A DNA stretch of 64,000 nt from an uncultured bacterium (GCA_964345035.1 CAYFPO010000002.1:96684-160683), one strand, 5' to 3'; positions 1 to 64,000 are shown, counted from the first letter of the stretch. A program made the numbers and translations. Notes: a model not told the origin generated them from the sequence alone.

Positions 1-2
1 TA

Positions 3-323
3 GCATCACCCAACCGCGAAACTGAGAGTATGAAAGACGGTTCTGATGCAGTGGCTGACTGGCCCATTTTGAATGCATTACTCAGCGTTTCCGGTGGAAC
101 CAGCTGGACATCTGTCCACCATGGAGGAGGCGTGGGAATGGGGTTATCCATTCACGCCGGGGTTGTAATAGTAGCCGACGGAACACCGGAAATGAGAACC
201 AGGCTCAATCGTGTACTCACCAATGATCCAGGAACCGGTGTTATGCGTCATGTGGACGCCGGGTATGAAAAAGCGGTTCAAATCGCAAGGGATAGAAATT
301 TAAAAATCCCCATGCTTGACTAA
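3..323 (+). CDS. hutU: urocanate hydratase, C-terminal fragment (5' end lies outside the window)
   Basis: The reading frame is open from the window edge. The translation ...[24 protein letters not shown]...[14 protein letters not shown]...[14 protein letters not shown] matches the conserved urocanase C-terminus, and hutI follows immediately. Confidence 0.9.
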
Positions 324-1529
324 ATGTCCATTCGGATAAATAATATCCACAAAATTGTTACGTGGAATCCGGATACAGAAAATTTTGATGAATTATCTAA
401 TGTTGAAATATTAATTTCCAATGGTGTCATAACGGAGATTGGTACTGCCGTGTCAAATGGAGATACCAATATAGATGCTCAAAATTGCCTTATCACTCCC
501 GGATTTATTGATTCCCACACTCACCCGGTTTTTATTGGAAACCGAGCCAATGAATTTTCCATGAGAGCAGCAGGAAAATCCTATAAAGAGATAGCTGCAG
601 CAGGCGGAGGAATACTATCTTCAATTCAAGGAGTTCGTTATGCCAGCGAAGATGAACTCTTCCAATCCAGTTTAAAAAATATTCAGACCTTCATCACTCA
701 CGGGACCACAACTTTGGAAGCAAAATCCGGATATGGATTAACCATTGAAGATGAAATCAAATCATTGCGGGTGATAAAAAGATTGAATAAAGAAAGTCCC
801 ATTGAAATAATTTCCACGTTTTTAGGTGCACACGCATTTCCCCCCGAATTTACAGATGATCATCAGAGATATGTAGATCTGATCTGTAATGAAATGATTC
901 CGGCTATATCAGATGAAAATCTGGCAGAGTTCTGCGATGTCTTTTGTGAAGAAGGATATTTTACCGTAGAACAATCCAGGCAAATTCTTAAAACTGCAAA
1001 GAACCACGGATTGGCTCCACGTCTGCATGCAGATGAATTTGTGGATTCCGGTGCGGCGGAACTTGCAGGAGAAGTTAGTGCTGTGTCTGCAGACCATCTC
1101 ATGGCAGTGAGTGATGCCGGAATCCGATCATTGGCTGATAATAATGTAATCGCTACACTTCTGCCGGGGACCACCTTATTTTTGGGAAAATACAGCTATG
1201 CAAATGGCAGAACTCTTATTGATGCAGGAGTTGAAGTTGCCCTGGCTACTGATTTTAATCCCGGTTCCAGTACACTGAATTCACTGCCTTGGGTCATGTC
1301 ACTGGCAGTGTTGTATTGTGGTCTCACCCCGGAGGAAGCCCTGAAGGGTGTCACCTGGAATGCTGCCAAATCGCTGAATAGGGAAAATTCCATGGGCAGA
1401 ATTGCTGCAAATTATCAGGCAGATTTAATATTCTGGGATGTGAATGAATTGGAGGAAATCTCCTACTGGCTGGGAAGTGACAAAATTATAAAGGTATTGA
1501 AAAAGGGGAAAGAAGTTCCCCGGATTTAA
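324..1529 (+). CDS. hutI: imidazolonepropionase
   Basis: 401 aa with amidohydrolase metal-binding motifs (DSHTHPVF, HADE, ATDFNPGSS). It abuts hutU (stop TAA then ATG). Confidence 0.92.
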   Translation: MSIRINNIHKIVTWNPDTENFDELSNVEILISNGVITEIGTAVSNGDTNIDAQNCLITPGFIDSHTHPVFIGNRANEFSMRAAGKSYKEIAAAGGGILSSIQGVRYASEDELFQSSLKNIQTFITHGTTTLEAKSGYGLTIEDEIKSLRVIKRLNKESPIEIISTFLGAHAFPPEFTDDHQRYVDLICNEMIPAISDENLAEFCDVFCEEGYFTVEQSRQILKTAKNHGLAPRLHADEFVDSGAAELAGEVSAVSADHLMAVSDAGIRSLADNNVIATLLPGTTLFLGKYSYANGRTLIDAGVEVALATDFNPGSSTLNSLPWVMSLAVLYCGLTPEEALKGVTWNAAKSLNRENSMGRIAANYQADLIFWDVNELEEISYWLGSDKIIKVLKKGKEVPRI

Positions 1530-1530
1530 T

Positions 1531-2186
1531 TTATTTCACCAGCAACAACTTCTGAGTCTCAATATACTCCCCGCTTTTCATTCTCACTACATACACTCCA
1601 CTTGAATAATGGGTTCCATCCCAATCAATTGAATGATAGCCAATGCTAAGTTGTTCATTCATTAGAGTTGTTACCAGTTTCCCTGTGATATCATATACTT
1701 TGAGTGAAACCATCCCTGATTGTGGGATTGAGAATGATATTGTGGTAGTTGGATTGAAAGGGTTTGGGTAGGGTGATGAAAGGGAGTAGCTTGGTGAAAT
1801 TAGGTTTTCTGTGATTGATAGTGGTGGACAGTCTGTTGTGTCTTGGTAACCTACATAGTCTTCAATACATTCCGGGTAAGGTGGACAGAGTTGGTTGTTT
1901 GATAGATTAGGAGAACTATCTCCTTGATTACAGATTTCTACAGGTATCTCCCCTGTGAGTTGATTCCAGGATAAACCCAAATCAATTAAATTCGTCAGGT
2001 TTCCTATCTCCGGGGGGTTTCTCCTGTTAGTCCACTACCAGATAAATTCAAATAAGTAGTCTCCTCAATATTATAACACACCCCCCATAACTCAACTTCA
2101 ACACCTTCAACACAATCCTGTCCCCACCCAACACTCATAAATGAGGAGAATATCACCAAAAGAATGGTTTTTCTATGTTTTTCCAT
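1531..2186 (-). pseudogene. secreted leucine-rich-repeat protein with T9SS C-terminal sorting domain, split by a frameshift in a G6 (C6 on coding strand) run at 2012-2017
   Basis: ORF 2004-2186 supplies a signal peptide and ends ...LSGSGLTGETPRR*. ORF 1531-1980 continues an LRR (..GLSWNQLTGEIP..) and ends in a T9SS CTD (NPFNPTTTISF...GVYVVRMKSG...LLLVK). Adding one C to the run gives GETPPEIGNLTNLIDLGLSWNQLTGEIP, a perfect LRR continuation. Confidence 0.6.
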
Positions 2187-2470
2187 GGTTTATTTTAAAA
2201 CTAAAAAGTGAGGAAAGTCAAATCGTGTTGGTCACATTCATTAGTGAAAATTAAAAACCTCCAAATATTCACTATTTTGAGTTCTTTTCTTTACTTGGTG
2301 TACAGACATATTTAAAAATGTCTTTAAGGGTGTAGTTCTTATCGGGAAATGCTGTGGTCAGCTTTAGGAAATAAAACACCTAATGAATATGGGGGACAGC
2401 TAAATTTTACTTAACTCTTAAACTAATATTTTTCGTATGAAGACCAGTATATTGGGTATATGGTAAATAT

Positions 2471-3370
2471 TTAAGATAAAATTAGATTTATCATTAATAC
2501 AATATCCAACACATTGATTTCACCATCAGTATTCAGGTCACCGCAACCACAGTCATCATTAGGTTCTGGAAGCAATATACAGGAATTGATCAAATATACA
2601 ATATCCAGAACATCCAGATTGCTGTCCCCGTTGCAGTCGCCATCGCCGAATTGAGAATAGTATTGTGCTCCAATATCGCTCCTCGTATCATCTGGGTCAT
2701 ATTCATCAGGATCTCCCGCATCTATACATGGTGAATCTGAGTGATAGGCAAAGTTCATTTCATATTCATCTATAAATTCCGGATACTCATATAAATTTCC
2801 GGTTCCCGGTGTGGGCTCCCACGGAGTCCAGATATCTCCTCAGCCAGGGCAGTTTTCCATATAATTTTCGCCGTTGTCCCAGGTATTGCAGTAAGAAATA
2901 GTCAAAATTGGTGTTGTTGAGTATATTCCAATTCCATAGGTTTCATTTTCACCTACATTACAGTTTCTCATATTCACCTGGGAATAATCATAGAGTTTAA
3001 TCCCAAAATTTGAATTGATGAGATTGCAGTTTATGACATTCCCGGTAGATAAACCGGCATAACTCAATGCATAATCTGCACCATTAACAACAGTACACCT
3101 GGTAATGTCAAGACTTGCATGGGTTAGTTCATCACTGTAAATCCATATTCCTACACCGGTTAGAAGATCAATAACAGCTCCATTACCTTCTATAAATACA
3201 TCACCTTCGAATACACCAATTCCACCCGTATAAATTTCTTCCGAATCCAATATAATATATTTATCATAGCCATACATTGATTCAGCAGAATCATACATCT
3301 CCTGTAGGGAAATCCCATAGATTGTACTTGTGAGCACTAATGTTAAAAAGTATTTGATTAAAAAATTCAT
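2471..3370 (-). pseudogene. secreted right-handed beta-helix protein with C-terminal dockerin-type module, interrupted by an in-frame TGA at 2840-2842
   Basis: ORFs 2840-3370 (signal peptide, NCN/asparagine-ladder beta-helix repeats) and 2471-2758 share one frame. The 81 nt between them translate without stops (GDIWTPWEPTPGTGNLYEYPEFIDEYE). The C-terminus carries two DxNxDG..LDIV segments. Confidence 0.55.
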
Positions 3371-3455
3371 AGATTATGGGCTAAATATATGATGAATTAA
3401 AATATTAATGGTAATCTAAATCGTAACTAAGTGTAATTATTAAGTTGTAAATGCG

Positions 3456-4022
3456 CTAAAGTGTTCTTCGGTAATATTCAAATGGTTTTTTAGAATCATA
3501 CCAGGTTTGGAATACTTTTACCACTTCAATATTTCCGGAAAAATTTTGAGTTATACCTTGTTCAACATGTCCGGTCACATAGGATATTTGCGGTTGTTTT
3601 TTTGCCCAATTCAAATATATCCGTTTAAGTGTTTTGGCATATCCCCCCTTTTTCCGGTATTTTTCTTTTAACACAAAGGCATAAGTATAAAGCGTATTCT
3701 CTTTATACAGATTCACATCCACATGAGACCAGGACTCATTCCTGAAATACTCCAGGGGAACACCAATAATATACCCGATTATTTCACTTTTATATCTGGC
3801 AATAAATGGAAGTGTGTTTTCATTAAAATATTTTTTGATATTATTTCTGTTCAGGAGCCAATTCCTGCCAAATTTTTTAACCAGGATTTCTGATACTTCC
3901 ATCACTTTTGGAAAATCATCCCTGCCAAGTTGTTCTACCAGCTCAACTTGAAATTGGTAAGCGGATGCAGCAATGATTCTGACTTTGGATTTTTCTAATA
4001 TACTGAGTGTAAGTTGTTCCAT
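3456..4022 (-). CDS. GNAT-family N-acetyltransferase (putative)
   Basis: 188 aa. The YRKKGGYAKTL segment fits the GNAT acetyl-CoA-binding R/Q-x-x-G-x-G/A motif. No further specificity can be inferred. Confidence 0.55.
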   Translation of the reverse strand: MEQLTLSILEKSKVRIIAASAYQFQVELVEQLGRDDFPKVMEVSEILVKKFGRNWLLNRNNIKKYFNENTLPFIARYKSEIIGYIIGVPLEYFRNESWSHVDVNLYKENTLYTYAFVLKEKYRKKGGYAKTLKRIYLNWAKKQPQISYVTGHVEQGITQNFSGNIEVVKVFQTWYDSKKPFEYYRRTL

Positions 4023-4122
4023 TTAGATGTGGTAATTTAGATAATAACCGGCGTAGCCACCACAGTATTTTAATATGTTTTTCGTCAGGAAATAAACAGT
4101 CAAACTCATTAAATTTAAATCT

Positions 4123-4923
4123 ATGCCCAATTCATTTAATACAAGTTTAAAGGAAATCTGTGATAAAAAACAGAGCCGATTATGTATCGGTCTGGATATT
4201 GATCCGGTAAGACTCCCGGTGGAAGCGGGAAATACTATACAGGAGTGGACAGCATTTACCCGTGAAATTGTAGATGCTACCATAGATATTTGTCCGGTGT
4301 ATAAATTAAATCTGGCATTTTATGAATGTTACGGTGCGGATGGATTCAAATGGCTGGAGAATGTAGTAAACCATATTGGTAACAGAGCAATTACAATTGC
4401 AGACGGTAAGCGGGGAGATATTGGAAATACTGCCAGGAAATATGCAGAAGCCATATTTCAGTATTTCGGATTTGATGCTGCCACGGTGTCACCCTATATG
4501 GGATCTGATTCAATTCTGCCGTTTTTGGAAGATGAGAATAAAGGTGTATTTATTCTCTGTTTAACATCTAATAATAGTGCGGGAGAGTTTCAGGAGCTAA
4601 AATACGATGGTATCCCGTTATACCAGAATGTAGCCAAGGCAGCGATGGATTTGAATAAACAAGGCAATGTCGGTTTGGTCGTGGGTGCAACCAATACTGA
4701 ACAGATGGATGAAATATCTCAAATTTCCAATGGATTACCCTGGTTGGTTCCCGGTGTTGGTGCACAAGGAGGGGATCTCGAAACATCCCTTACGAAAAGT
4801 AATTCACAGGGAGTAGGCATCATCAATATTTCTCGAGGAATTCTGTATGCAGAAGGTGGATCACTATCAGAAATCAGAGCAGCGGCAGAAGATTTTACAG
4901 ATCAGATGAGAAAAATTTTATGA
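4123..4923 (+). CDS. pyrF: orotidine 5'-phosphate decarboxylase (type 2)
   Basis: Motifs LCIGLDIDP and ADGKRGDIGNT are present. The stop overlaps the pyrE start (ATGA). Confidence 0.9.
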   Translation: MPNSFNTSLKEICDKKQSRLCIGLDIDPVRLPVEAGNTIQEWTAFTREIVDATIDICPVYKLNLAFYECYGADGFKWLENVVNHIGNRAITIADGKRGDIGNTARKYAEAIFQYFGFDAATVSPYMGSDSILPFLEDENKGVFILCLTSNNSAGEFQELKYDGIPLYQNVAKAAMDLNKQGNVGLVVGATNTEQMDEISQISNGLPWLVPGVGAQGGDLETSLTKSNSQGVGIINISRGILYAEGGSLSEIRAAAEDFTDQMRKIL

Positions 4924-5498
4924 ACGGTAATGAGCTTATCCAAAATTTAAAAGAATCCGGTGCAATGATGGATGGGCATTTTCTCCTCACATCAGGAAGG
5001 CATAGTAGTGTTTATATTGAAAAATTTCGATTATTGGAAAACCCGACGTATCTGGATAAAATCTGTGCAGGATTGGCACTGCAATTCTCTCCGAACGAAG
5101 TGGATGTGGTATTAGGTGCAGCAATCGGTGGTATATTACTGACTGGAGGAGTTGGCCGGCATTTAGATAAAAGGAATATATTCACAGAACGTGTTGATGG
5201 CAGAATGGAACTCCGTAGAGGTTTCAGCATTGAACCAAATCAACGGGTACTCATCGTGGAGGATATTGTCACTACCGGAAACTCTGTTTTTGAAATGATT
5301 GAGGTAGTAAACAGCAATAACGGTGAAATAGTTTCAGTTGCCTGCCTCGTGGACAGAAGTAAGCATGGAATAGATTTTGGCGTGAGAAAAAACGCATTAT
5401 TGAGTCTCCCCAGTGATGATTGGGATCCGGAACTATGCCCGCTGTGTAAACAGGGGATGCCTATCACAGCCAGAGGAAGAACAGGTAAGAAAGTATGA
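4920..5498 (+). CDS. pyrE: orotate phosphoribosyltransferase
   Basis: GHFLLTSGRHSSVYIEKF is present along with the PRPP-binding loop VLIVEDIVTTGNS. It is coupled to pyrF. Confidence 0.88.
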   Translation: MNGNELIQNLKESGAMMDGHFLLTSGRHSSVYIEKFRLLENPTYLDKICAGLALQFSPNEVDVVLGAAIGGILLTGGVGRHLDKRNIFTERVDGRMELRRGFSIEPNQRVLIVEDIVTTGNSVFEMIEVVNSNNGEIVSVACLVDRSKHGIDFGVRKNALLSLPSDDWDPELCPLCKQGMPITARGRTGKKV

Positions 5499-5508
5499 GA
5501 GGAAATGT

Positions 5509-6426
5509 ATGAAAATAATTAATATCATAATTTTATTATCAATTTGTACAGGGCAGGACAGCCTAAAAGCTCCTGATTTAAATACATTAATGAATGCCAT
5601 TAAAGACAGTTCGGGGGGATTATTAAGATTATCAGAACCAATGGATGTGCAGGATTTATTTCCAAATGAGAAATCTGATCCCTTTATAAAACCACTTTTC
5701 CCTCATGAAATAGAAGCAATTAAAAAGAAAGCGAATGATTTTGAACCTGAGCCAAACAGTGAATCAGATATAGTCATCTTGGAAACATCAATGGGGACTA
5801 TGAAACTTAGGTTGTTTCCCGATATTGCACCCGAGCATTGTAGGAATTTTAAAAAGTTATCAAACAGCGGATTTTATGACGGCACAACCTTCCACCGTAT
5901 CATACCTGATTTTATGATCCAGGGTGGTGATATATTATCACGTGATTCTGATAAAGGTAATGACGGAACAGGCAGCCCAGGCTGGACAGTTAAAGCTGAG
6001 TTTAATTCTATAAAGCACAAACGGGGTATCCTGTCAATGGCAAGATCCAGAGATCCGAATTCGGCAGGAAGTCAATTCTTTATATGTGTTTCAGATGCCT
6101 TTCACCTCAATGGTGCATATACTGCATTTGGAGAAGTAATAGAAAATATAGAAGTTATTGACAAAATCGTGAACTCCCCTACAGACTACAGCCAGGTTAA
6201 AATTGCCTGTAAAACTAAGATTCCGGATGGATCAGATCCTAAAAAGTGGGTTACATTAACTGATCCCAAAACAAAGAAAAGATTATATGCACATATCCCT
6301 CCAAATGAAACAGCATCATCTTTCCGACATAAAATGAAAAAAGAATTAATGAGTGATAATCCAGTATTTCCCATCCGTATGAAAAAAGTACGTGTAGTGG
6401 ATGCAACAACAAATAATGAACAATAA
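5509..6426 (+). CDS. secreted cyclophilin-type peptidyl-prolyl cis-trans isomerase with N- and C-terminal extensions
   Basis: Cyclophilin core motifs are present (FHRIIPDFMIQGGD, GILSMARS..PNSAGSQFFI). I moved the start to ATG 5509 (MKIINIIILLSICTGQ signal peptide, GAGAGGA upstream) rather than the track start inside pyrE. Confidence 0.85.
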   Translation: MKIINIIILLSICTGQDSLKAPDLNTLMNAIKDSSGGLLRLSEPMDVQDLFPNEKSDPFIKPLFPHEIEAIKKKANDFEPEPNSESDIVILETSMGTMKLRLFPDIAPEHCRNFKKLSNSGFYDGTTFHRIIPDFMIQGGDILSRDSDKGNDGTGSPGWTVKAEFNSIKHKRGILSMARSRDPNSAGSQFFICVSDAFHLNGAYTAFGEVIENIEVIDKIVNSPTDYSQVKIACKTKIPDGSDPKKWVTLTDPKTKKRLYAHIPPNETASSFRHKMKKELMSDNPVFPIRMKKVRVVDATTNNEQ

Positions 6427-7345
6427 AATTGAAATTGAATCAGGGTTAGCCTTAGGTAGTGGGGGTGCTCGCGGACTGGTACATATAGGTGTACTAAAGG
6501 TCCTCAGCAGGGAAGTACAATTTCAGCATATTGCAGGTTCATCCATGGGTGCAGTAATTGGAGCGATGTATGCTGCAACAGAAGATCCGGAATGGATACA
6601 TGAACGATTTCAAAAATTTTTCGAAAGTGAAGAATATGAGGCTATTGGACTAAACCGGTTTAAAACATCTGAGGAAGAACAACCGTCTTTCTGGGGAGAT
6701 ATCAGTCAATATGTAAAAGAGAAGCTGGTAATCAATGTAGCAATCGAAAGAATGGGAATACTCAAAGTCTCGAGGTTAAGGGATGCCGTTGAGTTTATGC
6801 TTCCGGTAAGCAGCTTTGATGATCTCCAGATCCCATTTTCTTGTATTGCTGTAGATCTGAATACAGGTGAAGATATCTTGTATAATTCCGGAAATTTAAT
6901 TGATGCGGTGGTAGCATCTGCAGCAATCCCCGGATATCTTCAACCAGTAGAAAATAATGGTCAGTTATTGGTCGATGGGGGAGTATCCAGACCCGTTCCC
7001 GTTGGTATATTAAAGGATCTTGGAATAAATTTTATTATTGCCGTAGAAGCAAGTATAGCAAATTTTAAATCCATTAAGAATCCAAACCTTTTAAAAATTT
7101 TGGGAAGAGCTGAGCAAATTTCCTCTAAACGGTTGGGAACAATTAAAGCCACGGAAGCAGATGTGGTTATAAAACCAGATACAATGAACTTGTACTGGTC
7201 TGATTTCGATCATCTTGATGCACTGGTTGAAAAAGGAGTAAAAGCTGCAACAGAGGTAGTGAAAAAAAACCATTCATTGTTTAGGAAAAAACAAAATAAT
7301 CGTAGCAAATTAAAGAAAGTGCCCGGTCAGGTAATTGGACAATAA
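6401..7345 (+). CDS. patatin-like phospholipase
   Basis: The oxyanion motif GSGGARG, the nucleophile motif GSSMGA (GxSxG) and the catalytic DGG are present. An alternative start at ATG 6416 is equally plausible. Confidence 0.85.
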   Translation: MQQQIMNNKIEIESGLALGSGGARGLVHIGVLKVLSREVQFQHIAGSSMGAVIGAMYAATEDPEWIHERFQKFFESEEYEAIGLNRFKTSEEEQPSFWGDISQYVKEKLVINVAIERMGILKVSRLRDAVEFMLPVSSFDDLQIPFSCIAVDLNTGEDILYNSGNLIDAVVASAAIPGYLQPVENNGQLLVDGGVSRPVPVGILKDLGINFIIAVEASIANFKSIKNPNLLKILGRAEQISSKRLGTIKATEADVVIKPDTMNLYWSDFDHLDALVEKGVKAATEVVKKNHSLFRKKQNNRSKLKKVPGQVIGQ

Positions 7346-7373
7346 AATAAATAATTAAAATTTTAGGATAAAT

Positions 7374-9275
7374 TTGATAAATAAAATAACACATTTCTTT
7401 TTCATTATTATAACTACAACCATTCTTTACAGTGTGGAAGATCCTCTGCATTTTACCACAAAATTGGACAGGGATTCGTATCGAGCGGGTGAAACAATGA
7501 CTCTTTTACTGGATATAAATATTGATCCGGGATACCACATTTACTCCGTACATCCTGACCAGAGTTTGAAACCCACAAATATAGAGTATGAGGACACCAC
7601 GTTTTTCAAAAGCAAAGGCATCCTGAATGAACCTGAGCCCGTTTTTAAATATGATCAGAATTTTGACATGGAAGTGGGATTACATTATGAAGGTCCGCTA
7701 TTACTGACACAGAATTTTATAATTTCAGAAGACATTGATCCCGGAGATTATGTAATCTCAGGAACCATGGATTATCTGATCTGCACAAATGCTAAGGAAA
7801 ATGTAGTTCAGGTTTGCATACCAAAATGGGATGATTTTACCTTTAATCTTCTTGTTGAGGGTGGTAACCCCCGAAGCGAATTTATCACATCCATTATAAC
7901 TGACTATCCGCCTTCTAATGGGAATTTATGGGTCAATGACGAAGAATTTAATACTGCAGTAAGTGAAGGGTTATTGTCTTTTATCCTGTTTGCTATGAGT
8001 ATGGGCTTGCTTGCATTGTTGACTCCCTGTGTATTTCCAATGATTCCAATAACCGTGTCATTTTTCACCAAACAGGGAGAGTCCAATCATAGAAGTCCTG
8101 TTTCGGCAGCATTTATATATACTATCGGTATAATCATCATATTCACAGGCCTGGGATTGATCCTGGCATTCACTTTGGGAGCAACGGGAGCAAACCAGCT
8201 TGCGTCCAGTCCGTTGGTTAATTTTTTCATCGCAGCATTATTTATCTATTTTGCGTTCAGTTTATTTGGTCAATATGAGATCAGGCTTCCTTCTGCACTT
8301 CAGCAATTCAGTCTTAAACAGGAATCTCGAGGCGGAGTAATCGGAATTCTCTTTATGGCAATGACATTTACACTTACATCATTTACCTGCACTGTTCAAT
8401 TTGTTGGATTATTACTGGTTGCAGCTAGTCAGGGTGCATATTTCTGGCCCATAGTGGGAATGCTGGCATTTTCTTTCACATTTGCACTCCCATTTTTCTT
8501 TCTTGCTCTGTTCCCGCAATATCTGGCTAAAGTGCCAAAAAGCGGAGGTTGGCTGAATTCAGTGAAAGTTACGATGGGTTTTCTGGAACTGGGTGCCGCT
8601 ATGAAATTTTTGAGCAATATAGATTTGGTACTGGGATGGGGAATTTTTACTTATCAATCCGTACTTGCAACATGGGTGATCATTTCACTGATGATGGGTA
8701 TATATCTGCTTGGCAAAATCCAACTACCCCATGACAGTAAATTGGAGGTGATTGGTGTTCCCAGATTAATGTTGAGTATTGTATTTCTGACTTTCGGTTT
8801 ATACCTGGGATCAGGGCTATTCGGGCAGCCGATCCACGGATTAATAGATTCTTATCTTCCACCCAATTTGAGAGCAGAAGTAAATTCACCTGCATACTCC
8901 GGTGAAAGTGAAAATAATCTGGTTTGGATAGAGAATTTTGATGAAGGTATGATGACTGCAAAGGAAATAAATAAACCTGCATTTATTGATTTCACGGGTT
9001 ATACCTGCACTAACTGTAGATGGATGGAAACCAATATTTTTGAAGAGGAATCTGTAAAAAAACATTTTGAAGATTTTGTATTAATTCGATTATATACAGA
9101 TGGCGGTGAAAACCATAGAGAATATCAAAAAATGGAAGTTGATAGATTTAATACGGCTGCATTACCTTTTTATGTAATTTTGACACCTGATAATAAAGAA
9201 ATTACCAGGTTTCCCGGGATGAATCCGGACGTAAGTGAGTTTGTTGACTTTTTGGAACGGGGGAAATTATTCTAA
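7374..9275 (+). CDS. dsbD: thiol:disulfide interchange protein DsbD-like (N-terminal domain, CcdA/DsbD membrane core, C-terminal thioredoxin fold)
   Basis: The membrane-core motif LTPCVFPMIPITVSFF is present, with multiple TM helices and a C-terminal CxxC (FTGYTCTNCRWME). The start is TTG. Confidence 0.85.
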   Translation: MINKITHFFFIIITTTILYSVEDPLHFTTKLDRDSYRAGETMTLLLDINIDPGYHIYSVHPDQSLKPTNIEYEDTTFFKSKGILNEPEPVFKYDQNFDMEVGLHYEGPLLLTQNFIISEDIDPGDYVISGTMDYLICTNAKENVVQVCIPKWDDFTFNLLVEGGNPRSEFITSIITDYPPSNGNLWVNDEEFNTAVSEGLLSFILFAMSMGLLALLTPCVFPMIPITVSFFTKQGESNHRSPVSAAFIYTIGIIIIFTGLGLILAFTLGATGANQLASSPLVNFFIAALFIYFAFSLFGQYEIRLPSALQQFSLKQESRGGVIGILFMAMTFTLTSFTCTVQFVGLLLVAASQGAYFWPIVGMLAFSFTFALPFFFLALFPQYLAKVPKSGGWLNSVKVTMGFLELGAAMKFLSNIDLVLGWGIFTYQSVLATWVIISLMMGIYLLGKIQLPHDSKLEVIGVPRLMLSIVFLTFGLYLGSGLFGQPIHGLIDSYLPPNLRAEVNSPAYSGESENNLVWIENFDEGMMTAKEINKPAFIDFTGYTCTNCRWMETNIFEEESVKKHFEDFVLIRLYTDGGENHREYQKMEVDRFNTAALPFYVILTPDNKEITRFPGMNPDVSEFVDFLERGKLF

Positions 9276-9301
9276 CCTCCATTGAATTTGGGAGAGTATT
9301 T

Positions 9302-9868
9302 ATGAAAAAAGTATCTTATTTGTTATTATTTTCAGCACTGATATTAATCGGGTATCACGAGTTATATGGAAGTAATGAAACAGAGAAATCTAAAGATGAA
9401 AAACTAAAAGCCATCCTCCATGATAATAATTATGCACCTGATTTTACACTGGATGCCTTACATGATTCTACATATACACTCAGCGAAATGCGGGGTAAGG
9501 TTGTGCTTATTAATTTTTGGGCTACTTGGTGTGGTCCATGCCGTATGGAAATCCCGGACTTTAATGAAATTTATAAAGAACACAACAGGGAAGACCTCGA
9601 AATTCTGGGAATCAGTATTTCCGATAAACGGAAAGCCCTTGAAAATTTTGTTAAGGTATTTCCAATGGAATATCCTGTTTTGTATGGTAAACAGAGGAAA
9701 ATGGATAAGCTTATGCGAAATTATGGAGGTGTGTATGCAGTGCCAACATCTGTATTAATCGGAAGAAATGGTGATATACTGAAGACTTATCCCGGAGCTT
9801 TATTGAAGGGGCATCCCATTTATACAGGTTTTATTCAGGATCTTGAAATGGCATTGAAACAGAAATAA
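9302..9868 (+). CDS. TlpA/ResA-like periplasmic thiol-disulfide oxidoreductase
   Basis: It has a signal peptide and the thioredoxin motif FWATWCGPCRMEIP, and it is adjacent to dsbD. Confidence 0.85.
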   Translation: MKKVSYLLLFSALILIGYHELYGSNETEKSKDEKLKAILHDNNYAPDFTLDALHDSTYTLSEMRGKVVLINFWATWCGPCRMEIPDFNEIYKEHNREDLEILGISISDKRKALENFVKVFPMEYPVLYGKQRKMDKLMRNYGGVYAVPTSVLIGRNGDILKTYPGALLKGHPIYTGFIQDLEMALKQK

Positions 9869-9877
9869 TCTCCTGAA

Positions 9878-9996
9878 TTGACCAATTTTATAAACACTGA
9901 CGACAAAATTGTTCAGTGGCCGGAAAGAATTTCGGATAAGGAATTTGTTATTAAGTGGCTATCAACTAATTTTGTATTTGATAAAAAATATCATCA
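9878..9996 (+). pseudogene. possible N-terminal remnant of a DUF2087-like protein that reads straight into the tandem repeat
   Basis: From a TTG start, the translation LTNFINTDDKIVQWPERISDKEFVIKWLSTNFVFDKKY resembles, from memory, the first half of DUF2087 proteins (..l..WP.k.k.k..vL.yla..F.....Y). The remainder of the 186-aa ORF is repeat-derived and periodic. Confidence 0.25.
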
Positions 9997-10460
9997 ATCG
10001 ATACGGTCACGGCATGCCATGACGCTACAAAGAACCCATTCAACCCATGGAGATGGCCACCGGCTCGTCTCTACACATACAGATTTTATGTGTTGGGGTT
10101 TGATGAATCAAACCTCTACCGATACCAGGAGGCACAACGCATTGTTTCTCACCAAAAAAACCATTCAACAGGTATGGTCACGGCATGCCATGACGCTACA
10201 AAGGACCAATTCAACCCATGGAGACGAACCGCCGGCTCGTCTCTACACACACAGATTTTATGTGTTGGGGTTTGATGAATCAAACCTCTACCGATACCAG
10301 GAGGCACAACGCATTGTTTCTCACCAAAAAAACCATTCAACAGGTATGGTCACGGCATGCCGTGACGCTACAAAGGACCAATTCAACCCATGGAGATGGC
10401 CGCCGGCTCGTCTCTACACATACAGGTTTTATGTGTAGGGGTTTGATTCATCAAACCAAT
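9985..10460. repeat. tandem repeat, about 2.7 copies of a 171-172-nt unit composed of hairpins
   Basis: The landmark GGTCACGGCATGCC occurs at 10005, 10176 and 10348. The units are near-identical, and a degenerate partial copy extends upstream to about 9985. Confidence 0.9.
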
Positions 10461-10517
10461 CAATTGATTCATCAAACCACAACGAAGATTTCAATTAACA
10501 CAACTCAACCACCGGCC

Positions 10518-10554
10518 CCCGCCTGCCAACAAAAAACAGCGATGGCGGGCAGGC
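10518..10554. other. GC-rich hairpin with two mutually exclusive registers
   Basis: CCCGCC (10518-10523) can pair with GGCGGG (10544-10549). Alternatively, GCCTGCC (10521-10527) can pair with GGCAGGC (10548-10554). Both pairings leave a 20-nt A-rich loop. Confidence 0.5.
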
Positions 10555-10564
10555 AAATGCAGAG

Positions 10565-10765
10565 AGAAGAGAACATTGTCAGAATCAAGATACCCAGGAT
10601 TAAAGGATGAGCAGGATGAGTAAAATAAAAATGTATCCAGTAAATCTTGTAATCATGCAAATCCAGATTCAGACAAAAGAAGGTATGAACAAATACAGAC
10701 AGTACAGGAAAAGATTTTTTATGGAGTCCGCCAACCGTGTTGGTAGAAGAGAACATTGTCAGAAT
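10565..10765. repeat. pair of perfect 21-nt direct repeats (AGAAGAGAACATTGTCAGAAT) exactly 180 nt apart
   Basis: The copies lie at 10565-10585 and 10745-10765, and the flanks are related (CAAGATACCCAGGA versus TAGGACCCATCC). Confidence 0.85.
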
Positions 10766-10778
10766 TAGGACCCATCCT

Positions 10779-10795
10779 GTCCGCCGAAGGCGGGC
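10779..10795 (+). promoter_or_regulatory. GC-rich stem-loop (GTCCGCC-GAA-GGCGGGC) 23 nt upstream of the lipoprotein start codon
   Basis: The 7-bp stem (one G-U pair on the + strand) with a GAA triloop is read directly from the sequence. It is followed by the palindrome CCTGCAGG and GGGAG. Its function is unknown. Confidence 0.4.
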
Positions 10796-10817
10796 CTGCA
10801 GGGAGTTAATTATAACT

Positions 10818-12152
10818 ATGAGTTACCTCTCATTAATTACATCACGTCAACAGCGTTTACTCATTTTGTTCATTATATGTATGTCCTGCTCATCCCCAAA
10901 ACCCCCTGATTGGATTTATACACAACCTGAGAATACTGATTATTGGTTTGGTTATGGAATAGTTGCAAAACCCTTTAGTGGAGACATACGGGAAGAGGCC
11001 AGGAATCGGGCCATTGAAGAAATTGCAGCTCAAATTTCGATTCAAATTTCCTCTCAAATGGAAAATCTCATTACCGAACATAACTATGACGTAAATGAAT
11101 TCACCCGATCTCTTACAGAAACACGTATTAATTCCAATCTGGAAAATATTGAAATATCTAAAACCTATAATGACAAAGAGGAATTTATTTTACTGGCAAA
11201 ACTATCCCGTCAGAAATATTATGAAACAGTTCAGAAACAACGGCGGAATGCAGTAGAAACTGCATTGGGATTGGTCCGGCAGGCAGATGAAAATTTCAAA
11301 GGTGCTACATTCACCCTGTTAGACCAGGCAATAAATGAAATTTCAAATTATATGGATGAGCCAATATTTGTAGAATATCCAGTTGGCAGTGGTTTGAGTG
11401 TGCAATTATATCCTCTCCTCAAACTGAAAATTTCTGAACTGTTAAATAGAATATCACTAAAAGTATCCCCAAATAGAGTGACTTCAGTTATCGGGATTCC
11501 AGATATTAACGTGATATCAGTGCAAGTCATTGATGTTGAAACTGGAAATCCAATTCCGGACATCCCATTAACCTGGAGCATGACATCCCCAACAGATTAT
11601 CTGATATATTCAGATGAACATGGTGAGGCTGGTTTTACCCTTCCGGTTATAGTGGATAAGACACCGGTTCAACCCTTTAATATCATTGTAAAAGTTGATA
11701 TGCTGATAAGTTCAGGCAGCTACAAAAATATACAAAGTTTTGCATTAATTCATGCCGCTTCACCGGTTATATCTATCCAAAGTTCAGAGAGAAATTTAGG
11801 TAATATTATGGACATTTCTGCTATCACAGAGGGGGTTAAACAGGTATTTCAGGAACTCTATGGTGCAGAATTCACAACGGATTTAGGGGGTGATATAATA
11901 CTCAATATAAATGCAAATACACAGAAAAGATCAAATTCCGTGAATGAATATGGATTATTTGTTACTTATGGAAATGTGAACATCAGCATTTCTACACAGA
12001 GCGGGAATGAGATTTTTTCCACAACACTTACCGGAGAGATGGGAAGATCATTTTCCAATCATGAGGATTCCGGGTTAGATGCTATCCAAAATATGAAAGA
12101 AAAAATTCTTAGTCAACTCAAACCGGAATTAGAAAAAGTATTTAGTCGTTAA
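10818..12152 (+). CDS. LPP20-like lipoprotein (hypothetical)
   Basis: I moved the start to ATG 10818 (MSYLSLITSRQQRLLILFIICMSCSS, a signal/lipobox-like sequence). The N-terminal region DWIY...GYGIV...AR.RAIEEIAAQISIQISS resembles the LPP20 family. Confidence 0.55.
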   Translation: MSYLSLITSRQQRLLILFIICMSCSSPKPPDWIYTQPENTDYWFGYGIVAKPFSGDIREEARNRAIEEIAAQISIQISSQMENLITEHNYDVNEFTRSLTETRINSNLENIEISKTYNDKEEFILLAKLSRQKYYETVQKQRRNAVETALGLVRQADENFKGATFTLLDQAINEISNYMDEPIFVEYPVGSGLSVQLYPLLKLKISELLNRISLKVSPNRVTSVIGIPDINVISVQVIDVETGNPIPDIPLTWSMTSPTDYLIYSDEHGEAGFTLPVIVDKTPVQPFNIIVKVDMLISSGSYKNIQSFALIHAASPVISIQSSERNLGNIMDISAITEGVKQVFQELYGAEFTTDLGGDIILNINANTQKRSNSVNEYGLFVTYGNVNISISTQSGNEIFSTTLTGEMGRSFSNHEDSGLDAIQNMKEKILSQLKPELEKVFSR

Positions 12153-13897
12153 ATATCAGTGCTCCGTACTGTCTTAATTACAAATATTACCCCTTCAACA
12201 ATCATCCAGCAGATCAATGCCAGTAATACGAGAGTTAATCCGACTAACAGAAAATTTCCCTGATTCAGGAAGTCTACAGTGTTAATCAGGAGTGATACAA
12301 TGGTGACTGTCATAACAAAAACCATTGGGCTCACCAACGGAAATACCAGCCGTTTCTTTTTCCAGAAATACATGGTAATTACCATTAAAGTCAGGCCTGC
12401 GAGCATTTGATTGGATGCACCAAAAACAGGCCAGAGGACCCACCCTGCTTTTTTTAATATTCCTGTAACGGGATCAGGCACTGACCACAATGCCAGGGTA
12501 ATGGCAGGAATTACAGCTACAAAAGTAGCAATATATTTATTTGTAAGTGGTTTAATATTAACAGAATTACCAAGCTCAGTTAATATAAACCTTTGGATGC
12601 GGGTTGCCGTATCCAATGTGGTGGCAGCAAAACTTATTACCAATACCGCAATGAGTGTTTTAGCAATATTATGTGGGATTCCCAATTGTTCAATCAATGC
12701 ACCTCCACCCAGTACAAATGCTGTGGCTTTATTAGTCGCAGCATGAGCCCAAGTGTCATAATACACTGCCCAATTAAGATCAATTACAGAACCGACGGAC
12801 GGCAGATCACATTGAGCAACCAATGCGATTCCTGCTACTGCAGCTAACATTGATGCAAGCGCAAGCACACCTTCTCCCAGCATACCGCCATATCCAATGA
12901 ATCTTGAGTCGGAAAATTTGTCAACTTGTTTTGAAGTTGTACCTGATGCTACAAGACCATGGAAGCCGCTAATTGCACCGCATGCAATGGTAACAAACAA
13001 AAAAGGAAATATTGGCGGAGCACCTTGATCTGTGGTCAATCGGATAATTGGTGCATCTACAACCGGAGCTGCAATGAAAATTCCAATGAATAGTAATCCC
13101 AGCCCTATAATAAGCTGGTGACTGTTGATAAAGTCCCTTGGCTGAAGGAGAAACCACACCGGCAGAAGACTTGCAATCGCTGAATACATAAAAAGCAGCA
13201 AAATCCAGATGGTGTTGGAGTTTTCCGAAGGAAGTGATAAGGGAGTAAAGGATCCAATCCATACAAAGAAATAGAGAACTGCCAATGCCAGGATCGATGG
13301 AATTAATGCATCAATCCCTTTTTTATAGATAAGGTATCCCATACCAATTGCAATCATAATTTCAATATTAATGGGAAGAACTGCGGTTGGAACAGCAGTA
13401 AACAGACCAGCTATCGCCATTGCAAAAACAGCTAGAACCAGCCAGGTTAGCATCATAACAAATATAAGAAACATTACCCGTATTCGTGAATTAACCAATT
13501 TTCCGGAGATAACCGCGACTGACTGTCCTTTTTCTTTCAGGCTCATAACCAATGCTCCAAAATCGTGGACAGCACCAATAAAGACTGTCCCAAGCACCAC
13601 CCAAAGCATTGCAGGGAGCCAACCCCAATACGCTGCAATGCAGGGTCCAATAATTGGTGCAGCCCCAGCAATTGAAGTATAATGATGTCCGAAAAGGATA
13701 TGTTTTTTGGTGGGTATGAAATCCACATTATCCCGGAATTCATGAGCAGGTGTGGTGAACTCCTCATCCAGATGGTATATTCTACTGGAAATGAATTTCG
13801 AATAAAACCGGTATCCGAGATAAAATACAACCAATCCGATTATAGCCAGAAAAATTGAATTCATAGGGGAGAAAATTACTGAAAAAATTCTTATCAA
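12149..13897 (-). CDS. cstA: carbon starvation protein A (peptide/pyruvate transporter family)
   Basis: 582-aa polytopic membrane protein. The N-terminal block TPAHEF.DNVDFIPT..HILFGHHYTSIAGAAPIIGP..AAYWGWLPA is typical of CstA. Confidence 0.88.
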   Translation of the reverse strand: MIRIFSVIFSPMNSIFLAIIGLVVFYLGYRFYSKFISSRIYHLDEEFTTPAHEFRDNVDFIPTKKHILFGHHYTSIAGAAPIIGPCIAAYWGWLPAMLWVVLGTVFIGAVHDFGALVMSLKEKGQSVAVISGKLVNSRIRVMFLIFVMMLTWLVLAVFAMAIAGLFTAVPTAVLPINIEIMIAIGMGYLIYKKGIDALIPSILALAVLYFFVWIGSFTPLSLPSENSNTIWILLLFMYSAIASLLPVWFLLQPRDFINSHQLIIGLGLLFIGIFIAAPVVDAPIIRLTTDQGAPPIFPFLFVTIACGAISGFHGLVASGTTSKQVDKFSDSRFIGYGGMLGEGVLALASMLAAVAGIALVAQCDLPSVGSVIDLNWAVYYDTWAHAATNKATAFVLGGGALIEQLGIPHNIAKTLIAVLVISFAATTLDTATRIQRFILTELGNSVNIKPLTNKYIATFVAVIPAITLALWSVPDPVTGILKKAGWVLWPVFGASNQMLAGLTLMVITMYFWKKKRLVFPLVSPMVFVMTVTIVSLLINTVDFLNQGNFLLVGLTLVLLALICWMIVEGVIFVIKTVRSTDI

Positions 13898-14071
13898 ATG
13901 GTAAATTATTGATGAATATTTTTCAATATGGAAAACATCAATTTAGTTGTATTTTAAAAAATTTACATTATTTACACAAATCAGAAAATAAGATACACTT
14001 ATTTGTATTCTGTATAATTGCACATAAAATATGTCAGAATTTTCTGAATTCCGCGTTGTAAATTTCCACCT

Positions 14072-15178
14072 ATGGAAAGGTATAGATTTGTACAGCCTAC
14101 ATTGCATTTTATCAGAGATTTTGGCAGGGAAGAAAATTTGTATTATTCTTGGATAGACCAAAAAGGAAAAATCTTAAAAATGGGAAATTCCTGGATTAGG
14201 GTGATCCATCCGGGATATCTAAACAGGAGTTCCGGTCCTGATTTTAAACATGCCCAATTACAGATTGCAGGTCATAAAATAATTACCGGTGATATTGAAA
14301 TCCATTGGAACAGTGAAAACTGGGAGAAACATGGTCATACTGGAGACCCTGAATACACAGATGTAATTCTCCATGTTGCATATACGGGTAAAGAGTTGGA
14401 TGTGCATCTGAATGAAACTGACACTGTTCCTACAATTTTGTTATTCCATAATTCCGGTCAACAAATTGTCCAACCCTGTATTGATTTAATCCAAGCTGTA
14501 TCCACAGATACTATCATTTCATCTGTTAAATTATATTCAATGGACAGATACGCTGAGCTTCAGAATATATTAAATTTGAATGACGATTCAATCATTAACA
14601 CCCTTTTCAATTTATTGGACACCAGAGGAAATAGCCAGCAAATACAGAAAATTATCTATCGGTTTTTGGAATACAAATCAAAAGGATTACCTGTGATTTA
14701 TATTATCAATAGTCTGATCACTTTTAGTTCTGAACTACCCTGGAAAATGGGCAGGAAGCGTCCGCGAAGCCATCCAAAATTTCGTTTACCATATCTTACA
14801 TATTTAGCCAATCTCTGGTATGGTAATACAGAAAAATTCTATTTGTATACACCAGAACAAGCCAACGAGGATGTGAAAGCTCTATCCCAATTGGAATATT
14901 CAGTCCCCGGCAGACATTTTATATCTGAAATTTTTGGAAATGTAATTTTTCCTGCCCAGGAAAAATTCACAGGATCTTCAAAATTCAATAATTGGTTTGA
15001 ATTACCGGTACAATTATATAGTGTTACAAAAAAACGCCTGGCATGCTGGAATATAGATTGTAAGATTTCTTACGGTTTACAACAGGGAATCCTCAAATTA
15101 GAAAAAGAATTATGCCAATCCATGGGCTGCGATCTATGTCCAATTAATATTCATTCCACTAACCATTGTTTAGCATAA
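14072..15178 (+). CDS. DUF2851 family protein
   Basis: The block PGYLNRSSGPDFKHAQLQI...GDIEIHWNSENWEKHGH..DPEYTDVILHV matches the DUF2851 signature as I remember it. Confidence 0.6.
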   Translation: MERYRFVQPTLHFIRDFGREENLYYSWIDQKGKILKMGNSWIRVIHPGYLNRSSGPDFKHAQLQIAGHKIITGDIEIHWNSENWEKHGHTGDPEYTDVILHVAYTGKELDVHLNETDTVPTILLFHNSGQQIVQPCIDLIQAVSTDTIISSVKLYSMDRYAELQNILNLNDDSIINTLFNLLDTRGNSQQIQKIIYRFLEYKSKGLPVIYIINSLITFSSELPWKMGRKRPRSHPKFRLPYLTYLANLWYGNTEKFYLYTPEQANEDVKALSQLEYSVPGRHFISEIFGNVIFPAQEKFTGSSKFNNWFELPVQLYSVTKKRLACWNIDCKISYGLQQGILKLEKELCQSMGCDLCPINIHSTNHCLA

Positions 15179-15201
15179 ATACAGACTCTTAAATTTCTCA
15201 C

Positions 15202-16857
15202 TTGTTAGAAGGCAAAAAACTCCAATCACATATATTATTTCTGGCTTACCTGACAACTATGGCTGCCGGAGATTCATTGTCAGTTAAATCAACTGAGGAA
15301 GTTCAATCAGTGATCACCGATGTTCCGGAGACCTTGAATGAGTATTCCCTCGATTCATTGGATATTGATCTTGATGGAGAAATTTTTGAATCCAGAATGG
15401 AAGAGGCAAAATCCCTCCTTGCAGAAGCAATTATTTCGGATATGACTGGGGATACCATGAATGCGGCATATCAATTTGAACTGTTATTTGAATCCTTGGC
15501 AGGGATTGAAGTTCAGGGCAGTCTGGATGAATTCGATTATCTTGATTTCAATCGGTTGCTTACTGCATCCATCAATTATTATGAAAATGATGCAGAAACA
15601 GTTGATAAAATTGAAACGGGATTATCCGTAGCACTGTTAAGAGACAGGTTGAATAAATATGTATACAGCCAGACATTAGAGGACTTGGAATTTGTAGAGG
15701 AAAGTGTGGAGATCATTCCGGGACATATTCCCATCACCTATAACAGTAAGGTTGCAAGTATAATTAAATTTTTTCAGAATGACGGTAGATCCAGTGTTCA
15801 AAATTGGTTGAACAGAATGGACAAATATAAAGCAATCATGCTTCCCATTCTGGAGGAGGAAGGAGTTCCACCAGAATTATTTTATGTGGCAATGATTGAG
15901 AGTGGATTGAATCCTAAAGCCCTGTCCTATGCCTATGCATCCGGATATTGGCAGTTTATAGCTTCTACAGGAAAGATATACGGATTAAAGAAGAATTACT
16001 GGGTCGATGAAAGGCGGGACTTTGTAAAATCAACCCGTGCAGCCGCACGATATTTCAAGGATCTTAACAAATTTTTTGATGACTGGTATCTTGCCCTGGC
16101 TGCCTATAATTGTGGACAAGCGAGAGTGAACCGGACAATAAAACGTCAGGGAACCAGAGATTACTGGAAATTATCACGGTTACCTTCACAAACCAGAAAT
16201 TATGTACCCAATGTAATGGCTGCACTATTTATTGCAAATAATCCGGAAAAATATGGATTTACAATTCAACCTGATGCACCGCTGGTTTGGACTGAAAAGG
16301 AAATTAACAAATCAATACCACTTGATGAAATTTCTAAAATAATGGGTGTAAAAACATCCGTAATTCAGAAATACAATCCTGAGCTGAAGCAGAATGGCAT
16401 TCCACCTTTAAAGGAAAAGGAAAAATATACGATCAGACTCCCTTTACCGATTCCCGATTCATTTGACTCCTTATTTGCATTGATACCTGTTGATGACGGT
16501 GAAGAAATAGTATTAACTGACCACAAGGTGCATCGTGGAGAGAGTCTGTGGCTTATTGCAAGGAAGTATGGGGTAACTATTCAAGATATTGTTTCCCTGA
16601 ATAAACTCCATAATGCAAAATATATCCGACCGGGTCAGAAACTGAAGATACCTACAGATGGATACGCAGAGTATAAAAGGAAAACCATGGCAGAAGCTCA
16701 GTCCAAGAAAATTTACTATACTGTCAGGTATGGAGATACACTTAGCGGGATTGCACAAAAATATTATACTTCCGTAAGAAAGATTAAGAAATGGAATGGT
16801 TTGCGGGGAGATTTTATCCGCTCAGGGCAAAAATTGATAATTTGGATAAGAGCATGA
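15202..16857 (+). CDS. lytic murein transglycosylase (MltD-like) with two C-terminal LysM domains
   Basis: The SLT catalytic region is present (MIESGLNPKALSYAYASGYWQF), followed by two LysM repeats (HKVHRGESLWLIARKYGV..., YTVRYGDTLSGIAQKYYT...). The start is TTG. Confidence 0.85.
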   Translation: MLEGKKLQSHILFLAYLTTMAAGDSLSVKSTEEVQSVITDVPETLNEYSLDSLDIDLDGEIFESRMEEAKSLLAEAIISDMTGDTMNAAYQFELLFESLAGIEVQGSLDEFDYLDFNRLLTASINYYENDAETVDKIETGLSVALLRDRLNKYVYSQTLEDLEFVEESVEIIPGHIPITYNSKVASIIKFFQNDGRSSVQNWLNRMDKYKAIMLPILEEEGVPPELFYVAMIESGLNPKALSYAYASGYWQFIASTGKIYGLKKNYWVDERRDFVKSTRAAARYFKDLNKFFDDWYLALAAYNCGQARVNRTIKRQGTRDYWKLSRLPSQTRNYVPNVMAALFIANNPEKYGFTIQPDAPLVWTEKEINKSIPLDEISKIMGVKTSVIQKYNPELKQNGIPPLKEKEKYTIRLPLPIPDSFDSLFALIPVDDGEEIVLTDHKVHRGESLWLIARKYGVTIQDIVSLNKLHNAKYIRPGQKLKIPTDGYAEYKRKTMAEAQSKKIYYTVRYGDTLSGIAQKYYTSVRKIKKWNGLRGDFIRSGQKLIIWIRA

Positions 16858-17720
16858 GGAAGAAGCAGAAAAATACAAGATGGTGGGTATGGGTTTTAAT
16901 AGCACTGGGTGTGTTCATACTATCTTCAATTGTAACTGATTTAGATTCTTGGGAAACTGGTCCAAGAGTAGGTATCGTAGAAATTCATACACCCATCATA
17001 TCTTCCAGGGAAATAATTCGTGACCTCAACTATTTTTTCCATAATGACAATATAGAAGCCATTATCGTCCATCTGGATACACCGGGTGGGAGTGTTGCTT
17101 CGAGTCAGGAGATTTATTCAAAGGTGAAATCCATTTCGGACAGTGGTAAGCCCATATATGCATCTATGGGCAATGTGGCAGCATCGGGAGGATACTACAT
17201 AGCCCTGGGCGCAGATAGTATCATTGCAAATCCCGGTACTGCAACGGGTTCCATTGGTGTCATTATGGGATATCCAGTTTTTCATAACATGATGGATAAA
17301 TTTGGGATAAATTATACAACTGTAAAAAGCGGAAAATTTAAGGATTCAGGCTCATCTTTCAGAGAATCTTCTCAGGAAGACAGCACATATTTCCAGGAAT
17401 TAGTGAATAATTTATATGAGCAGTTTGTTCACGCAGTATCAGAGGAAAGACATATTTCTTATGAGATTGTCAAATCCCTTGCAGATGGAAGAGTGTATTC
17501 CGGAGAACAAGCTAAGCAAATTGGTCTCATCGATATGCTTGGGACACTGGAAGATGCAATTCATTTGGCAGGCCGTTCAACAGGGTCTCTTGACACGCCG
17601 GTAGCCGTTAAGCCGCCAGAACAGAAAAAGAATATTTGGGATATTGTTTTTGGAGGAATCAGCAGTAGGATTGGTAATAACTTGATTTATCCAAGACCTG
17701 AATATAGAATTATTTATTAA
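16854..17720 (+). CDS. sppA: signal peptide peptidase SppA (36K type)
   Basis: The protein has an N-terminal TM helix, LDTPGGSVASS and AASGGYYIA. Start ATG 16854 overlaps the upstream stop (ATGA). Confidence 0.85.
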   Translation: MRKKQKNTRWWVWVLIALGVFILSSIVTDLDSWETGPRVGIVEIHTPIISSREIIRDLNYFFHNDNIEAIIVHLDTPGGSVASSQEIYSKVKSISDSGKPIYASMGNVAASGGYYIALGADSIIANPGTATGSIGVIMGYPVFHNMMDKFGINYTTVKSGKFKDSGSSFRESSQEDSTYFQELVNNLYEQFVHAVSEERHISYEIVKSLADGRVYSGEQAKQIGLIDMLGTLEDAIHLAGRSTGSLDTPVAVKPPEQKKNIWDIVFGGISSRIGNNLIYPRPEYRIIY

Positions 17721-17742
17721 AAGTATTAAAAGGAGGTGTACA

Positions 17743-18030
17743 ATGACAAAAGCAGACATTGTGAATGAAGTATCATCAGTAACCGGACTAACTAAAGTCG
17801 AAACAGAAGCTGTTTTAGAAGGTGTCATAAAATCAGTAAGTGATGCATTGAAACGGTCAGATCGTGTGGATATAAGGGGTTTCGGCAGTTTTAAGGTGAA
17901 GAAAAGAAAAGCGAGGGATGCAAGGAATCCTGCCACACAGGAAATAGTTTCCCTGAAAGAAAGATTTGTGCCTGTATTTAAGGTTTCAAAACTGTTAAAA
18001 CAAGACGTAAATGAATCGTTAACTCGGTAA
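17743..18030 (+). CDS. HU/IHF-family DNA-binding protein
   Basis: The translation MTKADIV..VS..TGLTK...V..ALK....V.IRGFGSF.VKKR.AR.ARNP.T.E.V is typical of the family. A strong AGGAGG RBS lies upstream. Confidence 0.9.
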   Translation: MTKADIVNEVSSVTGLTKVETEAVLEGVIKSVSDALKRSDRVDIRGFGSFKVKKRKARDARNPATQEIVSLKERFVPVFKVSKLLKQDVNESLTR

Positions 18031-18043
18031 TATAGGAGATTGA

Positions 18044-18139
18044 ATGCCCTGCGGTAAAAAACGGAAAAAACGGAAAATGAACACGCATAAAAGAAAAAAA
18101 CGTTTGCGTGCGAATCGGCATAAGAAAAAAAATAAATAA
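18044..18139 (+). CDS. 31-aa highly basic peptide (MPCGKKRKKRKMNTHKRKKRLRANRHKKKNK), bS22 / mS38 (AURKAIP1/Cox24)-like small ribosomal protein candidate
   Basis: It is absent from the ORF track because it is too short. AGGAG sits 5 nt upstream of the ATG, and a terminator follows. The sequence pattern resembles small basic peptides annotated in Bacteroidota as AURKAIP1/COX24-domain proteins (from memory). Confidence 0.6.
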   Translation: MPCGKKRKKRKMNTHKRKKRLRANRHKKKNK

Positions 18140-18226
18140 TACATAAAAGATTATGTCGTTTTCATGTATTGACTGGGTAAACCAGTCTGAATATGAAATA
18201 GTATTCATATCCTTGTGATACTAATA

Positions 18227-18258
18227 AACCGCCATGCTTAGGTAACAGCATGGCGGTT
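18227..18258 (+). terminator. stem-loop, probable terminator of the HU / small-peptide unit
   Basis: AACCGCCATGCT-TAGGTAAC-AGCATGGCGGTT forms a perfect 12-bp stem. The T-tract after it is weak (GTGTCCTTCTTTG). Confidence 0.55.
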
Positions 18259-18289
18259 GTGTCCTTCTTTGAATTAATGTCAAAAGAAT

Positions 18290-19501
18290 ATGGAAACCAG
18301 GATAAAACTTGATATTCATACTGTTACCCAATTAAATAATCGGGTAAAATCTCATATTGAAGACAGATTTTCCAAGATATGGGTTGAAGGTGAATTATCT
18401 TCTTTTAAGCAATATCCTTCCGGACATTCCTATTTTAACTTAAAAGATAATACCAGTGAATTATCCTGTGTGCTTTTCCAGTCAGAATCTGCAAATTTAT
18501 CATTTAAACCTGAAATTGGCATGCAGGTTTTACTGGAGGGTAATCTCTCCATATATGTACCAAGAGGACAATACCAGTTTATCGCAAGAGAAATGTATCC
18601 GGCAGGTCAGGGAGAATTATGGCTGAACTTTGAAAAACTCCGACAGAAGCTACAGGATGAAGGATTATTCTCTGATGACAGGAAGAAACAATTACCAAAA
18701 TATCCCCGGAGAATTGGAGTAGTCACCTCATCTAGTGGGGCTGTCATACGTGATATTATTCGTGTGATTTCCAGGAGAGCCCCCCATGTAAGCATCCTGA
18801 TAAAACCTGCCAGAGTACAAGGAGCAGGAGCAGAACAGGATATTGCTACCGGTATCAATGAGTTAAATTTATATGGCAACGTTGATACAATAATAATCGG
18901 AAGAGGCGGCGGCTCTATGGAAGATCTCTGGTGTTTTAATCAGGAAATCGTTGCAAGGGCAATTGTCGATTCTGAAATTCCCATTATTTCTGCAGTAGGT
19001 CATGAGACGGATTTCACAATCTCTGACTTTACCGCAGATGTGAGGGCATCAACACCTTCGGTAGCTGCAGAATTGGCTGTCCCGGATTCGAGAGAATTAG
19101 TGCAATATTTAGATAAAGCTGAATTAACATTACATCAAAGTATACAAAACCAAATTTTATACCGTCATGAAAACCTTAATAATCTATTGCATAGATACGG
19201 CTTTCAAAAACCAGACATTTTGATAAATGAGTTTCTACAAAAAATATCAAAAATGCAAAATGAAATTAAAATCTTTACTATTCAAATCATAGAAAACTGG
19301 AAATCCAGAATTGATGGTATATTCAGCCGATTAAAGGATATGAATCCAGATAATGTTCTAAACAGGGGATATGCTATGGTTACAAATGAAGAAAATAAAA
19401 TAATCAGTTCCGGGTTACAGATCCAAACTGGAGAAAATATACATATTTCCCTTAAAGAAGATATTATACATGCAGATGTAACAGGAGTATCAAGAAAGTG
19501 A
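18290..19501 (+). CDS. xseA: exodeoxyribonuclease VII large subunit
   Basis: 403 aa with an OB-fold N-terminus, a conserved core (GVVTSSSGAVIRDI, RGGGS.EDLW.FN, GHETD.T) and an overlapping xseB. Confidence 0.9.
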   Translation: METRIKLDIHTVTQLNNRVKSHIEDRFSKIWVEGELSSFKQYPSGHSYFNLKDNTSELSCVLFQSESANLSFKPEIGMQVLLEGNLSIYVPRGQYQFIAREMYPAGQGELWLNFEKLRQKLQDEGLFSDDRKKQLPKYPRRIGVVTSSSGAVIRDIIRVISRRAPHVSILIKPARVQGAGAEQDIATGINELNLYGNVDTIIIGRGGGSMEDLWCFNQEIVARAIVDSEIPIISAVGHETDFTISDFTADVRASTPSVAAELAVPDSRELVQYLDKAELTLHQSIQNQILYRHENLNNLLHRYGFQKPDILINEFLQKISKMQNEIKIFTIQIIENWKSRIDGIFSRLKDMNPDNVLNRGYAMVTNEENKIISSGLQIQTGENIHISLKEDIIHADVTGVSRK

Positions 19502-19719
19502 CAAAACAAGAAAACAAATTTGAGACCTCAATGGAGAGATTGCAAAATGTGGTTCAGGCACTTGAATCAGGTAATTTAACCTTGGATGAATCTCTAATAT
19601 TATTTGAAGAAGGAATGCAACTTGTAAAGGATTGTAAAACAGAGTTAATTGCAGCAGAAGAACGAGTGAGCACATTACTGAAAACAGAGGATGGTTTCGA
19701 AGAAAAACCCGGAACCTGA
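19498..19719 (+). CDS. xseB: exodeoxyribonuclease VII small subunit
   Basis: 73 aa containing FE.S...L...V..LE.G.L.L.ESL..FEEG..L...C. The GTG start overlaps the xseA stop (GTGA). Confidence 0.88.
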   Translation: MTKQENKFETSMERLQNVVQALESGNLTLDESLILFEEGMQLVKDCKTELIAAEERVSTLLKTEDGFEEKPGT

Positions 19720-19724
19720 ATAAA

Positions 19725-20594
19725 ATGAAAATTGGGTGTACTGGAAATTATCTAAAACCGGAATTTTTCACAATATTGGAAAAATTAATTCCCGTGATTA
19801 AAGATTCCGGGAGTGAACTCATTTTGTCCTCCAGGATTCAATCCGGTGAAGATCATAAATTTCTCAAAGATATAAAAGTATGCCATTTGGATGAGATCCT
19901 TGAAAAATGTGAATTCATGTTATCCATCGGCGGTGATGGAACCATTTTTTCAACTGTCAGACAAATGGAAGATAAAGGAATTCCAATCTTGGGGATTCAT
20001 ATTGGAGGACTTGGTTTTCTTGCTGAATGCAGTGAAAAAAACTGCTTGGATGCGTTACAAACTGTCCTTACCGGAAATTATAAAACAGTAAAACGTATGC
20101 TCTTAAAAACAGTGATTTCAGGAAATGATGACAAGGCATATTATGCCATCAATGATGTAGTTATTGATCATGGAAATTCACCCAGAATACTGGAAACCAA
20201 TGTGTCCATATCGGGTAATCATCTGAATACATATAAAAGCGATGGGATTATTGTTTCAACACCCACAGGATCTACAGCGTATTCATTATCTGCAGGCGGT
20301 CCCATTATTACTCCATGGTTGGATGTTATCACACTTACTCCAATTTGCCCCCATTCCCTGTCTGCAAGGACAATTGTATTGCCATCTACGGATACCATTG
20401 ATATCAGGTTTACTGACGACCAAACCGGTATGGCAGTTACCATCGATGGTCAAATTCATTTTCAAGTTGATTTTATATCAAAAATATCCATTTCCAAAGC
20501 AGAATTTAATGCACAATTTGTTAAGTTATCAGATTCAGATTATTTTAGGACATTAAGAACAAAAATGGGTTGGTCAGGGAATGTCCGTAAATAA
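19725..20594 (+). CDS. nadK: NAD kinase
   Basis: Motifs GGDGTIFS, NDVVI and DGIIVSTPTGSTAYSLSAGGPI are present. Confidence 0.9.
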   Translation: MKIGCTGNYLKPEFFTILEKLIPVIKDSGSELILSSRIQSGEDHKFLKDIKVCHLDEILEKCEFMLSIGGDGTIFSTVRQMEDKGIPILGIHIGGLGFLAECSEKNCLDALQTVLTGNYKTVKRMLLKTVISGNDDKAYYAINDVVIDHGNSPRILETNVSISGNHLNTYKSDGIIVSTPTGSTAYSLSAGGPIITPWLDVITLTPICPHSLSARTIVLPSTDTIDIRFTDDQTGMAVTIDGQIHFQVDFISKISISKAEFNAQFVKLSDSDYFRTLRTKMGWSGNVRK

Positions 20595-22317
20595 ATTAAC
20601 AATCACTTATATTTTCATTGCCCTAATTTCACTCGGTTGCGAAAATTCACATCAGTCATCTTTTAAAATGTTTTCCAGAGCTTTTCTGGATTGGTATTAC
20701 CGTAACAATCCAGTGCATTCAACTTGGTTAGGAATTCATAAATATGATAATAAATTCGGAAAGTATAGTTCAGAAGACAGTGATCAGGAATATGAAGATG
20801 TGAATCGATTTTTGATAGAACTGAATCAGATTGATCATACCAAATTGTCAAAGGAATATCAAATTGATTATTTCATACTGAAAAATGCCATGGAGAAAAT
20901 GCAGTTCAATTATGAAGAGTTAAAAACTTCGGAATGGAATCCAATGGCAGTACCATGGATAATTGGAGATGGTATTTCAAGTTTGACAGACAGAAATTTT
21001 GCTCCTGTAGAAAACCGAACTGCAAATCTGGTTCATAGAATTCGTGCCATTCCCAGAGTGGTTACTGAGATACAGAACAGAATTACAAATGCCCCGGAAA
21101 TTTATACAATCACTGCTATCAAACAAATGAATGGTATTTTTACAATGTTAGAATCGGCAGCATCAACTATGTCTGCAAGTTCAAACATAATGGATTCACT
21201 TGATGCTGTTATCGAAATTGCTGAGACTGCTTTACGAAAATATCATCTCTGGCTGGAAGATGATCTACTTCCGAGAAGTGAAAAAGATTTCAGGATTGGC
21301 AGAGATTTATATAACAAGAAATTCAATTTTTCGGTAAATGAAAATATTTCTCCTGAATCAGTATTGAAAAGTGCATATGAAAATTTAGCAAATACCCAGG
21401 AAAAAATGTTTAAAATCTCACTCCCGTTATATTTACTGGAAAATGATGAACCTGTATGGGTCAGTAGAAAAGATACTCTGGATGTAATCCGGTGGATGCT
21501 CAATGAAATTGCAGATGACCATGGATCACGTGATTATGTAGTGCAAAATGCCAGAAATACCATCAAGGAGTTAGAAAATTTTATACAGGTGAATCATATT
21601 CTGACATTGGATGATTCCCAACCATTGCTGCTCCGGGAGACACCGGAATATCAGCGTGGAGTTGCTATTGCAGGTCTGGATGCACCAGGACCATTTGAAG
21701 ATAAACTGAAAACATTTTATAATATTTCACCCATTCCTGAGGATTGGACAGATGAAAAGGCAGAAAGTTTTTTAAGAGAATACAATGACATTTCTTTAAA
21801 AATATTGAGTATCCACGAGGCATTACCGGGGCATTACGTTCAATTGTATTATGCCCGTGAACATCCCTCAGAAATTCGGGCGGTTTTCGGAAGCGGAGTG
21901 ATGATTGAAGGCTGGGCGCATTATTGTGAAGGGATGATGGTGGATGCAGGACTTGGTGGTGGAGATCCACGATATAAAATTGTTCAATTGAAATGGGCAT
22001 TGAGGGGCATTACAAATGCTATTATTGATCAGGAAATTCATGCAGGGACAATGACAAAGGAAGAGGCGATTTATCTGATGACCGAAGAGGGATTTCAGGA
22101 ATTATCAGAAGCAGAAGGGAAGTGGGTAAGAGCCCAATTGACATCCTGCCAATTATCCACATACTTCATAGGAACCCAAAAAATGTGGAACTTACGAAGA
22201 AGCATTGAAAAGAAATTAGGGAAGTCCTTCAACCTTAAAAATTTTCATGAAGAAGTATTGTCCTTTGGTTCAATCCCTGTAAAATATATCCGGGAAATAA
22301 TGATTGGTGAATCCTGA
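20581..22317 (+). CDS. DUF885 family protein (putative secreted or lipoprotein metallopeptidase-like)
   Basis: 578 aa with an N-terminal signal and Cys (IALISLGCENS). The HEALPGHYVQ block is typical of DUF885. Confidence 0.7.
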   Translation: MSVNKLTITYIFIALISLGCENSHQSSFKMFSRAFLDWYYRNNPVHSTWLGIHKYDNKFGKYSSEDSDQEYEDVNRFLIELNQIDHTKLSKEYQIDYFILKNAMEKMQFNYEELKTSEWNPMAVPWIIGDGISSLTDRNFAPVENRTANLVHRIRAIPRVVTEIQNRITNAPEIYTITAIKQMNGIFTMLESAASTMSASSNIMDSLDAVIEIAETALRKYHLWLEDDLLPRSEKDFRIGRDLYNKKFNFSVNENISPESVLKSAYENLANTQEKMFKISLPLYLLENDEPVWVSRKDTLDVIRWMLNEIADDHGSRDYVVQNARNTIKELENFIQVNHILTLDDSQPLLLRETPEYQRGVAIAGLDAPGPFEDKLKTFYNISPIPEDWTDEKAESFLREYNDISLKILSIHEALPGHYVQLYYAREHPSEIRAVFGSGVMIEGWAHYCEGMMVDAGLGGGDPRYKIVQLKWALRGITNAIIDQEIHAGTMTKEEAIYLMTEEGFQELSEAEGKWVRAQLTSCQLSTYFIGTQKMWNLRRSIEKKLGKSFNLKNFHEEVLSFGSIPVKYIREIMIGES

Positions 22318-22460
22318 TGGGGGGAAAAAATCGTAATAAATTTGAAAAATGGCTGGATAAGTACAACCATATTATGGAACTGGTGAGAACACTTGCAGCT
22401 TTGACGGTTCTGATCCTGCAGATTTTTATATTCATCAAATTATTCGGCTTGATGGAATGA
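22317..22460 (+). CDS. 47-aa tail-anchored micro-protein (hypothetical)
   Basis: Its ATG overlaps the DUF885 stop (TGATG). The translation is MGGKNRNKFEKWLDKYNHIMELVRTLAALTVLILQIFIFIKLFGLME: a polar N-terminus followed by one C-terminal TM helix. It is too short to appear in the track. Confidence 0.35.
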   Translation: MGGKNRNKFEKWLDKYNHIMELVRTLAALTVLILQIFIFIKLFGLME

Positions 22461-22627
22461 GAAGATTTTTTCAAATATTAATCTTGGTGTTATTATTCCC
22501 TTAACCAAAAAGAAATCACATTAATTTCCGAATAACCACATTAGGAGAAAAGCTCCAATCAAAGATATCCACATTAATGCCTGTATTGTCCGTTTATTCA
22601 TACTAAAATTTACAAAATAGTAACATT

Positions 22628-24001
22628 ATGAAAACAATTATCGAACCATTTAGAATTAAATCTGTAGAGCCCATCAATTTAAGTACCCGAACTACACGGG
22701 AATATTACCTGAAGGCCGCACATTATAATCTTTTTTTAATCCATTCCAAGGATGTGATTATTGATCTGCTCACTGATTCAGGGACAGGTGCAATGAGCAG
22801 CGAGCAATGGGCAGGTATAATGCGAGGAGATGAAAGTTATGCAGGCAGTATAAGTTTTCAAAGATTTGAGAGAGTAATTCAGGATATCTGGGGATTTGAG
22901 CATATTATACCCACACATCAAGGGAGAGCAGCAGAAAGGATATTATTTTCTGTGATGTGTAAAGAAGGCGATATTGTCCCTAATAATACACATTTTGATA
23001 CAACACGGGCCAATGTGGAATTTCAGGGGGCTGAAGCATTGGATATAACCATTCCCGAAAGTAATTTTCCTGAACTATACCATCCATTTAAGGGGAATAT
23101 GGATGTAAATAAATTAAAAAAAGTCATCAAACAAAAAGGTAATGATAAAATCCCATTAATAATGATCACTGTAACCAATAATTCCAAAGGTGGTCAACCT
23201 GTATCCATGGAAAATATCAGAGAAGTTTCAAATATTGCCAATGAAAATGGAATTCCCTTTTATCTGGATGCATGCAGATTTGCTGAAAATGCCTGGTTTA
23301 TCAAACAACGGGAAAAAGGATATGAAAACAAAACCATAAAATCAATCGTTGCAGAAATGTTTTCCTATGCGGACGGCTGCACGATGAGTGCAAAAAAGGA
23401 CGGCATCGCAAATATTGGTGGTATTTTATGCACCAACAATAAGGAATTATCTCAAAAAGAAAAAGATTTGTTGATCCTTACAGAAGGATTTCCTACGTAT
23501 GGCGGTTTGGCAGGCAGAGATTTGGAGGCAATCGCAATTGGAGTTGAAGAAGCAATGAATGAGGATTATCTTCAATACAGAATTTCATCTACCCAATATC
23601 TGGGTGAGCATTTATTGAATAACGGGGTACCGATTCTAAAACCTCCTGGCGGGCATGCAATTTATATTGATGCAAAAAAAATGCTTCCTCATATACCAAC
23701 AGATCAATTTCCGGGACAGGCGCTTATTTGTGCAATTTATGAAGAAGCAGGAATTAGAGCAGTAGAAGTGGGATCGGTAATGTTTGGTAAAACTGATGAG
23801 GATACTGGCAGAGAGATTTCTGCAGAAATGGAACTTGTGCGGTTGGCAATTCCCCGAAGGACCTATACACAAAGTCATATTGATTATGTTATTGAAGCAA
23901 TTACTGATGTGAATAAGAAAAAAGAGAGGTTATCCGGATTACAAATGACTTTCCAAACAAAATATCTCAGACATTTTTCTGCCCATTTCAAACCGATGTA
24001 A
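22628..24001 (+). CDS. tnaA: tryptophanase / tyrosine phenol-lyase family beta-eliminating lyase (most likely tryptophanase)
   Basis: EPFRIKSVEP...DLLTDSGTGAMS..QWAG.M.GDESYAGS is present, with the PLP lysine in SAKKDGIANIGG. The length is 457 aa. Confidence 0.85.
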   Translation: MKTIIEPFRIKSVEPINLSTRTTREYYLKAAHYNLFLIHSKDVIIDLLTDSGTGAMSSEQWAGIMRGDESYAGSISFQRFERVIQDIWGFEHIIPTHQGRAAERILFSVMCKEGDIVPNNTHFDTTRANVEFQGAEALDITIPESNFPELYHPFKGNMDVNKLKKVIKQKGNDKIPLIMITVTNNSKGGQPVSMENIREVSNIANENGIPFYLDACRFAENAWFIKQREKGYENKTIKSIVAEMFSYADGCTMSAKKDGIANIGGILCTNNKELSQKEKDLLILTEGFPTYGGLAGRDLEAIAIGVEEAMNEDYLQYRISSTQYLGEHLLNNGVPILKPPGGHAIYIDAKKMLPHIPTDQFPGQALICAIYEEAGIRAVEVGSVMFGKTDEDTGREISAEMELVRLAIPRRTYTQSHIDYVIEAITDVNKKKERLSGLQMTFQTKYLRHFSAHFKPM

Positions 24002-24116
24002 ATAATTTGTTATTTGAAAATTTTCATATTCAATTCATATTAAATACTAATTTTTCATTTTATACCAATTCCAAAAGATAATAAATTCATCAGTTGGAAA
24101 TCCCCCCAAAGAATAA

Positions 24117-26102
24117 ATGACAGTGATAACACAAGATATAGAACAACATAGCATCAATATTTGTAAAGGGTTGATATTAGATACTGTACGAAAGGCAAAT
24201 TCCGGTCATTCCGGCGGGCCGCTGTCATCTCTTGATTTCGCCTATGTATTGTATAAGGATTTTCTAAGGTTTGATCCTGATGATCCTGAATGGTTTAATA
24301 GAGACAGATTTGTCTTGTCGGTTGGTCATATATCAGCAATGTTGTATACACTTCTCACAATGGTTGGATGGTTGGATATGGATGATTTAAAGAAGTTTCG
24401 TCAGCTTCATTCCAGAACTCCAGGACATCCAGAAAGAGGATTAGTACCTGGTGTGGAAGCAACAACAGGACCTTTAGGGCAAGGTGTTGGGAATGCTGTG
24501 GGAATGTCAGTTGCTGAGTGTATTTTACGGCACCAGTTTGGAGAGGATATTGTAGACCACTATACATATTTACTTCATGGTGATGGTGACATACAGGAAC
24601 CGGTAGCTCAAGGTGCAATCGCCTTAGCGGGTCATTGGGGATTGGGAAAACTTATTGCATTTTACGATGCAAATGATGCACAAATATCCGGAAAAGTTTC
24701 CAGGTCCGATTCAACGGATTACGCAAAATTTTTTGAATCTAATCAATGGCATGTCCAGGAAATTGACGGGCATGACCGAGATGCTATCCGTGATTCCATC
24801 CGTAGAGCTCAAATGGAAATTGAAAGACCATCCATAATTATTGGCACTACGGTAATGGCAATGGGTACAGCTACAATGGAACATGATTTTAATACCCATG
24901 GTATGCCCCTTCCTCATGAAGAAATAGCAGCAACTAAAACCAAATTAGGGTTGAATCCTGAGATAAAATTTTATTTACCTGAAGAAATTATCACTGATTT
25001 TCAATCAGGGTTTGAATATGCGCGGGAAGAAGTCTCTGCTTGGAAAAATGTGCTGATGAAACGGTGTAAAGATAAGGAATTTAACCGAAGTTGGGAAGCA
25101 GCATTGAACGGGACAATTCCAGAGATAGACTGGCCGACATATTCACTAGGTGAAAAACTTGCAACCAGAAAAGTTTGGGGGCATGTCATAGAAGCTCTGG
25201 CTGAGAAAATGCCGTCTCTAGTTGGCGGATCAGCAGATTTAGAACCGTCCAATAATACCGGAGGATTTGCTAAATTAGTTGAGGATTTCAACAGGGATAA
25301 TCATGAAGGTAGAAACTTTGCTTATGGTGTAAGAGAATTCCCTATGGGTACTATCAATAATGGAATCGCGCAGCATGGCGGATTAAAAGTGTTCGGTGCT
25401 ACGTTTTTCACATTTTCTGACTACGAAAGACCAGCAATTCGATTGAGGGCATTACAAGGGCTGCCAGTTATTACCGAATATACACATGACTCAATTTATG
25501 TGGGTGAAGATGGTCCTACACATCAACCAATTGAACATTTAATGGCTACAAGGGCAATCCCAAATTTACTTGTAATCCGGCCAGCAGATGCTGCAGAGGC
25601 GGTTACAGCATGTCAAGTTGCTTTAGAGCAGACTGAACGACCTTCACTAATATTGCTCTCACGGCAAAGTCTTCCCATAATTGAGAGGAACTCAAATTCT
25701 TCTGCAGATGAACTGCGTAAGGGCGGATATATTATTTCTGATTCTTATTCTACTCCTGAAATTGTTATTTTTGCGACTGGATCTGAAGTTTCCCTGGTAT
25801 TGGAAGCAAAAGAGCTTCTTCATGAATTTAATATCAGGGTAATAAATTTACCTTGCTGGGAATTATTTGACGAACAACCAGAAGAATACAAATCCTCTAT
25901 AATGAACCATGAAAATGCATTTCTAGTTTCAGTTGAAAGTGGAATAACAGCTGGTTGGGAAAAATATACTGGAAGATTTGGGCTCAATATTGGTATAAAT
26001 AGATTTGGAGAATCTGCACCAGGATCTGATGTAGCCGACTTTTTTGGATTTACACCGAAAAAGGTTGCAGATAAGATTAAAGCTGCATATAATAATCAGT
26101 GA
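24117..26102 (+). CDS. tkt: transketolase
   Basis: 661 aa with GHSGGPLS, the ThDP motif HGDGD..EP, and GEDGPTHQPIEHL. Confidence 0.93.
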   Translation: MTVITQDIEQHSINICKGLILDTVRKANSGHSGGPLSSLDFAYVLYKDFLRFDPDDPEWFNRDRFVLSVGHISAMLYTLLTMVGWLDMDDLKKFRQLHSRTPGHPERGLVPGVEATTGPLGQGVGNAVGMSVAECILRHQFGEDIVDHYTYLLHGDGDIQEPVAQGAIALAGHWGLGKLIAFYDANDAQISGKVSRSDSTDYAKFFESNQWHVQEIDGHDRDAIRDSIRRAQMEIERPSIIIGTTVMAMGTATMEHDFNTHGMPLPHEEIAATKTKLGLNPEIKFYLPEEIITDFQSGFEYAREEVSAWKNVLMKRCKDKEFNRSWEAALNGTIPEIDWPTYSLGEKLATRKVWGHVIEALAEKMPSLVGGSADLEPSNNTGGFAKLVEDFNRDNHEGRNFAYGVREFPMGTINNGIAQHGGLKVFGATFFTFSDYERPAIRLRALQGLPVITEYTHDSIYVGEDGPTHQPIEHLMATRAIPNLLVIRPADAAEAVTACQVALEQTERPSLILLSRQSLPIIERNSNSSADELRKGGYIISDSYSTPEIVIFATGSEVSLVLEAKELLHEFNIRVINLPCWELFDEQPEEYKSSIMNHENAFLVSVESGITAGWEKYTGRFGLNIGINRFGESAPGSDVADFFGFTPKKVADKIKAAYNNQ

Positions 26103-26233
26103 TCGTTTCATCGTAGAACTATTCTCTTTATCTATATATAGAGATATTCTTAAATTAACCCCCTCGAAAACTTCGAAATAAACCAAAATTACACGTAACA
26201 TTAAAAATTAAATCATACAAGGGGATCAACCGT

Positions 26234-26668
26234 ATGGCCAAATGGAACCAAACCACCTTCATGGGAACTTTAAAAGATTCTTGTTTACCTCACGCAACGA
26301 ATATTGTTATTGATTTGGTTAAATATGCAGGTGATGAAGCAGATATTGTAACCTGGGGAAGAGGTGAAGGATATGGCACCATGACCTTTAAATGTAAATG
26401 TGATGACTTTGGAATTGTACCACTTTTTCATGTAACCACCAGTGGACAAATAAAATTTCTCCTGAACCACATGAGGCAAAAAGTACGGAAAAGAGAAATT
26501 TTACGGGATTTTCAATTAAAGTTAGAGTCTAATTTTATGATGGATTTTAATGAAGAGGAATACGATTCTGATATTTATTATGACGTAGATACACTTTTCA
26601 ATACCAAAACAGATATTGACAAGTTTAAAAGTACAATTGATGGAATAACTGCCAGGTTAAAACAATAA
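26234..26668 (+). CDS. hypothetical protein (144 aa)
   Basis: It is a clean ORF followed by a strong terminator. I recognise no motif in it. Confidence 0.5.
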   Translation: MAKWNQTTFMGTLKDSCLPHATNIVIDLVKYAGDEADIVTWGRGEGYGTMTFKCKCDDFGIVPLFHVTTSGQIKFLLNHMRQKVRKREILRDFQLKLESNFMMDFNEEEYDSDIYYDVDTLFNTKTDIDKFKSTIDGITARLKQ

Positions 26669-26683
26669 TTTGGGAAAATATAC

Positions 26684-26708
26684 CCCCGATATTTCGGGGG
26701 TTTTTTTT
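26684..26708 (+). terminator. rho-independent terminator
   Basis: The stem-loop CCCCCGA-TATT-TCGGGGG is followed by T8. Confidence 0.9.
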
Positions 26709-26760
26709 ATCTATTTGTAACATCATTGGTAAAGTTTAAAAAATATATATAATTTATATT

Positions 26761-29700
26761 ATGAATTATTCTGAAATTACGAAAATGATAAATGGAATAA
26801 AATCAGTTTCATCACCCATAGGAAGCATGATGGCACTGTTGATTTCAATCTCGTTCTCATTTGCATTCGAAGAAGGCGATTTGGTGATAACTGAGTATTT
26901 TGTAAAATCAAACGGTGCTATTCCTGATTATGTGGAAATCTACAATACCACTGATGTGGATATAAATCTCCAGAATTGGACCATTGGAGTGGGTGTTGCC
27001 GATCTCAACTATCATACAATTACAGAATCCTTTGTTATACCAAAACATGAATATGTATTCTTTTCCGGGGAAGAAGGGTATTTTACCGGACAGAATAATG
27101 GTGAAAACGTATTGTATTTACCAATGTATGATTTGAGATTGGTATCACCCTGTTCTGACCCTGATATTTATGATGAAGATGATTGTCTGGATGCAGGAGA
27201 AACCTGGGCGGAAGATACGGATTTTGACGAAGATTTCTATGCTGATACAGAAGGTGTAACAAAATTAGTAATATCCAATGGATATTGGTTGCCGTTTTTA
27301 ATTATTAACTCACAAGGGATTTTTGAAATACAGGACCCATCCGGTAATTTTATTGATGGATTCTTCTTTAATGAAGGTACCGGATGTCCGGATTTTGGTT
27401 CAGGAAGTGGTAATAGAGGTCATTCTGTGGAACTGAAATTAGATCCAAATATTGATACAGTCGAGGATGATAATGATGACTGTGTCAATTGGGAGATAAG
27501 CAATCAAACACCAGGATTTATGCTCAATGAACACCCGGATGTGGAATGGTTTGGAGGAGACGGTACACAGGAATGGGGATCACCCGGAATTTCAAATCAT
27601 ACACCGATTAATGTTGCAATTAATGAAGGTGGTGAATTTTCCTATACGATCAGTTGGGAGAGCAGCCACTCTACAAGCGATTTAGGCATAACTCAATTTA
27701 ATATATACAGAGATGATGATCTCATTTCTCAGGTTGATGCAAGCCAGAATTCATACCAAAATGATGGACTTTCAGAAGGAGAGTTGTATTATTTTCAGGT
27801 TTCAGCTTTAAATACCGATGAATCTGATAGATCGGATTCATTGGCTGTTTCACTCCCGGATGCATTTGCAGGTGTGGATCAGGAAGTTAATATTGAGCCG
27901 GGGAGCACCACAATTGATGTTACGTTAAGCGGTAGCTTTTCAAATCCAGAAGGAGATGAAACCACCTATGAATGGACGTTTGAGGGGAATGTAATCAGCA
28001 CTGAATTAACAACTATCCAGACATTGGAAATGGGTGAATATAGTTATACATTTAAGGTCACAGATTCCCATGGCGGATTTTCAACAGATGATGTGCAAAT
28101 TACGGTGAATTCACCATTAATTGCAGAAATAGCATATCCAATGGTTTTTACAGATGCACCCCATGATGGTGACCCCGGTGGTAATGGATTGGTTACGTTT
28201 GATGGTACGGGTAGTTCGGCATCAGAGGGAATTTTAATTACACAGTGGCTGTGGTATGAATTATTAGATTCGGGAGAGGAAGAGTTTATTATCACCGGTG
28301 AATATATTGAGGATCATACAATCGAAGTGGGCTTTCACAATATCATACTGGAAGTTCAGGATGACCAAATTCCACCCTTGGTAGCGAGAGATACAGCAGA
28401 TGTTACAATATCTGAACCCAATGATCCACCAGTCGCTGATGCAGGAGAACCTCAAACAATTATTATACCCCATGACGGTGTGAATGGAGTTACCCCCACT
28501 TACGATGAAGATTGTGAAGTTCATTTGGATGAAGAAGATTGTATAACTGGTGAAGATTCTGAATTCTGTATCTGGGAGAATGATGAATGTGTTACAGATC
28601 CATTCATCTATTTACCAAGTTTTACTGTTAATGGTATTTTATCTTCAGATCCTGAAGATGATGAAATAATTTCATATTTATGGTCCTTGAATGATTCAAC
28701 ATTGGGTGATACCTTGGCATATACGGGCACATTGCCGGATGCAGGGATTTATGACATAGAATTAACAGTTCATGACAGTTATAACAGCACTGATGTTGAT
28801 ACGGTAATCATAACAGTGAATGAAGAACCAAACATAGCACCCAATGCTGTTGTGGAAGCAGATACAATTTATGCTGAAGTATCCACTGATGGTATACCAG
28901 GAGGTACAGTTCAGGTAATTTTAAACAATCATGCAGATGAGAGTCATGGATATTCAAATGATCCAGATGGTGATAACATAACTCTTAGATGGGGAATTGA
29001 TAGTGATAAAAATGGTGTTTGGGAATATGGAGAACCATTTACTGATGATAATTGCAATGGAATCCATGATGATGATGAAGAATTTATAGATGAAGACAGT
29101 AATGATGAGTTCACTGTTTATGAACCATCTACGTCTAACTTTCAAAATCTGGAAGCAGATGAACCCTATGTAGATGTTAATTATAATGGTCAAATGGATG
29201 GTGAGCCCTTTGAGGATTGCGGTGCTGATGGTTTGTGCGATGAAGTTGAACCGGGATATGATGAAATTACCAACCCTGATCCAAATGGAGATAATTACCA
29301 TCCAAATGAAAACCCAGAGGGAACAGAAGGAAATAATCTCTATGAAACCGGTGAAGTATTTCAGGATTTAGACAGTGATGGTAGTTTTGATGGCGGTGAA
29401 CCATATAATGATGTAAATAACAATGACCAGTGGGATGACGGAATCTATGAATTTATTTTAACAGTGCTGGATCCCTATTGTACTACGGACACAGCTCCGA
29501 TGAATGTATTAGTGTGGGAAGATAATTCACCTCCAGAAATTATTGAACCGTTGGAAGACCAGGAGGTAATGGAAAATACGACTGTAACACTCACCGGAAA
29601 TGCCTATGATGAGGATAATCCTGATGATCTGGAATATTTCTGGTTTACTGATAATGAGCTGGTTGACCTATCAGACCCAACAGAAATGATTACAGAATTT

Positions 29701-32700
29701 GTGAGTCCAAATCTGGAGACAAATGAACCGCTTAATATAGAATTCATATTTGAAATTTCTGATCCATTTAATGAAACTGACAGGGATACCTTACAGGTTA
29801 CCGTCCTTAACTCTAACGGCACTCCCAATATTATTAATCCATTACCTGATTATACTATTTTGGAAGATGCTTCTGATACAACTATTTTTATTACGGATGT
29901 ATTTTCTGACCCGGACGATGATGAAATGACATTTGCATTGGATAATACCAACGAAGAAATTATTCAGGCAACTTTAACAGATACTACAATTCAATTACAA
30001 TATATTGAAAACCAGTTTGGTATTGCTCAAATTATCTTAACTGCTGATGATGGTATTACCCGGGAATCATCATCTGATACAATGTCGGTCACCATTTCTC
30101 CGGTCAATGACCCGCCGGAAATCACATCTACCGCTCCGGATTCAGCAACGGAGGATATTGAATATACATATCAGGTGTTTTGGGATGATCCGGATGATAC
30201 AGAATTTGTTTTTACACTATTTGACGTACCGGAAGGCATGGTTGTAACTGAGACGGGATTAATCTCCTGGACTCCTGAGAATGGAGTAATAAATTCAGAT
30301 GTTGTTACTCTCCAGTTGGAAGATAGTGGTGGTTCAGAGGGTGTAATACAAAATGATTTTGAAGAATTTATAATCAATGTTACTCCAGTGAATGACAGCC
30401 CTATGATTATTTCTACCGCTCCGGATTCAGCTTATGAGGACATCGAATACATTTATGAAATTGATGTGGCTGATCCGGACGATGATGAGTTTACCTTTGA
30501 ACTTTTTAATGCTCCGGAGAATATGCAGATTGATTCATCAGGAGTAATTACCTGGACACCTGTAGAAGGTGAATTAACATCCGGGTTGGTAACAGTTCGA
30601 GTAAGTGACGGCGGGGAAGATAATGCCGCACCTGATACGGAAGATTTTGAAGTATTTGTTAATGCAATTAATGATCCTCCGGTTATTCTATCTGTTGAGG
30701 AACCGGTTACTCTTTTTGAGGATATTAGCCAGACAATTGAGGCAACAATTTTCGAAATAGAAGATCCGGACAATGATTACCCTGAGGATTTTACAGTAGT
30801 AATCAATGATGGTGAAAATTACAGCTTTAGTGGAGATACATTAATTTCCAATCCCGATTATTTTGGTGATTTAGTAGTTAATTTGGTAATATTCGATGGT
30901 TTGGATTCCAGTGATGAATATTCTCTGAATGTAGTTGTGGAATCAATTAACGACCCGCCGGAATTTACCATTAATCAAGATACAGTTGAAGTCAATGAGG
31001 ATTTTTCATCTGCAAGTGCTATATTCATTACGCAAATACCGCAACCAGATAATGAGTCTGAGGAAGTAATTACCTATACACTAGAACCTTCAAGTGTGGA
31101 TTTTGCAGACATTTTTATGGATAATGACGAATTAATGATCTCATTCTTTTCCGTACAGGATTCATTTGGAGTTCAGGATATTAATATCAAGGCTTCTGAT
31201 AACGGTGGTATAGAAAATAATGGAATTGATACTTCAATAGTAGAGTTTACGTTAATTGTGAATGGAGTAAATGATTTACCAAGCTTTGAATTAAGTGAGA
31301 ATGATGTGGAATATGATGAAGATTTTCCTGAAATACAGACAATTACCATTGTAGATTACTATGATGTAGAGAATGATACCCCTGTTTTTTATCTGACACC
31401 TGAATCTGTCACCTGGGCTGCGGTAATAATAGATTCGATTTTAGGTGATGTATCAATTTCAGCTATACCTGACAGCAGCGGGGAAATGGATTTTACAGTC
31501 ACAGCAATTGATGACCCTATAAGCGGAGAGGGAGTAGAAGCATACTTCTCACTCCTTGTCAATCCTGTAAATGATTCCCCATACTTCACTCTTGATAGCT
31601 CCTATGTTCAGATTGAGGATAATTTCGATACTTTATCAATTACTGTGGAGGAATTCCATGAACCGGACAATGATGAAGTTACATTTACTATTTCTCCCGA
31701 AGAAGTTACCTGGGCAGATATTTCAATTGATCCAGAAACTGGAAAGGTTTCTGTAATATCCGTGTCGGACAGCAGTGGCACCCAAATATTTCAAGTATCT
31801 TGTGATGATGGACAGGGAGAGAGTAATAGTATTTTTACTCAGGAATTTACTTTATTTGTAAGAGATCAAAATGACCCACCACTGTTTGAGTTGAATATGG
31901 AGGAAATAATCCTACAGGAAGATTTTACAGAATCAGATACCATCATTGTTACCCCCTTACAGGTTCCACCAAATGAGACTTGGCAAACTGTGCAGTATTC
32001 CATAATTCCGGATGAGACTAATTTTATTGGAATAAATATTGATCCAGAAACTGGAAAAACGTTTTTTGAAGTAATTTCTGATTCATCAGGAACACAAATA
32101 TTTCAGATTAAAGCACAGGATAATGGAGATACACTATATTTTGGAACGGATACAGCTTTGGTTTCTATTTCTGTTACAGTTGAAGCAGTGAATGATTCCA
32201 TAATTTTACTCCAGGAATTGGAAGATTTGGTATTGGATGAAGATTCAGATCAATTAGTGATTGAACTTGAAAATTATTTTTCCGATATAGAAAATTCAGT
32301 AGAAGAATTGGAATTATCTTATGAGGTGGATACATATCATATTCCTGATACTAATTTGGTAACGATTGTAAAGAGCGGGGAAGATCTTCAACTGTCATTA
32401 ATCCCAAATGCCAATGATACTGCTGATGTAACCATTATTTTAACGGATTTAGGAGATAATCCTGATGAAGTTTATGGTGACCTTACCCTGATAAGTAAAT
32501 CCGCCACCTTTACTTTATTGGTAAATCAAGTTGTGGACCAGGATTCGGTTACAGATGTGTCCATTCATGAACCCATACCAGAAGACACTACGGATTATCA
32601 TTTCTTTATCAGCTACCAGAACTTTGACGCAGACATTAATTTGAATTCTGATCCTGTAGAGGCAACCACTTTAGGAATTGGTGAGACAAGTGTGCATATG

Positions 32701-35139
32701 ATGGATATTGAATTAGTGGATCCGCTGACACAGGAATGGACTATTGGCAGTTTACTGGAGGACTGGAATGGTATTGACAGTATCGCAATTATTGCAAGTA
32801 TTGGTTTAGATGTACCGGATACAACTTTCTGGATAGTTGAGGTGAGTCAGGTGAATGATCCTCCGGTAATCCAGTCAGCAAACTTTATCGGGGGATTAGA
32901 ATCTATTCCGGAAGATTCAATATTGATTCAATTTGAAGTTCAATTTGATGATATAGATTCTGATACAAATCTGAATGTAGATCCAATTGATTTGTCACTT
33001 TTAGAATGGGATTTTCAAACACCAGTTACATCTACCGGTCAACATTTCTTTGCATCTTATGATAATAATTCAGGCACTTTCTGGTTAGATTCCCTTCTGT
33101 TAAACTGGAATGGTCCCGATAGTTTACAGATTATTGTAACCGATAGCGGTTTTCTATCTGACACATTTTATTTCCAGATTTTTGTAGATCAGGTGATCGA
33201 TCAGCCAGTGATAAATATACCGTATTTTGAAGACGGCAGCAAATCAATTCCTGAGGACACCACATTTGTGAGCTTCATTATAGAATATGAAAATACTGAT
33301 GCTGATCCATCATTAAATTTTATCCCCATTGGTATTGATACAATTTTTGTAGAACCTGATCACGATATTTTTTACGGAATATCATTTGTTGAAGAAAACA
33401 CAGATTTTGACTCTCTTAGTCAAACCTGGAACATAAATTCATTATTGAATAATTGGAATGGCATTGATAGTCTGAAAATAAAAATACAGAATCTCGAAGG
33501 TCTGCAGGATTCAACTTATTTTCCAGTTTACGTATATCAGATTAACGATATTCCTGAGGAATTTGCATTGGATGTTGAAATTGAATCCTATGGTATTGAT
33601 AGTACATCGTACTATGATTTATCAATGGATTTTCCAGCAGAAGAATCAATATTAAATTATCGTCTTCCTTTTAGTGCAGATACTCCGGTAACTGAACAAA
33701 TTCCATCAGAATTATTATTAAAATGGGACAGAACACAAGATTTTGACACAGATTCAACCTTGAACAATGACATGAAATTTGTTTTGTATTATCGAATCGA
33801 ACTAACCACTGATAATTCAGATAGCATATTTATTATTGGTGATTCTATTCCGGATTTTATATTTTCAGATGGCTTTGCATGTGATAGCTTATTAGGAGAA
33901 GTCTTGGTATCAGATTCAAATTTTTCGTGCACCAATTATGAATTTTTGACAGATCCACAATTTGCATTTTATAGTATTGATTTAACGGAATCATTTTCAA
34001 CATATCCGGACTCTGTTTTATATGAAGAAGCTGACCTGGAGAATAAAGTACCGCTTGAAATTAATGGATTAACCAAGTATACTTGGCGTGTAATCGCAAA
34101 AAATTATGAAACTGATTCAAGAGGGAATGATTTGGAACAACTCCAATCTGCCGATGAAAATCCATTTTATATTGATATTACGTTACCTTCGGCAGAATTT
34201 TTTATCATGCAGAACGAGATGTTTTCAGAATATTTTGATCTGTATATTTTTCCCTCTGATTCCATCTATAATTTTCCGGAATTAAATCAGCCCATAACAA
34301 TTTTACTGGATCCATTAACACCGAGGTTGGACTATTCTCCGGCATATTTATCAGAAGGTATATATCATTTATCCAGCAATTTTGATTCTACCGGTATTTT
34401 GACAATGGAATTTCAAGGCAGGGACAGAGTGCAGAATTTTGGAAGTTCAGTTGATTCTGCAACATACCAAATTGCTAGTCCCGATGCATTTAACAGAATA
34501 TCATCTCCCGGAGGATTGGCTGAGATCACAATATCACAGGGAGCACTCAGTACAGAAACAGGTATAGTGATTATGGAATTTCCACTAGAAGATTATAACA
34601 GAAGTTCAGAACAACAGATTAGTTCTACAGTGTACTTTTCACCTGCAAATCTTGAGTTTGAGACTAATGCAGTCATAAGCTTTTTGGTTGATAATGAAAT
34701 TTCTACCATAGCTGATCCTTGGCAAATTCAAATTTATAAGAAGGTGTCAGATGAATGGAACCCCGTTACAACCAAATATGAGAACCACATTGCAATATCC
34801 GAAATTAGCTCGCTGGGGTATTATGCTGTATTCTATAATCCCGAAGCAGAATACGGAGATGTTGTAATTCTGCCGGAAAATTTTGATTTAAAACCGGCTT
34901 TTCCTAATCCGTTTAATCCTGTAACTCATATCAGTTTTGACATCCCCGTTGATTCAAAAATTGATATTAGTATATTTGATATCAAGGGTAGATATGTAAC
35001 CAGCTTAACTTCAGACTGGTATCAAGCAGGAGAACATACACTTATGTGGGATGCAGAAATGGAATCAAGTGGAGTATATCTGATACAAATGAAAGCGGGG
35101 AATTATTCCAAAACCAACAAGGTGGTACTCCTGAAATGA
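26761..35139 (+). CDS. giant (2792 aa) extracellular multi-repeat adhesin-like protein: lamin-tail domain, FN3/PKD-like modules, acidic Ca-binding stretch, more than 12 cadherin-like (VNDxP-bounded) repeats, T9SS C-terminal sorting domain
   Basis: It has a signal peptide and an LTD-like N-terminus (GDLVITEYF..PDYVEIYNTTD..NLQNWTI). Repeats of about 97 aa are bounded by VNDPP/VNDSP/INDPP. The C-terminus is PNPFNPVTHISF...GVYLIQMKAG...VVLLK. Confidence 0.85.
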   Translation: MNYSEITKMINGIKSVSSPIGSMMALLISISFSFAFEEGDLVITEYFVKSNGAIPDYVEIYNTTDVDINLQNWTIGVGVADLNYHTITESFVIPKHEYVFFSGEEGYFTGQNNGENVLYLPMYDLRLVSPCSDPDIYDEDDCLDAGETWAEDTDFDEDFYADTEGVTKLVISNGYWLPFLIINSQGIFEIQDPSGNFIDGFFFNEGTGCPDFGSGSGNRGHSVELKLDPNIDTVEDDNDDCVNWEISNQTPGFMLNEHPDVEWFGGDGTQEWGSPGISNHTPINVAINEGGEFSYTISWESSHSTSDLGITQFNIYRDDDLISQVDASQNSYQNDGLSEGELYYFQVSALNTDESDRSDSLAVSLPDAFAGVDQEVNIEPGSTTIDVTLSGSFSNPEGDETTYEWTFEGNVISTELTTIQTLEMGEYSYTFKVTDSHGGFSTDDVQITVNSPLIAEIAYPMVFTDAPHDGDPGGNGLVTFDGTGSSASEGILITQWLWYELLDSGEEEFIITGEYIEDHTIEVGFHNIILEVQDDQIPPLVARDTADVTISEPNDPPVADAGEPQTIIIPHDGVNGVTPTYDEDCEVHLDEEDCITGEDSEFCIWENDECVTDPFIYLPSFTVNGILSSDPEDDEIISYLWSLNDSTLGDTLAYTGTLPDAGIYDIELTVHDSYNSTDVDTVIITVNEEPNIAPNAVVEADTIYAEVSTDGIPGGTVQVILNNHADESHGYSNDPDGDNITLRWGIDSDKNGVWEYGEPFTDDNCNGIHDDDEEFIDEDSNDEFTVYEPSTSNFQNLEADEPYVDVNYNGQMDGEPFEDCGADGLCDEVEPGYDEITNPDPNGDNYHPNENPEGTEGNNLYETGEVFQDLDSDGSFDGGEPYNDVNNNDQWDDGIYEFILTVLDPYCTTDTAPMNVLVWEDNSPPEIIEPLEDQEVMENTTVTLTGNAYDEDNPDDLEYFWFTDNELVDLSDPTEMITEFVSPNLETNEPLNIEFIFEISDPFNETDRDTLQVTVLNSNGTPNIINPLPDYTILEDASDTTIFITDVFSDPDDDEMTFALDNTNEEIIQATLTDTTIQLQYIENQFGIAQIILTADDGITRESSSDTMSVTISPVNDPPEITSTAPDSATEDIEYTYQVFWDDPDDTEFVFTLFDVPEGMVVTETGLISWTPENGVINSDVVTLQLEDSGGSEGVIQNDFEEFIINVTPVNDSPMIISTAPDSAYEDIEYIYEIDVADPDDDEFTFELFNAPENMQIDSSGVITWTPVEGELTSGLVTVRVSDGGEDNAAPDTEDFEVFVNAINDPPVILSVEEPVTLFEDISQTIEATIFEIEDPDNDYPEDFTVVINDGENYSFSGDTLISNPDYFGDLVVNLVIFDGLDSSDEYSLNVVVESINDPPEFTINQDTVEVNEDFSSASAIFITQIPQPDNESEEVITYTLEPSSVDFADIFMDNDELMISFFSVQDSFGVQDINIKASDNGGIENNGIDTSIVEFTLIVNGVNDLPSFELSENDVEYDEDFPEIQTITIVDYYDVENDTPVFYLTPESVTWAAVIIDSILGDVSISAIPDSSGEMDFTVTAIDDPISGEGVEAYFSLLVNPVNDSPYFTLDSSYVQIEDNFDTLSITVEEFHEPDNDEVTFTISPEEVTWADISIDPETGKVSVISVSDSSGTQIFQVSCDDGQGESNSIFTQEFTLFVRDQNDPPLFELNMEEIILQEDFTESDTIIVTPLQVPPNETWQTVQYSIIPDETNFIGINIDPETGKTFFEVISDSSGTQIFQIKAQDNGDTLYFGTDTALVSISVTVEAVNDSIILLQELEDLVLDEDSDQLVIELENYFSDIENSVEELELSYEVDTYHIPDTNLVTIVKSGEDLQLSLIPNANDTADVTIILTDLGDNPDEVYGDLTLISKSATFTLLVNQVVDQDSVTDVSIHEPIPEDTTDYHFFISYQNFDADINLNSDPVEATTLGIGETSVHMMDIELVDPLTQEWTIGSLLEDWNGIDSIAIIASIGLDVPDTTFWIVEVSQVNDPPVIQSANFIGGLESIPEDSILIQFEVQFDDIDSDTNLNVDPIDLSLLEWDFQTPVTSTGQHFFASYDNNSGTFWLDSLLLNWNGPDSLQIIVTDSGFLSDTFYFQIFVDQVIDQPVINIPYFEDGSKSIPEDTTFVSFIIEYENTDADPSLNFIPIGIDTIFVEPDHDIFYGISFVEENTDFDSLSQTWNINSLLNNWNGIDSLKIKIQNLEGLQDSTYFPVYVYQINDIPEEFALDVEIESYGIDSTSYYDLSMDFPAEESILNYRLPFSADTPVTEQIPSELLLKWDRTQDFDTDSTLNNDMKFVLYYRIELTTDNSDSIFIIGDSIPDFIFSDGFACDSLLGEVLVSDSNFSCTNYEFLTDPQFAFYSIDLTESFSTYPDSVLYEEADLENKVPLEINGLTKYTWRVIAKNYETDSRGNDLEQLQSADENPFYIDITLPSAEFFIMQNEMFSEYFDLYIFPSDSIYNFPELNQPITILLDPLTPRLDYSPAYLSEGIYHLSSNFDSTGILTMEFQGRDRVQNFGSSVDSATYQIASPDAFNRISSPGGLAEITISQGALSTETGIVIMEFPLEDYNRSSEQQISSTVYFSPANLEFETNAVISFLVDNEISTIADPWQIQIYKKVSDEWNPVTTKYENHIAISEISSLGYYAVFYNPEAEYGDVVILPENFDLKPAFPNPFNPVTHISFDIPVDSKIDISIFDIKGRYVTSLTSDWYQAGEHTLMWDAEMESSGVYLIQMKAGNYSKTNKVVLLK

Positions 35140-35855
35140 AGAAGTTTGGTGTAATCTGTATTATATTGATGTTTTCCTGTGAGGAATTACATGAAAGCTC
35201 CAGTTTTCTTGAATATGATTTTTATATGGAATCTGGTTGGGATGCATTTCAGGCAGACAGCTGGGATCTGGCAGTTGAATTATTTAATACCGGTTTAGGT
35301 TCATCGTCATCATCCAATTATTCAGAAGCATATACAGGACTGGGGTGGACTTATATGTATAATGCTAATTCAATACCCGGAAATCTGAATAAATCAATAC
35401 GGGACTCATTGAGGCTCCTCGCAGAAAATAATTTTAAAGATGCAAAAGCAGAAAATATTTATATCCATAAGGTATGGTCAAATGCAATGGCAGGGCTCAC
35501 TTTTATTTATAGTCATATTGCAGATACTTCAATAACTGCTTATTTTAATGATCCCACATTTCAAGATCCGGATTTATGGAATTTAATGATTGAATATTCC
35601 AATAAAACCATTACAGAATCCGGAGAATTATTGGAATTTGATCCAGAGTACAACTTTGAGTATGATCCCTGTGTTAATGTTGATAATATCCGCGTGATTC
35701 GTGCCAGAACATATCTGCGTCTTGATTCATTGGATCAAATGTTGTCAGAACTGAATAATCTCACATCTTTAACATGTACCATCGCACCTCAAACAGTTCA
35801 GGACGGGCTGGAATGTCTATCTGAATTGTCTGCTGAATTAGCTGGCTGTAACTAA
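35136..35855 (+). CDS. hypothetical lipoprotein, translationally coupled to the giant adhesin gene
   Basis: ATG 35136 overlaps the adhesin stop (ATGA). The N-terminus MKKFGVICIILMFSCEE is a signal plus Cys. Helical-repeat-like content is weakly TPR-like. Confidence 0.6.
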   Translation: MKKFGVICIILMFSCEELHESSSFLEYDFYMESGWDAFQADSWDLAVELFNTGLGSSSSSNYSEAYTGLGWTYMYNANSIPGNLNKSIRDSLRLLAENNFKDAKAENIYIHKVWSNAMAGLTFIYSHIADTSITAYFNDPTFQDPDLWNLMIEYSNKTITESGELLEFDPEYNFEYDPCVNVDNIRVIRARTYLRLDSLDQMLSELNNLTSLTCTIAPQTVQDGLECLSELSAELAGCN

Positions 35856-35874
35856 AGTATCTTCAAAATAAATA

Positions 35875-36075
35875 ATGAACATTCTATTATTATTTTCAGT
35901 TGTAATTATCTCTATTATAATTATTTTCGGAATTATTGCATTCTATTATCAACATGAAAACGCTGATCAAAAATTTACAGATACAGATCTTGATGAATGG
36001 GACTGCCCTGAATGTGGATTCCATATTCAGGCTGGATTACAATGTACATATTGTTACACAAAAAAGCCAAATTGA
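35875..36075 (+). CDS. small membrane-anchored zinc-ribbon protein (66 aa)
   Basis: It has an N-terminal TM helix and a C-terminal CPECG...CTYC four-Cys ribbon. Confidence 0.5.
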   Translation: MNILLLFSVVIISIIIIFGIIAFYYQHENADQKFTDTDLDEWDCPECGFHIQAGLQCTYCYTKKPN

Positions 36076-36121
36076 TTGATACAGCTAAACTTAACTTTAA
36101 GCATAGGGAATAGGGGATATT

Positions 36122-37690
36122 ATGAGAATAATTAAAGTAAATATTTTTGGTATTATTGTTATTGCATTGGGTATAGCGGTTTCCGAAGAACTTCCGATTG
36201 GATTTACACCTGAAGAATTACTCATTAAACATACTATTCCTGAAATGGGAAGAGAAACTGACCCGCCACCTGCTCCGATTCGAAACATTGCAGAATATGA
36301 ACGGATGCAGGGAGTGTTGATTCGATATCCATTGGGAATTTCAACATCAATTATACGTGAAATGGCAGAAGATATTATTGTTTACTGTTTGGTTTCCAGT
36401 AGTCTGCAAAGTTCTGCTTACAATTCGTTTAATAATGCAGATGTTAACATGGACAATGTTGAATTTGTTGTAGGACCAACAGACAGTTATTGGACCCGGG
36501 ATTATGGTCCATGGTGGGTTGTTGATGGGAACAGAGAAGTATCCACAGTGGATTTTACCTATAACAGACCACGTCCAAATGATAACCAGGCTCCATTTAA
36601 AATGTCTGAACATCTCAATACACCATATTATTCAACTGATTTAATCCATACGGGTGGAAATTATATGACTGATGGCTATGGCGTTTCTGCATCAACCACG
36701 CTTGTATATGAAGAAAATTCAATCCCCAACAGCGAAATTCACGATATCTTAGAAGGATACTATGGTATATCTGAATATTATGTGGTAGATGATCCAAATG
36801 GTGATTATATTGAGCATATTGACACTTGGGGAAAATTCCTTTCACCAACGAAATTATTGCTGCGGGAGGTTCCGGTATCTCATTCACAATATGATGAAAT
36901 TGAAGAGGTATTCGAGTATTTCTCCAATCAGGTAAATACCTTCGGCGAACCTTATGAAATTTTCAGAGTCTGGACACCGAATAACCAACCCTACACAAAT
37001 TCATTATTTTTGAATGAAAAAATCTTAGTACCCATAATGAGTTCAGGATGGGATGATGATGCGTTGGCGGTGTATGAAGAAGCATTGCCGGGATACGAAG
37101 TAATAGGATTTACCGGTTCGTGGATACCCACAGATGCACTCCATTGCAGAGCAAAGGGAATTCCGGATATTGAAATGCTTCAGATCTTTCACGATCCCAT
37201 TAATGATCAGGAAAATCCACAGGAGTTTTATGCAATTGAAGCAGTGATTGATGATTTAAGTGAGGAGGGATTGATTGATGAAGAATTATATATTGGGTGG
37301 AAAAACTCCGTGATGGAGGATTATGAATATATTCCAATGGAAGTCTGCCCCTGGGACATAGTAGATTGTTATATAGCTTCAATTCCAACTCAGCCAGTGG
37401 ATACTGAAGTCAGGTATTATATCCATGCAGTAGATAATTCCGGAAGAGAAGAAACACTACCGATGGCCGGGTATTATGCATTTAACGCTGTGGGAGGAAC
37501 TCCTGCCCAACAAGGCGATGTCAATATGGATGGTGCAGTGAATATCTTGGATGTAGTTTTAACTGTCAATTACATATTAAATATTGCTGACCTCACTGAT
37601 TATCAGCAGGAATTAGCTGATCTGAATAGTGATGGAGTTGTAAATATCCTTGATATAATTGGAATTATAAATCTCATACTGGAAGGTTAA
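36122..37690 (+). CDS. secreted agmatine deiminase / Porphyromonas-type peptidyl-arginine deiminase family enzyme with C-terminal dockerin-type module
   Basis: It has a signal peptide and family motifs AEYE, SYWTRDYGPWW, GGNYMTDGYG, EHIDTWGKF and TDALHC. The dockerin is GDVNMDGAVNILDVV...ADLNSDGVVNILDII (nt 37514-37687). Confidence 0.8.
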   Translation: MRIIKVNIFGIIVIALGIAVSEELPIGFTPEELLIKHTIPEMGRETDPPPAPIRNIAEYERMQGVLIRYPLGISTSIIREMAEDIIVYCLVSSSLQSSAYNSFNNADVNMDNVEFVVGPTDSYWTRDYGPWWVVDGNREVSTVDFTYNRPRPNDNQAPFKMSEHLNTPYYSTDLIHTGGNYMTDGYGVSASTTLVYEENSIPNSEIHDILEGYYGISEYYVVDDPNGDYIEHIDTWGKFLSPTKLLLREVPVSHSQYDEIEEVFEYFSNQVNTFGEPYEIFRVWTPNNQPYTNSLFLNEKILVPIMSSGWDDDALAVYEEALPGYEVIGFTGSWIPTDALHCRAKGIPDIEMLQIFHDPINDQENPQEFYAIEAVIDDLSEEGLIDEELYIGWKNSVMEDYEYIPMEVCPWDIVDCYIASIPTQPVDTEVRYYIHAVDNSGREETLPMAGYYAFNAVGGTPAQQGDVNMDGAVNILDVVLTVNYILNIADLTDYQQELADLNSDGVVNILDIIGIINLILEG

Positions 37691-37694
37691 TTAT

Positions 37695-39986
37695 TTGAAA
37701 AATTATCTCATAATTACAGTATTAGTTTTCAGTTCTGTATTCAGCAATGACCGATATTCCCAAATTCTTATTAAAAATCCGGATCAAGATATCCTGACTT
37801 CCTTAAAATCTCTGGGGATTGAATTGGATCATGTTCATTTTACTGAAAATGAATATTTGGAGTTTGCAGCTTCAGAAACTGATTTGGAAAAAATAGAAAA
37901 TGCTGATATCCAATTTAGTGTAATTATTGAAGATTTAACTGCATATTTTCAAACACGATTCACACAGCCGGTCAGTCGTGACTTCCCGGATGGTTCGATG
38001 AGCGGTTATTATACTTTTGATGAAGCTGTGGAAATTTTCAACCAATTTCATATAGATTATCCGGAAATCGTGGGTGGATTAATTTCCATTGGGGAATCTC
38101 TGGAAGGCAGGCAAATATGGGCATTTAAGGTCAGTGATAATCCTGAATTGGACGAGTCAGAACCTGAAGTACTCTACACCGGATTGCACCATGCCCGTGA
38201 ACCCATGAGTATGATGAATCTCATTTATTATGTTATGTATCTTACAGAAAATTATGAAACCGATCCTGTAGCAGCACATATTGTGAATAATAGACAATTG
38301 TGGTTTGTTCCGGTTGTGAATCCTGATGGTTATGTGTATAACCAATCTACTGCACCCAGTGGAGGCGGAATGCATCGAAAAAATAAACGGTCTAATGGAT
38401 GTACAGGATATGATATTGGAGTGGACCTGAACAGGAATTATTCCTATTTCTGGGGATATGATGACTCAGGTTCTGATCCTTATGCATGTGGACAGACATA
38501 TCGGGGAACCGGACCAAATTCTGAACCGGAGATTCAGGCTATTGCTGAATTTGTCGAAACTCATAATTTCAAACTTGCATTCAATTACCATAGCTATAGT
38601 GATTTATTGATTTATCCCTTTGGATATGTGTATGATAACCCAATGCCGAATGAACATCTCGAAATTTTTGTTGAATACGGGGAAGAAATGGTGGAGTACA
38701 ACGGATACCTTTTAGGAACTGGCCCAGATTTGTTATACCCTGTAAATGGCGAAGCGTGTGACTGGATGTTTGGAGATCAGGGTGTATATGCATATACGCC
38801 TGAAATCGGCAGCTACTCTGATAATTTTTGGCCTGCAACGAACCGTATAATCCCTCTTGCTGAAGAAAATCTCCATCCTAATAAATTTCTTGCACTTTCT
38901 GCGGGGTCTAACTATTCTATGGATGTAACCATAGAGGATGGTCCGTATCTTCAGGGTGAATTGTATTCCATGTCTGTAAATTTAATGAATTCCGGGCTGG
39001 GTGATTCAAATGGAGAAATTATACTGTCTATCTCATCGGAAGGCTTACTTGAATTTGAATTGGATGAAGTTGAACTGGAAGGATTAAATGCAAGATCCGG
39101 TTATGATTTAGGAGATTTTGTGTATTTTCAGGTATCACCATCTGCACCAAATGGCACTTTGGAAACCATTACAATTTCGGTGAATGATAATGATGATTAC
39201 ATTTACCAGCAAGAATATGAAATATTGATTGGTGAAACTACCCAATTAATTTCAGATGGTTTTGAAGTTGAATCTGGCTGGGTTGTTGGTGCACCCGGTG
39301 ATAATGCGGTTACAGGAATATGGGAAAGAGGAATCCCAAATGGCACACAGTTAGAAGGGCAGCAGGTTCAGCCCGGTGAAGATCATACAGTAGATGGAAC
39401 AAGTTGTTTTGTAACCGGAAATAGTATCGGACCGGGAGCAGGTTATGACGATATTGATGGTGGTAAAACAACTTTGTTATCACCTATACTTGATTTAAGT
39501 GAATATGAAATTGCAATGGTTTCATATTGGCGGTGGTATACTAATGATATGGGCGATAATCCCAATGAAGACTATTGGGAGGTTGATGTTTCCAATGATG
39601 GTGGGAATAACTGGATTACTCTGGAAAACACCAATGAATCAAACAATGATTGGGAATATCATCAATTTGTATTACAGAATATACTTCCGGAATTTTCAGA
39701 TCAGGTTGTTTTTCGATTTATTGCAGAAGATTCCGGGGATGGTTCCCTTGTTGAAGCGGCGTTAGATGATTTTACATTAGAGGTAATGTTTGATTCCGGT
39801 TTGCAAGGTGACATTAATTTTGATGGGAATGTAGATGTACTGGATGTAGTGCGAATGGTCAATATTATTATTGGGAATGATCCGCCGCCTTCTCCGGCTG
39901 AATTACAGGCATCTGATTTGAATAATGACGGCAGCATTGATGTCCTCGATATAGTAAATTTGGTGAATATTATTTTAGATAGTTAA
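37695..39986 (+). CDS. secreted M14-family zinc carboxypeptidase with MAM-like/beta-sandwich domains and C-terminal dockerin-type module
   Basis: GLHHAREPMS (HxxE), NRNY, NYHSY and YTPEIG are present. The dockerin is GDINFDGNVDVLDVV...SDLNNDGSIDVLDIV (nt 39807-39983). The TTG start lies 4 nt after the upstream stop. Confidence 0.85.
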   Translation: MKNYLIITVLVFSSVFSNDRYSQILIKNPDQDILTSLKSLGIELDHVHFTENEYLEFAASETDLEKIENADIQFSVIIEDLTAYFQTRFTQPVSRDFPDGSMSGYYTFDEAVEIFNQFHIDYPEIVGGLISIGESLEGRQIWAFKVSDNPELDESEPEVLYTGLHHAREPMSMMNLIYYVMYLTENYETDPVAAHIVNNRQLWFVPVVNPDGYVYNQSTAPSGGGMHRKNKRSNGCTGYDIGVDLNRNYSYFWGYDDSGSDPYACGQTYRGTGPNSEPEIQAIAEFVETHNFKLAFNYHSYSDLLIYPFGYVYDNPMPNEHLEIFVEYGEEMVEYNGYLLGTGPDLLYPVNGEACDWMFGDQGVYAYTPEIGSYSDNFWPATNRIIPLAEENLHPNKFLALSAGSNYSMDVTIEDGPYLQGELYSMSVNLMNSGLGDSNGEIILSISSEGLLEFELDEVELEGLNARSGYDLGDFVYFQVSPSAPNGTLETITISVNDNDDYIYQQEYEILIGETTQLISDGFEVESGWVVGAPGDNAVTGIWERGIPNGTQLEGQQVQPGEDHTVDGTSCFVTGNSIGPGAGYDDIDGGKTTLLSPILDLSEYEIAMVSYWRWYTNDMGDNPNEDYWEVDVSNDGGNNWITLENTNESNNDWEYHQFVLQNILPEFSDQVVFRFIAEDSGDGSLVEAALDDFTLEVMFDSGLQGDINFDGNVDVLDVVRMVNIIIGNDPPPSPAELQASDLNNDGSIDVLDIVNLVNIILDS

Positions 39987-40007
39987 GGAATAAATTCACA
40001 ATTATTA

Positions 40008-40034
40008 AAGGGCTCTGCATAGAGCCCTTTTTTA
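40008..40034 (+). terminator. rho-independent terminator
   Basis: The stem-loop AAAGGGCTCT-GCAT-AGAGCCCTTT is followed by a T-run. Confidence 0.9.
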
Positions 40035-40053
40035 TTTAAATTATGAAACATTT

Positions 40054-42495
40054 ATGAAGGCATTTATCAAGATTTCAATTATTGTAACCATTTCATCACT
40101 CTTGATCGGAGATGAATCTTACAATACAGAATTGATCGCACATATACCGTATGAGGAGGGGGTAAATGATTGTTGGGGGTATACTACACCGGACGGCAGA
40201 GAATTTGCAATTGTGGGTACAAACTCAGGTACATCTATCGTTGAGGTTGTTGCAGACAGTATCATCGAAACAGGATTCATCACCGGTGGTGAATCTATCT
40301 GGCGGGATATGAAGTCGTGGGGTAATTATATTTACAGTGGAACTGAAAATAATTCAGGAGGGATTCAGGTGATCAGCATGGAAGACCCTGATAATCCGGA
40401 ATTGGTATATACCTGGGATGGCGCATTGAGCTCACATAATATCATGATCTCAAATGGATATTTATATGTTATTGGTGCAAGTGATGTCGCATATCTGATT
40501 ATCCTTTCACTGGAAGATCCGGTCCATCCTGAACAGGTGGGTATTTGGAATGAAGAATACCTCCACGATGTCTGTTTTGATGGGAATATTTTATATGGGT
40601 GCGGAATCTTTTCAAATACCATGTTTGCTATTGATGTTACGGATAAACACAATCCACAGACCATCAATTATTGGAGTGGAATTCCATCTGCCCATGCATG
40701 CTGGCCCACCGAAGATGGAAATTTTCTACTCACCGCATCTGAAACTGGTACAGGTCATATTATGATCTGGGATGTGGAGGATATTTATAATGTGAATTTA
40801 GTCTCTGAGTGGGTTCCCGAAGGTGCTGAATGGGAATCCTCTCACAATGTCTTTGTCCGGGATAATTATGCCTATATGAGCTACTACAAATTTGGACTTC
40901 AAATTATCGATATCAGTAATCCTTATGAACCGATAATGGCAGGATATTATGACACCTATCCGGATGATGTAGGGGGATTATTCAATGGTGCATGGGGAAC
41001 ATATCCATTTCAGCCCTCCTGTAATATTTATATTTCAGACAGACAATCCGGCTTGTTCGTTGTCAGTTTTGATGGATGTACTGGTGCAGATCCACTTGAT
41101 CCAGTGCCGCCGGATAATGTAACCGCATTCAGTGATTACCTCACGCCTGAATCCATTGAATTAAACTGGGAAAACCCTGAAACATTGCATGACGGCACAC
41201 CATTGAATTCTTTTTCCGTGAATTTATCCCGGAATGAAACTTTCATCACAGAAATTGTGGATGGATCTGAAACTTATATTGACCTTGATTTGGAAGATGG
41301 CATCTATTATACCTATCAAGTAACCACTATTGATTTAATGACAGACAGTACCAGTAATTTTGTCGAGATTTCAGCATATTCCGGAGGATCTCCATTTCCC
41401 TCTGAACCGAGTAATTTTACTGCAAATCCACTACCGGATGGTATTGAATTGTCTTGGGTGAATCCAAATACTCAATCTGATGGAACATTTCTGGATGATC
41501 TGTCTCATTCAAGAATATACCGAAATGGTACTGTCATAACAGAATTGGCAGCAAATCCTGGTGATGAAACCGTATTTGTGGATCTTCCGCCTGAGGGGTT
41601 TATCTATACATATTTTATTACTGCATTTGATAATGAAACCCCTCCTCATGAAAGTGATCCTACAGAATCACTGGAAGTATTTTCAGGTGATTTTCCTGAG
41701 TATTTGATCTGGGAACCATCAGACAATACACCATTGAGCGGTGAAGCAATACTGAATGATCTGGAGGCATTAAATATTGTAGGATACCTCACTAATGATC
41801 TTTGGGTATTTGGCAACCCAATTGAGCAAAACTTCAGTGGTATTTTTATTTTAAACGGTATCTGGCCCAACAATCATCAACTAACACTTACGGAACAGAA
41901 TATTATTGTTGAATATATATTATCAGGGGGTAATGTATATCTCGAAGATGGAGATATTTGGTCCCAGTTTGAATTTAATGATTTAATATTTCTTTTTAAC
42001 TGTATTGGATTGTCAGATGGTTCTGGTGATTTGGAATCTGTTGAAGGATTATCCGGAGTATTCACAGAAAATATGATATTTGATTATTCAGGTGAAAACA
42101 ACTGGATAGACCGTCTACAGTCATTATCAAGTGCATTCCCCATATTAGTAAGCTCATCACCGGAATATATTACAGCGGTGGCATTTGATAATGAGTATTA
42201 TCGCACTATTGGAACCAGTTTTGAGTATGGAGGCCTCCCGGATTCTGACCAGCGAACTGAATTTTTATCCACAGTATTGATTTTTTTTGAAAATGGTGGT
42301 CAACCGAATTGGTTGGCCGGCGATGTCAACCAGGATGAAAATGTTGATATTTTAGATATTATCATAGTTGTAGATTTTATATTAGAGATCGTAACTCCTT
42401 CACCGGTTGAGTCTTGGGTCTCTGATCTAAATCATGACAGTATATTGGATATTTTGGATATTATGCTGTTCATCCAGATTATTCTGGATGAGTAA
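40054..42495 (+). CDS. secreted LVIVD-repeat (choice-of-anchor-B-like beta-propeller) protein with FN3 domains and C-terminal dockerin-type module
   Basis: N-terminal repeats are present (CWGYTTPDGREFAIVG, WRDMKSWGNYIY, GLQIIDISNPYEP), followed by FN3-like segments. The dockerin is GDVNQDENVDILDII...SDLNHDSILDILDIM (nt 42319-42492). Confidence 0.75.
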   Translation: MKAFIKISIIVTISSLLIGDESYNTELIAHIPYEEGVNDCWGYTTPDGREFAIVGTNSGTSIVEVVADSIIETGFITGGESIWRDMKSWGNYIYSGTENNSGGIQVISMEDPDNPELVYTWDGALSSHNIMISNGYLYVIGASDVAYLIILSLEDPVHPEQVGIWNEEYLHDVCFDGNILYGCGIFSNTMFAIDVTDKHNPQTINYWSGIPSAHACWPTEDGNFLLTASETGTGHIMIWDVEDIYNVNLVSEWVPEGAEWESSHNVFVRDNYAYMSYYKFGLQIIDISNPYEPIMAGYYDTYPDDVGGLFNGAWGTYPFQPSCNIYISDRQSGLFVVSFDGCTGADPLDPVPPDNVTAFSDYLTPESIELNWENPETLHDGTPLNSFSVNLSRNETFITEIVDGSETYIDLDLEDGIYYTYQVTTIDLMTDSTSNFVEISAYSGGSPFPSEPSNFTANPLPDGIELSWVNPNTQSDGTFLDDLSHSRIYRNGTVITELAANPGDETVFVDLPPEGFIYTYFITAFDNETPPHESDPTESLEVFSGDFPEYLIWEPSDNTPLSGEAILNDLEALNIVGYLTNDLWVFGNPIEQNFSGIFILNGIWPNNHQLTLTEQNIIVEYILSGGNVYLEDGDIWSQFEFNDLIFLFNCIGLSDGSGDLESVEGLSGVFTENMIFDYSGENNWIDRLQSLSSAFPILVSSSPEYITAVAFDNEYYRTIGTSFEYGGLPDSDQRTEFLSTVLIFFENGGQPNWLAGDVNQDENVDILDIIIVVDFILEIVTPSPVESWVSDLNHDSILDILDIMLFIQIILDE

Positions 42496-43150
42496 GTAGT
42501 GGATCCTTGATGCCTGCCTCCTGAAAACCCCGTGTACGTAACGCACAGGAGTCACATTTCCCGCACAGCACTTCTTCATTCTGATAACAGCTCCAGGTGA
42601 GATGTAGTGGTGCTTTCAGTTCAACACCTTTTTTCACGATCTCACTTTTAGAAAGCTCAATTAATGGTGTGACGATTTTGATCCGGGTTTCTGGTTTTGT
42701 TCCTTCATCTATTGATTTTTCAAATGCATCATAAAATGATCTTCTGCAGTCTGGGTATCCGGAAGAATCTTCTTCCACAGCTCCAATATAAATTGAATCG
42801 GCTTTTATAACTTCAGCCCAACTCACTGCCACGCTGAGTATATTTGCATTTCTGAATGGTACATAGGAAATTGGAATACCCGGATTCTCCAAATCTGCAT
42901 TTGGTACTGCAATTGTTTCATCAGTGAGACAGGACCCCCCAATTATTTGTAAATGAGTCAAATCTACAATAAGTTTATCTGAAACATTGTAAAAATCTGC
43001 AATTTCATTAAAGGCTTGGAATTCACGTTTTTCAGTTCTCTGTCCATAATTAACATGTAAAAATGCAAGTTGATTATTGGTTTCATTTGCACTTGCTGCT
43101 GTCACACAGCTATCCATACCACCGGAAACTAATATAATTGATTTACCTAT
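42479..43150 (-). CDS. queC: 7-cyano-7-deazaguanine synthase; start extended to a non-canonical ATA codon
   Basis: QueC motifs are present, including the C-terminal Zn cluster CGKCDSCALR. The track ORF starts at MDS, inside the essential PP-loop SGGMDS, so the true start must be upstream, where only ATA/ATT codons exist. AGGAG lies 6 nt before ATA 43150-43148. Confidence 0.8.
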   Translation of the reverse strand: MGKSIILVSGGMDSCVTAASANETNNQLAFLHVNYGQRTEKREFQAFNEIADFYNVSDKLIVDLTHLQIIGGSCLTDETIAVPNADLENPGIPISYVPFRNANILSVAVSWAEVIKADSIYIGAVEEDSSGYPDCRRSFYDAFEKSIDEGTKPETRIKIVTPLIELSKSEIVKKGVELKAPLHLTWSCYQNEEVLCGKCDSCALRTRGFQEAGIKDPLLTHPE

Positions 43151-43151
43151 T

Positions 43152-43793
43152 TTATACTCCTGTTGTTTCCGGATCCCAAATATGTTTATGTAACTGTATT
43201 TGGAATCTGATAGGGAGATTTGATTTCAATATCCACTTTGATAATTCCTCATATTCCATCTCACCATAAACCGGCGAAAATAATACGGGCCGCTTATCTG
43301 TTAATTGAAATTCAGTAACTTTTTCAATTGCCCATTCGAAATCTTCTCTATCTGCTATAACAAATTTTATTTCATCCTTTGGTGTTAGTTCATCAAGAAT
43401 GCTCCATAGATTATTTTTCTCCATTTTACTTCCGGGACATTTGAAATCAATAATTTTTATTACAGGATCGGGTACGTTGGAAACAGATAAGGACCCACCA
43501 GTCTCCAGCATTACTTCATATCCGTTTTGTAAAAGTAAGTTTATGAGCGTGATACAATTTTCCTGCATTAATGGTTCACCACCGGTTACCTCTACCAGAT
43601 TACAGTTATATTGTTGTATTTTTTTCAGAATTTCATTAATGGTCATTTCTTTTCCATCATAAAAAGCATATTCAGAATCACACCACACACATCGGAGGTT
43701 ACATCCTGTCAAACGGATAAAAATACACGGTTTTCCTGCATACGTAGATTCCCCCTGAATACTGAAAAAGATTTCATTTACCTTAATATTCAT
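43152..43793 (-). CDS. queE: 7-carboxy-7-deazaguanine synthase (radical SAM)
   Basis: The N-terminus MNIKVNEIFFSIQGES...AGKPCIFIRLTGCNLRCVWCDSEY is typical of QueE. I chose ATG 43793 to match normal QueE length; the track ORF extends 36 codons further upstream. Confidence 0.85.
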   Translation of the reverse strand: MNIKVNEIFFSIQGESTYAGKPCIFIRLTGCNLRCVWCDSEYAFYDGKEMTINEILKKIQQYNCNLVEVTGGEPLMQENCITLINLLLQNGYEVMLETGGSLSVSNVPDPVIKIIDFKCPGSKMEKNNLWSILDELTPKDEIKFVIADREDFEWAIEKVTEFQLTDKRPVLFSPVYGEMEYEELSKWILKSNLPIRFQIQLHKHIWDPETTGV

Positions 43794-43932
43794 TGTGTAA
43801 TTTATGGTATGTATTAAATAGGTACCAACTGGCAGAATTTTCATTATCCATCCTTTGCAGGTGTAATTATAATGCATTAATTTTCCGGTTCTCCTGAACA
43901 AAAGATATCAAATATTTACAAGGGATTAATAG

Positions 43933-45018
43933 ATGAATCAATATCCAAAATTATTTATTCCCGGACCTACCCACGTTCCGGATGAAGTGATGCAGTCTTT
44001 GGCACATTCACAGATCGGTCACCGTACTCCGGAATTTTCAGATTTAATGGAAAACATAGTAACCGGTGTGCAAAACGTGTTATATACAAAAAACCGTGTC
44101 TATCTAGCATCCAATCCTGCAACCGGATTATGGGAGATGGCAGTTACAAATTCAGTAAAAAAAGGGGTGCTGCACGCAGTGAATGGAGCTTTCAGCAGTA
44201 AATGGGCAGCTGTGTCCAAATCCTGTGGATTGAATGCTGATATCTTAGATGTAGAATGGGGTAGAGGAATTCATGCGGAAGATGTTGATACCCTACTTGC
44301 TACCGGAAAATTTGATACTTTTGCAATGGTCCACAATGAAACATCCACAGGAGTTCAAAGTGACTTGTCTGAGATCAGTGAATTGCTCAAAAATAAATAT
44401 CCTGATGTAATCTGGCTGGTGGATGCTGTAAGTTCTATGGCAGGTGTCAAAATTGAGGTGGATGGGCTTGGGATTGATTACATTCTATCCTCCACTCAAA
44501 AAGCATGGGGATTGCCTGCAGGATTTTCCGTATTTTCCGTTTCGGATAATTTTAGAAAAATGTCAAATTCAATTAACCAAAAGGGCTATTATTTTGACCT
44601 GGAAGTATATGATAAATATTTTGAGAAAATGCAGACACCATCAACACCTTCCATACCCCATATGTTCGGATTTATAAAAATTCTATCTGACATCCAAACG
44701 GAAGGGTTGGAAAAACGTTGGGCACGCCATCAATCCATGGCAGAAACCACACGAAAATGGGCGGCAGGTCATGGACAAAGTTTATTCCCGGAAACAGGGT
44801 GTGAATCCACAACCATTACCTGCATCAAAAATGACTTAGAATGGGATATCAATTCGATTAACGATGCACTATTGGAAAAAGGATTCAGGATGGACAGAGG
44901 GTATGGTAAATACAGGGGAAAAGCATTCAGGATTGCTCATATGGGCAATGTATTTCCTGACGACCTGGAGGAATACCTCAGTATTTTTGATTCTGTTTTA
45001 GAGGAGGTACAAACATGA
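43933..45018 (+). CDS. class-V aminotransferase (probable phosphoserine aminotransferase, given coupling to serA)
   Basis: 361 aa with an N-terminal FIPGPTHVP and a PLP-lysine region SSTQKAWGLPAG. Its stop overlaps the serA start (ATGA). Confidence 0.7.
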   Translation: MNQYPKLFIPGPTHVPDEVMQSLAHSQIGHRTPEFSDLMENIVTGVQNVLYTKNRVYLASNPATGLWEMAVTNSVKKGVLHAVNGAFSSKWAAVSKSCGLNADILDVEWGRGIHAEDVDTLLATGKFDTFAMVHNETSTGVQSDLSEISELLKNKYPDVIWLVDAVSSMAGVKIEVDGLGIDYILSSTQKAWGLPAGFSVFSVSDNFRKMSNSINQKGYYFDLEVYDKYFEKMQTPSTPSIPHMFGFIKILSDIQTEGLEKRWARHQSMAETTRKWAAGHGQSLFPETGCESTTITCIKNDLEWDINSINDALLEKGFRMDRGYGKYRGKAFRIAHMGNVFPDDLEEYLSIFDSVLEEVQT

Positions 45019-46589
45019 AAGTATTAATTTCGGATCCTGTTTCAGATTTAGGCTTGGAAATTTTAAAGGAAGCAGGGATTGAATCAATTTATCTGCCCAA
45101 ACCAAAACTTGAGGATATTAAAGAAAACCTGAGCGATATTGACGGTTGGATCGTCAGAAGCGGCACTAAAGTCACACGGGATCTATTGGAAAAAACAAAA
45201 AAACTTCAGGTTATTGGTCGTGCTGGTGTTGGGGTTGATAATATTGATATTCATTCTGCAACGTTACAGGGAATTGTAGTGATGAACACACCGGATGGGA
45301 ATACAGTTTCTGCTGCTGAACATTCAATGGCAATGATGAGCTCTCTCGCTCGGAATATACAGATTGGTCATTCTGATCTGGTCATGGGAAAATGGAATCG
45401 ACATTCACTCGTAGGAAGTGAACTCCGTGGAAAAATACTGGGAATTGTCGGCTTAGGCAGAATCGGGAGAGAAGTTGTAAAACGGGCATTATCCTACGAA
45501 ATGAAGGTGTTAGGGTTTGATCCCTATGTTAATAAGGATATTTTTGATCAGGAAAATATGCATTTAGTTGATCTGGATACCTTAACCAAAGAAAGTGATT
45601 TTATAACATTGCATGTTCCACTTCTGGACTCAACCAGAAATTTATTTGACAGTAAAAGATTGAAAATGATGAAATCTTCTGCAAGAATTATTAATGTTGC
45701 CAGGGGGGGACTCATAAACGAAAAAGATTTAGCCGATGCACTGAATAATGATATTATAGCAGGTGCAGCGGTGGATGTATTTGAGACTGAACCTCTGGTA
45801 AATGATCATCCGCTGTTAACTGCAAAAAATATTCTGCTTACACCCCATTTAGGTGCATCAACAGCAGAAGCGAAAGAGGGTGTTTCCAAAGGTATATGTA
45901 AACAAGTTGCAGATTTTCTTGTAAATGAAAAATTATCCAATGCACTTAATATGCCGGTAAATGATTTATCCTTACTGAAAACTTTGGCACCCTATCTCCA
46001 CCTTGCGGAGATTCTTGGTAAAATACAAATCCAGCTATCCAATGGGGCAATCAAATCTGTCCACGTTGAATGTTTTGGTCCTATTGAAGATACTAAAACG
46101 GTATCACTGTCATTCATTAAAGGATTACTGGAAAATATTTCCGGAAGCCGCATTAATTTCATCAATGCACATGCGGTTGCAGAAGAGCGGGGAATCAGCA
46201 TTTCTCACACACATAATTCTGATCAAGTATCATTCTCCAATTTAATAATTACCCATGTAGAAGGAGACTCCGGAACAATAGAGGTTGCAGGTAGTGTATT
46301 CGGTGACAGTCACTCAAGAATTGTGGATATTATGGGATTCGAGGTGGATGTTCGCCCGGAAGGGAATATGCTGTTTATGAAAAATAAAGATGTTCCGGGA
46401 GTTATCGGAAAGGTTGGAACACTCATAGGATCTGCAGAGGTGAATATTGGAGAATATTTACTGAGCAGAACCAGTCAGAATGAAACAGCGTATGCAGTTG
46501 TAAAGTTAGACAGTAAATTAAATAAAAAACTTCTCGAATCATTATCCAGCCTGGATGAGATTATTGATATCCGTCAATTAAGTATTTGA
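45015..46589 (+). CDS. serA: D-3-phosphoglycerate dehydrogenase (long form with ASB/ACT domains)
   Basis: 524 aa with the NAD motif GIVGLGRIGREV, ARGGLI and TPHLGAST. Confidence 0.9.
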   Translation: MKVLISDPVSDLGLEILKEAGIESIYLPKPKLEDIKENLSDIDGWIVRSGTKVTRDLLEKTKKLQVIGRAGVGVDNIDIHSATLQGIVVMNTPDGNTVSAAEHSMAMMSSLARNIQIGHSDLVMGKWNRHSLVGSELRGKILGIVGLGRIGREVVKRALSYEMKVLGFDPYVNKDIFDQENMHLVDLDTLTKESDFITLHVPLLDSTRNLFDSKRLKMMKSSARIINVARGGLINEKDLADALNNDIIAGAAVDVFETEPLVNDHPLLTAKNILLTPHLGASTAEAKEGVSKGICKQVADFLVNEKLSNALNMPVNDLSLLKTLAPYLHLAEILGKIQIQLSNGAIKSVHVECFGPIEDTKTVSLSFIKGLLENISGSRINFINAHAVAEERGISISHTHNSDQVSFSNLIITHVEGDSGTIEVAGSVFGDSHSRIVDIMGFEVDVRPEGNMLFMKNKDVPGVIGKVGTLIGSAEVNIGEYLLSRTSQNETAYAVVKLDSKLNKKLLESLSSLDEIIDIRQLSI

Positions 46590-46608
46590 ATATTTATATG
46601 GTAGTAAA

Positions 46609-48039
46609 TTGAGTTCCTGGGAACCGGTCATTGGATTGGAAGTCCATGTTCAATTGGGGACAGAAACCAAAATGTTCTGCAATTGTAAATGGGAATATGG
46701 ACAACCACCAAATACCTTAACCTGTCCCGTATGTCTGGGAATGCCGGGGGCTTTACCCATTACAAATGCACAAGCAATCGATTATGCAATTAAAATCGGA
46801 CTCGCATTGAACTGCAGCATTCGGGAACATACAATATTTGCAAGGAAAAATTACTTTTATCCGGATTTACCAAAAGGATATCAAATCTCGCAATTTGAAG
46901 ACCCAATTTGTGAAATTGGGTATTTGCCTATAAATGTGAATGGAAATAGAAAGAAAATTGGAATTACCCGTGCACATATGGAAGAAGATGCGGGAAAATT
47001 AATGCATGGCATTGGTGAGTTTTCCGTTGTAGATCTGAATAGATGTGGAACTCCATTGGTTGAAATTGTAAGTGAACCAGATTTACGAAGCCCTGAGGAA
47101 GCACATACCTATTTAGACAGACTTAAACAAACTCTTCTGTATATTGGCGTATCCGATTGTGATATGGAAAAGGGAAATCTTCGTTGTGATGCAAATATTT
47201 CTATTCGCAAATCTGGAACTGAAAAATTTGGGACTCGTACTGAAATAAAGAATTTGAACTCCTTTCGATTTGTTGAAAGGGCAATCAAGTTTGAAATAAA
47301 TCGCCAGATTAAACTACTTGAAAATGGGGAAATCGTTGAGCAATGTACAATGATGTGGGATGAAAATATAGGTAAAACTTATGTGATACGTACAAAGGAA
47401 GAAGCTCACGATTACAGATATTTTCCAGAGCCTGACCTTCCGCCCCTTGTTATTTCTATGAAAAGAATTGAAAATATACAGAATGAGTTACCTGAATTAC
47501 CGGATGCAAAAGAAACCCGTCTGGTGACAGAATATGGCATTAAACTTAAAGATGCAGAAATCCTCTCAAAATCAGTTGATCACACGGATTATTTTGAAAA
47601 ATTAGCTCAATTAAGTGGACTTCCAGCCCTTGCTTCAAATTGGATACTCAGTGAGGTTTATAGAGTATTGAAAGATGAAAATATTGGAATTATTGATTTT
47701 CCTGTTTCTGCCGAAAGACTTGCAGATTTATTGAAATTAACTGATGAGAAAAATATTACCAATGCAAACGCAAAGGATGTCTTTAATTTCATGGTAAAAG
47801 AACCATTAACGGCACAGGAAATAATTGAAAGAGAAGGATTTGGTATTACTCAGAATACAACAGATTTGGAAGTAACCATTCAGGACATTCTGGATAATCA
47901 CCATCAAGAAGTTGAACGATATCAAAAAGGCGAAAAGAAATTATTAGGCTTTTTTATGGGGTTGGTGATGCGGGAAACCAAAGGATCGGCAGACCCGGGT
48001 GTGGTGAATAATATACTTGGAGTGCTACTCAATAGGTAG
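46609..48039 (+). CDS. gatB: Asp-tRNA(Asn)/Glu-tRNA(Gln) amidotransferase subunit B
   Basis: The translation contains WEPVIGLEVHVQL.T..KMFC and HMEEDAGK, and the length is 476 aa. The start is TTG. Confidence 0.92.
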   Translation: MSSWEPVIGLEVHVQLGTETKMFCNCKWEYGQPPNTLTCPVCLGMPGALPITNAQAIDYAIKIGLALNCSIREHTIFARKNYFYPDLPKGYQISQFEDPICEIGYLPINVNGNRKKIGITRAHMEEDAGKLMHGIGEFSVVDLNRCGTPLVEIVSEPDLRSPEEAHTYLDRLKQTLLYIGVSDCDMEKGNLRCDANISIRKSGTEKFGTRTEIKNLNSFRFVERAIKFEINRQIKLLENGEIVEQCTMMWDENIGKTYVIRTKEEAHDYRYFPEPDLPPLVISMKRIENIQNELPELPDAKETRLVTEYGIKLKDAEILSKSVDHTDYFEKLAQLSGLPALASNWILSEVYRVLKDENIGIIDFPVSAERLADLLKLTDEKNITNANAKDVFNFMVKEPLTAQEIIEREGFGITQNTTDLEVTIQDILDNHHQEVERYQKGEKKLLGFFMGLVMRETKGSADPGVVNNILGVLLNR

Positions 48040-49063
48040 AATTGTTAAAATTGGAGGAGCTGGAATTGCCGGTTTAACAGCAGCGATGCAGTTAAAAAAA
48101 AATGGATATCAACCTATTGTTTTTGAAAAGAAAACAGTTTGTGGTGAAGGAAGATTTGGTGATTATGAAGGATTGGAAACCTGGAATTTTTCACACAATC
48201 CATTGGAGGAAATCAGATCTATTAAACTGCCTGATTCGTTTGTACATACACCGATTTACAAATTCAATATACATATTCCTGATTATCCAATAATCCCCAT
48301 TAATAGTACAGAACCATTTTTTTATATAACCAGTAGAGGCAGTAATTCCGGAGATTTGGATTATGTATTCCAGGAAAATGCGTTACAATCGGGTGTATCT
48401 ATAAATTTTAATTCAACTACTGATTTAAATGAAATGGACATTATTGCCACCGGATCTGGAAAAGCATCTGCATTTATACAGGGAATTACTTTTCAAACAG
48501 ACACAAAGGATCAGATCCATCTTTTTCTGGGAAATCAAATTGCACCCTATGGATATGGATATATTATTATCCTGCAAGGGAAAGGCACATTAGCAGTTGC
48601 ATTTAAGAAGGGAAGAAATAACACTAAAGCATTAGTTGAAAAATTAGTTGGCTATTCTGGAGAAATGTTAAATATCCAATTCCTAAAAGTAAAAAAATTT
48701 GGAAGCTATGGTTCATTTGGGGTCTCACAAAACAAATGTGATAAAAAAAACAGGATATATATTGGTGAAGCCGGAGGATTTCAGGATTATCTGTTTGGAT
48801 TTGGAATTCAATATGCAATAAAGTCGGGGTATTTAGCTGCAAAATCCATCTCAGAATCAATTTCATTTAACAAATTATGGAAAAGAGAGTTAAGGTCTTA
48901 TATGGCTGCTTCTTATTTTAATCGATTGATATTTGAGAAACTGAATGATCCTACTATGTATAAAATTTGTAATTCACTTGCAGCTATGCAGAATCCAGTA
49001 GAAAAAATAAGGAAATTCTGTAAACCGGGAGTTAAAGCAAAATTATTATCCTTCACTGTATAA
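48017..49063 (+). CDS. FAD-dependent oxidoreductase (geranylgeranyl-reductase-like)
   Basis: The N-terminal dinucleotide fold is IGGAGIAGLTAAMQLKKNGY..VFEKK. The TTG start overlaps the gatB end. Confidence 0.65.
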   Translation: MECYSIGRIVKIGGAGIAGLTAAMQLKKNGYQPIVFEKKTVCGEGRFGDYEGLETWNFSHNPLEEIRSIKLPDSFVHTPIYKFNIHIPDYPIIPINSTEPFFYITSRGSNSGDLDYVFQENALQSGVSINFNSTTDLNEMDIIATGSGKASAFIQGITFQTDTKDQIHLFLGNQIAPYGYGYIIILQGKGTLAVAFKKGRNNTKALVEKLVGYSGEMLNIQFLKVKKFGSYGSFGVSQNKCDKKNRIYIGEAGGFQDYLFGFGIQYAIKSGYLAAKSISESISFNKLWKRELRSYMAASYFNRLIFEKLNDPTMYKICNSLAAMQNPVEKIRKFCKPGVKAKLLSFTV

Positions 49064-49096
49064 TCATTCATTAAATTTGCGTAAATTATATAAAGA

Positions 49097-49279
49097 ATGA
49101 TGACAACATTTTATTGGTATTTAATTAAAATGATACAGATTTTAGGATTAATCGCAGTTATATCCGGGTTATATTTCGGCTTCAGAGACAATGACATGGG
49201 GTATGAATTAAAGATGCTGCTTTACGGGTGTTGTTTGTTTTATGGGTCTCATTGGTTAAATAATAAATATTTACAGTAA
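49097..49279 (+). CDS. small membrane protein (60 aa, two predicted TM helices)
   Basis: The call rests on the hydrophobic pattern only. Confidence 0.35.
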   Translation: MMTTFYWYLIKMIQILGLIAVISGLYFGFRDNDMGYELKMLLYGCCLFYGSHWLNNKYLQ

Positions 49280-49305
49280 AATAATAGGGAAATTAAACTA
49301 AAAAT

Positions 49306-49656
49306 ATGAGTGACGTTTGGAGCAAAATGATCAGTGATTTAAATCAATTTGGTGAAAAAGTTGCAAATAAAACTGGTATATATATTCAAAAAGCAGTCAA
49401 TAAAAGCGGTGAATTAACTCAGAAGGGAAAAATCCAGGTTGAAATTGAAAAAACAAAACGTGAGTATAACAGAAAATTAAATGAATTCGGTCAATATATT
49501 TTCGAAGAATCCAGTAAAGGTGTTACAGATTTTACCATGGATACAAAATTTCAATCCATTTCGGAAAATTTACAAAAAATTGAACTCCATTTAAAAAATT
49601 TAGCAGCAGAAAAACAAACAGTTGGCATTAATAAAGCAGATACAGAAAATTTATAA
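49306..49656 (+). CDS. hypothetical coiled-coil protein (116 aa)
   Basis: It is a clean ORF with a K/E-rich heptad-like sequence and no recognised family. Confidence 0.45.
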   Translation: MSDVWSKMISDLNQFGEKVANKTGIYIQKAVNKSGELTQKGKIQVEIEKTKREYNRKLNEFGQYIFEESSKGVTDFTMDTKFQSISENLQKIELHLKNLAAEKQTVGINKADTENL

Positions 49657-49758
49657 ATAATTTTGTGTTGATCATTAGATAAGAAATTACATTGAAATGT
49701 GACCTGTATCATATTAAATTTCACCTATTGATTTGTAAAATCACAGACTGAAATCGCT

Positions 49759-49995
49759 ATGAAAGAACAGATAATTAAATCTTCAAATAAACCTGAGAAG
49801 ATCGTAGTTGTGAACCAGGAGGGGAAAGTCGTAAGAGAAAAAAGTTACCATGATGGCAAATTACATGGTCCTATCAATTTGTACTGGGAAAATGGGAATC
49901 CAAGGTTAACAGGAAAATTTAAGAACAATATTCGAGTAGGTGACTGGACTCATTTTGACCCTGAAGGTAAAATTATTCTCGAAGAAAAATTTTAA
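49759..49995 (+). CDS. MORN-repeat-variant (YwqK-like) small protein
   Basis: The translation ...YHDGKLHGPINLYWENGNPRLTGKFKNNIRVGDWTHFDPEGKI fits the MORN variant repeat pattern. Confidence 0.55.
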   Translation: MKEQIIKSSNKPEKIVVVNQEGKVVREKSYHDGKLHGPINLYWENGNPRLTGKFKNNIRVGDWTHFDPEGKIILEEKF

Positions 49996-50171
49996 GTTTC
50001 CTCATCTAACTGACAAACAATTTCTTTATCCTTAATGGGGAAATTTGTGGATAAAGATGCTTTATTTCTCTGGAAAATATTATGAATACCATTTTCTGGT
50101 ATGGAAGCTTTCGTCTTGCAGTAATTTTCTGTTGTAAATAATTAAATTATAACAAATAGGAAGTCAAATTG

Positions 50172-52286
50172 ATGAAATTTCATACGTACCACCAAAGATC
50201 AAACTCTACAAATAAATTATACGAACAAAACCAATTAATATTCACAATTATTTTTTGTATATTTTTTCTTCCACAAATTCTTGTTGCAATTGACACTTGT
50301 CATGAAGAAACAGGTTGGTGTTTTGAACAATCTACCATACAGGATTTTTATATGTTTGATGATATAAGAATTGATGAGGTAATCGTTGATTACAGTGGGG
50401 TAATTTCTGATGGTGAAGATGGATTTTTATGTCCTGCAAGTGATTGTGATGTAATTGGTGCATTCATAGATAGTGTTTGTGTCGGATGGGTGTATCCATA
50501 CCCCGGCGGCGGTGTGTTCACTGTAATCGTTATGGGAGATGACGGTATCGAAGGTACTGGGGGATATGCAGTTGAAGGTGATATCCCGACTTTTAAAATA
50601 TGGGATGATAATCAGGAAGTGATCATTGATGCAATCCCGAAAAATTATGGTGAACCTTTCACTGATGAAAATGGTAATTGTGTGTGGGACGATGGTGAAG
50701 ATTTTGTAGACTCTAATGGAAATGGCTTTTGGGAAGGACCTTCTCCAATCCCTGGATTTCAACCAAATCATACTCCTTCTGCTGATGAGATTATTGATAT
50801 CCTAAACGCCTATTACGCAACACCAACAGATTGTAACGGGGATGCTGGAGGAACTGCATTTATTGATGATTGCGGTTATTGTGCCGGCGGATTAACTTGC
50901 AATGACGGGAATGATATTAGTGTCTGTGACGGTCCTGACATTGATTGTAATTGTGATTGCAAAGATTACACAAATCCTGAAAACATTGCATTTTTTGACG
51001 ATTGTGGGCAATGTGTCGGCGGTGGGACAGATGAGGATACACCGGTATTAGATTCACCGGGAGGTTGGGAAGGCGACTGTCACTTATATGATGAGCTATC
51101 AGGACAATGCCAGGAAAATTGGGCGCTTGATTGTTATGATGTATGCTTTGGTGGAAATCAGTGGGATGAATTTGAGTACTGCTGTGATCCTGGTGAGATG
51201 ACAACATGGTTTGAAGACAGTGACCACGATCTGCTTGGTAATCCTGATATTCAATTTGAAGTGTGTTATCCTGACAGTGTGTCTGATATCGTAAATAACA
51301 ATTATGATGAGTACCCGGATTGCCAGTCCAATTCAGTTGATGATTGCGGTGTCTGTGATGGATTTAACTCGGATATAGATTGTGCAGATGAGTGTTTCGG
51401 CACTGCAGAAGAAGATTTATGCGGAGTTTGTGATGATGACCCCGGTAATGACAATGTCACCTGTACAGGCTGTACTGATTCAGATGCATTGAATTGTGAA
51501 GATGAAGTTGCAAGCAATTTCTGTGAGAGCTGTGAATCAGGAATCCCATGCTCAGGGTATTATAACCCCGAAGCATTATTTTATGATGGAAGTTGTATCT
51601 ATATTGTGTATCCCGGAGATACAGATGCTAATGGCAGAGTGGATGGATATGATATCATTCCAATTGGTGTTTTCTGGGGAGAATTTGGCTCACCAAGAAC
51701 CGGATATAATTACAGTTGGGAAGATCCTCAATTTGGGTACGATAACTGGTCAAGTAAATGGGCAATGTTCGCTGATGCAAATGGTGATGGAGAAATTAAT
51801 ATTTTTGATGTTCAGCTCGTATTCATAAATTACGGTCTTGAATTAAATTCAGACTCTTATGATATGTCATCTGGGTCATTTTATGATGATTTGGACTTAG
51901 AATTATACAGAGCATCTTTTGAACAAATTTATTATGGACTACCTCCAGACAATTATCAAAACCCAATTAAAGTGCTCCTTGAAGAGATATTTGGATTTGA
52001 GTCCTTGACATATATCCCTATGGATTTCCAATTACATCAGAACAGACCAAATCCGTTTAATCCGGTCACTAGTATAATTTATGAAATACCCACACCATCT
52101 GATATAAATCTTACTATCACAAATTTACTTGGCGAAACTATTATTAATTACTTTAATTCAATTGGTGAACCGGGTGTATATGAATATGAATTGAATGGCA
52201 CAGAATTACCATCCGGAATTTATTTTTATCATCTCACTTCAACAACCGGTATTTCAATATCCAAAAAAATGATGCTTTTAAAGTAA
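50172..52286 (+). CDS. secreted Cys-rich acidic protein with D-x-CG-x-C repeats, a dockerin-like module and a T9SS C-terminal sorting domain
   Basis: It has a signal-anchor and repeated FIDDCGYCAGG / FFDDCGQCVGG / VDDCGVCDG / EDLCGVCDDD motifs. The dockerin-like segment is GDTDANGRVDGYDII...ADANGDGEINIFDVQ (about 51615-51836). The CTD is RPNPFNPVTSIIY...GIYFYHL...MMLLK. Confidence 0.75.
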   Translation: MKFHTYHQRSNSTNKLYEQNQLIFTIIFCIFFLPQILVAIDTCHEETGWCFEQSTIQDFYMFDDIRIDEVIVDYSGVISDGEDGFLCPASDCDVIGAFIDSVCVGWVYPYPGGGVFTVIVMGDDGIEGTGGYAVEGDIPTFKIWDDNQEVIIDAIPKNYGEPFTDENGNCVWDDGEDFVDSNGNGFWEGPSPIPGFQPNHTPSADEIIDILNAYYATPTDCNGDAGGTAFIDDCGYCAGGLTCNDGNDISVCDGPDIDCNCDCKDYTNPENIAFFDDCGQCVGGGTDEDTPVLDSPGGWEGDCHLYDELSGQCQENWALDCYDVCFGGNQWDEFEYCCDPGEMTTWFEDSDHDLLGNPDIQFEVCYPDSVSDIVNNNYDEYPDCQSNSVDDCGVCDGFNSDIDCADECFGTAEEDLCGVCDDDPGNDNVTCTGCTDSDALNCEDEVASNFCESCESGIPCSGYYNPEALFYDGSCIYIVYPGDTDANGRVDGYDIIPIGVFWGEFGSPRTGYNYSWEDPQFGYDNWSSKWAMFADANGDGEINIFDVQLVFINYGLELNSDSYDMSSGSFYDDLDLELYRASFEQIYYGLPPDNYQNPIKVLLEEIFGFESLTYIPMDFQLHQNRPNPFNPVTSIIYEIPTPSDINLTITNLLGETIINYFNSIGEPGVYEYELNGTELPSGIYFYHLTSTTGISISKKMMLLK

Positions 52287-52292
52287 AATCCC

Positions 52293-53093
52293 ATGAGAAT
52301 ATTTCTCATAATAATCACATTTGTATTACTGCTGACAAGCTGTGATACCATACTGAATAGAGATGATGAATTAGGTCCTGAAATAAATTTGATAAAACAA
52401 TATCAGGATGATGAATGGTTATTTTTTACATTGGAAATGCATAATATCAATAATATCAATTCCTTTGCACTTGAGGTTGTGTTTGATTCGGATATTTTTG
52501 ACATTTCAGGAAATCAGGAACTTTATGAGGATAATAATGAAAATGGAATTTTTGATTATGGTGACCAATTTTTAGACTGTGGAACAGATGGTTGCTGTGA
52601 TGGTGATGATTCTTGTGAAGATGACTTGGATGATAATTATGATCCCGGCACCTGTACAGATGAATATGGTGATCAAATTTCATCTCAAGAAGTATGTGAA
52701 TCAGATTCTGTGAATGGAATCTGGACAGAAAATCTGGCTGGCACAGAAGGTAATGGAAATTGGGATGACCTTACAGTGTTATTATATGATGGGTTTAGAC
52801 AATACAATGCGATTATGGAAGCTAGTGGGTATAGTCCGAATTTTAATTTTTTGCATATTTCTGAATACAACAAAATTTCCATTACAGGTGGTTTGGTGGA
52901 TATGGGCGATGGAGGACAAACAGAATTCCTGGAATTGGATAGTCCAATTTGTTTAATAGCTTTTAGAATATTATCTGAAACCCCTACAGAGATTATGATA
53001 GATGAGTGGAAATTAAAAGATGGTGGCGGATATGATCTCTATTATGGATATCAAGTTCACACAGATACTTTGTTAATAGATTTTTCTGATTAA
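52293..53093 (+). CDS. lipoprotein with a cohesin-like beta-sandwich interrupted by an acidic Cys-rich insertion (putative dockerin receptor)
   Basis: The lipobox is LLLTSC. The segments FFTLEMHNINNINSFALEVVFDSDIFDISG and ISITGGLVDM...PICLIAFRILSETPTEIMIDEWKLKD resemble cohesin strand patterns (..V.IPV...V..I....F.l.YD...L....G / ..I.F........dG.la.i.F.v......i.f......D). It starts 6 nt after the preceding gene. Confidence 0.45.
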   Translation: MRIFLIIITFVLLLTSCDTILNRDDELGPEINLIKQYQDDEWLFFTLEMHNINNINSFALEVVFDSDIFDISGNQELYEDNNENGIFDYGDQFLDCGTDGCCDGDDSCEDDLDDNYDPGTCTDEYGDQISSQEVCESDSVNGIWTENLAGTEGNGNWDDLTVLLYDGFRQYNAIMEASGYSPNFNFLHISEYNKISITGGLVDMGDGGQTEFLELDSPICLIAFRILSETPTEIMIDEWKLKDGGGYDLYYGYQVHTDTLLIDFSD

Positions 53094-53173
53094 CAAATTT
53101 TTTCGTTTTTAATCTAAATATAAAACCAACCCCACTTTTTTTCTTTGTCCTCCTATGTATTGCACTCCTAAGT

Positions 53174-53995
53174 GTGAGCTCATCTGCGATATTTGTCAAA
53201 TTATTAACCAATGTATCTGCAGTTACTATAGCATTCTGGAGAATGACAATTGGGAGTCTAATCCTTTGGATTTTTAGTCCCTTTTTCCACACCAGACAAA
53301 TGGATGGTCAAAGCAGGAACAAATCAATACTTGCAGGATGTGTATTGGGTTTCCATTTTGTGTTCTTCTTCCAGGCATTAAAATTTACAAATATTGCAAA
53401 TGCTACCTTATTTGGGACACTAGCCCCCCTGTTTACAATCTTAATAGAATTGTTCATTATTAAGAAATTTTTACATAGGAATGTGTTTATTGGTTTATCC
53501 ATTTGTATCCTCGGGAGTATCCTGTTACAATATAAAAGTCTTCAAATGGGGGGTACCCATACTATGGGAAATTTATTTGCAATTATTTGTTCAGTACTCC
53601 TTGCGATAACATATCTCATCGGTCAAAATGTGAGGTATACAACAAGCACTTTTACCTATGTCAGAACATTATTTACTTCCGCAGCAGTTACATTACTATT
53701 ATTAGTAATTGTATTGAAAAAACCAATTATTAATTTCACAGTAACAGAATATACAATCTTCATTCTATTGGGTATAATTCCCACGATAATTGGACATGGA
53801 ATTTTAACGTACGCACTTAAACATTTTCCAACAACTGTAGTAACATCAGTTCCACTTGGTGAGCCAATTATTGCGTCTGTATTTGGTTGGTTCATCTTTA
53901 ACGAAGGAATAACAAATACTGTTATATTATGTGGGATTTTAATTCTAAGCGGATTATTTTTGATTATTCGAAATAACACGGATTTATTGGATTAA
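53174..53995 (+). CDS. EamA/DMT-family transporter (N-terminus probably extends upstream; see findings)
   Basis: It is a polytopic membrane protein with two EamA-like halves. The listed start is GTG 53174. The same frame is open from 53090 and encodes the missing first-helix residues (KPTPLFFFVLLCIALLS) after ATA 53120. Confidence 0.7.
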   Translation: MSSSAIFVKLLTNVSAVTIAFWRMTIGSLILWIFSPFFHTRQMDGQSRNKSILAGCVLGFHFVFFFQALKFTNIANATLFGTLAPLFTILIELFIIKKFLHRNVFIGLSICILGSILLQYKSLQMGGTHTMGNLFAIICSVLLAITYLIGQNVRYTTSTFTYVRTLFTSAAVTLLLLVIVLKKPIINFTVTEYTIFILLGIIPTIIGHGILTYALKHFPTTVVTSVPLGEPIIASVFGWFIFNEGITNTVILCGILILSGLFLIIRNNTDLLD

Positions 53996-54057
53996 TTCTT
54001 TTGTTTAGGAAGAAATTTCTAATAATTTTGATAACAATTTCATAAAGTAATTATTCC

Positions 54058-54882
54058 TTGAAAAATTTTCAATTAATAGATAATTCAACAACCGGCATAA
54101 ATCATTTCCCGAATATTTTGCAAGCAGTGGCATTGTCACTATTAGTGCTGTTATTGTCATTAATTACAGGTATTTCAATGGAGTATTTCTTTGGGGAATT
54201 CTTAACTGAACCCGGAAAAATGGTTTGGCTAAATTTGCCAGTTTTTGCGTTAGTATTTTGTGTGGGATTAGTGTGGTCAAAAAGGTCTATAAAATATTTT
54301 ATACACCAAAACAGGATTTCTCTTCCAGTAATTTTAATAATTCCAATTACAACATTCGGAATTTTAATTGTTCTTGGTGAGTTATCAAATTGTATGATTT
54401 ACTTTTTTCCAATACCTGAATCTATATATGCAGTCTTTGAAAATCTATTAACCAGTACAAACGGATTGTTTGCAGCTATTTTTGTTGCAGCATTTACAGA
54501 AGAATTATTATTTCGTGGTATGATACTTACAGGGTTGAGCAAATTGTATAGTGAGAAGAAGGCAATAATTATTTCAGCAGTATTATTTGGTGCAATTCAT
54601 ATAATTCCCTGGCAGGTTTTTCCTGCTATTGGTGTAGGAATATTCTTAGGATGGGTATATGTAAAATTTAAATCGATTTGGTTATGTATAGGAATACACG
54701 CATTGAACAATGCAATTGCAGCAATTCCTGTTTACATGAGTGTTGAAATTCCAGGTCTGGTTTATGATGTCCGTGACGGTGTGCAATTTCAACCGCTTTG
54801 GCTCGATGCAGCAGGTGTGATTTTTGTGATCTTTGGTATAATGATACTGAATTCATTATCAAAAAAAACTGTTAGTAAATAA
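54058..54882 (+). CDS. CPBP-family intramembrane glutamic endopeptidase (CAAX protease / bacteriocin-processing type)
   Basis: Motifs FTEELLFRG, FGAIH and HALNN are embedded in TM helices. Confidence 0.85.
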   Translation: MKNFQLIDNSTTGINHFPNILQAVALSLLVLLLSLITGISMEYFFGEFLTEPGKMVWLNLPVFALVFCVGLVWSKRSIKYFIHQNRISLPVILIIPITTFGILIVLGELSNCMIYFFPIPESIYAVFENLLTSTNGLFAAIFVAAFTEELLFRGMILTGLSKLYSEKKAIIISAVLFGAIHIIPWQVFPAIGVGIFLGWVYVKFKSIWLCIGIHALNNAIAAIPVYMSVEIPGLVYDVRDGVQFQPLWLDAAGVIFVIFGIMILNSLSKKTVSK

Positions 54883-54929
54883 TCAATTGATTAACACAAT
54901 TCTAATCAAAAATTACCATTAAGCCTACA

Positions 54930-57296
54930 TTGGTCACAAATATTTTAAAATGGCTGTTTGTTAATTATAATGGTCGTGCATTAAAGGAAAAATATTTCTC
55001 CGGTTCATTAAGCATTGATGGATTAAGCAGTCCGGTAACCGTTTACCGGGATAATTGGCATATTCCTCATATTTATGCAAATACAAATGATGATCTGTTT
55101 TTTGCACAGGGATTCATACATGCACAAGACAGAATCTGGCAAATGGAACTGAACAGAAGAATAGCTGCTGGCAGACTTTCAGAAGCTTTTGGCGATGTCT
55201 CGTTAGATACAGATCGGTTAACAAGAACATTAGGTTTCAATAGATTAACAGATGGTGATTTAAACATTCTTAATTCAGAAACTTTACAAAATCTTCAATC
55301 TTTTTCTAACGGAGTAAATGCATATTTAAATAAGGGTAAACTGCCAGTTGAATTTTTATTAACCAGAATCAAACCTGAAAAATGGACACCAAATGATACT
55401 TTGGGATGGGGACGGGTAATGACGTGGACTTTATCTCATGGGTGGTCCGGCTGTTTAACCAGAGGTGAAATTGTCCAGAAAGTAGGTGAAGCTAAAGCAG
55501 AAGAACTGGGAATTTATTATCCTGAGGAAAATCCTATAGAATTACCAAATGGCATTGAGTTTAATAATCTCACTCCGGATAAAATGCTGGAATCAGTAAC
55601 AGGTCCATTTTTATTTAAGGATATGGAAGGGGGCGGTAGGGGGTCCAACACCTGGGTTGTATCAGGAAAATTAACCCAATCAGGTCAACCAATCCTCTGC
55701 AATGACACACATCTTCAACTTCAGCAGCCATCAGTTTGGTATCTGAATCATTTGCATTCTGCAGAGGGATATCACGTAGCAGGGGTATCTTTGCCAGGAA
55801 TACCGGGTGTGATGATTGGCCATAATGACCATATAGCGTGGGGAGCAACTTTGTCATTTACAGATGGTGAAGATTTATTTGTTGAGAAAGTTCATCCGGA
55901 AAAACCACTACAATATGAATACAAGGGTGAATGGAAGGGAATGGATGTCATTGCCGAATCAATTAAAGTCAAAAAACAGAAATCTCCTCATATCGAAACG
56001 GTACGAAATTCAATCCATGGTCCTATTATCAGTGATGTGGTAGAAACCGGGAAAGCCTGTATTTCGTATTGTTCAATATCCCTTGAAGAAAATCAGATTG
56101 TTAATTCTTTCCTGAAATTGGATACTGCAAAAAACTGGGATGAATTTGTTGAAGCTGTCCAGTTAATTACAGCACCACCACTGAATATTTCCTATGCAGA
56201 CAATTCAGGGAATATTGGTATGTGGGTAACAGGAAAAGTGCCAATTCGAGGGAAGGGAAAGGGACAGATGCCTGCTCCCGGCTGGACAGGTGAATTTGAC
56301 TGGGTTGGATCAGTTCCTGTACATGAAATGCCGCATGCTCTAAATCCTGAATGTGGATATATTATTTCTACCAATAATAAACCGGTAGATGACGGCTATC
56401 CCCATTATCTCGGTAATTCATTTATGAATGGATATCGTGCAAAAAGAATTGAGGATGCATTATTTTCGAAATCAACTGTAACAATTGATGATTGCAAAAA
56501 AATGCACACTGATTTCTATTCAATCCCCGGAGAAAAAATGAAAGAGGGATTTAGGGGATTTCGTACAGCCAGACCAAAAGCTCAAAAACTACTGGAGTTA
56601 TTATTGGATTGGGATTGTGTTCTTGATAAAGAATCTAAAGGTGGAATAGTATATGAAATTCTTCTTTACACGATGCTGAAAAATTTAGTCAATATTGATC
56701 TTGGCAAGGAACTGACAGAAAAATGGATGGGAGTTGGTGAGCATCCCGTGCTGCTGCCCACTAGTGAATTACTCGGACATGCAACTGTATCCTTATTTAA
56801 TATTCTACAGAATGAAAATTCACACTGGCTGAAAACTGATAAAGAAGCTATTAAATTAATGGAAGATTCATTGGTGGATTCCTGTGAGTGGCTGGAAAAA
56901 AATCTTGGAGATGATCCATCGGGATGGAAATGGGGTAAACTCCACACAGTCAGTTTCAATCATGCTTTGGGAGTTCAGAAACCACTGGATAAGATATTTA
57001 ATCTGGGTCCAATAGAATTTGGAGGGGACACGGATACAGTCTGTCAATCAGCTTATAACCCCGGAGCGCCGTATGCTGCAACTTCTTGGTGCCCTGCGTT
57101 TAGAATGATTGTCCCGATGGATAATTTTAATCAAACATTGGTTATGAATCCAGCAGGTCAAAGTGGTGTTTACGGCAGCGAATTTTATGATAATGCACTC
57201 GACACCTGGTTGGCTGGCGATTACTTCCGGTTATATTGGGATCTTACTGAAGTAGAAAAAAATCAGAAATCAAAGTTGGTAATACAACCGAAGTAA
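54930..57296 (+). CDS. penicillin acylase family Ntn-hydrolase (S45; possible acyl-homoserine-lactone or beta-lactam acylase)
   Basis: 788 aa. The family N-terminus is RD.WGIPHI.A....D..FAQGF.HAQDR.WQM, and the autoprocessing site is GGRG-SNTWVVSG. Confidence 0.85.
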   Translation: MVTNILKWLFVNYNGRALKEKYFSGSLSIDGLSSPVTVYRDNWHIPHIYANTNDDLFFAQGFIHAQDRIWQMELNRRIAAGRLSEAFGDVSLDTDRLTRTLGFNRLTDGDLNILNSETLQNLQSFSNGVNAYLNKGKLPVEFLLTRIKPEKWTPNDTLGWGRVMTWTLSHGWSGCLTRGEIVQKVGEAKAEELGIYYPEENPIELPNGIEFNNLTPDKMLESVTGPFLFKDMEGGGRGSNTWVVSGKLTQSGQPILCNDTHLQLQQPSVWYLNHLHSAEGYHVAGVSLPGIPGVMIGHNDHIAWGATLSFTDGEDLFVEKVHPEKPLQYEYKGEWKGMDVIAESIKVKKQKSPHIETVRNSIHGPIISDVVETGKACISYCSISLEENQIVNSFLKLDTAKNWDEFVEAVQLITAPPLNISYADNSGNIGMWVTGKVPIRGKGKGQMPAPGWTGEFDWVGSVPVHEMPHALNPECGYIISTNNKPVDDGYPHYLGNSFMNGYRAKRIEDALFSKSTVTIDDCKKMHTDFYSIPGEKMKEGFRGFRTARPKAQKLLELLLDWDCVLDKESKGGIVYEILLYTMLKNLVNIDLGKELTEKWMGVGEHPVLLPTSELLGHATVSLFNILQNENSHWLKTDKEAIKLMEDSLVDSCEWLEKNLGDDPSGWKWGKLHTVSFNHALGVQKPLDKIFNLGPIEFGGDTDTVCQSAYNPGAPYAATSWCPAFRMIVPMDNFNQTLVMNPAGQSGVYGSEFYDNALDTWLAGDYFRLYWDLTEVEKNQKSKLVIQPK

Positions 57297-57305
57297 ATTA
57301 TCAGC

Positions 57306-57908
57306 ATGACTGAAGATAAAAAATCAAGGATACACATCAATAAAGTATATACACGGTCTGGTGATGCAGGTAAAACCCGTTTGACTGGTGGGCAAGTAGT
57401 TGATAAGGATGATCTTCGGATTGAAGCTTACGGCACTGTGGATGAATTATTGGTACTGATCGGCGGATGTGCAAATGCTGTAGCCAATTTAGATATACCG
57501 AAAATTGAAAAAGAAAATTTAATAACTTTGCTTCTACGGATTCAAAATGAATTGTTTAATGTTGGATCCTCCCTGTCAAGGATGAAAGAAGACGAGGTTA
57601 CGGATTCACCTAAGATTAAACAGCAAAACATTGATCAGCTTGAATCAGAAATTGATCGGTATAACCAAGTCCTACCTGCATTAACATCTTTTGTACTTCC
57701 GGGAGGAAATGATGCTAATATATGGTTTCATCTTGCACGCACTGTCTGTCGGCGGGCTGAAAGAATCTGTGTGAAACTATCAAAATCTGAGGAGATTGAT
57801 AAATTTATTATTCCCTACTTAAACAGATTATCCGATGCGTTGTTTGTGTGGAGCCGCTGGGTGACTATACAGACAGGTAAGACAGAACAATTGTGGGAGC
57901 CTACATAA
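57306..57908 (+). CDS. PduO-type ATP:cob(I)alamin adenosyltransferase
   Basis: The N-terminal signature is KVYTRSGDAGKTRL.GG......D.RIEAYGTVDEL. Confidence 0.85.
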   Translation: MTEDKKSRIHINKVYTRSGDAGKTRLTGGQVVDKDDLRIEAYGTVDELLVLIGGCANAVANLDIPKIEKENLITLLLRIQNELFNVGSSLSRMKEDEVTDSPKIKQQNIDQLESEIDRYNQVLPALTSFVLPGGNDANIWFHLARTVCRRAERICVKLSKSEEIDKFIIPYLNRLSDALFVWSRWVTIQTGKTEQLWEPT

Positions 57909-57938
57909 TATTCTTAAAATTCTGCTCTATTATATTTC

Positions 57939-59171
57939 TCACATATACTGATCAATCTTATCATCGATGAGATGGTTTTCCTGTAAGTAAATCAAAACTC
58001 CTGTAATTATCAAACTGAACAGGATGATGGCATATACAAGGGAGCGAATTTCCAACCAGTCCACTGTAACTGTTTCAGGAAAATGCATATGAAGTGGGAT
58101 GTCCGCTAATACTGCTGTTGCCAATCCCTTTGGGGCAATTGTAGAGATCAAACCTCTTTCTTGTTTCCCAAAGTCTTTTGGAACAGTAAATCTTGTCATT
58201 AAAAATCTACCGATATAAATCAGCACTGTAATAACAAGCCCCCAAAACAATATCTTAAAACTGTTTAATTGTATTGAAATTCCCAGATAGATAAAAAAGA
58301 AAGTTTTTACCAAAAATATTACTTCGGAAAACAGGGTCTTTTCCATGATATTGAATTCTTCAAATCTGCCTGATCCAAGTTTGTGAACAATTTCTTCAGG
58401 AATCTTTTTTGAATTGGCAACGATCAATCCAAAAACCAATGCTGTGATGGGGCCATTATATCCTAACGTTTCTGACAATCCATAGAGAATAAACAGGAAT
58501 GCCAACGATGTAAATATGCTGTTGGGAAATTTTCTCACCTTGTTCAGGATAGTAGCCCAGGTAAATGCACCAATAGTTCCTACAATTATTGCCAGAACAA
58601 TGGACCCTATCATTTTTAATCCAATCAATTCACCAAAATCAATAGATCCTACTTCAATGATCTTCAACACACCCAGAGCAAAAATAATGCTGAAAACATC
58701 CGAAATTGCAGATTCAACAAAAAGCATTGTTTTAGTTTTGTCCGATATATTTAACATCTTTACTAACGGGACTACAACTGCAGGTGAGATATTTCCCAAG
58801 ATTAACCCAATAAAAAGTGCTGATAGAAATGAGTATCCCAGAAAAATAGATGAGATAAGAAATGTAATCAAGGATGTAAACAAAAAAGTACTGACTAACA
58901 ATCCTGCAGAATTCATTATTGTAGTTTTTAATGTATTTAGTGTGAGGTGACTGCCACCATCAAACAACATCAAAATTAAAGCGACTGCACTCAACAATGG
59001 ACCAACGACGCCAAAATCTTCCGGTGCAACCAATCCAGAGATTGGTCCGATAATAATTCCTATAACTGTGAGCGGCAGTACATCAGGAATTTTGGTACGT
59101 TCAAAAACAGCAGTAAAGAAATGAGCTGCAAAAATAATTAACCCAACAACTAATAATGCGATATGTTCCAT
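57939..59171 (-). CDS. cation:proton antiporter (Na+/H+ exchanger family)
   Basis: 410 aa with about 11-12 TM helices and the typical N-terminus (..AHFFTAVFERTKIPDVLPL..IGIIIGP). Confidence 0.8.
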   Translation of the reverse strand: MEHIALLVVGLIIFAAHFFTAVFERTKIPDVLPLTVIGIIIGPISGLVAPEDFGVVGPLLSAVALILMLFDGGSHLTLNTLKTTIMNSAGLLVSTFLFTSLITFLISSIFLGYSFLSALFIGLILGNISPAVVVPLVKMLNISDKTKTMLFVESAISDVFSIIFALGVLKIIEVGSIDFGELIGLKMIGSIVLAIIVGTIGAFTWATILNKVRKFPNSIFTSLAFLFILYGLSETLGYNGPITALVFGLIVANSKKIPEEIVHKLGSGRFEEFNIMEKTLFSEVIFLVKTFFFIYLGISIQLNSFKILFWGLVITVLIYIGRFLMTRFTVPKDFGKQERGLISTIAPKGLATAVLADIPLHMHFPETVTVDWLEIRSLVYAIILFSLIITGVLIYLQENHLIDDKIDQYM

Positions 59172-59223
59172 TATGATAATTTAGATATCAATTTTAATAA
59201 ATTCAGAAAGTTCCGGATTGAAT

Positions 59224-59646
59224 TTAAATAAATTTTAATCCGAATAATATCCATTCGATGAGAAGTATAAAAAATCCAAAGGCATAGGCTGTAAATCTAT
59301 AAATTACATTTTGATTTGGAATACGAATAATGCTGTGTATAATCCTGGATATCACAAATCCCCACGCAAGATAATAATCTAAAAGTGTGATTTGATCTGT
59401 TATCATCAGTAAAATACATAGAAAATAAAATAAAATTGGAAGCTCAAACATATTCTTATAATGCTGACGTGCAGATTCTAAATGAAACGGTGTTTCAACC
59501 CCCTGTGTATTAAATAATCTAAAGAAACTGAATCGTACTTCCTTTTTCAATGATGCTTTAGAATTAATAACCAAAACCCGTGTATTCACTAAAAATGTCA
59601 AAATTATCATTGTGAGAATTGGTACGATTAATACAGTATTTTCCAT
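59224..59646 (-). CDS. MAPEG-family membrane protein (putative)
   Basis: 140 aa with four TM segments. ARQHYKNMFELPILFY fits the R.H.N..E..P motif. Confidence 0.5.
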   Translation of the reverse strand: MENTVLIVPILTMIILTFLVNTRVLVINSKASLKKEVRFSFFRLFNTQGVETPFHLESARQHYKNMFELPILFYFLCILLMITDQITLLDYYLAWGFVISRIIHSIIRIPNQNVIYRFTAYAFGFFILLIEWILFGLKFI

Positions 59647-59727
59647 TGTTTTAACCTATTGTTGTTAATTAGAATATTAATCGAAGTTACACTGATTATT
59701 AGATTAGTAAAAATAAATTTTAAAGTA

Positions 59728-60408
59728 TTATTGAAATATATCCCGTGCAATTACTGTTACCGATAATGCAATCAGCAGCGAAACTAAATACAATCCTCCG
59801 AAAATAATAAGAAATCCGGAATAGTTCAGTACCGCTAAAATTGTAAAAATTATAAAACACCATAATTCAATATTCTTCCAAATTGTGAGTGGTTTGATAA
59901 GCCAAAGATTATCTGTAGGATTTTGTAATAAAAATTGAATGAGAATCCAGGCATAAATCCGGAAAAACAAAAATTCTAGTGCCAATAATAAATTTTCTAC
60001 TATATTTGGGGGAGTATATATTCCAGTCCAAAGGTTAAACTCAAAATTTAGCGGCCAGAGGAAGTAAATTCCCTTAAAAAAAAAGAAGGTGTCTGCAAAA
60101 ATATGAGAAACAATACCAATAGATAATCCTCCGGCAATTACTCTGTATTTTGATTTCTTGGTGAATTCGGATAAAATCAACCCGAAAATAAATACGACTA
60201 TTGCGAAGAAAAAACTATGGGTGGCTTTTCTGTGAAAAAAATCTACCGGATTTTGTATATCAGTAATTAAAATACCAACACCAGCAGCAAAAGTATCAAT
60301 GTCCGGAAGCATTGCACCAAATATCAATGCAGCATAAAACCATTTTCTATTTGGGAGCACCCGATTTAGGTACATTGCGATTATTGCATGAGCTCCTGCT
60401 TGAGGCAT
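59728..60408 (-). CDS. membrane-bound metal-dependent hydrolase (YdjM/DUF457-like)
   Basis: An N-terminal GAHAI, PDIDT and HRKATHS are embedded in TM helices. Confidence 0.6.
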   Translation of the reverse strand: MPQAGAHAIIAMYLNRVLPNRKWFYAALIFGAMLPDIDTFAAGVGILITDIQNPVDFFHRKATHSFFFAIVVFIFGLILSEFTKKSKYRVIAGGLSIGIVSHIFADTFFFFKGIYFLWPLNFEFNLWTGIYTPPNIVENLLLALEFLFFRIYAWILIQFLLQNPTDNLWLIKPLTIWKNIELWCFIIFTILAVLNYSGFLIIFGGLYLVSLLIALSVTVIARDIFQ

Positions 60409-60572
60409 TATATTTGGAAATTATATCTAAATATCATTTTATAGACTAAAATAGTTACTGTGCATTAGAATTAAATCTATACTATTTGCATTTTGGTTTC
60501 CAAAAAGTCTAATAGGTAAATTTACAGGAACAGGATGCTTATTAATTCACTAATAAGAGGATACAATTTACA

Positions 60573-60944
60573 ATGAACTCGGATGAATTATTCAATTCAG
60601 GAATAATTGCATTTAACAATAAACAGTTTTATGATGCCCACGAAATTTGGGAAGAAATTTGGACTGACCATGTTATACCGGATAGATTATTCCTCCAGGG
60701 ATTAATTCAGGTTGCAGTGGCATATTTTCATATTACAAATCAAAATCTAAAAGGTGCAAACAGTATGTTTAACAAATGTCTACCCAAATTGATGAAGAAG
60801 ATACCAAACCACAGAGGTCTGGATGTTCAGGAAATAATCAATAAAGTAAATTCAAGTTTAAACTGTATAAAAAAAATTGATGATTATAAACAATTCAATT
60901 GGAATAATGTCCCGGTACTAAACAAGGAGAAAAAAGTTGGTTGA
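60573..60944 (+). CDS. DUF309 domain protein
   Basis: The pattern F..G...FN...FY.AHE.WEE.W.........FLQGLIQ.AVAY.H is present. Confidence 0.65.
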   Translation: MNSDELFNSGIIAFNNKQFYDAHEIWEEIWTDHVIPDRLFLQGLIQVAVAYFHITNQNLKGANSMFNKCLPKLMKKIPNHRGLDVQEIINKVNSSLNCIKKIDDYKQFNWNNVPVLNKEKKVG

Positions 60945-61323
60945 ATTCACAGTAATTAGCTTTTTGGATGATATGAATTTATCATTTTCTATTGCTTCTA
61001 TCTGCAATAACAATGGATTCAATTTGATATTTCCGGGTGCTCAGGATTTTAAGAATGAAATTCACCAATTGGATTATGGTGTGGTGATCATTGATCTCGA
61101 AAATAAGAGTTATGATCCATTCATATTAGCAGAAAGTTTTAATCGGGGAACTGTATTCCCCATAGTCGGATATTTGGATCAGATGAAAAAGCGGATTAAA
61201 TCACAAGCGCATAAATCAGGTGTTGATATTGTATTAACACGGGATACATTACTGAGAAATCTTGATACAATATTAAATCAAGTAGTGAAAGAAATTGAAA
61301 AACACAGCAAATCTGAAAAGTAA
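60937..61323 (+). CDS. hypothetical protein, weakly CheY-receiver-like
   Basis: 128 aa with an alternating beta/alpha pattern and VVIIDLE. No clear phospho-acceptor constellation is visible. The start is TTG. Confidence 0.35.
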   Translation: MVEFTVISFLDDMNLSFSIASICNNNGFNLIFPGAQDFKNEIHQLDYGVVIIDLENKSYDPFILAESFNRGTVFPIVGYLDQMKKRIKSQAHKSGVDIVLTRDTLLRNLDTILNQVVKEIEKHSKSEK

Positions 61324-61957
61324 AGCAAATGAAATTATTTTCCGTTTACGCCAGGAATATCCTGATTCAAAATGCTCATTGAAATTTGATTCCCCATTTC
61401 AATTATTGGTGGCAACCATACTTTCTGCACAATGTACAGATAAAAGAGTAAATCAGGTTACAGAGAATTTATTCAGTAAATATCCAGATGTTGAAGATTA
61501 TATAGGGCTGGATGTTGAAATTCTGAAAAAATTAATATTTTCAACTGGATTTTATAAAAATAAGTCAAAAGCAATAGTATCCTTAGCTAAAAAATTATCT
61601 GAAAATTTTAACGGGACCGTACCTGACACTTTAACCGAATTGGTGCAATTGCCGGGAGTCGGAAGGAAAACAGCTAATGTAGTATTGGGGGTAGCATTTA
61701 GTACTCCCGGATTGGTTGTAGATACTCATGTATCCAGAATTTCCAGATTATTATATTTAACCGTAGAAAAGTCTCCAGACAAAATAGAAATTGATCTTAT
61801 GAAAATTGTAAGAAGAAAAGATTGGATTGATCTTGCTCATTTATTCATCGATCACGGTCGAAAGGTGTGTATTGCCCGGCGGCCAAAATGTACAGAGTGT
61901 ATTTTATTAGATCTATGCCCCTCTGGTAAAAACTTGATCCACATAGGCACCTCTTAA
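61295..61957 (+). CDS. nth: endonuclease III
   Basis: LVATILSAQCTDKRVN is present, with the HhH-GPD motif LPGVGRKTANVVL and the 4Fe-4S cluster C.ARRPKC..C.L...C. Confidence 0.9.
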   Translation: MKNTANLKSKANEIIFRLRQEYPDSKCSLKFDSPFQLLVATILSAQCTDKRVNQVTENLFSKYPDVEDYIGLDVEILKKLIFSTGFYKNKSKAIVSLAKKLSENFNGTVPDTLTELVQLPGVGRKTANVVLGVAFSTPGLVVDTHVSRISRLLYLTVEKSPDKIEIDLMKIVRRKDWIDLAHLFIDHGRKVCIARRPKCTECILLDLCPSGKNLIHIGTS

Positions 61958-62101
61958 TACAATAATTTTGTATTTATAGATCAAATATTACATGTTCCAA
62001 TCTATTAATTTCTCAATTCTCCGTTAATTCTCTATTAATAACCCAATTAAAAAGCAGTAAATTTAGATATTCAATTATACTTGCAGGATACAATTAAATA
62101 A

Positions 62102-62512
62102 GTGCCGATAATTACTAAAAAATACAAATTCTGTGCAGCACACAGGTATCATCATCCTGAGTGGACAGATGAAAAAAATATGACTGTATTTGGGGATGAC
62201 TGGAAAATCCACGGTCATAATTATATAGTAGAAATTTCAATCAAAGGTCCAATTCAATCAGAAACCGGGTTTGTCGTTAATTTGCAAAAGATTAATACAT
62301 TAGTTCAAGAAAATGTAATCAATATTTTGGACCATTCGGACATTGGAAATGATATACCTTGGTTTCGGAATAAACAGCCATCCTCAGAAAATCTATCAGT
62401 ATATATCTGGGAATTACTGGAAGATAAAATCCTTAAACCTGCAAAATTATTTCGAGTAAAAATTCGTGAAACACCTTCAATTTATTCAGAATATTTTGGG
62501 AAGGAGGAATAA
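62102..62512 (+). CDS. queD: 6-carboxy-5,6,7,8-tetrahydropterin synthase
   Basis: F.FCAAHRY....W....N...FG.......HGHNY is present. The start is GTG, and folE follows directly. Confidence 0.85.
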   Translation: MPIITKKYKFCAAHRYHHPEWTDEKNMTVFGDDWKIHGHNYIVEISIKGPIQSETGFVVNLQKINTLVQENVINILDHSDIGNDIPWFRNKQPSSENLSVYIWELLEDKILKPAKLFRVKIRETPSIYSEYFGKEE

Positions 62513-63088
62513 ATGAATAATAATCCAGAAAAAATTCAATCGTTAATAGAACAATTATTAGAGGAAATAGGAGAAGATCCCAATCGTGAGGGATTGAAGA
62601 AAACACCTTCCAGAGTTGCAAAGGCATGGCAGTTTCTTGCCAGAGGTTATACCGAAGATATAAATACCATCATTAATCACGCAGTATTTCAGGAAAGTTA
62701 TGATGAGATGGTGACTGTCAGGGATATCGAATTTTTTAGTCTTTGTGAACATCATTTACTTCCATTTTTCGGTAAAGCACATGTTGGGTATATCCCAGAT
62801 GGTAAAATTATTGGACTTTCAAAAATCCCTAGAATAGTTGAAATGTTTGGAAGGCGGTTACAGGTTCAAGAACGTATGACACAATTAATTGCAGAAACTC
62901 TGAACGATTCTTTACAACCCAAAGGTGTGGCGGTGGTTTTGGAAGGACGGCATCTCTGTATGCAGATGAGAGGTGTAGAGAAGAAAAATTCCTTTGCGAC
63001 CACATCTTATATGACTGGATTATTTCGGGAAGATGCAAGAACCAGGAAAGAATTCCTGGATATAATTTCAATGAGAAATATTATATGA
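62513..63088 (+). CDS. folE: GTP cyclohydrolase I
   Basis: The block [29 protein letters not shown]....RR.QVQER is present. Confidence 0.92.
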
Positions 63089-64000
63089 AATCTTATGATG
63101 TCACCATAATCGGCGGAGGACCGGGAGGATATGTTGCAGCGATCAGAGCATCACAACTGGGTAAAAAAGTAGCATTGGTAGAAGCTGAACATCTCGGAGG
63201 AATATGCTTGAATTGGGGATGTATTCCAACAAAGGCATTATTGAAAAATGCTGATGTATTGGATATTATTCAAAATGCTTCAAAATTTGGAATTAATATT
63301 CCTGAATATTCTGTGGATTGGGAGAAAATTATAAAGCGTTCCAGAGATGTTGCTAAACGGCTTAGTAAGGGTATTGAATACCTTATGAAAAAAAATGAGA
63401 TTGACGTGATTTTTGGTATGGGAAAATTGATAAATAAAAATACTATGGAAATCTTAAAAAATGATGGCAATAGTGAAAAAATACAATCAAGCCATAGTAT
63501 CATTGCTACCGGTGCAAGAGCAAAGTCAATACCCGGGACGAAGCCAGATGGTGACCGTATAATAACATATAAGAAAGCGATGACATTACCATCCCAACCC
63601 AAAAGTTTAATTATAATCGGTGCTGGTGCGATTGGTGTGGAATTTGCCCATTTTTTTAATAGCTTTGGAACTGATGTGACAATAGTTGAGGCACTTCCAA
63701 ACATACTGCCGGTAGAAGACCATGAAATTTCAAAAGAATTATCCAGAATATTTAAAAAGAGAAAAATAAAAATATTAACAGATTCTTTGGTTAAAAAGAC
63801 TGAAGCAATGAAATCAAAAGTTAAAGTCCACCTGGAAGGCGGAGAAGTACTCGAGGCTGATAAAGTGATTGTTGCGGTAGGGGTTCAGGGTAATGTTGAG
63901 AATGTAGGATTAACTAATTCCGGTATTCATACAGATAATGGATGGATAAAAACCAATGGATTTATGCAGACAAATTTGCCAAATATATATGCAATAGGAG
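63085..64000 (+). CDS. lpdA: dihydrolipoyl dehydrogenase, N-terminal about 305 aa (3' end outside the window; absent from the ORF track because it is open-ended)
   Basis: I translated it by hand: [51 protein letters not shown] (FAD fold plus redox-active CxxxxC), then [12 protein letters not shown] (NAD fold). The ATG overlaps the folE stop (ATGA). Confidence 0.9.

Follow-up and report, generated by a model that had tools for sequence, protein, structure and literature searches.

RESULTS

Organization of the redoxin-LPP20 interval

The DNA that we analyzed, a 64-kb stretch from an uncultured bacterium referred to here as the window, carries a tandem repeat in the interval (9869 to 10817) between a TlpA/redoxin gene (9302 to 9868) and the gene for an LPP20-domain lipoprotein (ATG at 10818 or 10881, end at 12152). 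A DsbD gene precedes the redoxin gene, these three are all plus-strand genes, and a CstA gene runs toward them from the other side. No tRNA genes were detected in the window. The window encodes a protein with a T9SS sorting domain, and this single protein points to a host in the Bacteroidota/FCB group.

Tandem Repeats Finder reported the array as by far the top-scoring tandem repeat of the window (period, 172 nt; 2.6 copies; 94% matches; no indels; score, 820), in agreement with the near-identical head-to-tail units of 171 to 172 nt claimed in a preliminary description of this DNA. The landmark GGTCACGGCATGCC occurs at 10005, 10176 and 10348, at spacings of 171 and 172 nt, and nowhere else in the window; with its 3' flank it was matched in none of 100 shuffled sequences. 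Further copies of the array were absent from the 64-kb window, which holds this single cluster. The array is also richer in GC than its surroundings, as had been claimed (0.483 versus 0.37 for the window), and it is not CRISPR-like, since the whole 171/172-nt unit repeats and there are no unique spacers. The coordinates of the features are collected in Table 1.

Table 1. Features of the redoxin-LPP20 interval, in window coordinates
Feature	Coordinates	Strand	Basis or remark
DUF2087 gene remnant, N-terminal ~40 codons	9878-9997	+	tblastn
Tandem array, 2.6 units	10005-10457	none	Tandem Repeats Finder, direct repeats, alignments
Array unit c1	10005-10175		171 nt
Array unit c2	10176-10347		172 nt
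Array unit c3	10348-10457		partial
REP-A (H1) copy 1	10005-10028	-	GTAGCGTCATGGCATGCCGTGACC read on minus strand; sequence-pattern map
REP-A copy 2	10176-10199	-	sequence-pattern map
REP-A copy 3	10348-10371	-	perfect palindrome; sequence-pattern map
REP-B (H4) copy 1	10097-10119	-	GTAGAGGTTTGATTCATCAAACC on minus strand
REP-B copy 2	10269-10291	-	sequence-pattern map
REP-B copy 3	10435-10457	+	GTAGGGGTTTGATTCATCAAACC on plus strand, inverted relative to copies 1 and 2; inverted repeats
H1 hairpins	10006-10023, 10177-10194, 10349-10366		
H2 hairpins	10050-10071, 10221-10243, 10393-10414		
H3 hairpins	10073-10093, 10245-10265, 10416-10436		
H4 hairpins	10097-10114, 10269-10286, 10440-10457		
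Trailer, common with the L134 paralogous array	10458-10564	+	blastn
21-nt iteration of REP-B right half (CAATTGATTCATCAAACC)	10461-10478	+	direct repeat
Long GGAT-rich hairpin TTGTCAGAATC...GATTCAGACAA	10576-10676	+	separate dispersed repeat family
Small repeated ORF (MNKYRQYRKRFFMESANRVG...)	10685-10768	+	direct repeats, paralogue comparison
19-nt hairpin repeat GCCTGTCCGCCGAAGGCGG, single copy	10776-10798	+	

The array had been placed in a gene-free island. This island is not strictly gene-free: a gene remnant lies at its start and a small repeated ORF at its end. The remnant was compared with the intact 84-amino-acid DUF2087 protein of the closest relatives that we found (L127/L128, in which the LPP20 protein is 65% identical), and 19 of 32 residues were identical (59%; E = 1e-12; tblastn). 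The C-terminal half of DUF2087 was not detected by tblastn anywhere across 9801 to 10900. It is this N-terminal stretch that had previously been read as a degenerate partial copy of the repeat unit, with identities (13/22 and 22/55) that 2.4% of shuffled sequences equalled. In L127/L128 the intact DUF2087 gene occupies the redoxin-LPP20 interval; in relatives further removed, the LPP20 gene directly adjoins the redoxin gene. The DUF2087 homology stops where the array starts, and therefore the array begins at the gene break. The array took the place of the 3' half of the DUF2087 gene and disrupted it.

Downstream of the array, the interval is made up of modules that recur in two paralogous arrays, designated L132 and L134. 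The trailer holds a GC-rich hairpin, GCCTGCC-N20-GGCAGGC (10521 to 10554), and window positions 10279 to 10535 are 80% identical to L134 positions 6587 to 6841 (blastn). The GGAT-rich hairpin is 94% identical to L134 positions 7953 to 8120, and 44 nt of it are 89 to 91% identical to Dolichospermum and Anabaena plasmids. This 44-nt piece was the sole match of the island to plasmids by blastn, and phages gave no match. The small repeated ORF is truncated in the window by the second copy of a 26-nt direct repeat (10565 to 10590 and 10745 to 10770), and the 19-nt hairpin repeat GCCTGTCCGCCGAAGGCGG stands three times in tandem in L132 (7780 to 7836).

Paralogous arrays and the open reading frame

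A protein collection was searched with the ORF that spans the array, and three sibling ORFs led to the paralogues. A HMMER search of 1.84 billion representatives returned sibling ORFs only and added just two to the set, all from one ENA project. The first paralogous array (L132/L133) has a period of 147 nt and 3.1 units and is followed by a KilA-N gene; the second (L134/L135) has a period of 189 nt, likewise with 3.1 units, adjoins a tRNA-Sec gene and is followed by a Bro-N gene. Their units are 90 to 95% identical to those of the window, and each of the two arrays is present in two samples. In addition, a solitary partial unit without H1 (L220) lies upstream of a DUF4160/DUF2442 gene pair. 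Including the transposase locus described below (L221), five loci in one metagenome project carry the elements, and in four of them (the window, L132, L134 and L220) the elements lie outside genes. A leader of 250 nt is common to L132 and L134 and is missing from the window, and the trailer and 3' modules of both correspond to window positions 10458 to 10800. The window island, with no leader and no protein gene and with the trailer kept, therefore represents a decayed version of a larger cassette. A metagenome scan for the palindrome followed by N55-85 and TTGATNNATCAA gave no matches, within a gap range that left out units of the 147- and 189-nt types; a scan with GTATGGTCACGGCATGCCNTGA gave two contigs that have the palindrome alone in common, and scans of viral contigs for the unit gave nothing useful.

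The way in which these arrays were found bears on the possibility that the repeat encodes protein, in units of 49, 57 or 63 amino acids, and that the window copy is a frameshifted pseudogene. A plus-strand frame is open across the L132 (211 amino acids) and L134 (289 amino acids) arrays; its start codon is an ATG and is preceded by a GGGAG-like ribosome-binding site. The periods of 147, 171 and 189 nt and the 21-nt subrepeat are all divisible by 3, and the frame in the window is broken solely by a 1-nt insertion in c2. The open frame is, however, partly an ascertainment effect, because the arrays were found by a protein search with the ORF. The 36 variable columns of the aligned units fall 12:13:11 over the three codon positions, with no excess at the third, and the array thus looks noncoding, as the preliminary description had held. 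Nothing in Pfam scored above threshold, the HMMER search returned only the four sibling ORFs, and the palindromes described below also occur in noncoding DNA of other phyla. We consider a protein-coding origin of the repeat highly improbable.

The repeat unit carries two GTAG-headed palindromes

Each unit had been described as containing four hairpins, H1 to H4, and all four were recovered in their places. Two of them, H1 and H4, have the form of REP elements, palindromes of 20 to 50 nt that can fold into a stem-loop and bear a conserved GTAG at one end, and we designate them REP-A and REP-B, respectively. Read on the minus strand, H1 is GTAG-C-GTCAYGGCATGCCGTGAC; it has an 18-nt core within a 28-nt imperfect palindrome, and GTAGC heads every REP-A copy. 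H4 reads GTAG-N-GGTTTGAT-TC-ATCAAACC, with 8-nt arms and a 2-nt center, the arms reaching 10 bp in L132. Among the 17 REP-B cores of the form GGTTTGAT-NN-ATCAAA in the window, L132, L134, L220 and L221, oriented by their loops, 16 have GTAG at positions -5 to -2. The polarity of REP-B is thus fixed.

The orientation of REP-B varies from unit to unit. In the window, c1 and c2 have it on the minus strand and c3 has it on the plus strand, and it is minus in L132 and plus in L134, so that REP-B is inverted between otherwise homologous units; the loop of copy 3 in the window reads TC instead of GA because REP-B is inverted there. The two REPs are opposed in L134 (REP-A minus, REP-B plus), and both are on the minus strand in L132 and in c1 and c2. 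The layout of the unit is REP-A, about 70 nt of linker, REP-B and about 85 nt of linker, reiterated 2.6 times in the window. Most of the long unit (147 to 189 nt across the family) is linker DNA, which is reiterated together with the REPs. The right half of REP-B is itself repeated in 21-nt iterations, two to four times per unit in L134 and L221. No terminal inverted repeat pair or target site duplication brackets the array or the unit, the inverted repeats being internal palindromes only.

The remaining two hairpins are less constant. H2 sits within a 24/25-nt segment that is exclusive to the window units; no full-length (H1-to-H1) unit of L132 or L134 has this segment. H3 is cut to 5 bp in L132, and in L134 it is mismatched. 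The preliminary description had located the copy-to-copy substitutions in the stems and had concluded that structure is constrained. This did not hold up in the alignment of 11 units from the three arrays: the 36 columns that vary are scattered over the length of the unit, no base pair has changed on both sides, and H2 is absent from the full-length units of L132 and L134.

These observations bear on the proposal that the array consists of tandem structured small RNA genes, or of one processed multiunit RNA, in which each unit folds into H1 to H4. On the minus strand, a unit could carry its own promoter, with the -35 element in H4 and the -10 element in the H3 loop, and a U run after H1. Sigma-70-like hexamers (TTGATT-17-TAAAAT) are indeed present on the minus strand of c1 and c2, and a U7 run follows H1 on that strand. 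One unit also folds modestly better than dinucleotide shuffles on either strand and as RNA or DNA (z scores of about -2.3), and both the C-A mismatches of H1 and the change in H3 of L134 become G-U pairs on the minus strand. However, promoter-like sites were no more frequent than in shuffled sequences (5 versus 6.0 expected), nor were terminator-like sites (0 versus 1.8 expected), and a T9SS-protein-bearing host may not use hexamers of the sigma-70 type. Other wobbles favor the plus strand (H2 in c1 and c3 and H4 in the second unit of L132), so that no single strand is favored, and the inversion of H4 between homologous units would destroy a common promoter. None of 33 stem pairs changed on both sides, in a set of 11 units too similar to give power, and H2 is missing from every full-length unit of the two arrays that retain the leader. 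Rfam gave no matches at the gathering score over the whole window, in agreement with the preliminary description, which had recognized no known family; at E values of up to 10 over 9800 to 10900, there were only chance-level matches (E, 1 to 8), all of them outside the array. An RNA-encoding array therefore seems very unlikely. The structured small RNA and retrozyme-like candidates of the preliminary description are unsupported on these grounds (no covariation, a dispensable H2, promoter- and terminator-like sites not above shuffled sequences), and the third candidate, an array of protein-binding palindromes, came closest.

Copy number differs by one unit between assemblies

Six MEGAHIT assemblies from ENA project PRJEB17505 that contain the same locus were aligned to the window. 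All six have one 172-nt unit fewer than the window (1.6 versus 2.6 units), with a 1-nt indel in some and no substitutions. Two contigs end within the island, and one of these comes from an NCBI MAG. Both the difference in unit number and the contig breaks are consistent with a repeat that was expanded or collapsed during assembly. In contrast, c2 has variants, GAGACGAACC and CACACAC, that are in neither c1 nor c3, and therefore the assembler cannot simply have duplicated a unit to give the third copy. Two other loci bear independent arrays of 3.1 units, each in two samples, and even the shortest version at this locus is a tandem repeat. The existence of the array cannot be an assembly artifact, though its exact copy number may be, and as an account of the repeat an artifact has very little chance of being correct.

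Both palindromes are associated with Y1 transposase genes

A 4.9-kb contig of the same ENA project (L221) contains an ORF of 246 amino acids with REP-B copies before, inside and after it. These copies read GTAG-N-GGTTTGAT-T[CTA]-ATCAAACC and are often followed by the 21-nt right-half iterations. The ORF matches Pfam Y1_Tnp (E = 1.3e-7; 32 bits versus a cutoff of 23), and its best NCBIfam match is "REP-associated tyrosine transposase" (E = 7e-15), at 55 bits versus a curated cutoff of 80; the score falls under the cutoff because REP-derived inserts split the domain. Its sole PDB match is Escherichia coli TnpA_REP (4ER8), with which the HUH (NHFHGI) and catalytic Tyr (WQRNYYDRIIR) motifs align, and of its more than 7,900 homologues, many carry the name RayT in their source. 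The L221 RayT may be inactive. The tetranucleotide correlation of the contig with the window is 0.90, a value that does not discriminate as to a common genome. In a second phylum, a RayT homologue in a MAG of the Omnitrophota (L222) has GTAG-GGGTTTGATT(C/T)ATCAAACCC in front of it, within it and at its end.

In several RayT homologues, the GTAG-headed element is read in frame as a conserved RGLINQTPT. Separately, the array unit and the RayT region past the internal hairpin are 50% identical over 22 amino acids (E = 0.007, pairwise). Part of the linker may descend from a RayT gene, which we regard as a lead only.

REP-A belongs to a palindrome, GTAGG-GTCAYGGCATGCCRTGAC-CCTAC, that recurs in over 100 genomes from a wide range of phyla. 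A scan of a genome collection with its 18-nt core gave at least 116 loci. Among the matches listed, GTAGG was present on the left of 37 of the 126 REP-A cores, CCTAC on the right of 32 and both in 13, and the Y and R positions were complementary in 115 of the 126 copies. At four loci (L017, L071, L075 and L086), the core lies within about 100 nt of an ORF of a Y1-like cluster or just overlaps its end; three of these ORFs (L071, L075 and L086) passed the Pfam Y1_Tnp threshold, and that of L017 had no Pfam match. Apart from these four Y1-like ORFs, no gene family beside the palindrome was common to the matches listed, and the rest of the unit was found around the palindrome in none of them. In several genomes the REP-A palindrome stands within other tandem repeats, with periods of 39, 99, 121 and 169 nt. 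No REP-A-associated RayT was found in the lineage of the window, and a literature search with the palindrome string found no paper.

The association with transposase genes bears on two statements of the preliminary description. It had noted that no transposase is adjacent to the array, which is correct for the window, where the enzyme probably acts in trans from elsewhere. It had also recognized no known MITE in the unit and had named a match to a known IS/MITE terminal sequence as a refutation of its reading; H1 and H4, as GTAG-headed REP-type palindromes that flank Y1/RayT genes, in effect provide such a match.

The same association bears on the idea that the palindromes are double-stranded DNA sites, such as operators, iterons or centromere-like sites, bound by a protein that a small mobile island encodes, such as KilA-N or Bro-N. 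The leader-bearing arrays lie directly upstream of the KilA-N gene in L132 and of the Bro-N gene in L134, beside tRNA-Sec, and the palindrome TTGATTCATCAA recurs every 21 bp, equivalent to two helical turns. However, at 80 IMG/VR loci with KilA-N homologues that are 50 to 71% identical, there was no upstream tandem array. Although the arrays are 90 to 96% identical, the KilA-N and Bro-N proteins have no sequence relationship, and neither the window array nor the solitary unit of L220 has a KilA-N or Bro-N gene. Moreover, the same palindrome, headed by GTAG, flanks RayT in two phyla, so that no dedicated double-strand-binding protein is needed. We consider a site array of this kind decidedly unlikely.

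DISCUSSION

We propose, with a probability of roughly three in four, that REP-A and REP-B, two GTAG-tagged types of REP, are clustered here in a BIME-like tandem array. In favor of this reading are the anatomy of the unit, the polarity of the palindromes, their adjacency to RayT-type genes, their dispersal and the difference in copy number by whole units. The palindromes would be single-stranded DNA substrates of a RayT/TnpA_REP protein encoded elsewhere in the genome, RayT/TnpA_REP being regarded as a domesticated IS200-like Y1 (HUH) transposase. Such an enzyme would bind the folded hairpin and cut beside it, with GTAG as its recognition head; GTAG is essential for the cleavage of single-stranded REP DNA by TnpA_REP (PMC8266576). 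We infer that the elements are mobilized by RayT in trans, and this activity would account for their dispersal to new intergenic sites and for the inversion of single REPs. The gain or loss of whole units would follow from replication slippage or from unequal recombination between near-identical units. The window copy would have landed in, or recombined into, a small accessory DUF2087 gene between the redoxin and LPP20 genes, where the array and two other small repeat families would make up a decayed cassette, of which the other two loci keep the leader and a KilA-N or Bro-N gene. We further infer that the array could influence the expression of its neighbors, for example by protecting an mRNA 3' end or by attenuation between redoxin and LPP20, and such effects would be a by-product.

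The array resembles REP/BIME clusters (types y, z1 and z2 of E. coli and the GTAG-REP superfamily [PMC3733652, PMC8266576]) in several respects. It consists of short imperfect palindromes with a 5' GTAG head, lies extragenically between codirectional genes, combines two REP types and linkers in a mosaic unit that is tandemly reiterated, differs in copy number from strain to strain and has single REPs in either orientation. However, the unit of 147 to 189 nt is much longer, and, where REPs have a high copy number over the whole genome, the 64 kb covered here hold one cluster. Head-to-tail REP dimers are underrepresented (PMC3733652), and the REPs of the window and L132 units are head to tail, unlike those of classical alternating BIMEs; they alternate only in L134. 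In a 2013 survey, GTAG REPs were reported in Proteobacteria, Cyanobacteria, Chloroflexi and the PVC group (Di Nocera et al., PMC3733652). The host here encodes a T9SS sorting-domain protein, which points to the Bacteroidota/FCB group, for which that survey reported none.

The transposase loci resemble REPtrons (Nunvar 2010, PMC2817692; PDB 4ER8) in that the Y1/HUH transposase of L221 is bracketed by REP-B copies and that, in Omnitrophota L222, REP-B stands beside a RayT homologue. In contrast to REPtrons, the REPs that flank L221 are all direct and iterated every 21 nt, and REP-derived sequence is also found within the ORF. The window, moreover, has no RayT, and it is the metagenome project, rather than a proven common genome, that links L221 to the window. 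The units are also like REPINs (Bertels and Rainey 2011, PMC3116915), which are nonautonomous, built from REPs and thought to be mobilized in trans by a single-copy RayT. A REPIN, however, consists of two inverted copies of the same REP that form one long hairpin, whereas here two different REPs form a tandem unit.

Two further kinds of tandem repeat invite comparison. Like mycobacterial MIRUs and bacterial minisatellites, the array is intergenic, has units of tens to hundreds of base pairs, is polymorphic in copy number and has unit lengths that keep a frame open; MIRUs, however, have neither GTAG-headed palindromes nor a link to a Y1 transposase. In L132 and L134, as in the ToxI arrays of type III toxin-antitoxin systems, a tandem repeat immediately precedes a protein gene. 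The ToxI-type unit measures about 36 nt. In contrast to ToxI arrays, the downstream genes are of the KilA-N/Bro-N kind rather than encoding an endoribonuclease toxin, and the window array has no downstream partner, the next gene being that for the LPP20 lipoprotein.

A different view is that the leader, array and trailer that stand intact upstream of the KilA-N and Bro-N genes form a functional cassette, not selfish DNA. The REP hairpins could have been recruited to serve as a long structured 5' leader or as a RayT-responsive switch, and the genes under control could be antirepressor-like genes of small islands, one of them beside tRNA-Sec. More broadly, REP-B, as the codons for RGLINQTPT, and REP-A, as a near-invariant 28-mer, may have been kept across phyla because they are carried in or beside RayT genes; if so, this carriage would suggest a cis-regulatory or self-recognition role for the hairpins. 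We think this view unlikely.

Under the reading that we prefer, that of a BIME-like cluster, what had been described as an unclassified structured tandem repeat, in an uncultured bacterium with a T9SS sorting-domain protein, is probably explained by the REP/BIME-RayT system, and GTAG-tagged REPs would be extended to a lineage in which the 2013 survey (PMC3733652) did not report them. The locus would be a compact example of a REP cluster that has destroyed a gene, differs among strains by entire units and interrupts assemblies made from short reads. The REP hairpins turn up with hardly any change from one phylum to another, in part inside RayT reading frames.

REP-A core in other genomes and tandem arrays

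We surveyed the core of the H1 palindrome of the array unit (REP-A), GTCAYGGCATGCCRTGAC, in genome-collection loci L003-L118 and in L136 and L137, two metagenome contigs that share only the palindrome. The core was found in many phyla, including Chloroflexi, Proteobacteria, Cyanobacteria, Latescibacteria, Peribacteria, and Bacteroidota, and several genomes were multicopy for it, among them Latescibacteria UBA6620 and Oscillospiraceae SIG506. Among the matches listed, the Y and R of the core were complementary in 115 of 126 copies; the core was often bordered by GTAGG and/or CCTAC, with both present in 13 of the 126.

The REP-A core was also observed inside tandem arrays of other genomes. The Saprospiraceae array (L022) lies 3' of a putative tRNA gene, assigned by reading, and a terminator-like hairpin, and in Oceanobacter (L075) an ORF for a Y1 transposase abuts the array.

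Coordinates of features in the window and at related loci
Feature	Locus	Coordinates	Remarks
Array with REP-A core	L022	6424-6717	Period 121; Saprospiraceae
Array with REP-A core	L075	3258-3631	Period 99; Oceanobacter
Array with REP-A core	L092	4978-5341	Period 169
Array with REP-A core	L036	1-133	Period 39
250-nt leader	L132	5925-6178
250-nt leader	L134	5925-6178
tRNA-Sec gene	L134	5772-5864
DUF2087 pseudogene	Window	9878-9997	40 codons
GGAT-rich hairpin	Window	10576-10676
GGAT-rich hairpin	L132	7563-7672
GGAT-rich hairpin	L134	7953-8040
GGAT-rich hairpin	L130	1503-1838
Small ORF	Window	10685-10768
Small ORF	L132	About 7680-7790
Small ORF	L134	About 7848 and 8060
26-nt direct repeat	Window	10565-10590, 10745-10770
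19-nt hairpin unit	L132	7780-7836	Three copies
19-nt hairpin unit	Window	10776-10798	One copy only
Duplicated ~60 nt	L221	181-243, 1095-1157

Surroundings of the arrays

At two unlinked loci with paralogous arrays (L132, with a KilA-N gene, and L134, with a Bro-N gene), a 250-nt leader, 96% identical, lies 5' of the arrays and holds the ATG and GGGAG-like ribosome-binding site of an ORF spanning them; the window is without this leader. In L134, where the array has 189-nt units and is followed by the Bro-N gene, a tRNA-Sec gene lies ~60 nt 5' of the leader; this is the kind of site used for genomic island integration. The window carries an N-terminal DUF2087 remnant, which starts with TTG where ATG is expected.

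A GGAT-rich long hairpin, TTGTCAGAATC...GATTCAGACAA, recurs at several loci of the window's lineage and had no match in Rfam. Dolichospermum and Anabaena plasmids show 89 to 91% identity to a 44-nt piece of it, and in the cyanobacterial plasmid locus L130 a helicase gene is annotated as starting 3 nt past the 3' arm of the hairpin. The GGAT-rich hairpins of the window, L132, and L134 are each followed by a small ORF, MNKYRQYRKRFFMESANRVGGALTRLMQSKG..., whose ribosome-binding site reads AGAAGG; in the window this ORF is truncated by copy 2 of a 26-nt direct repeat. The 19-nt hairpin unit GCCTGTCCGCCGAAGGCGG is in tandem 3' of the KilA-N gene.

REP-B in and around RayT genes

The H4 palindrome (REP-B) occurs in frame within RayT homologues of different phyla as a conserved RGLINQTPT, positioned between the HUH and Tyr motifs in an alignment (A3) of the L221 RayT with P0021, P0025, P0027, and P0037. 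Further in-frame REP iterations (LIHQT...) were found in the L221 and Omnitrophota proteins. In L221, a contig of the same metagenome project, the sequence duplicated either side of the RayT gene contains the first REP-B, together with an A-run and the last part of a T9SS-tail ORF. The RayT cassette looks as if it was inserted at a REP already present.
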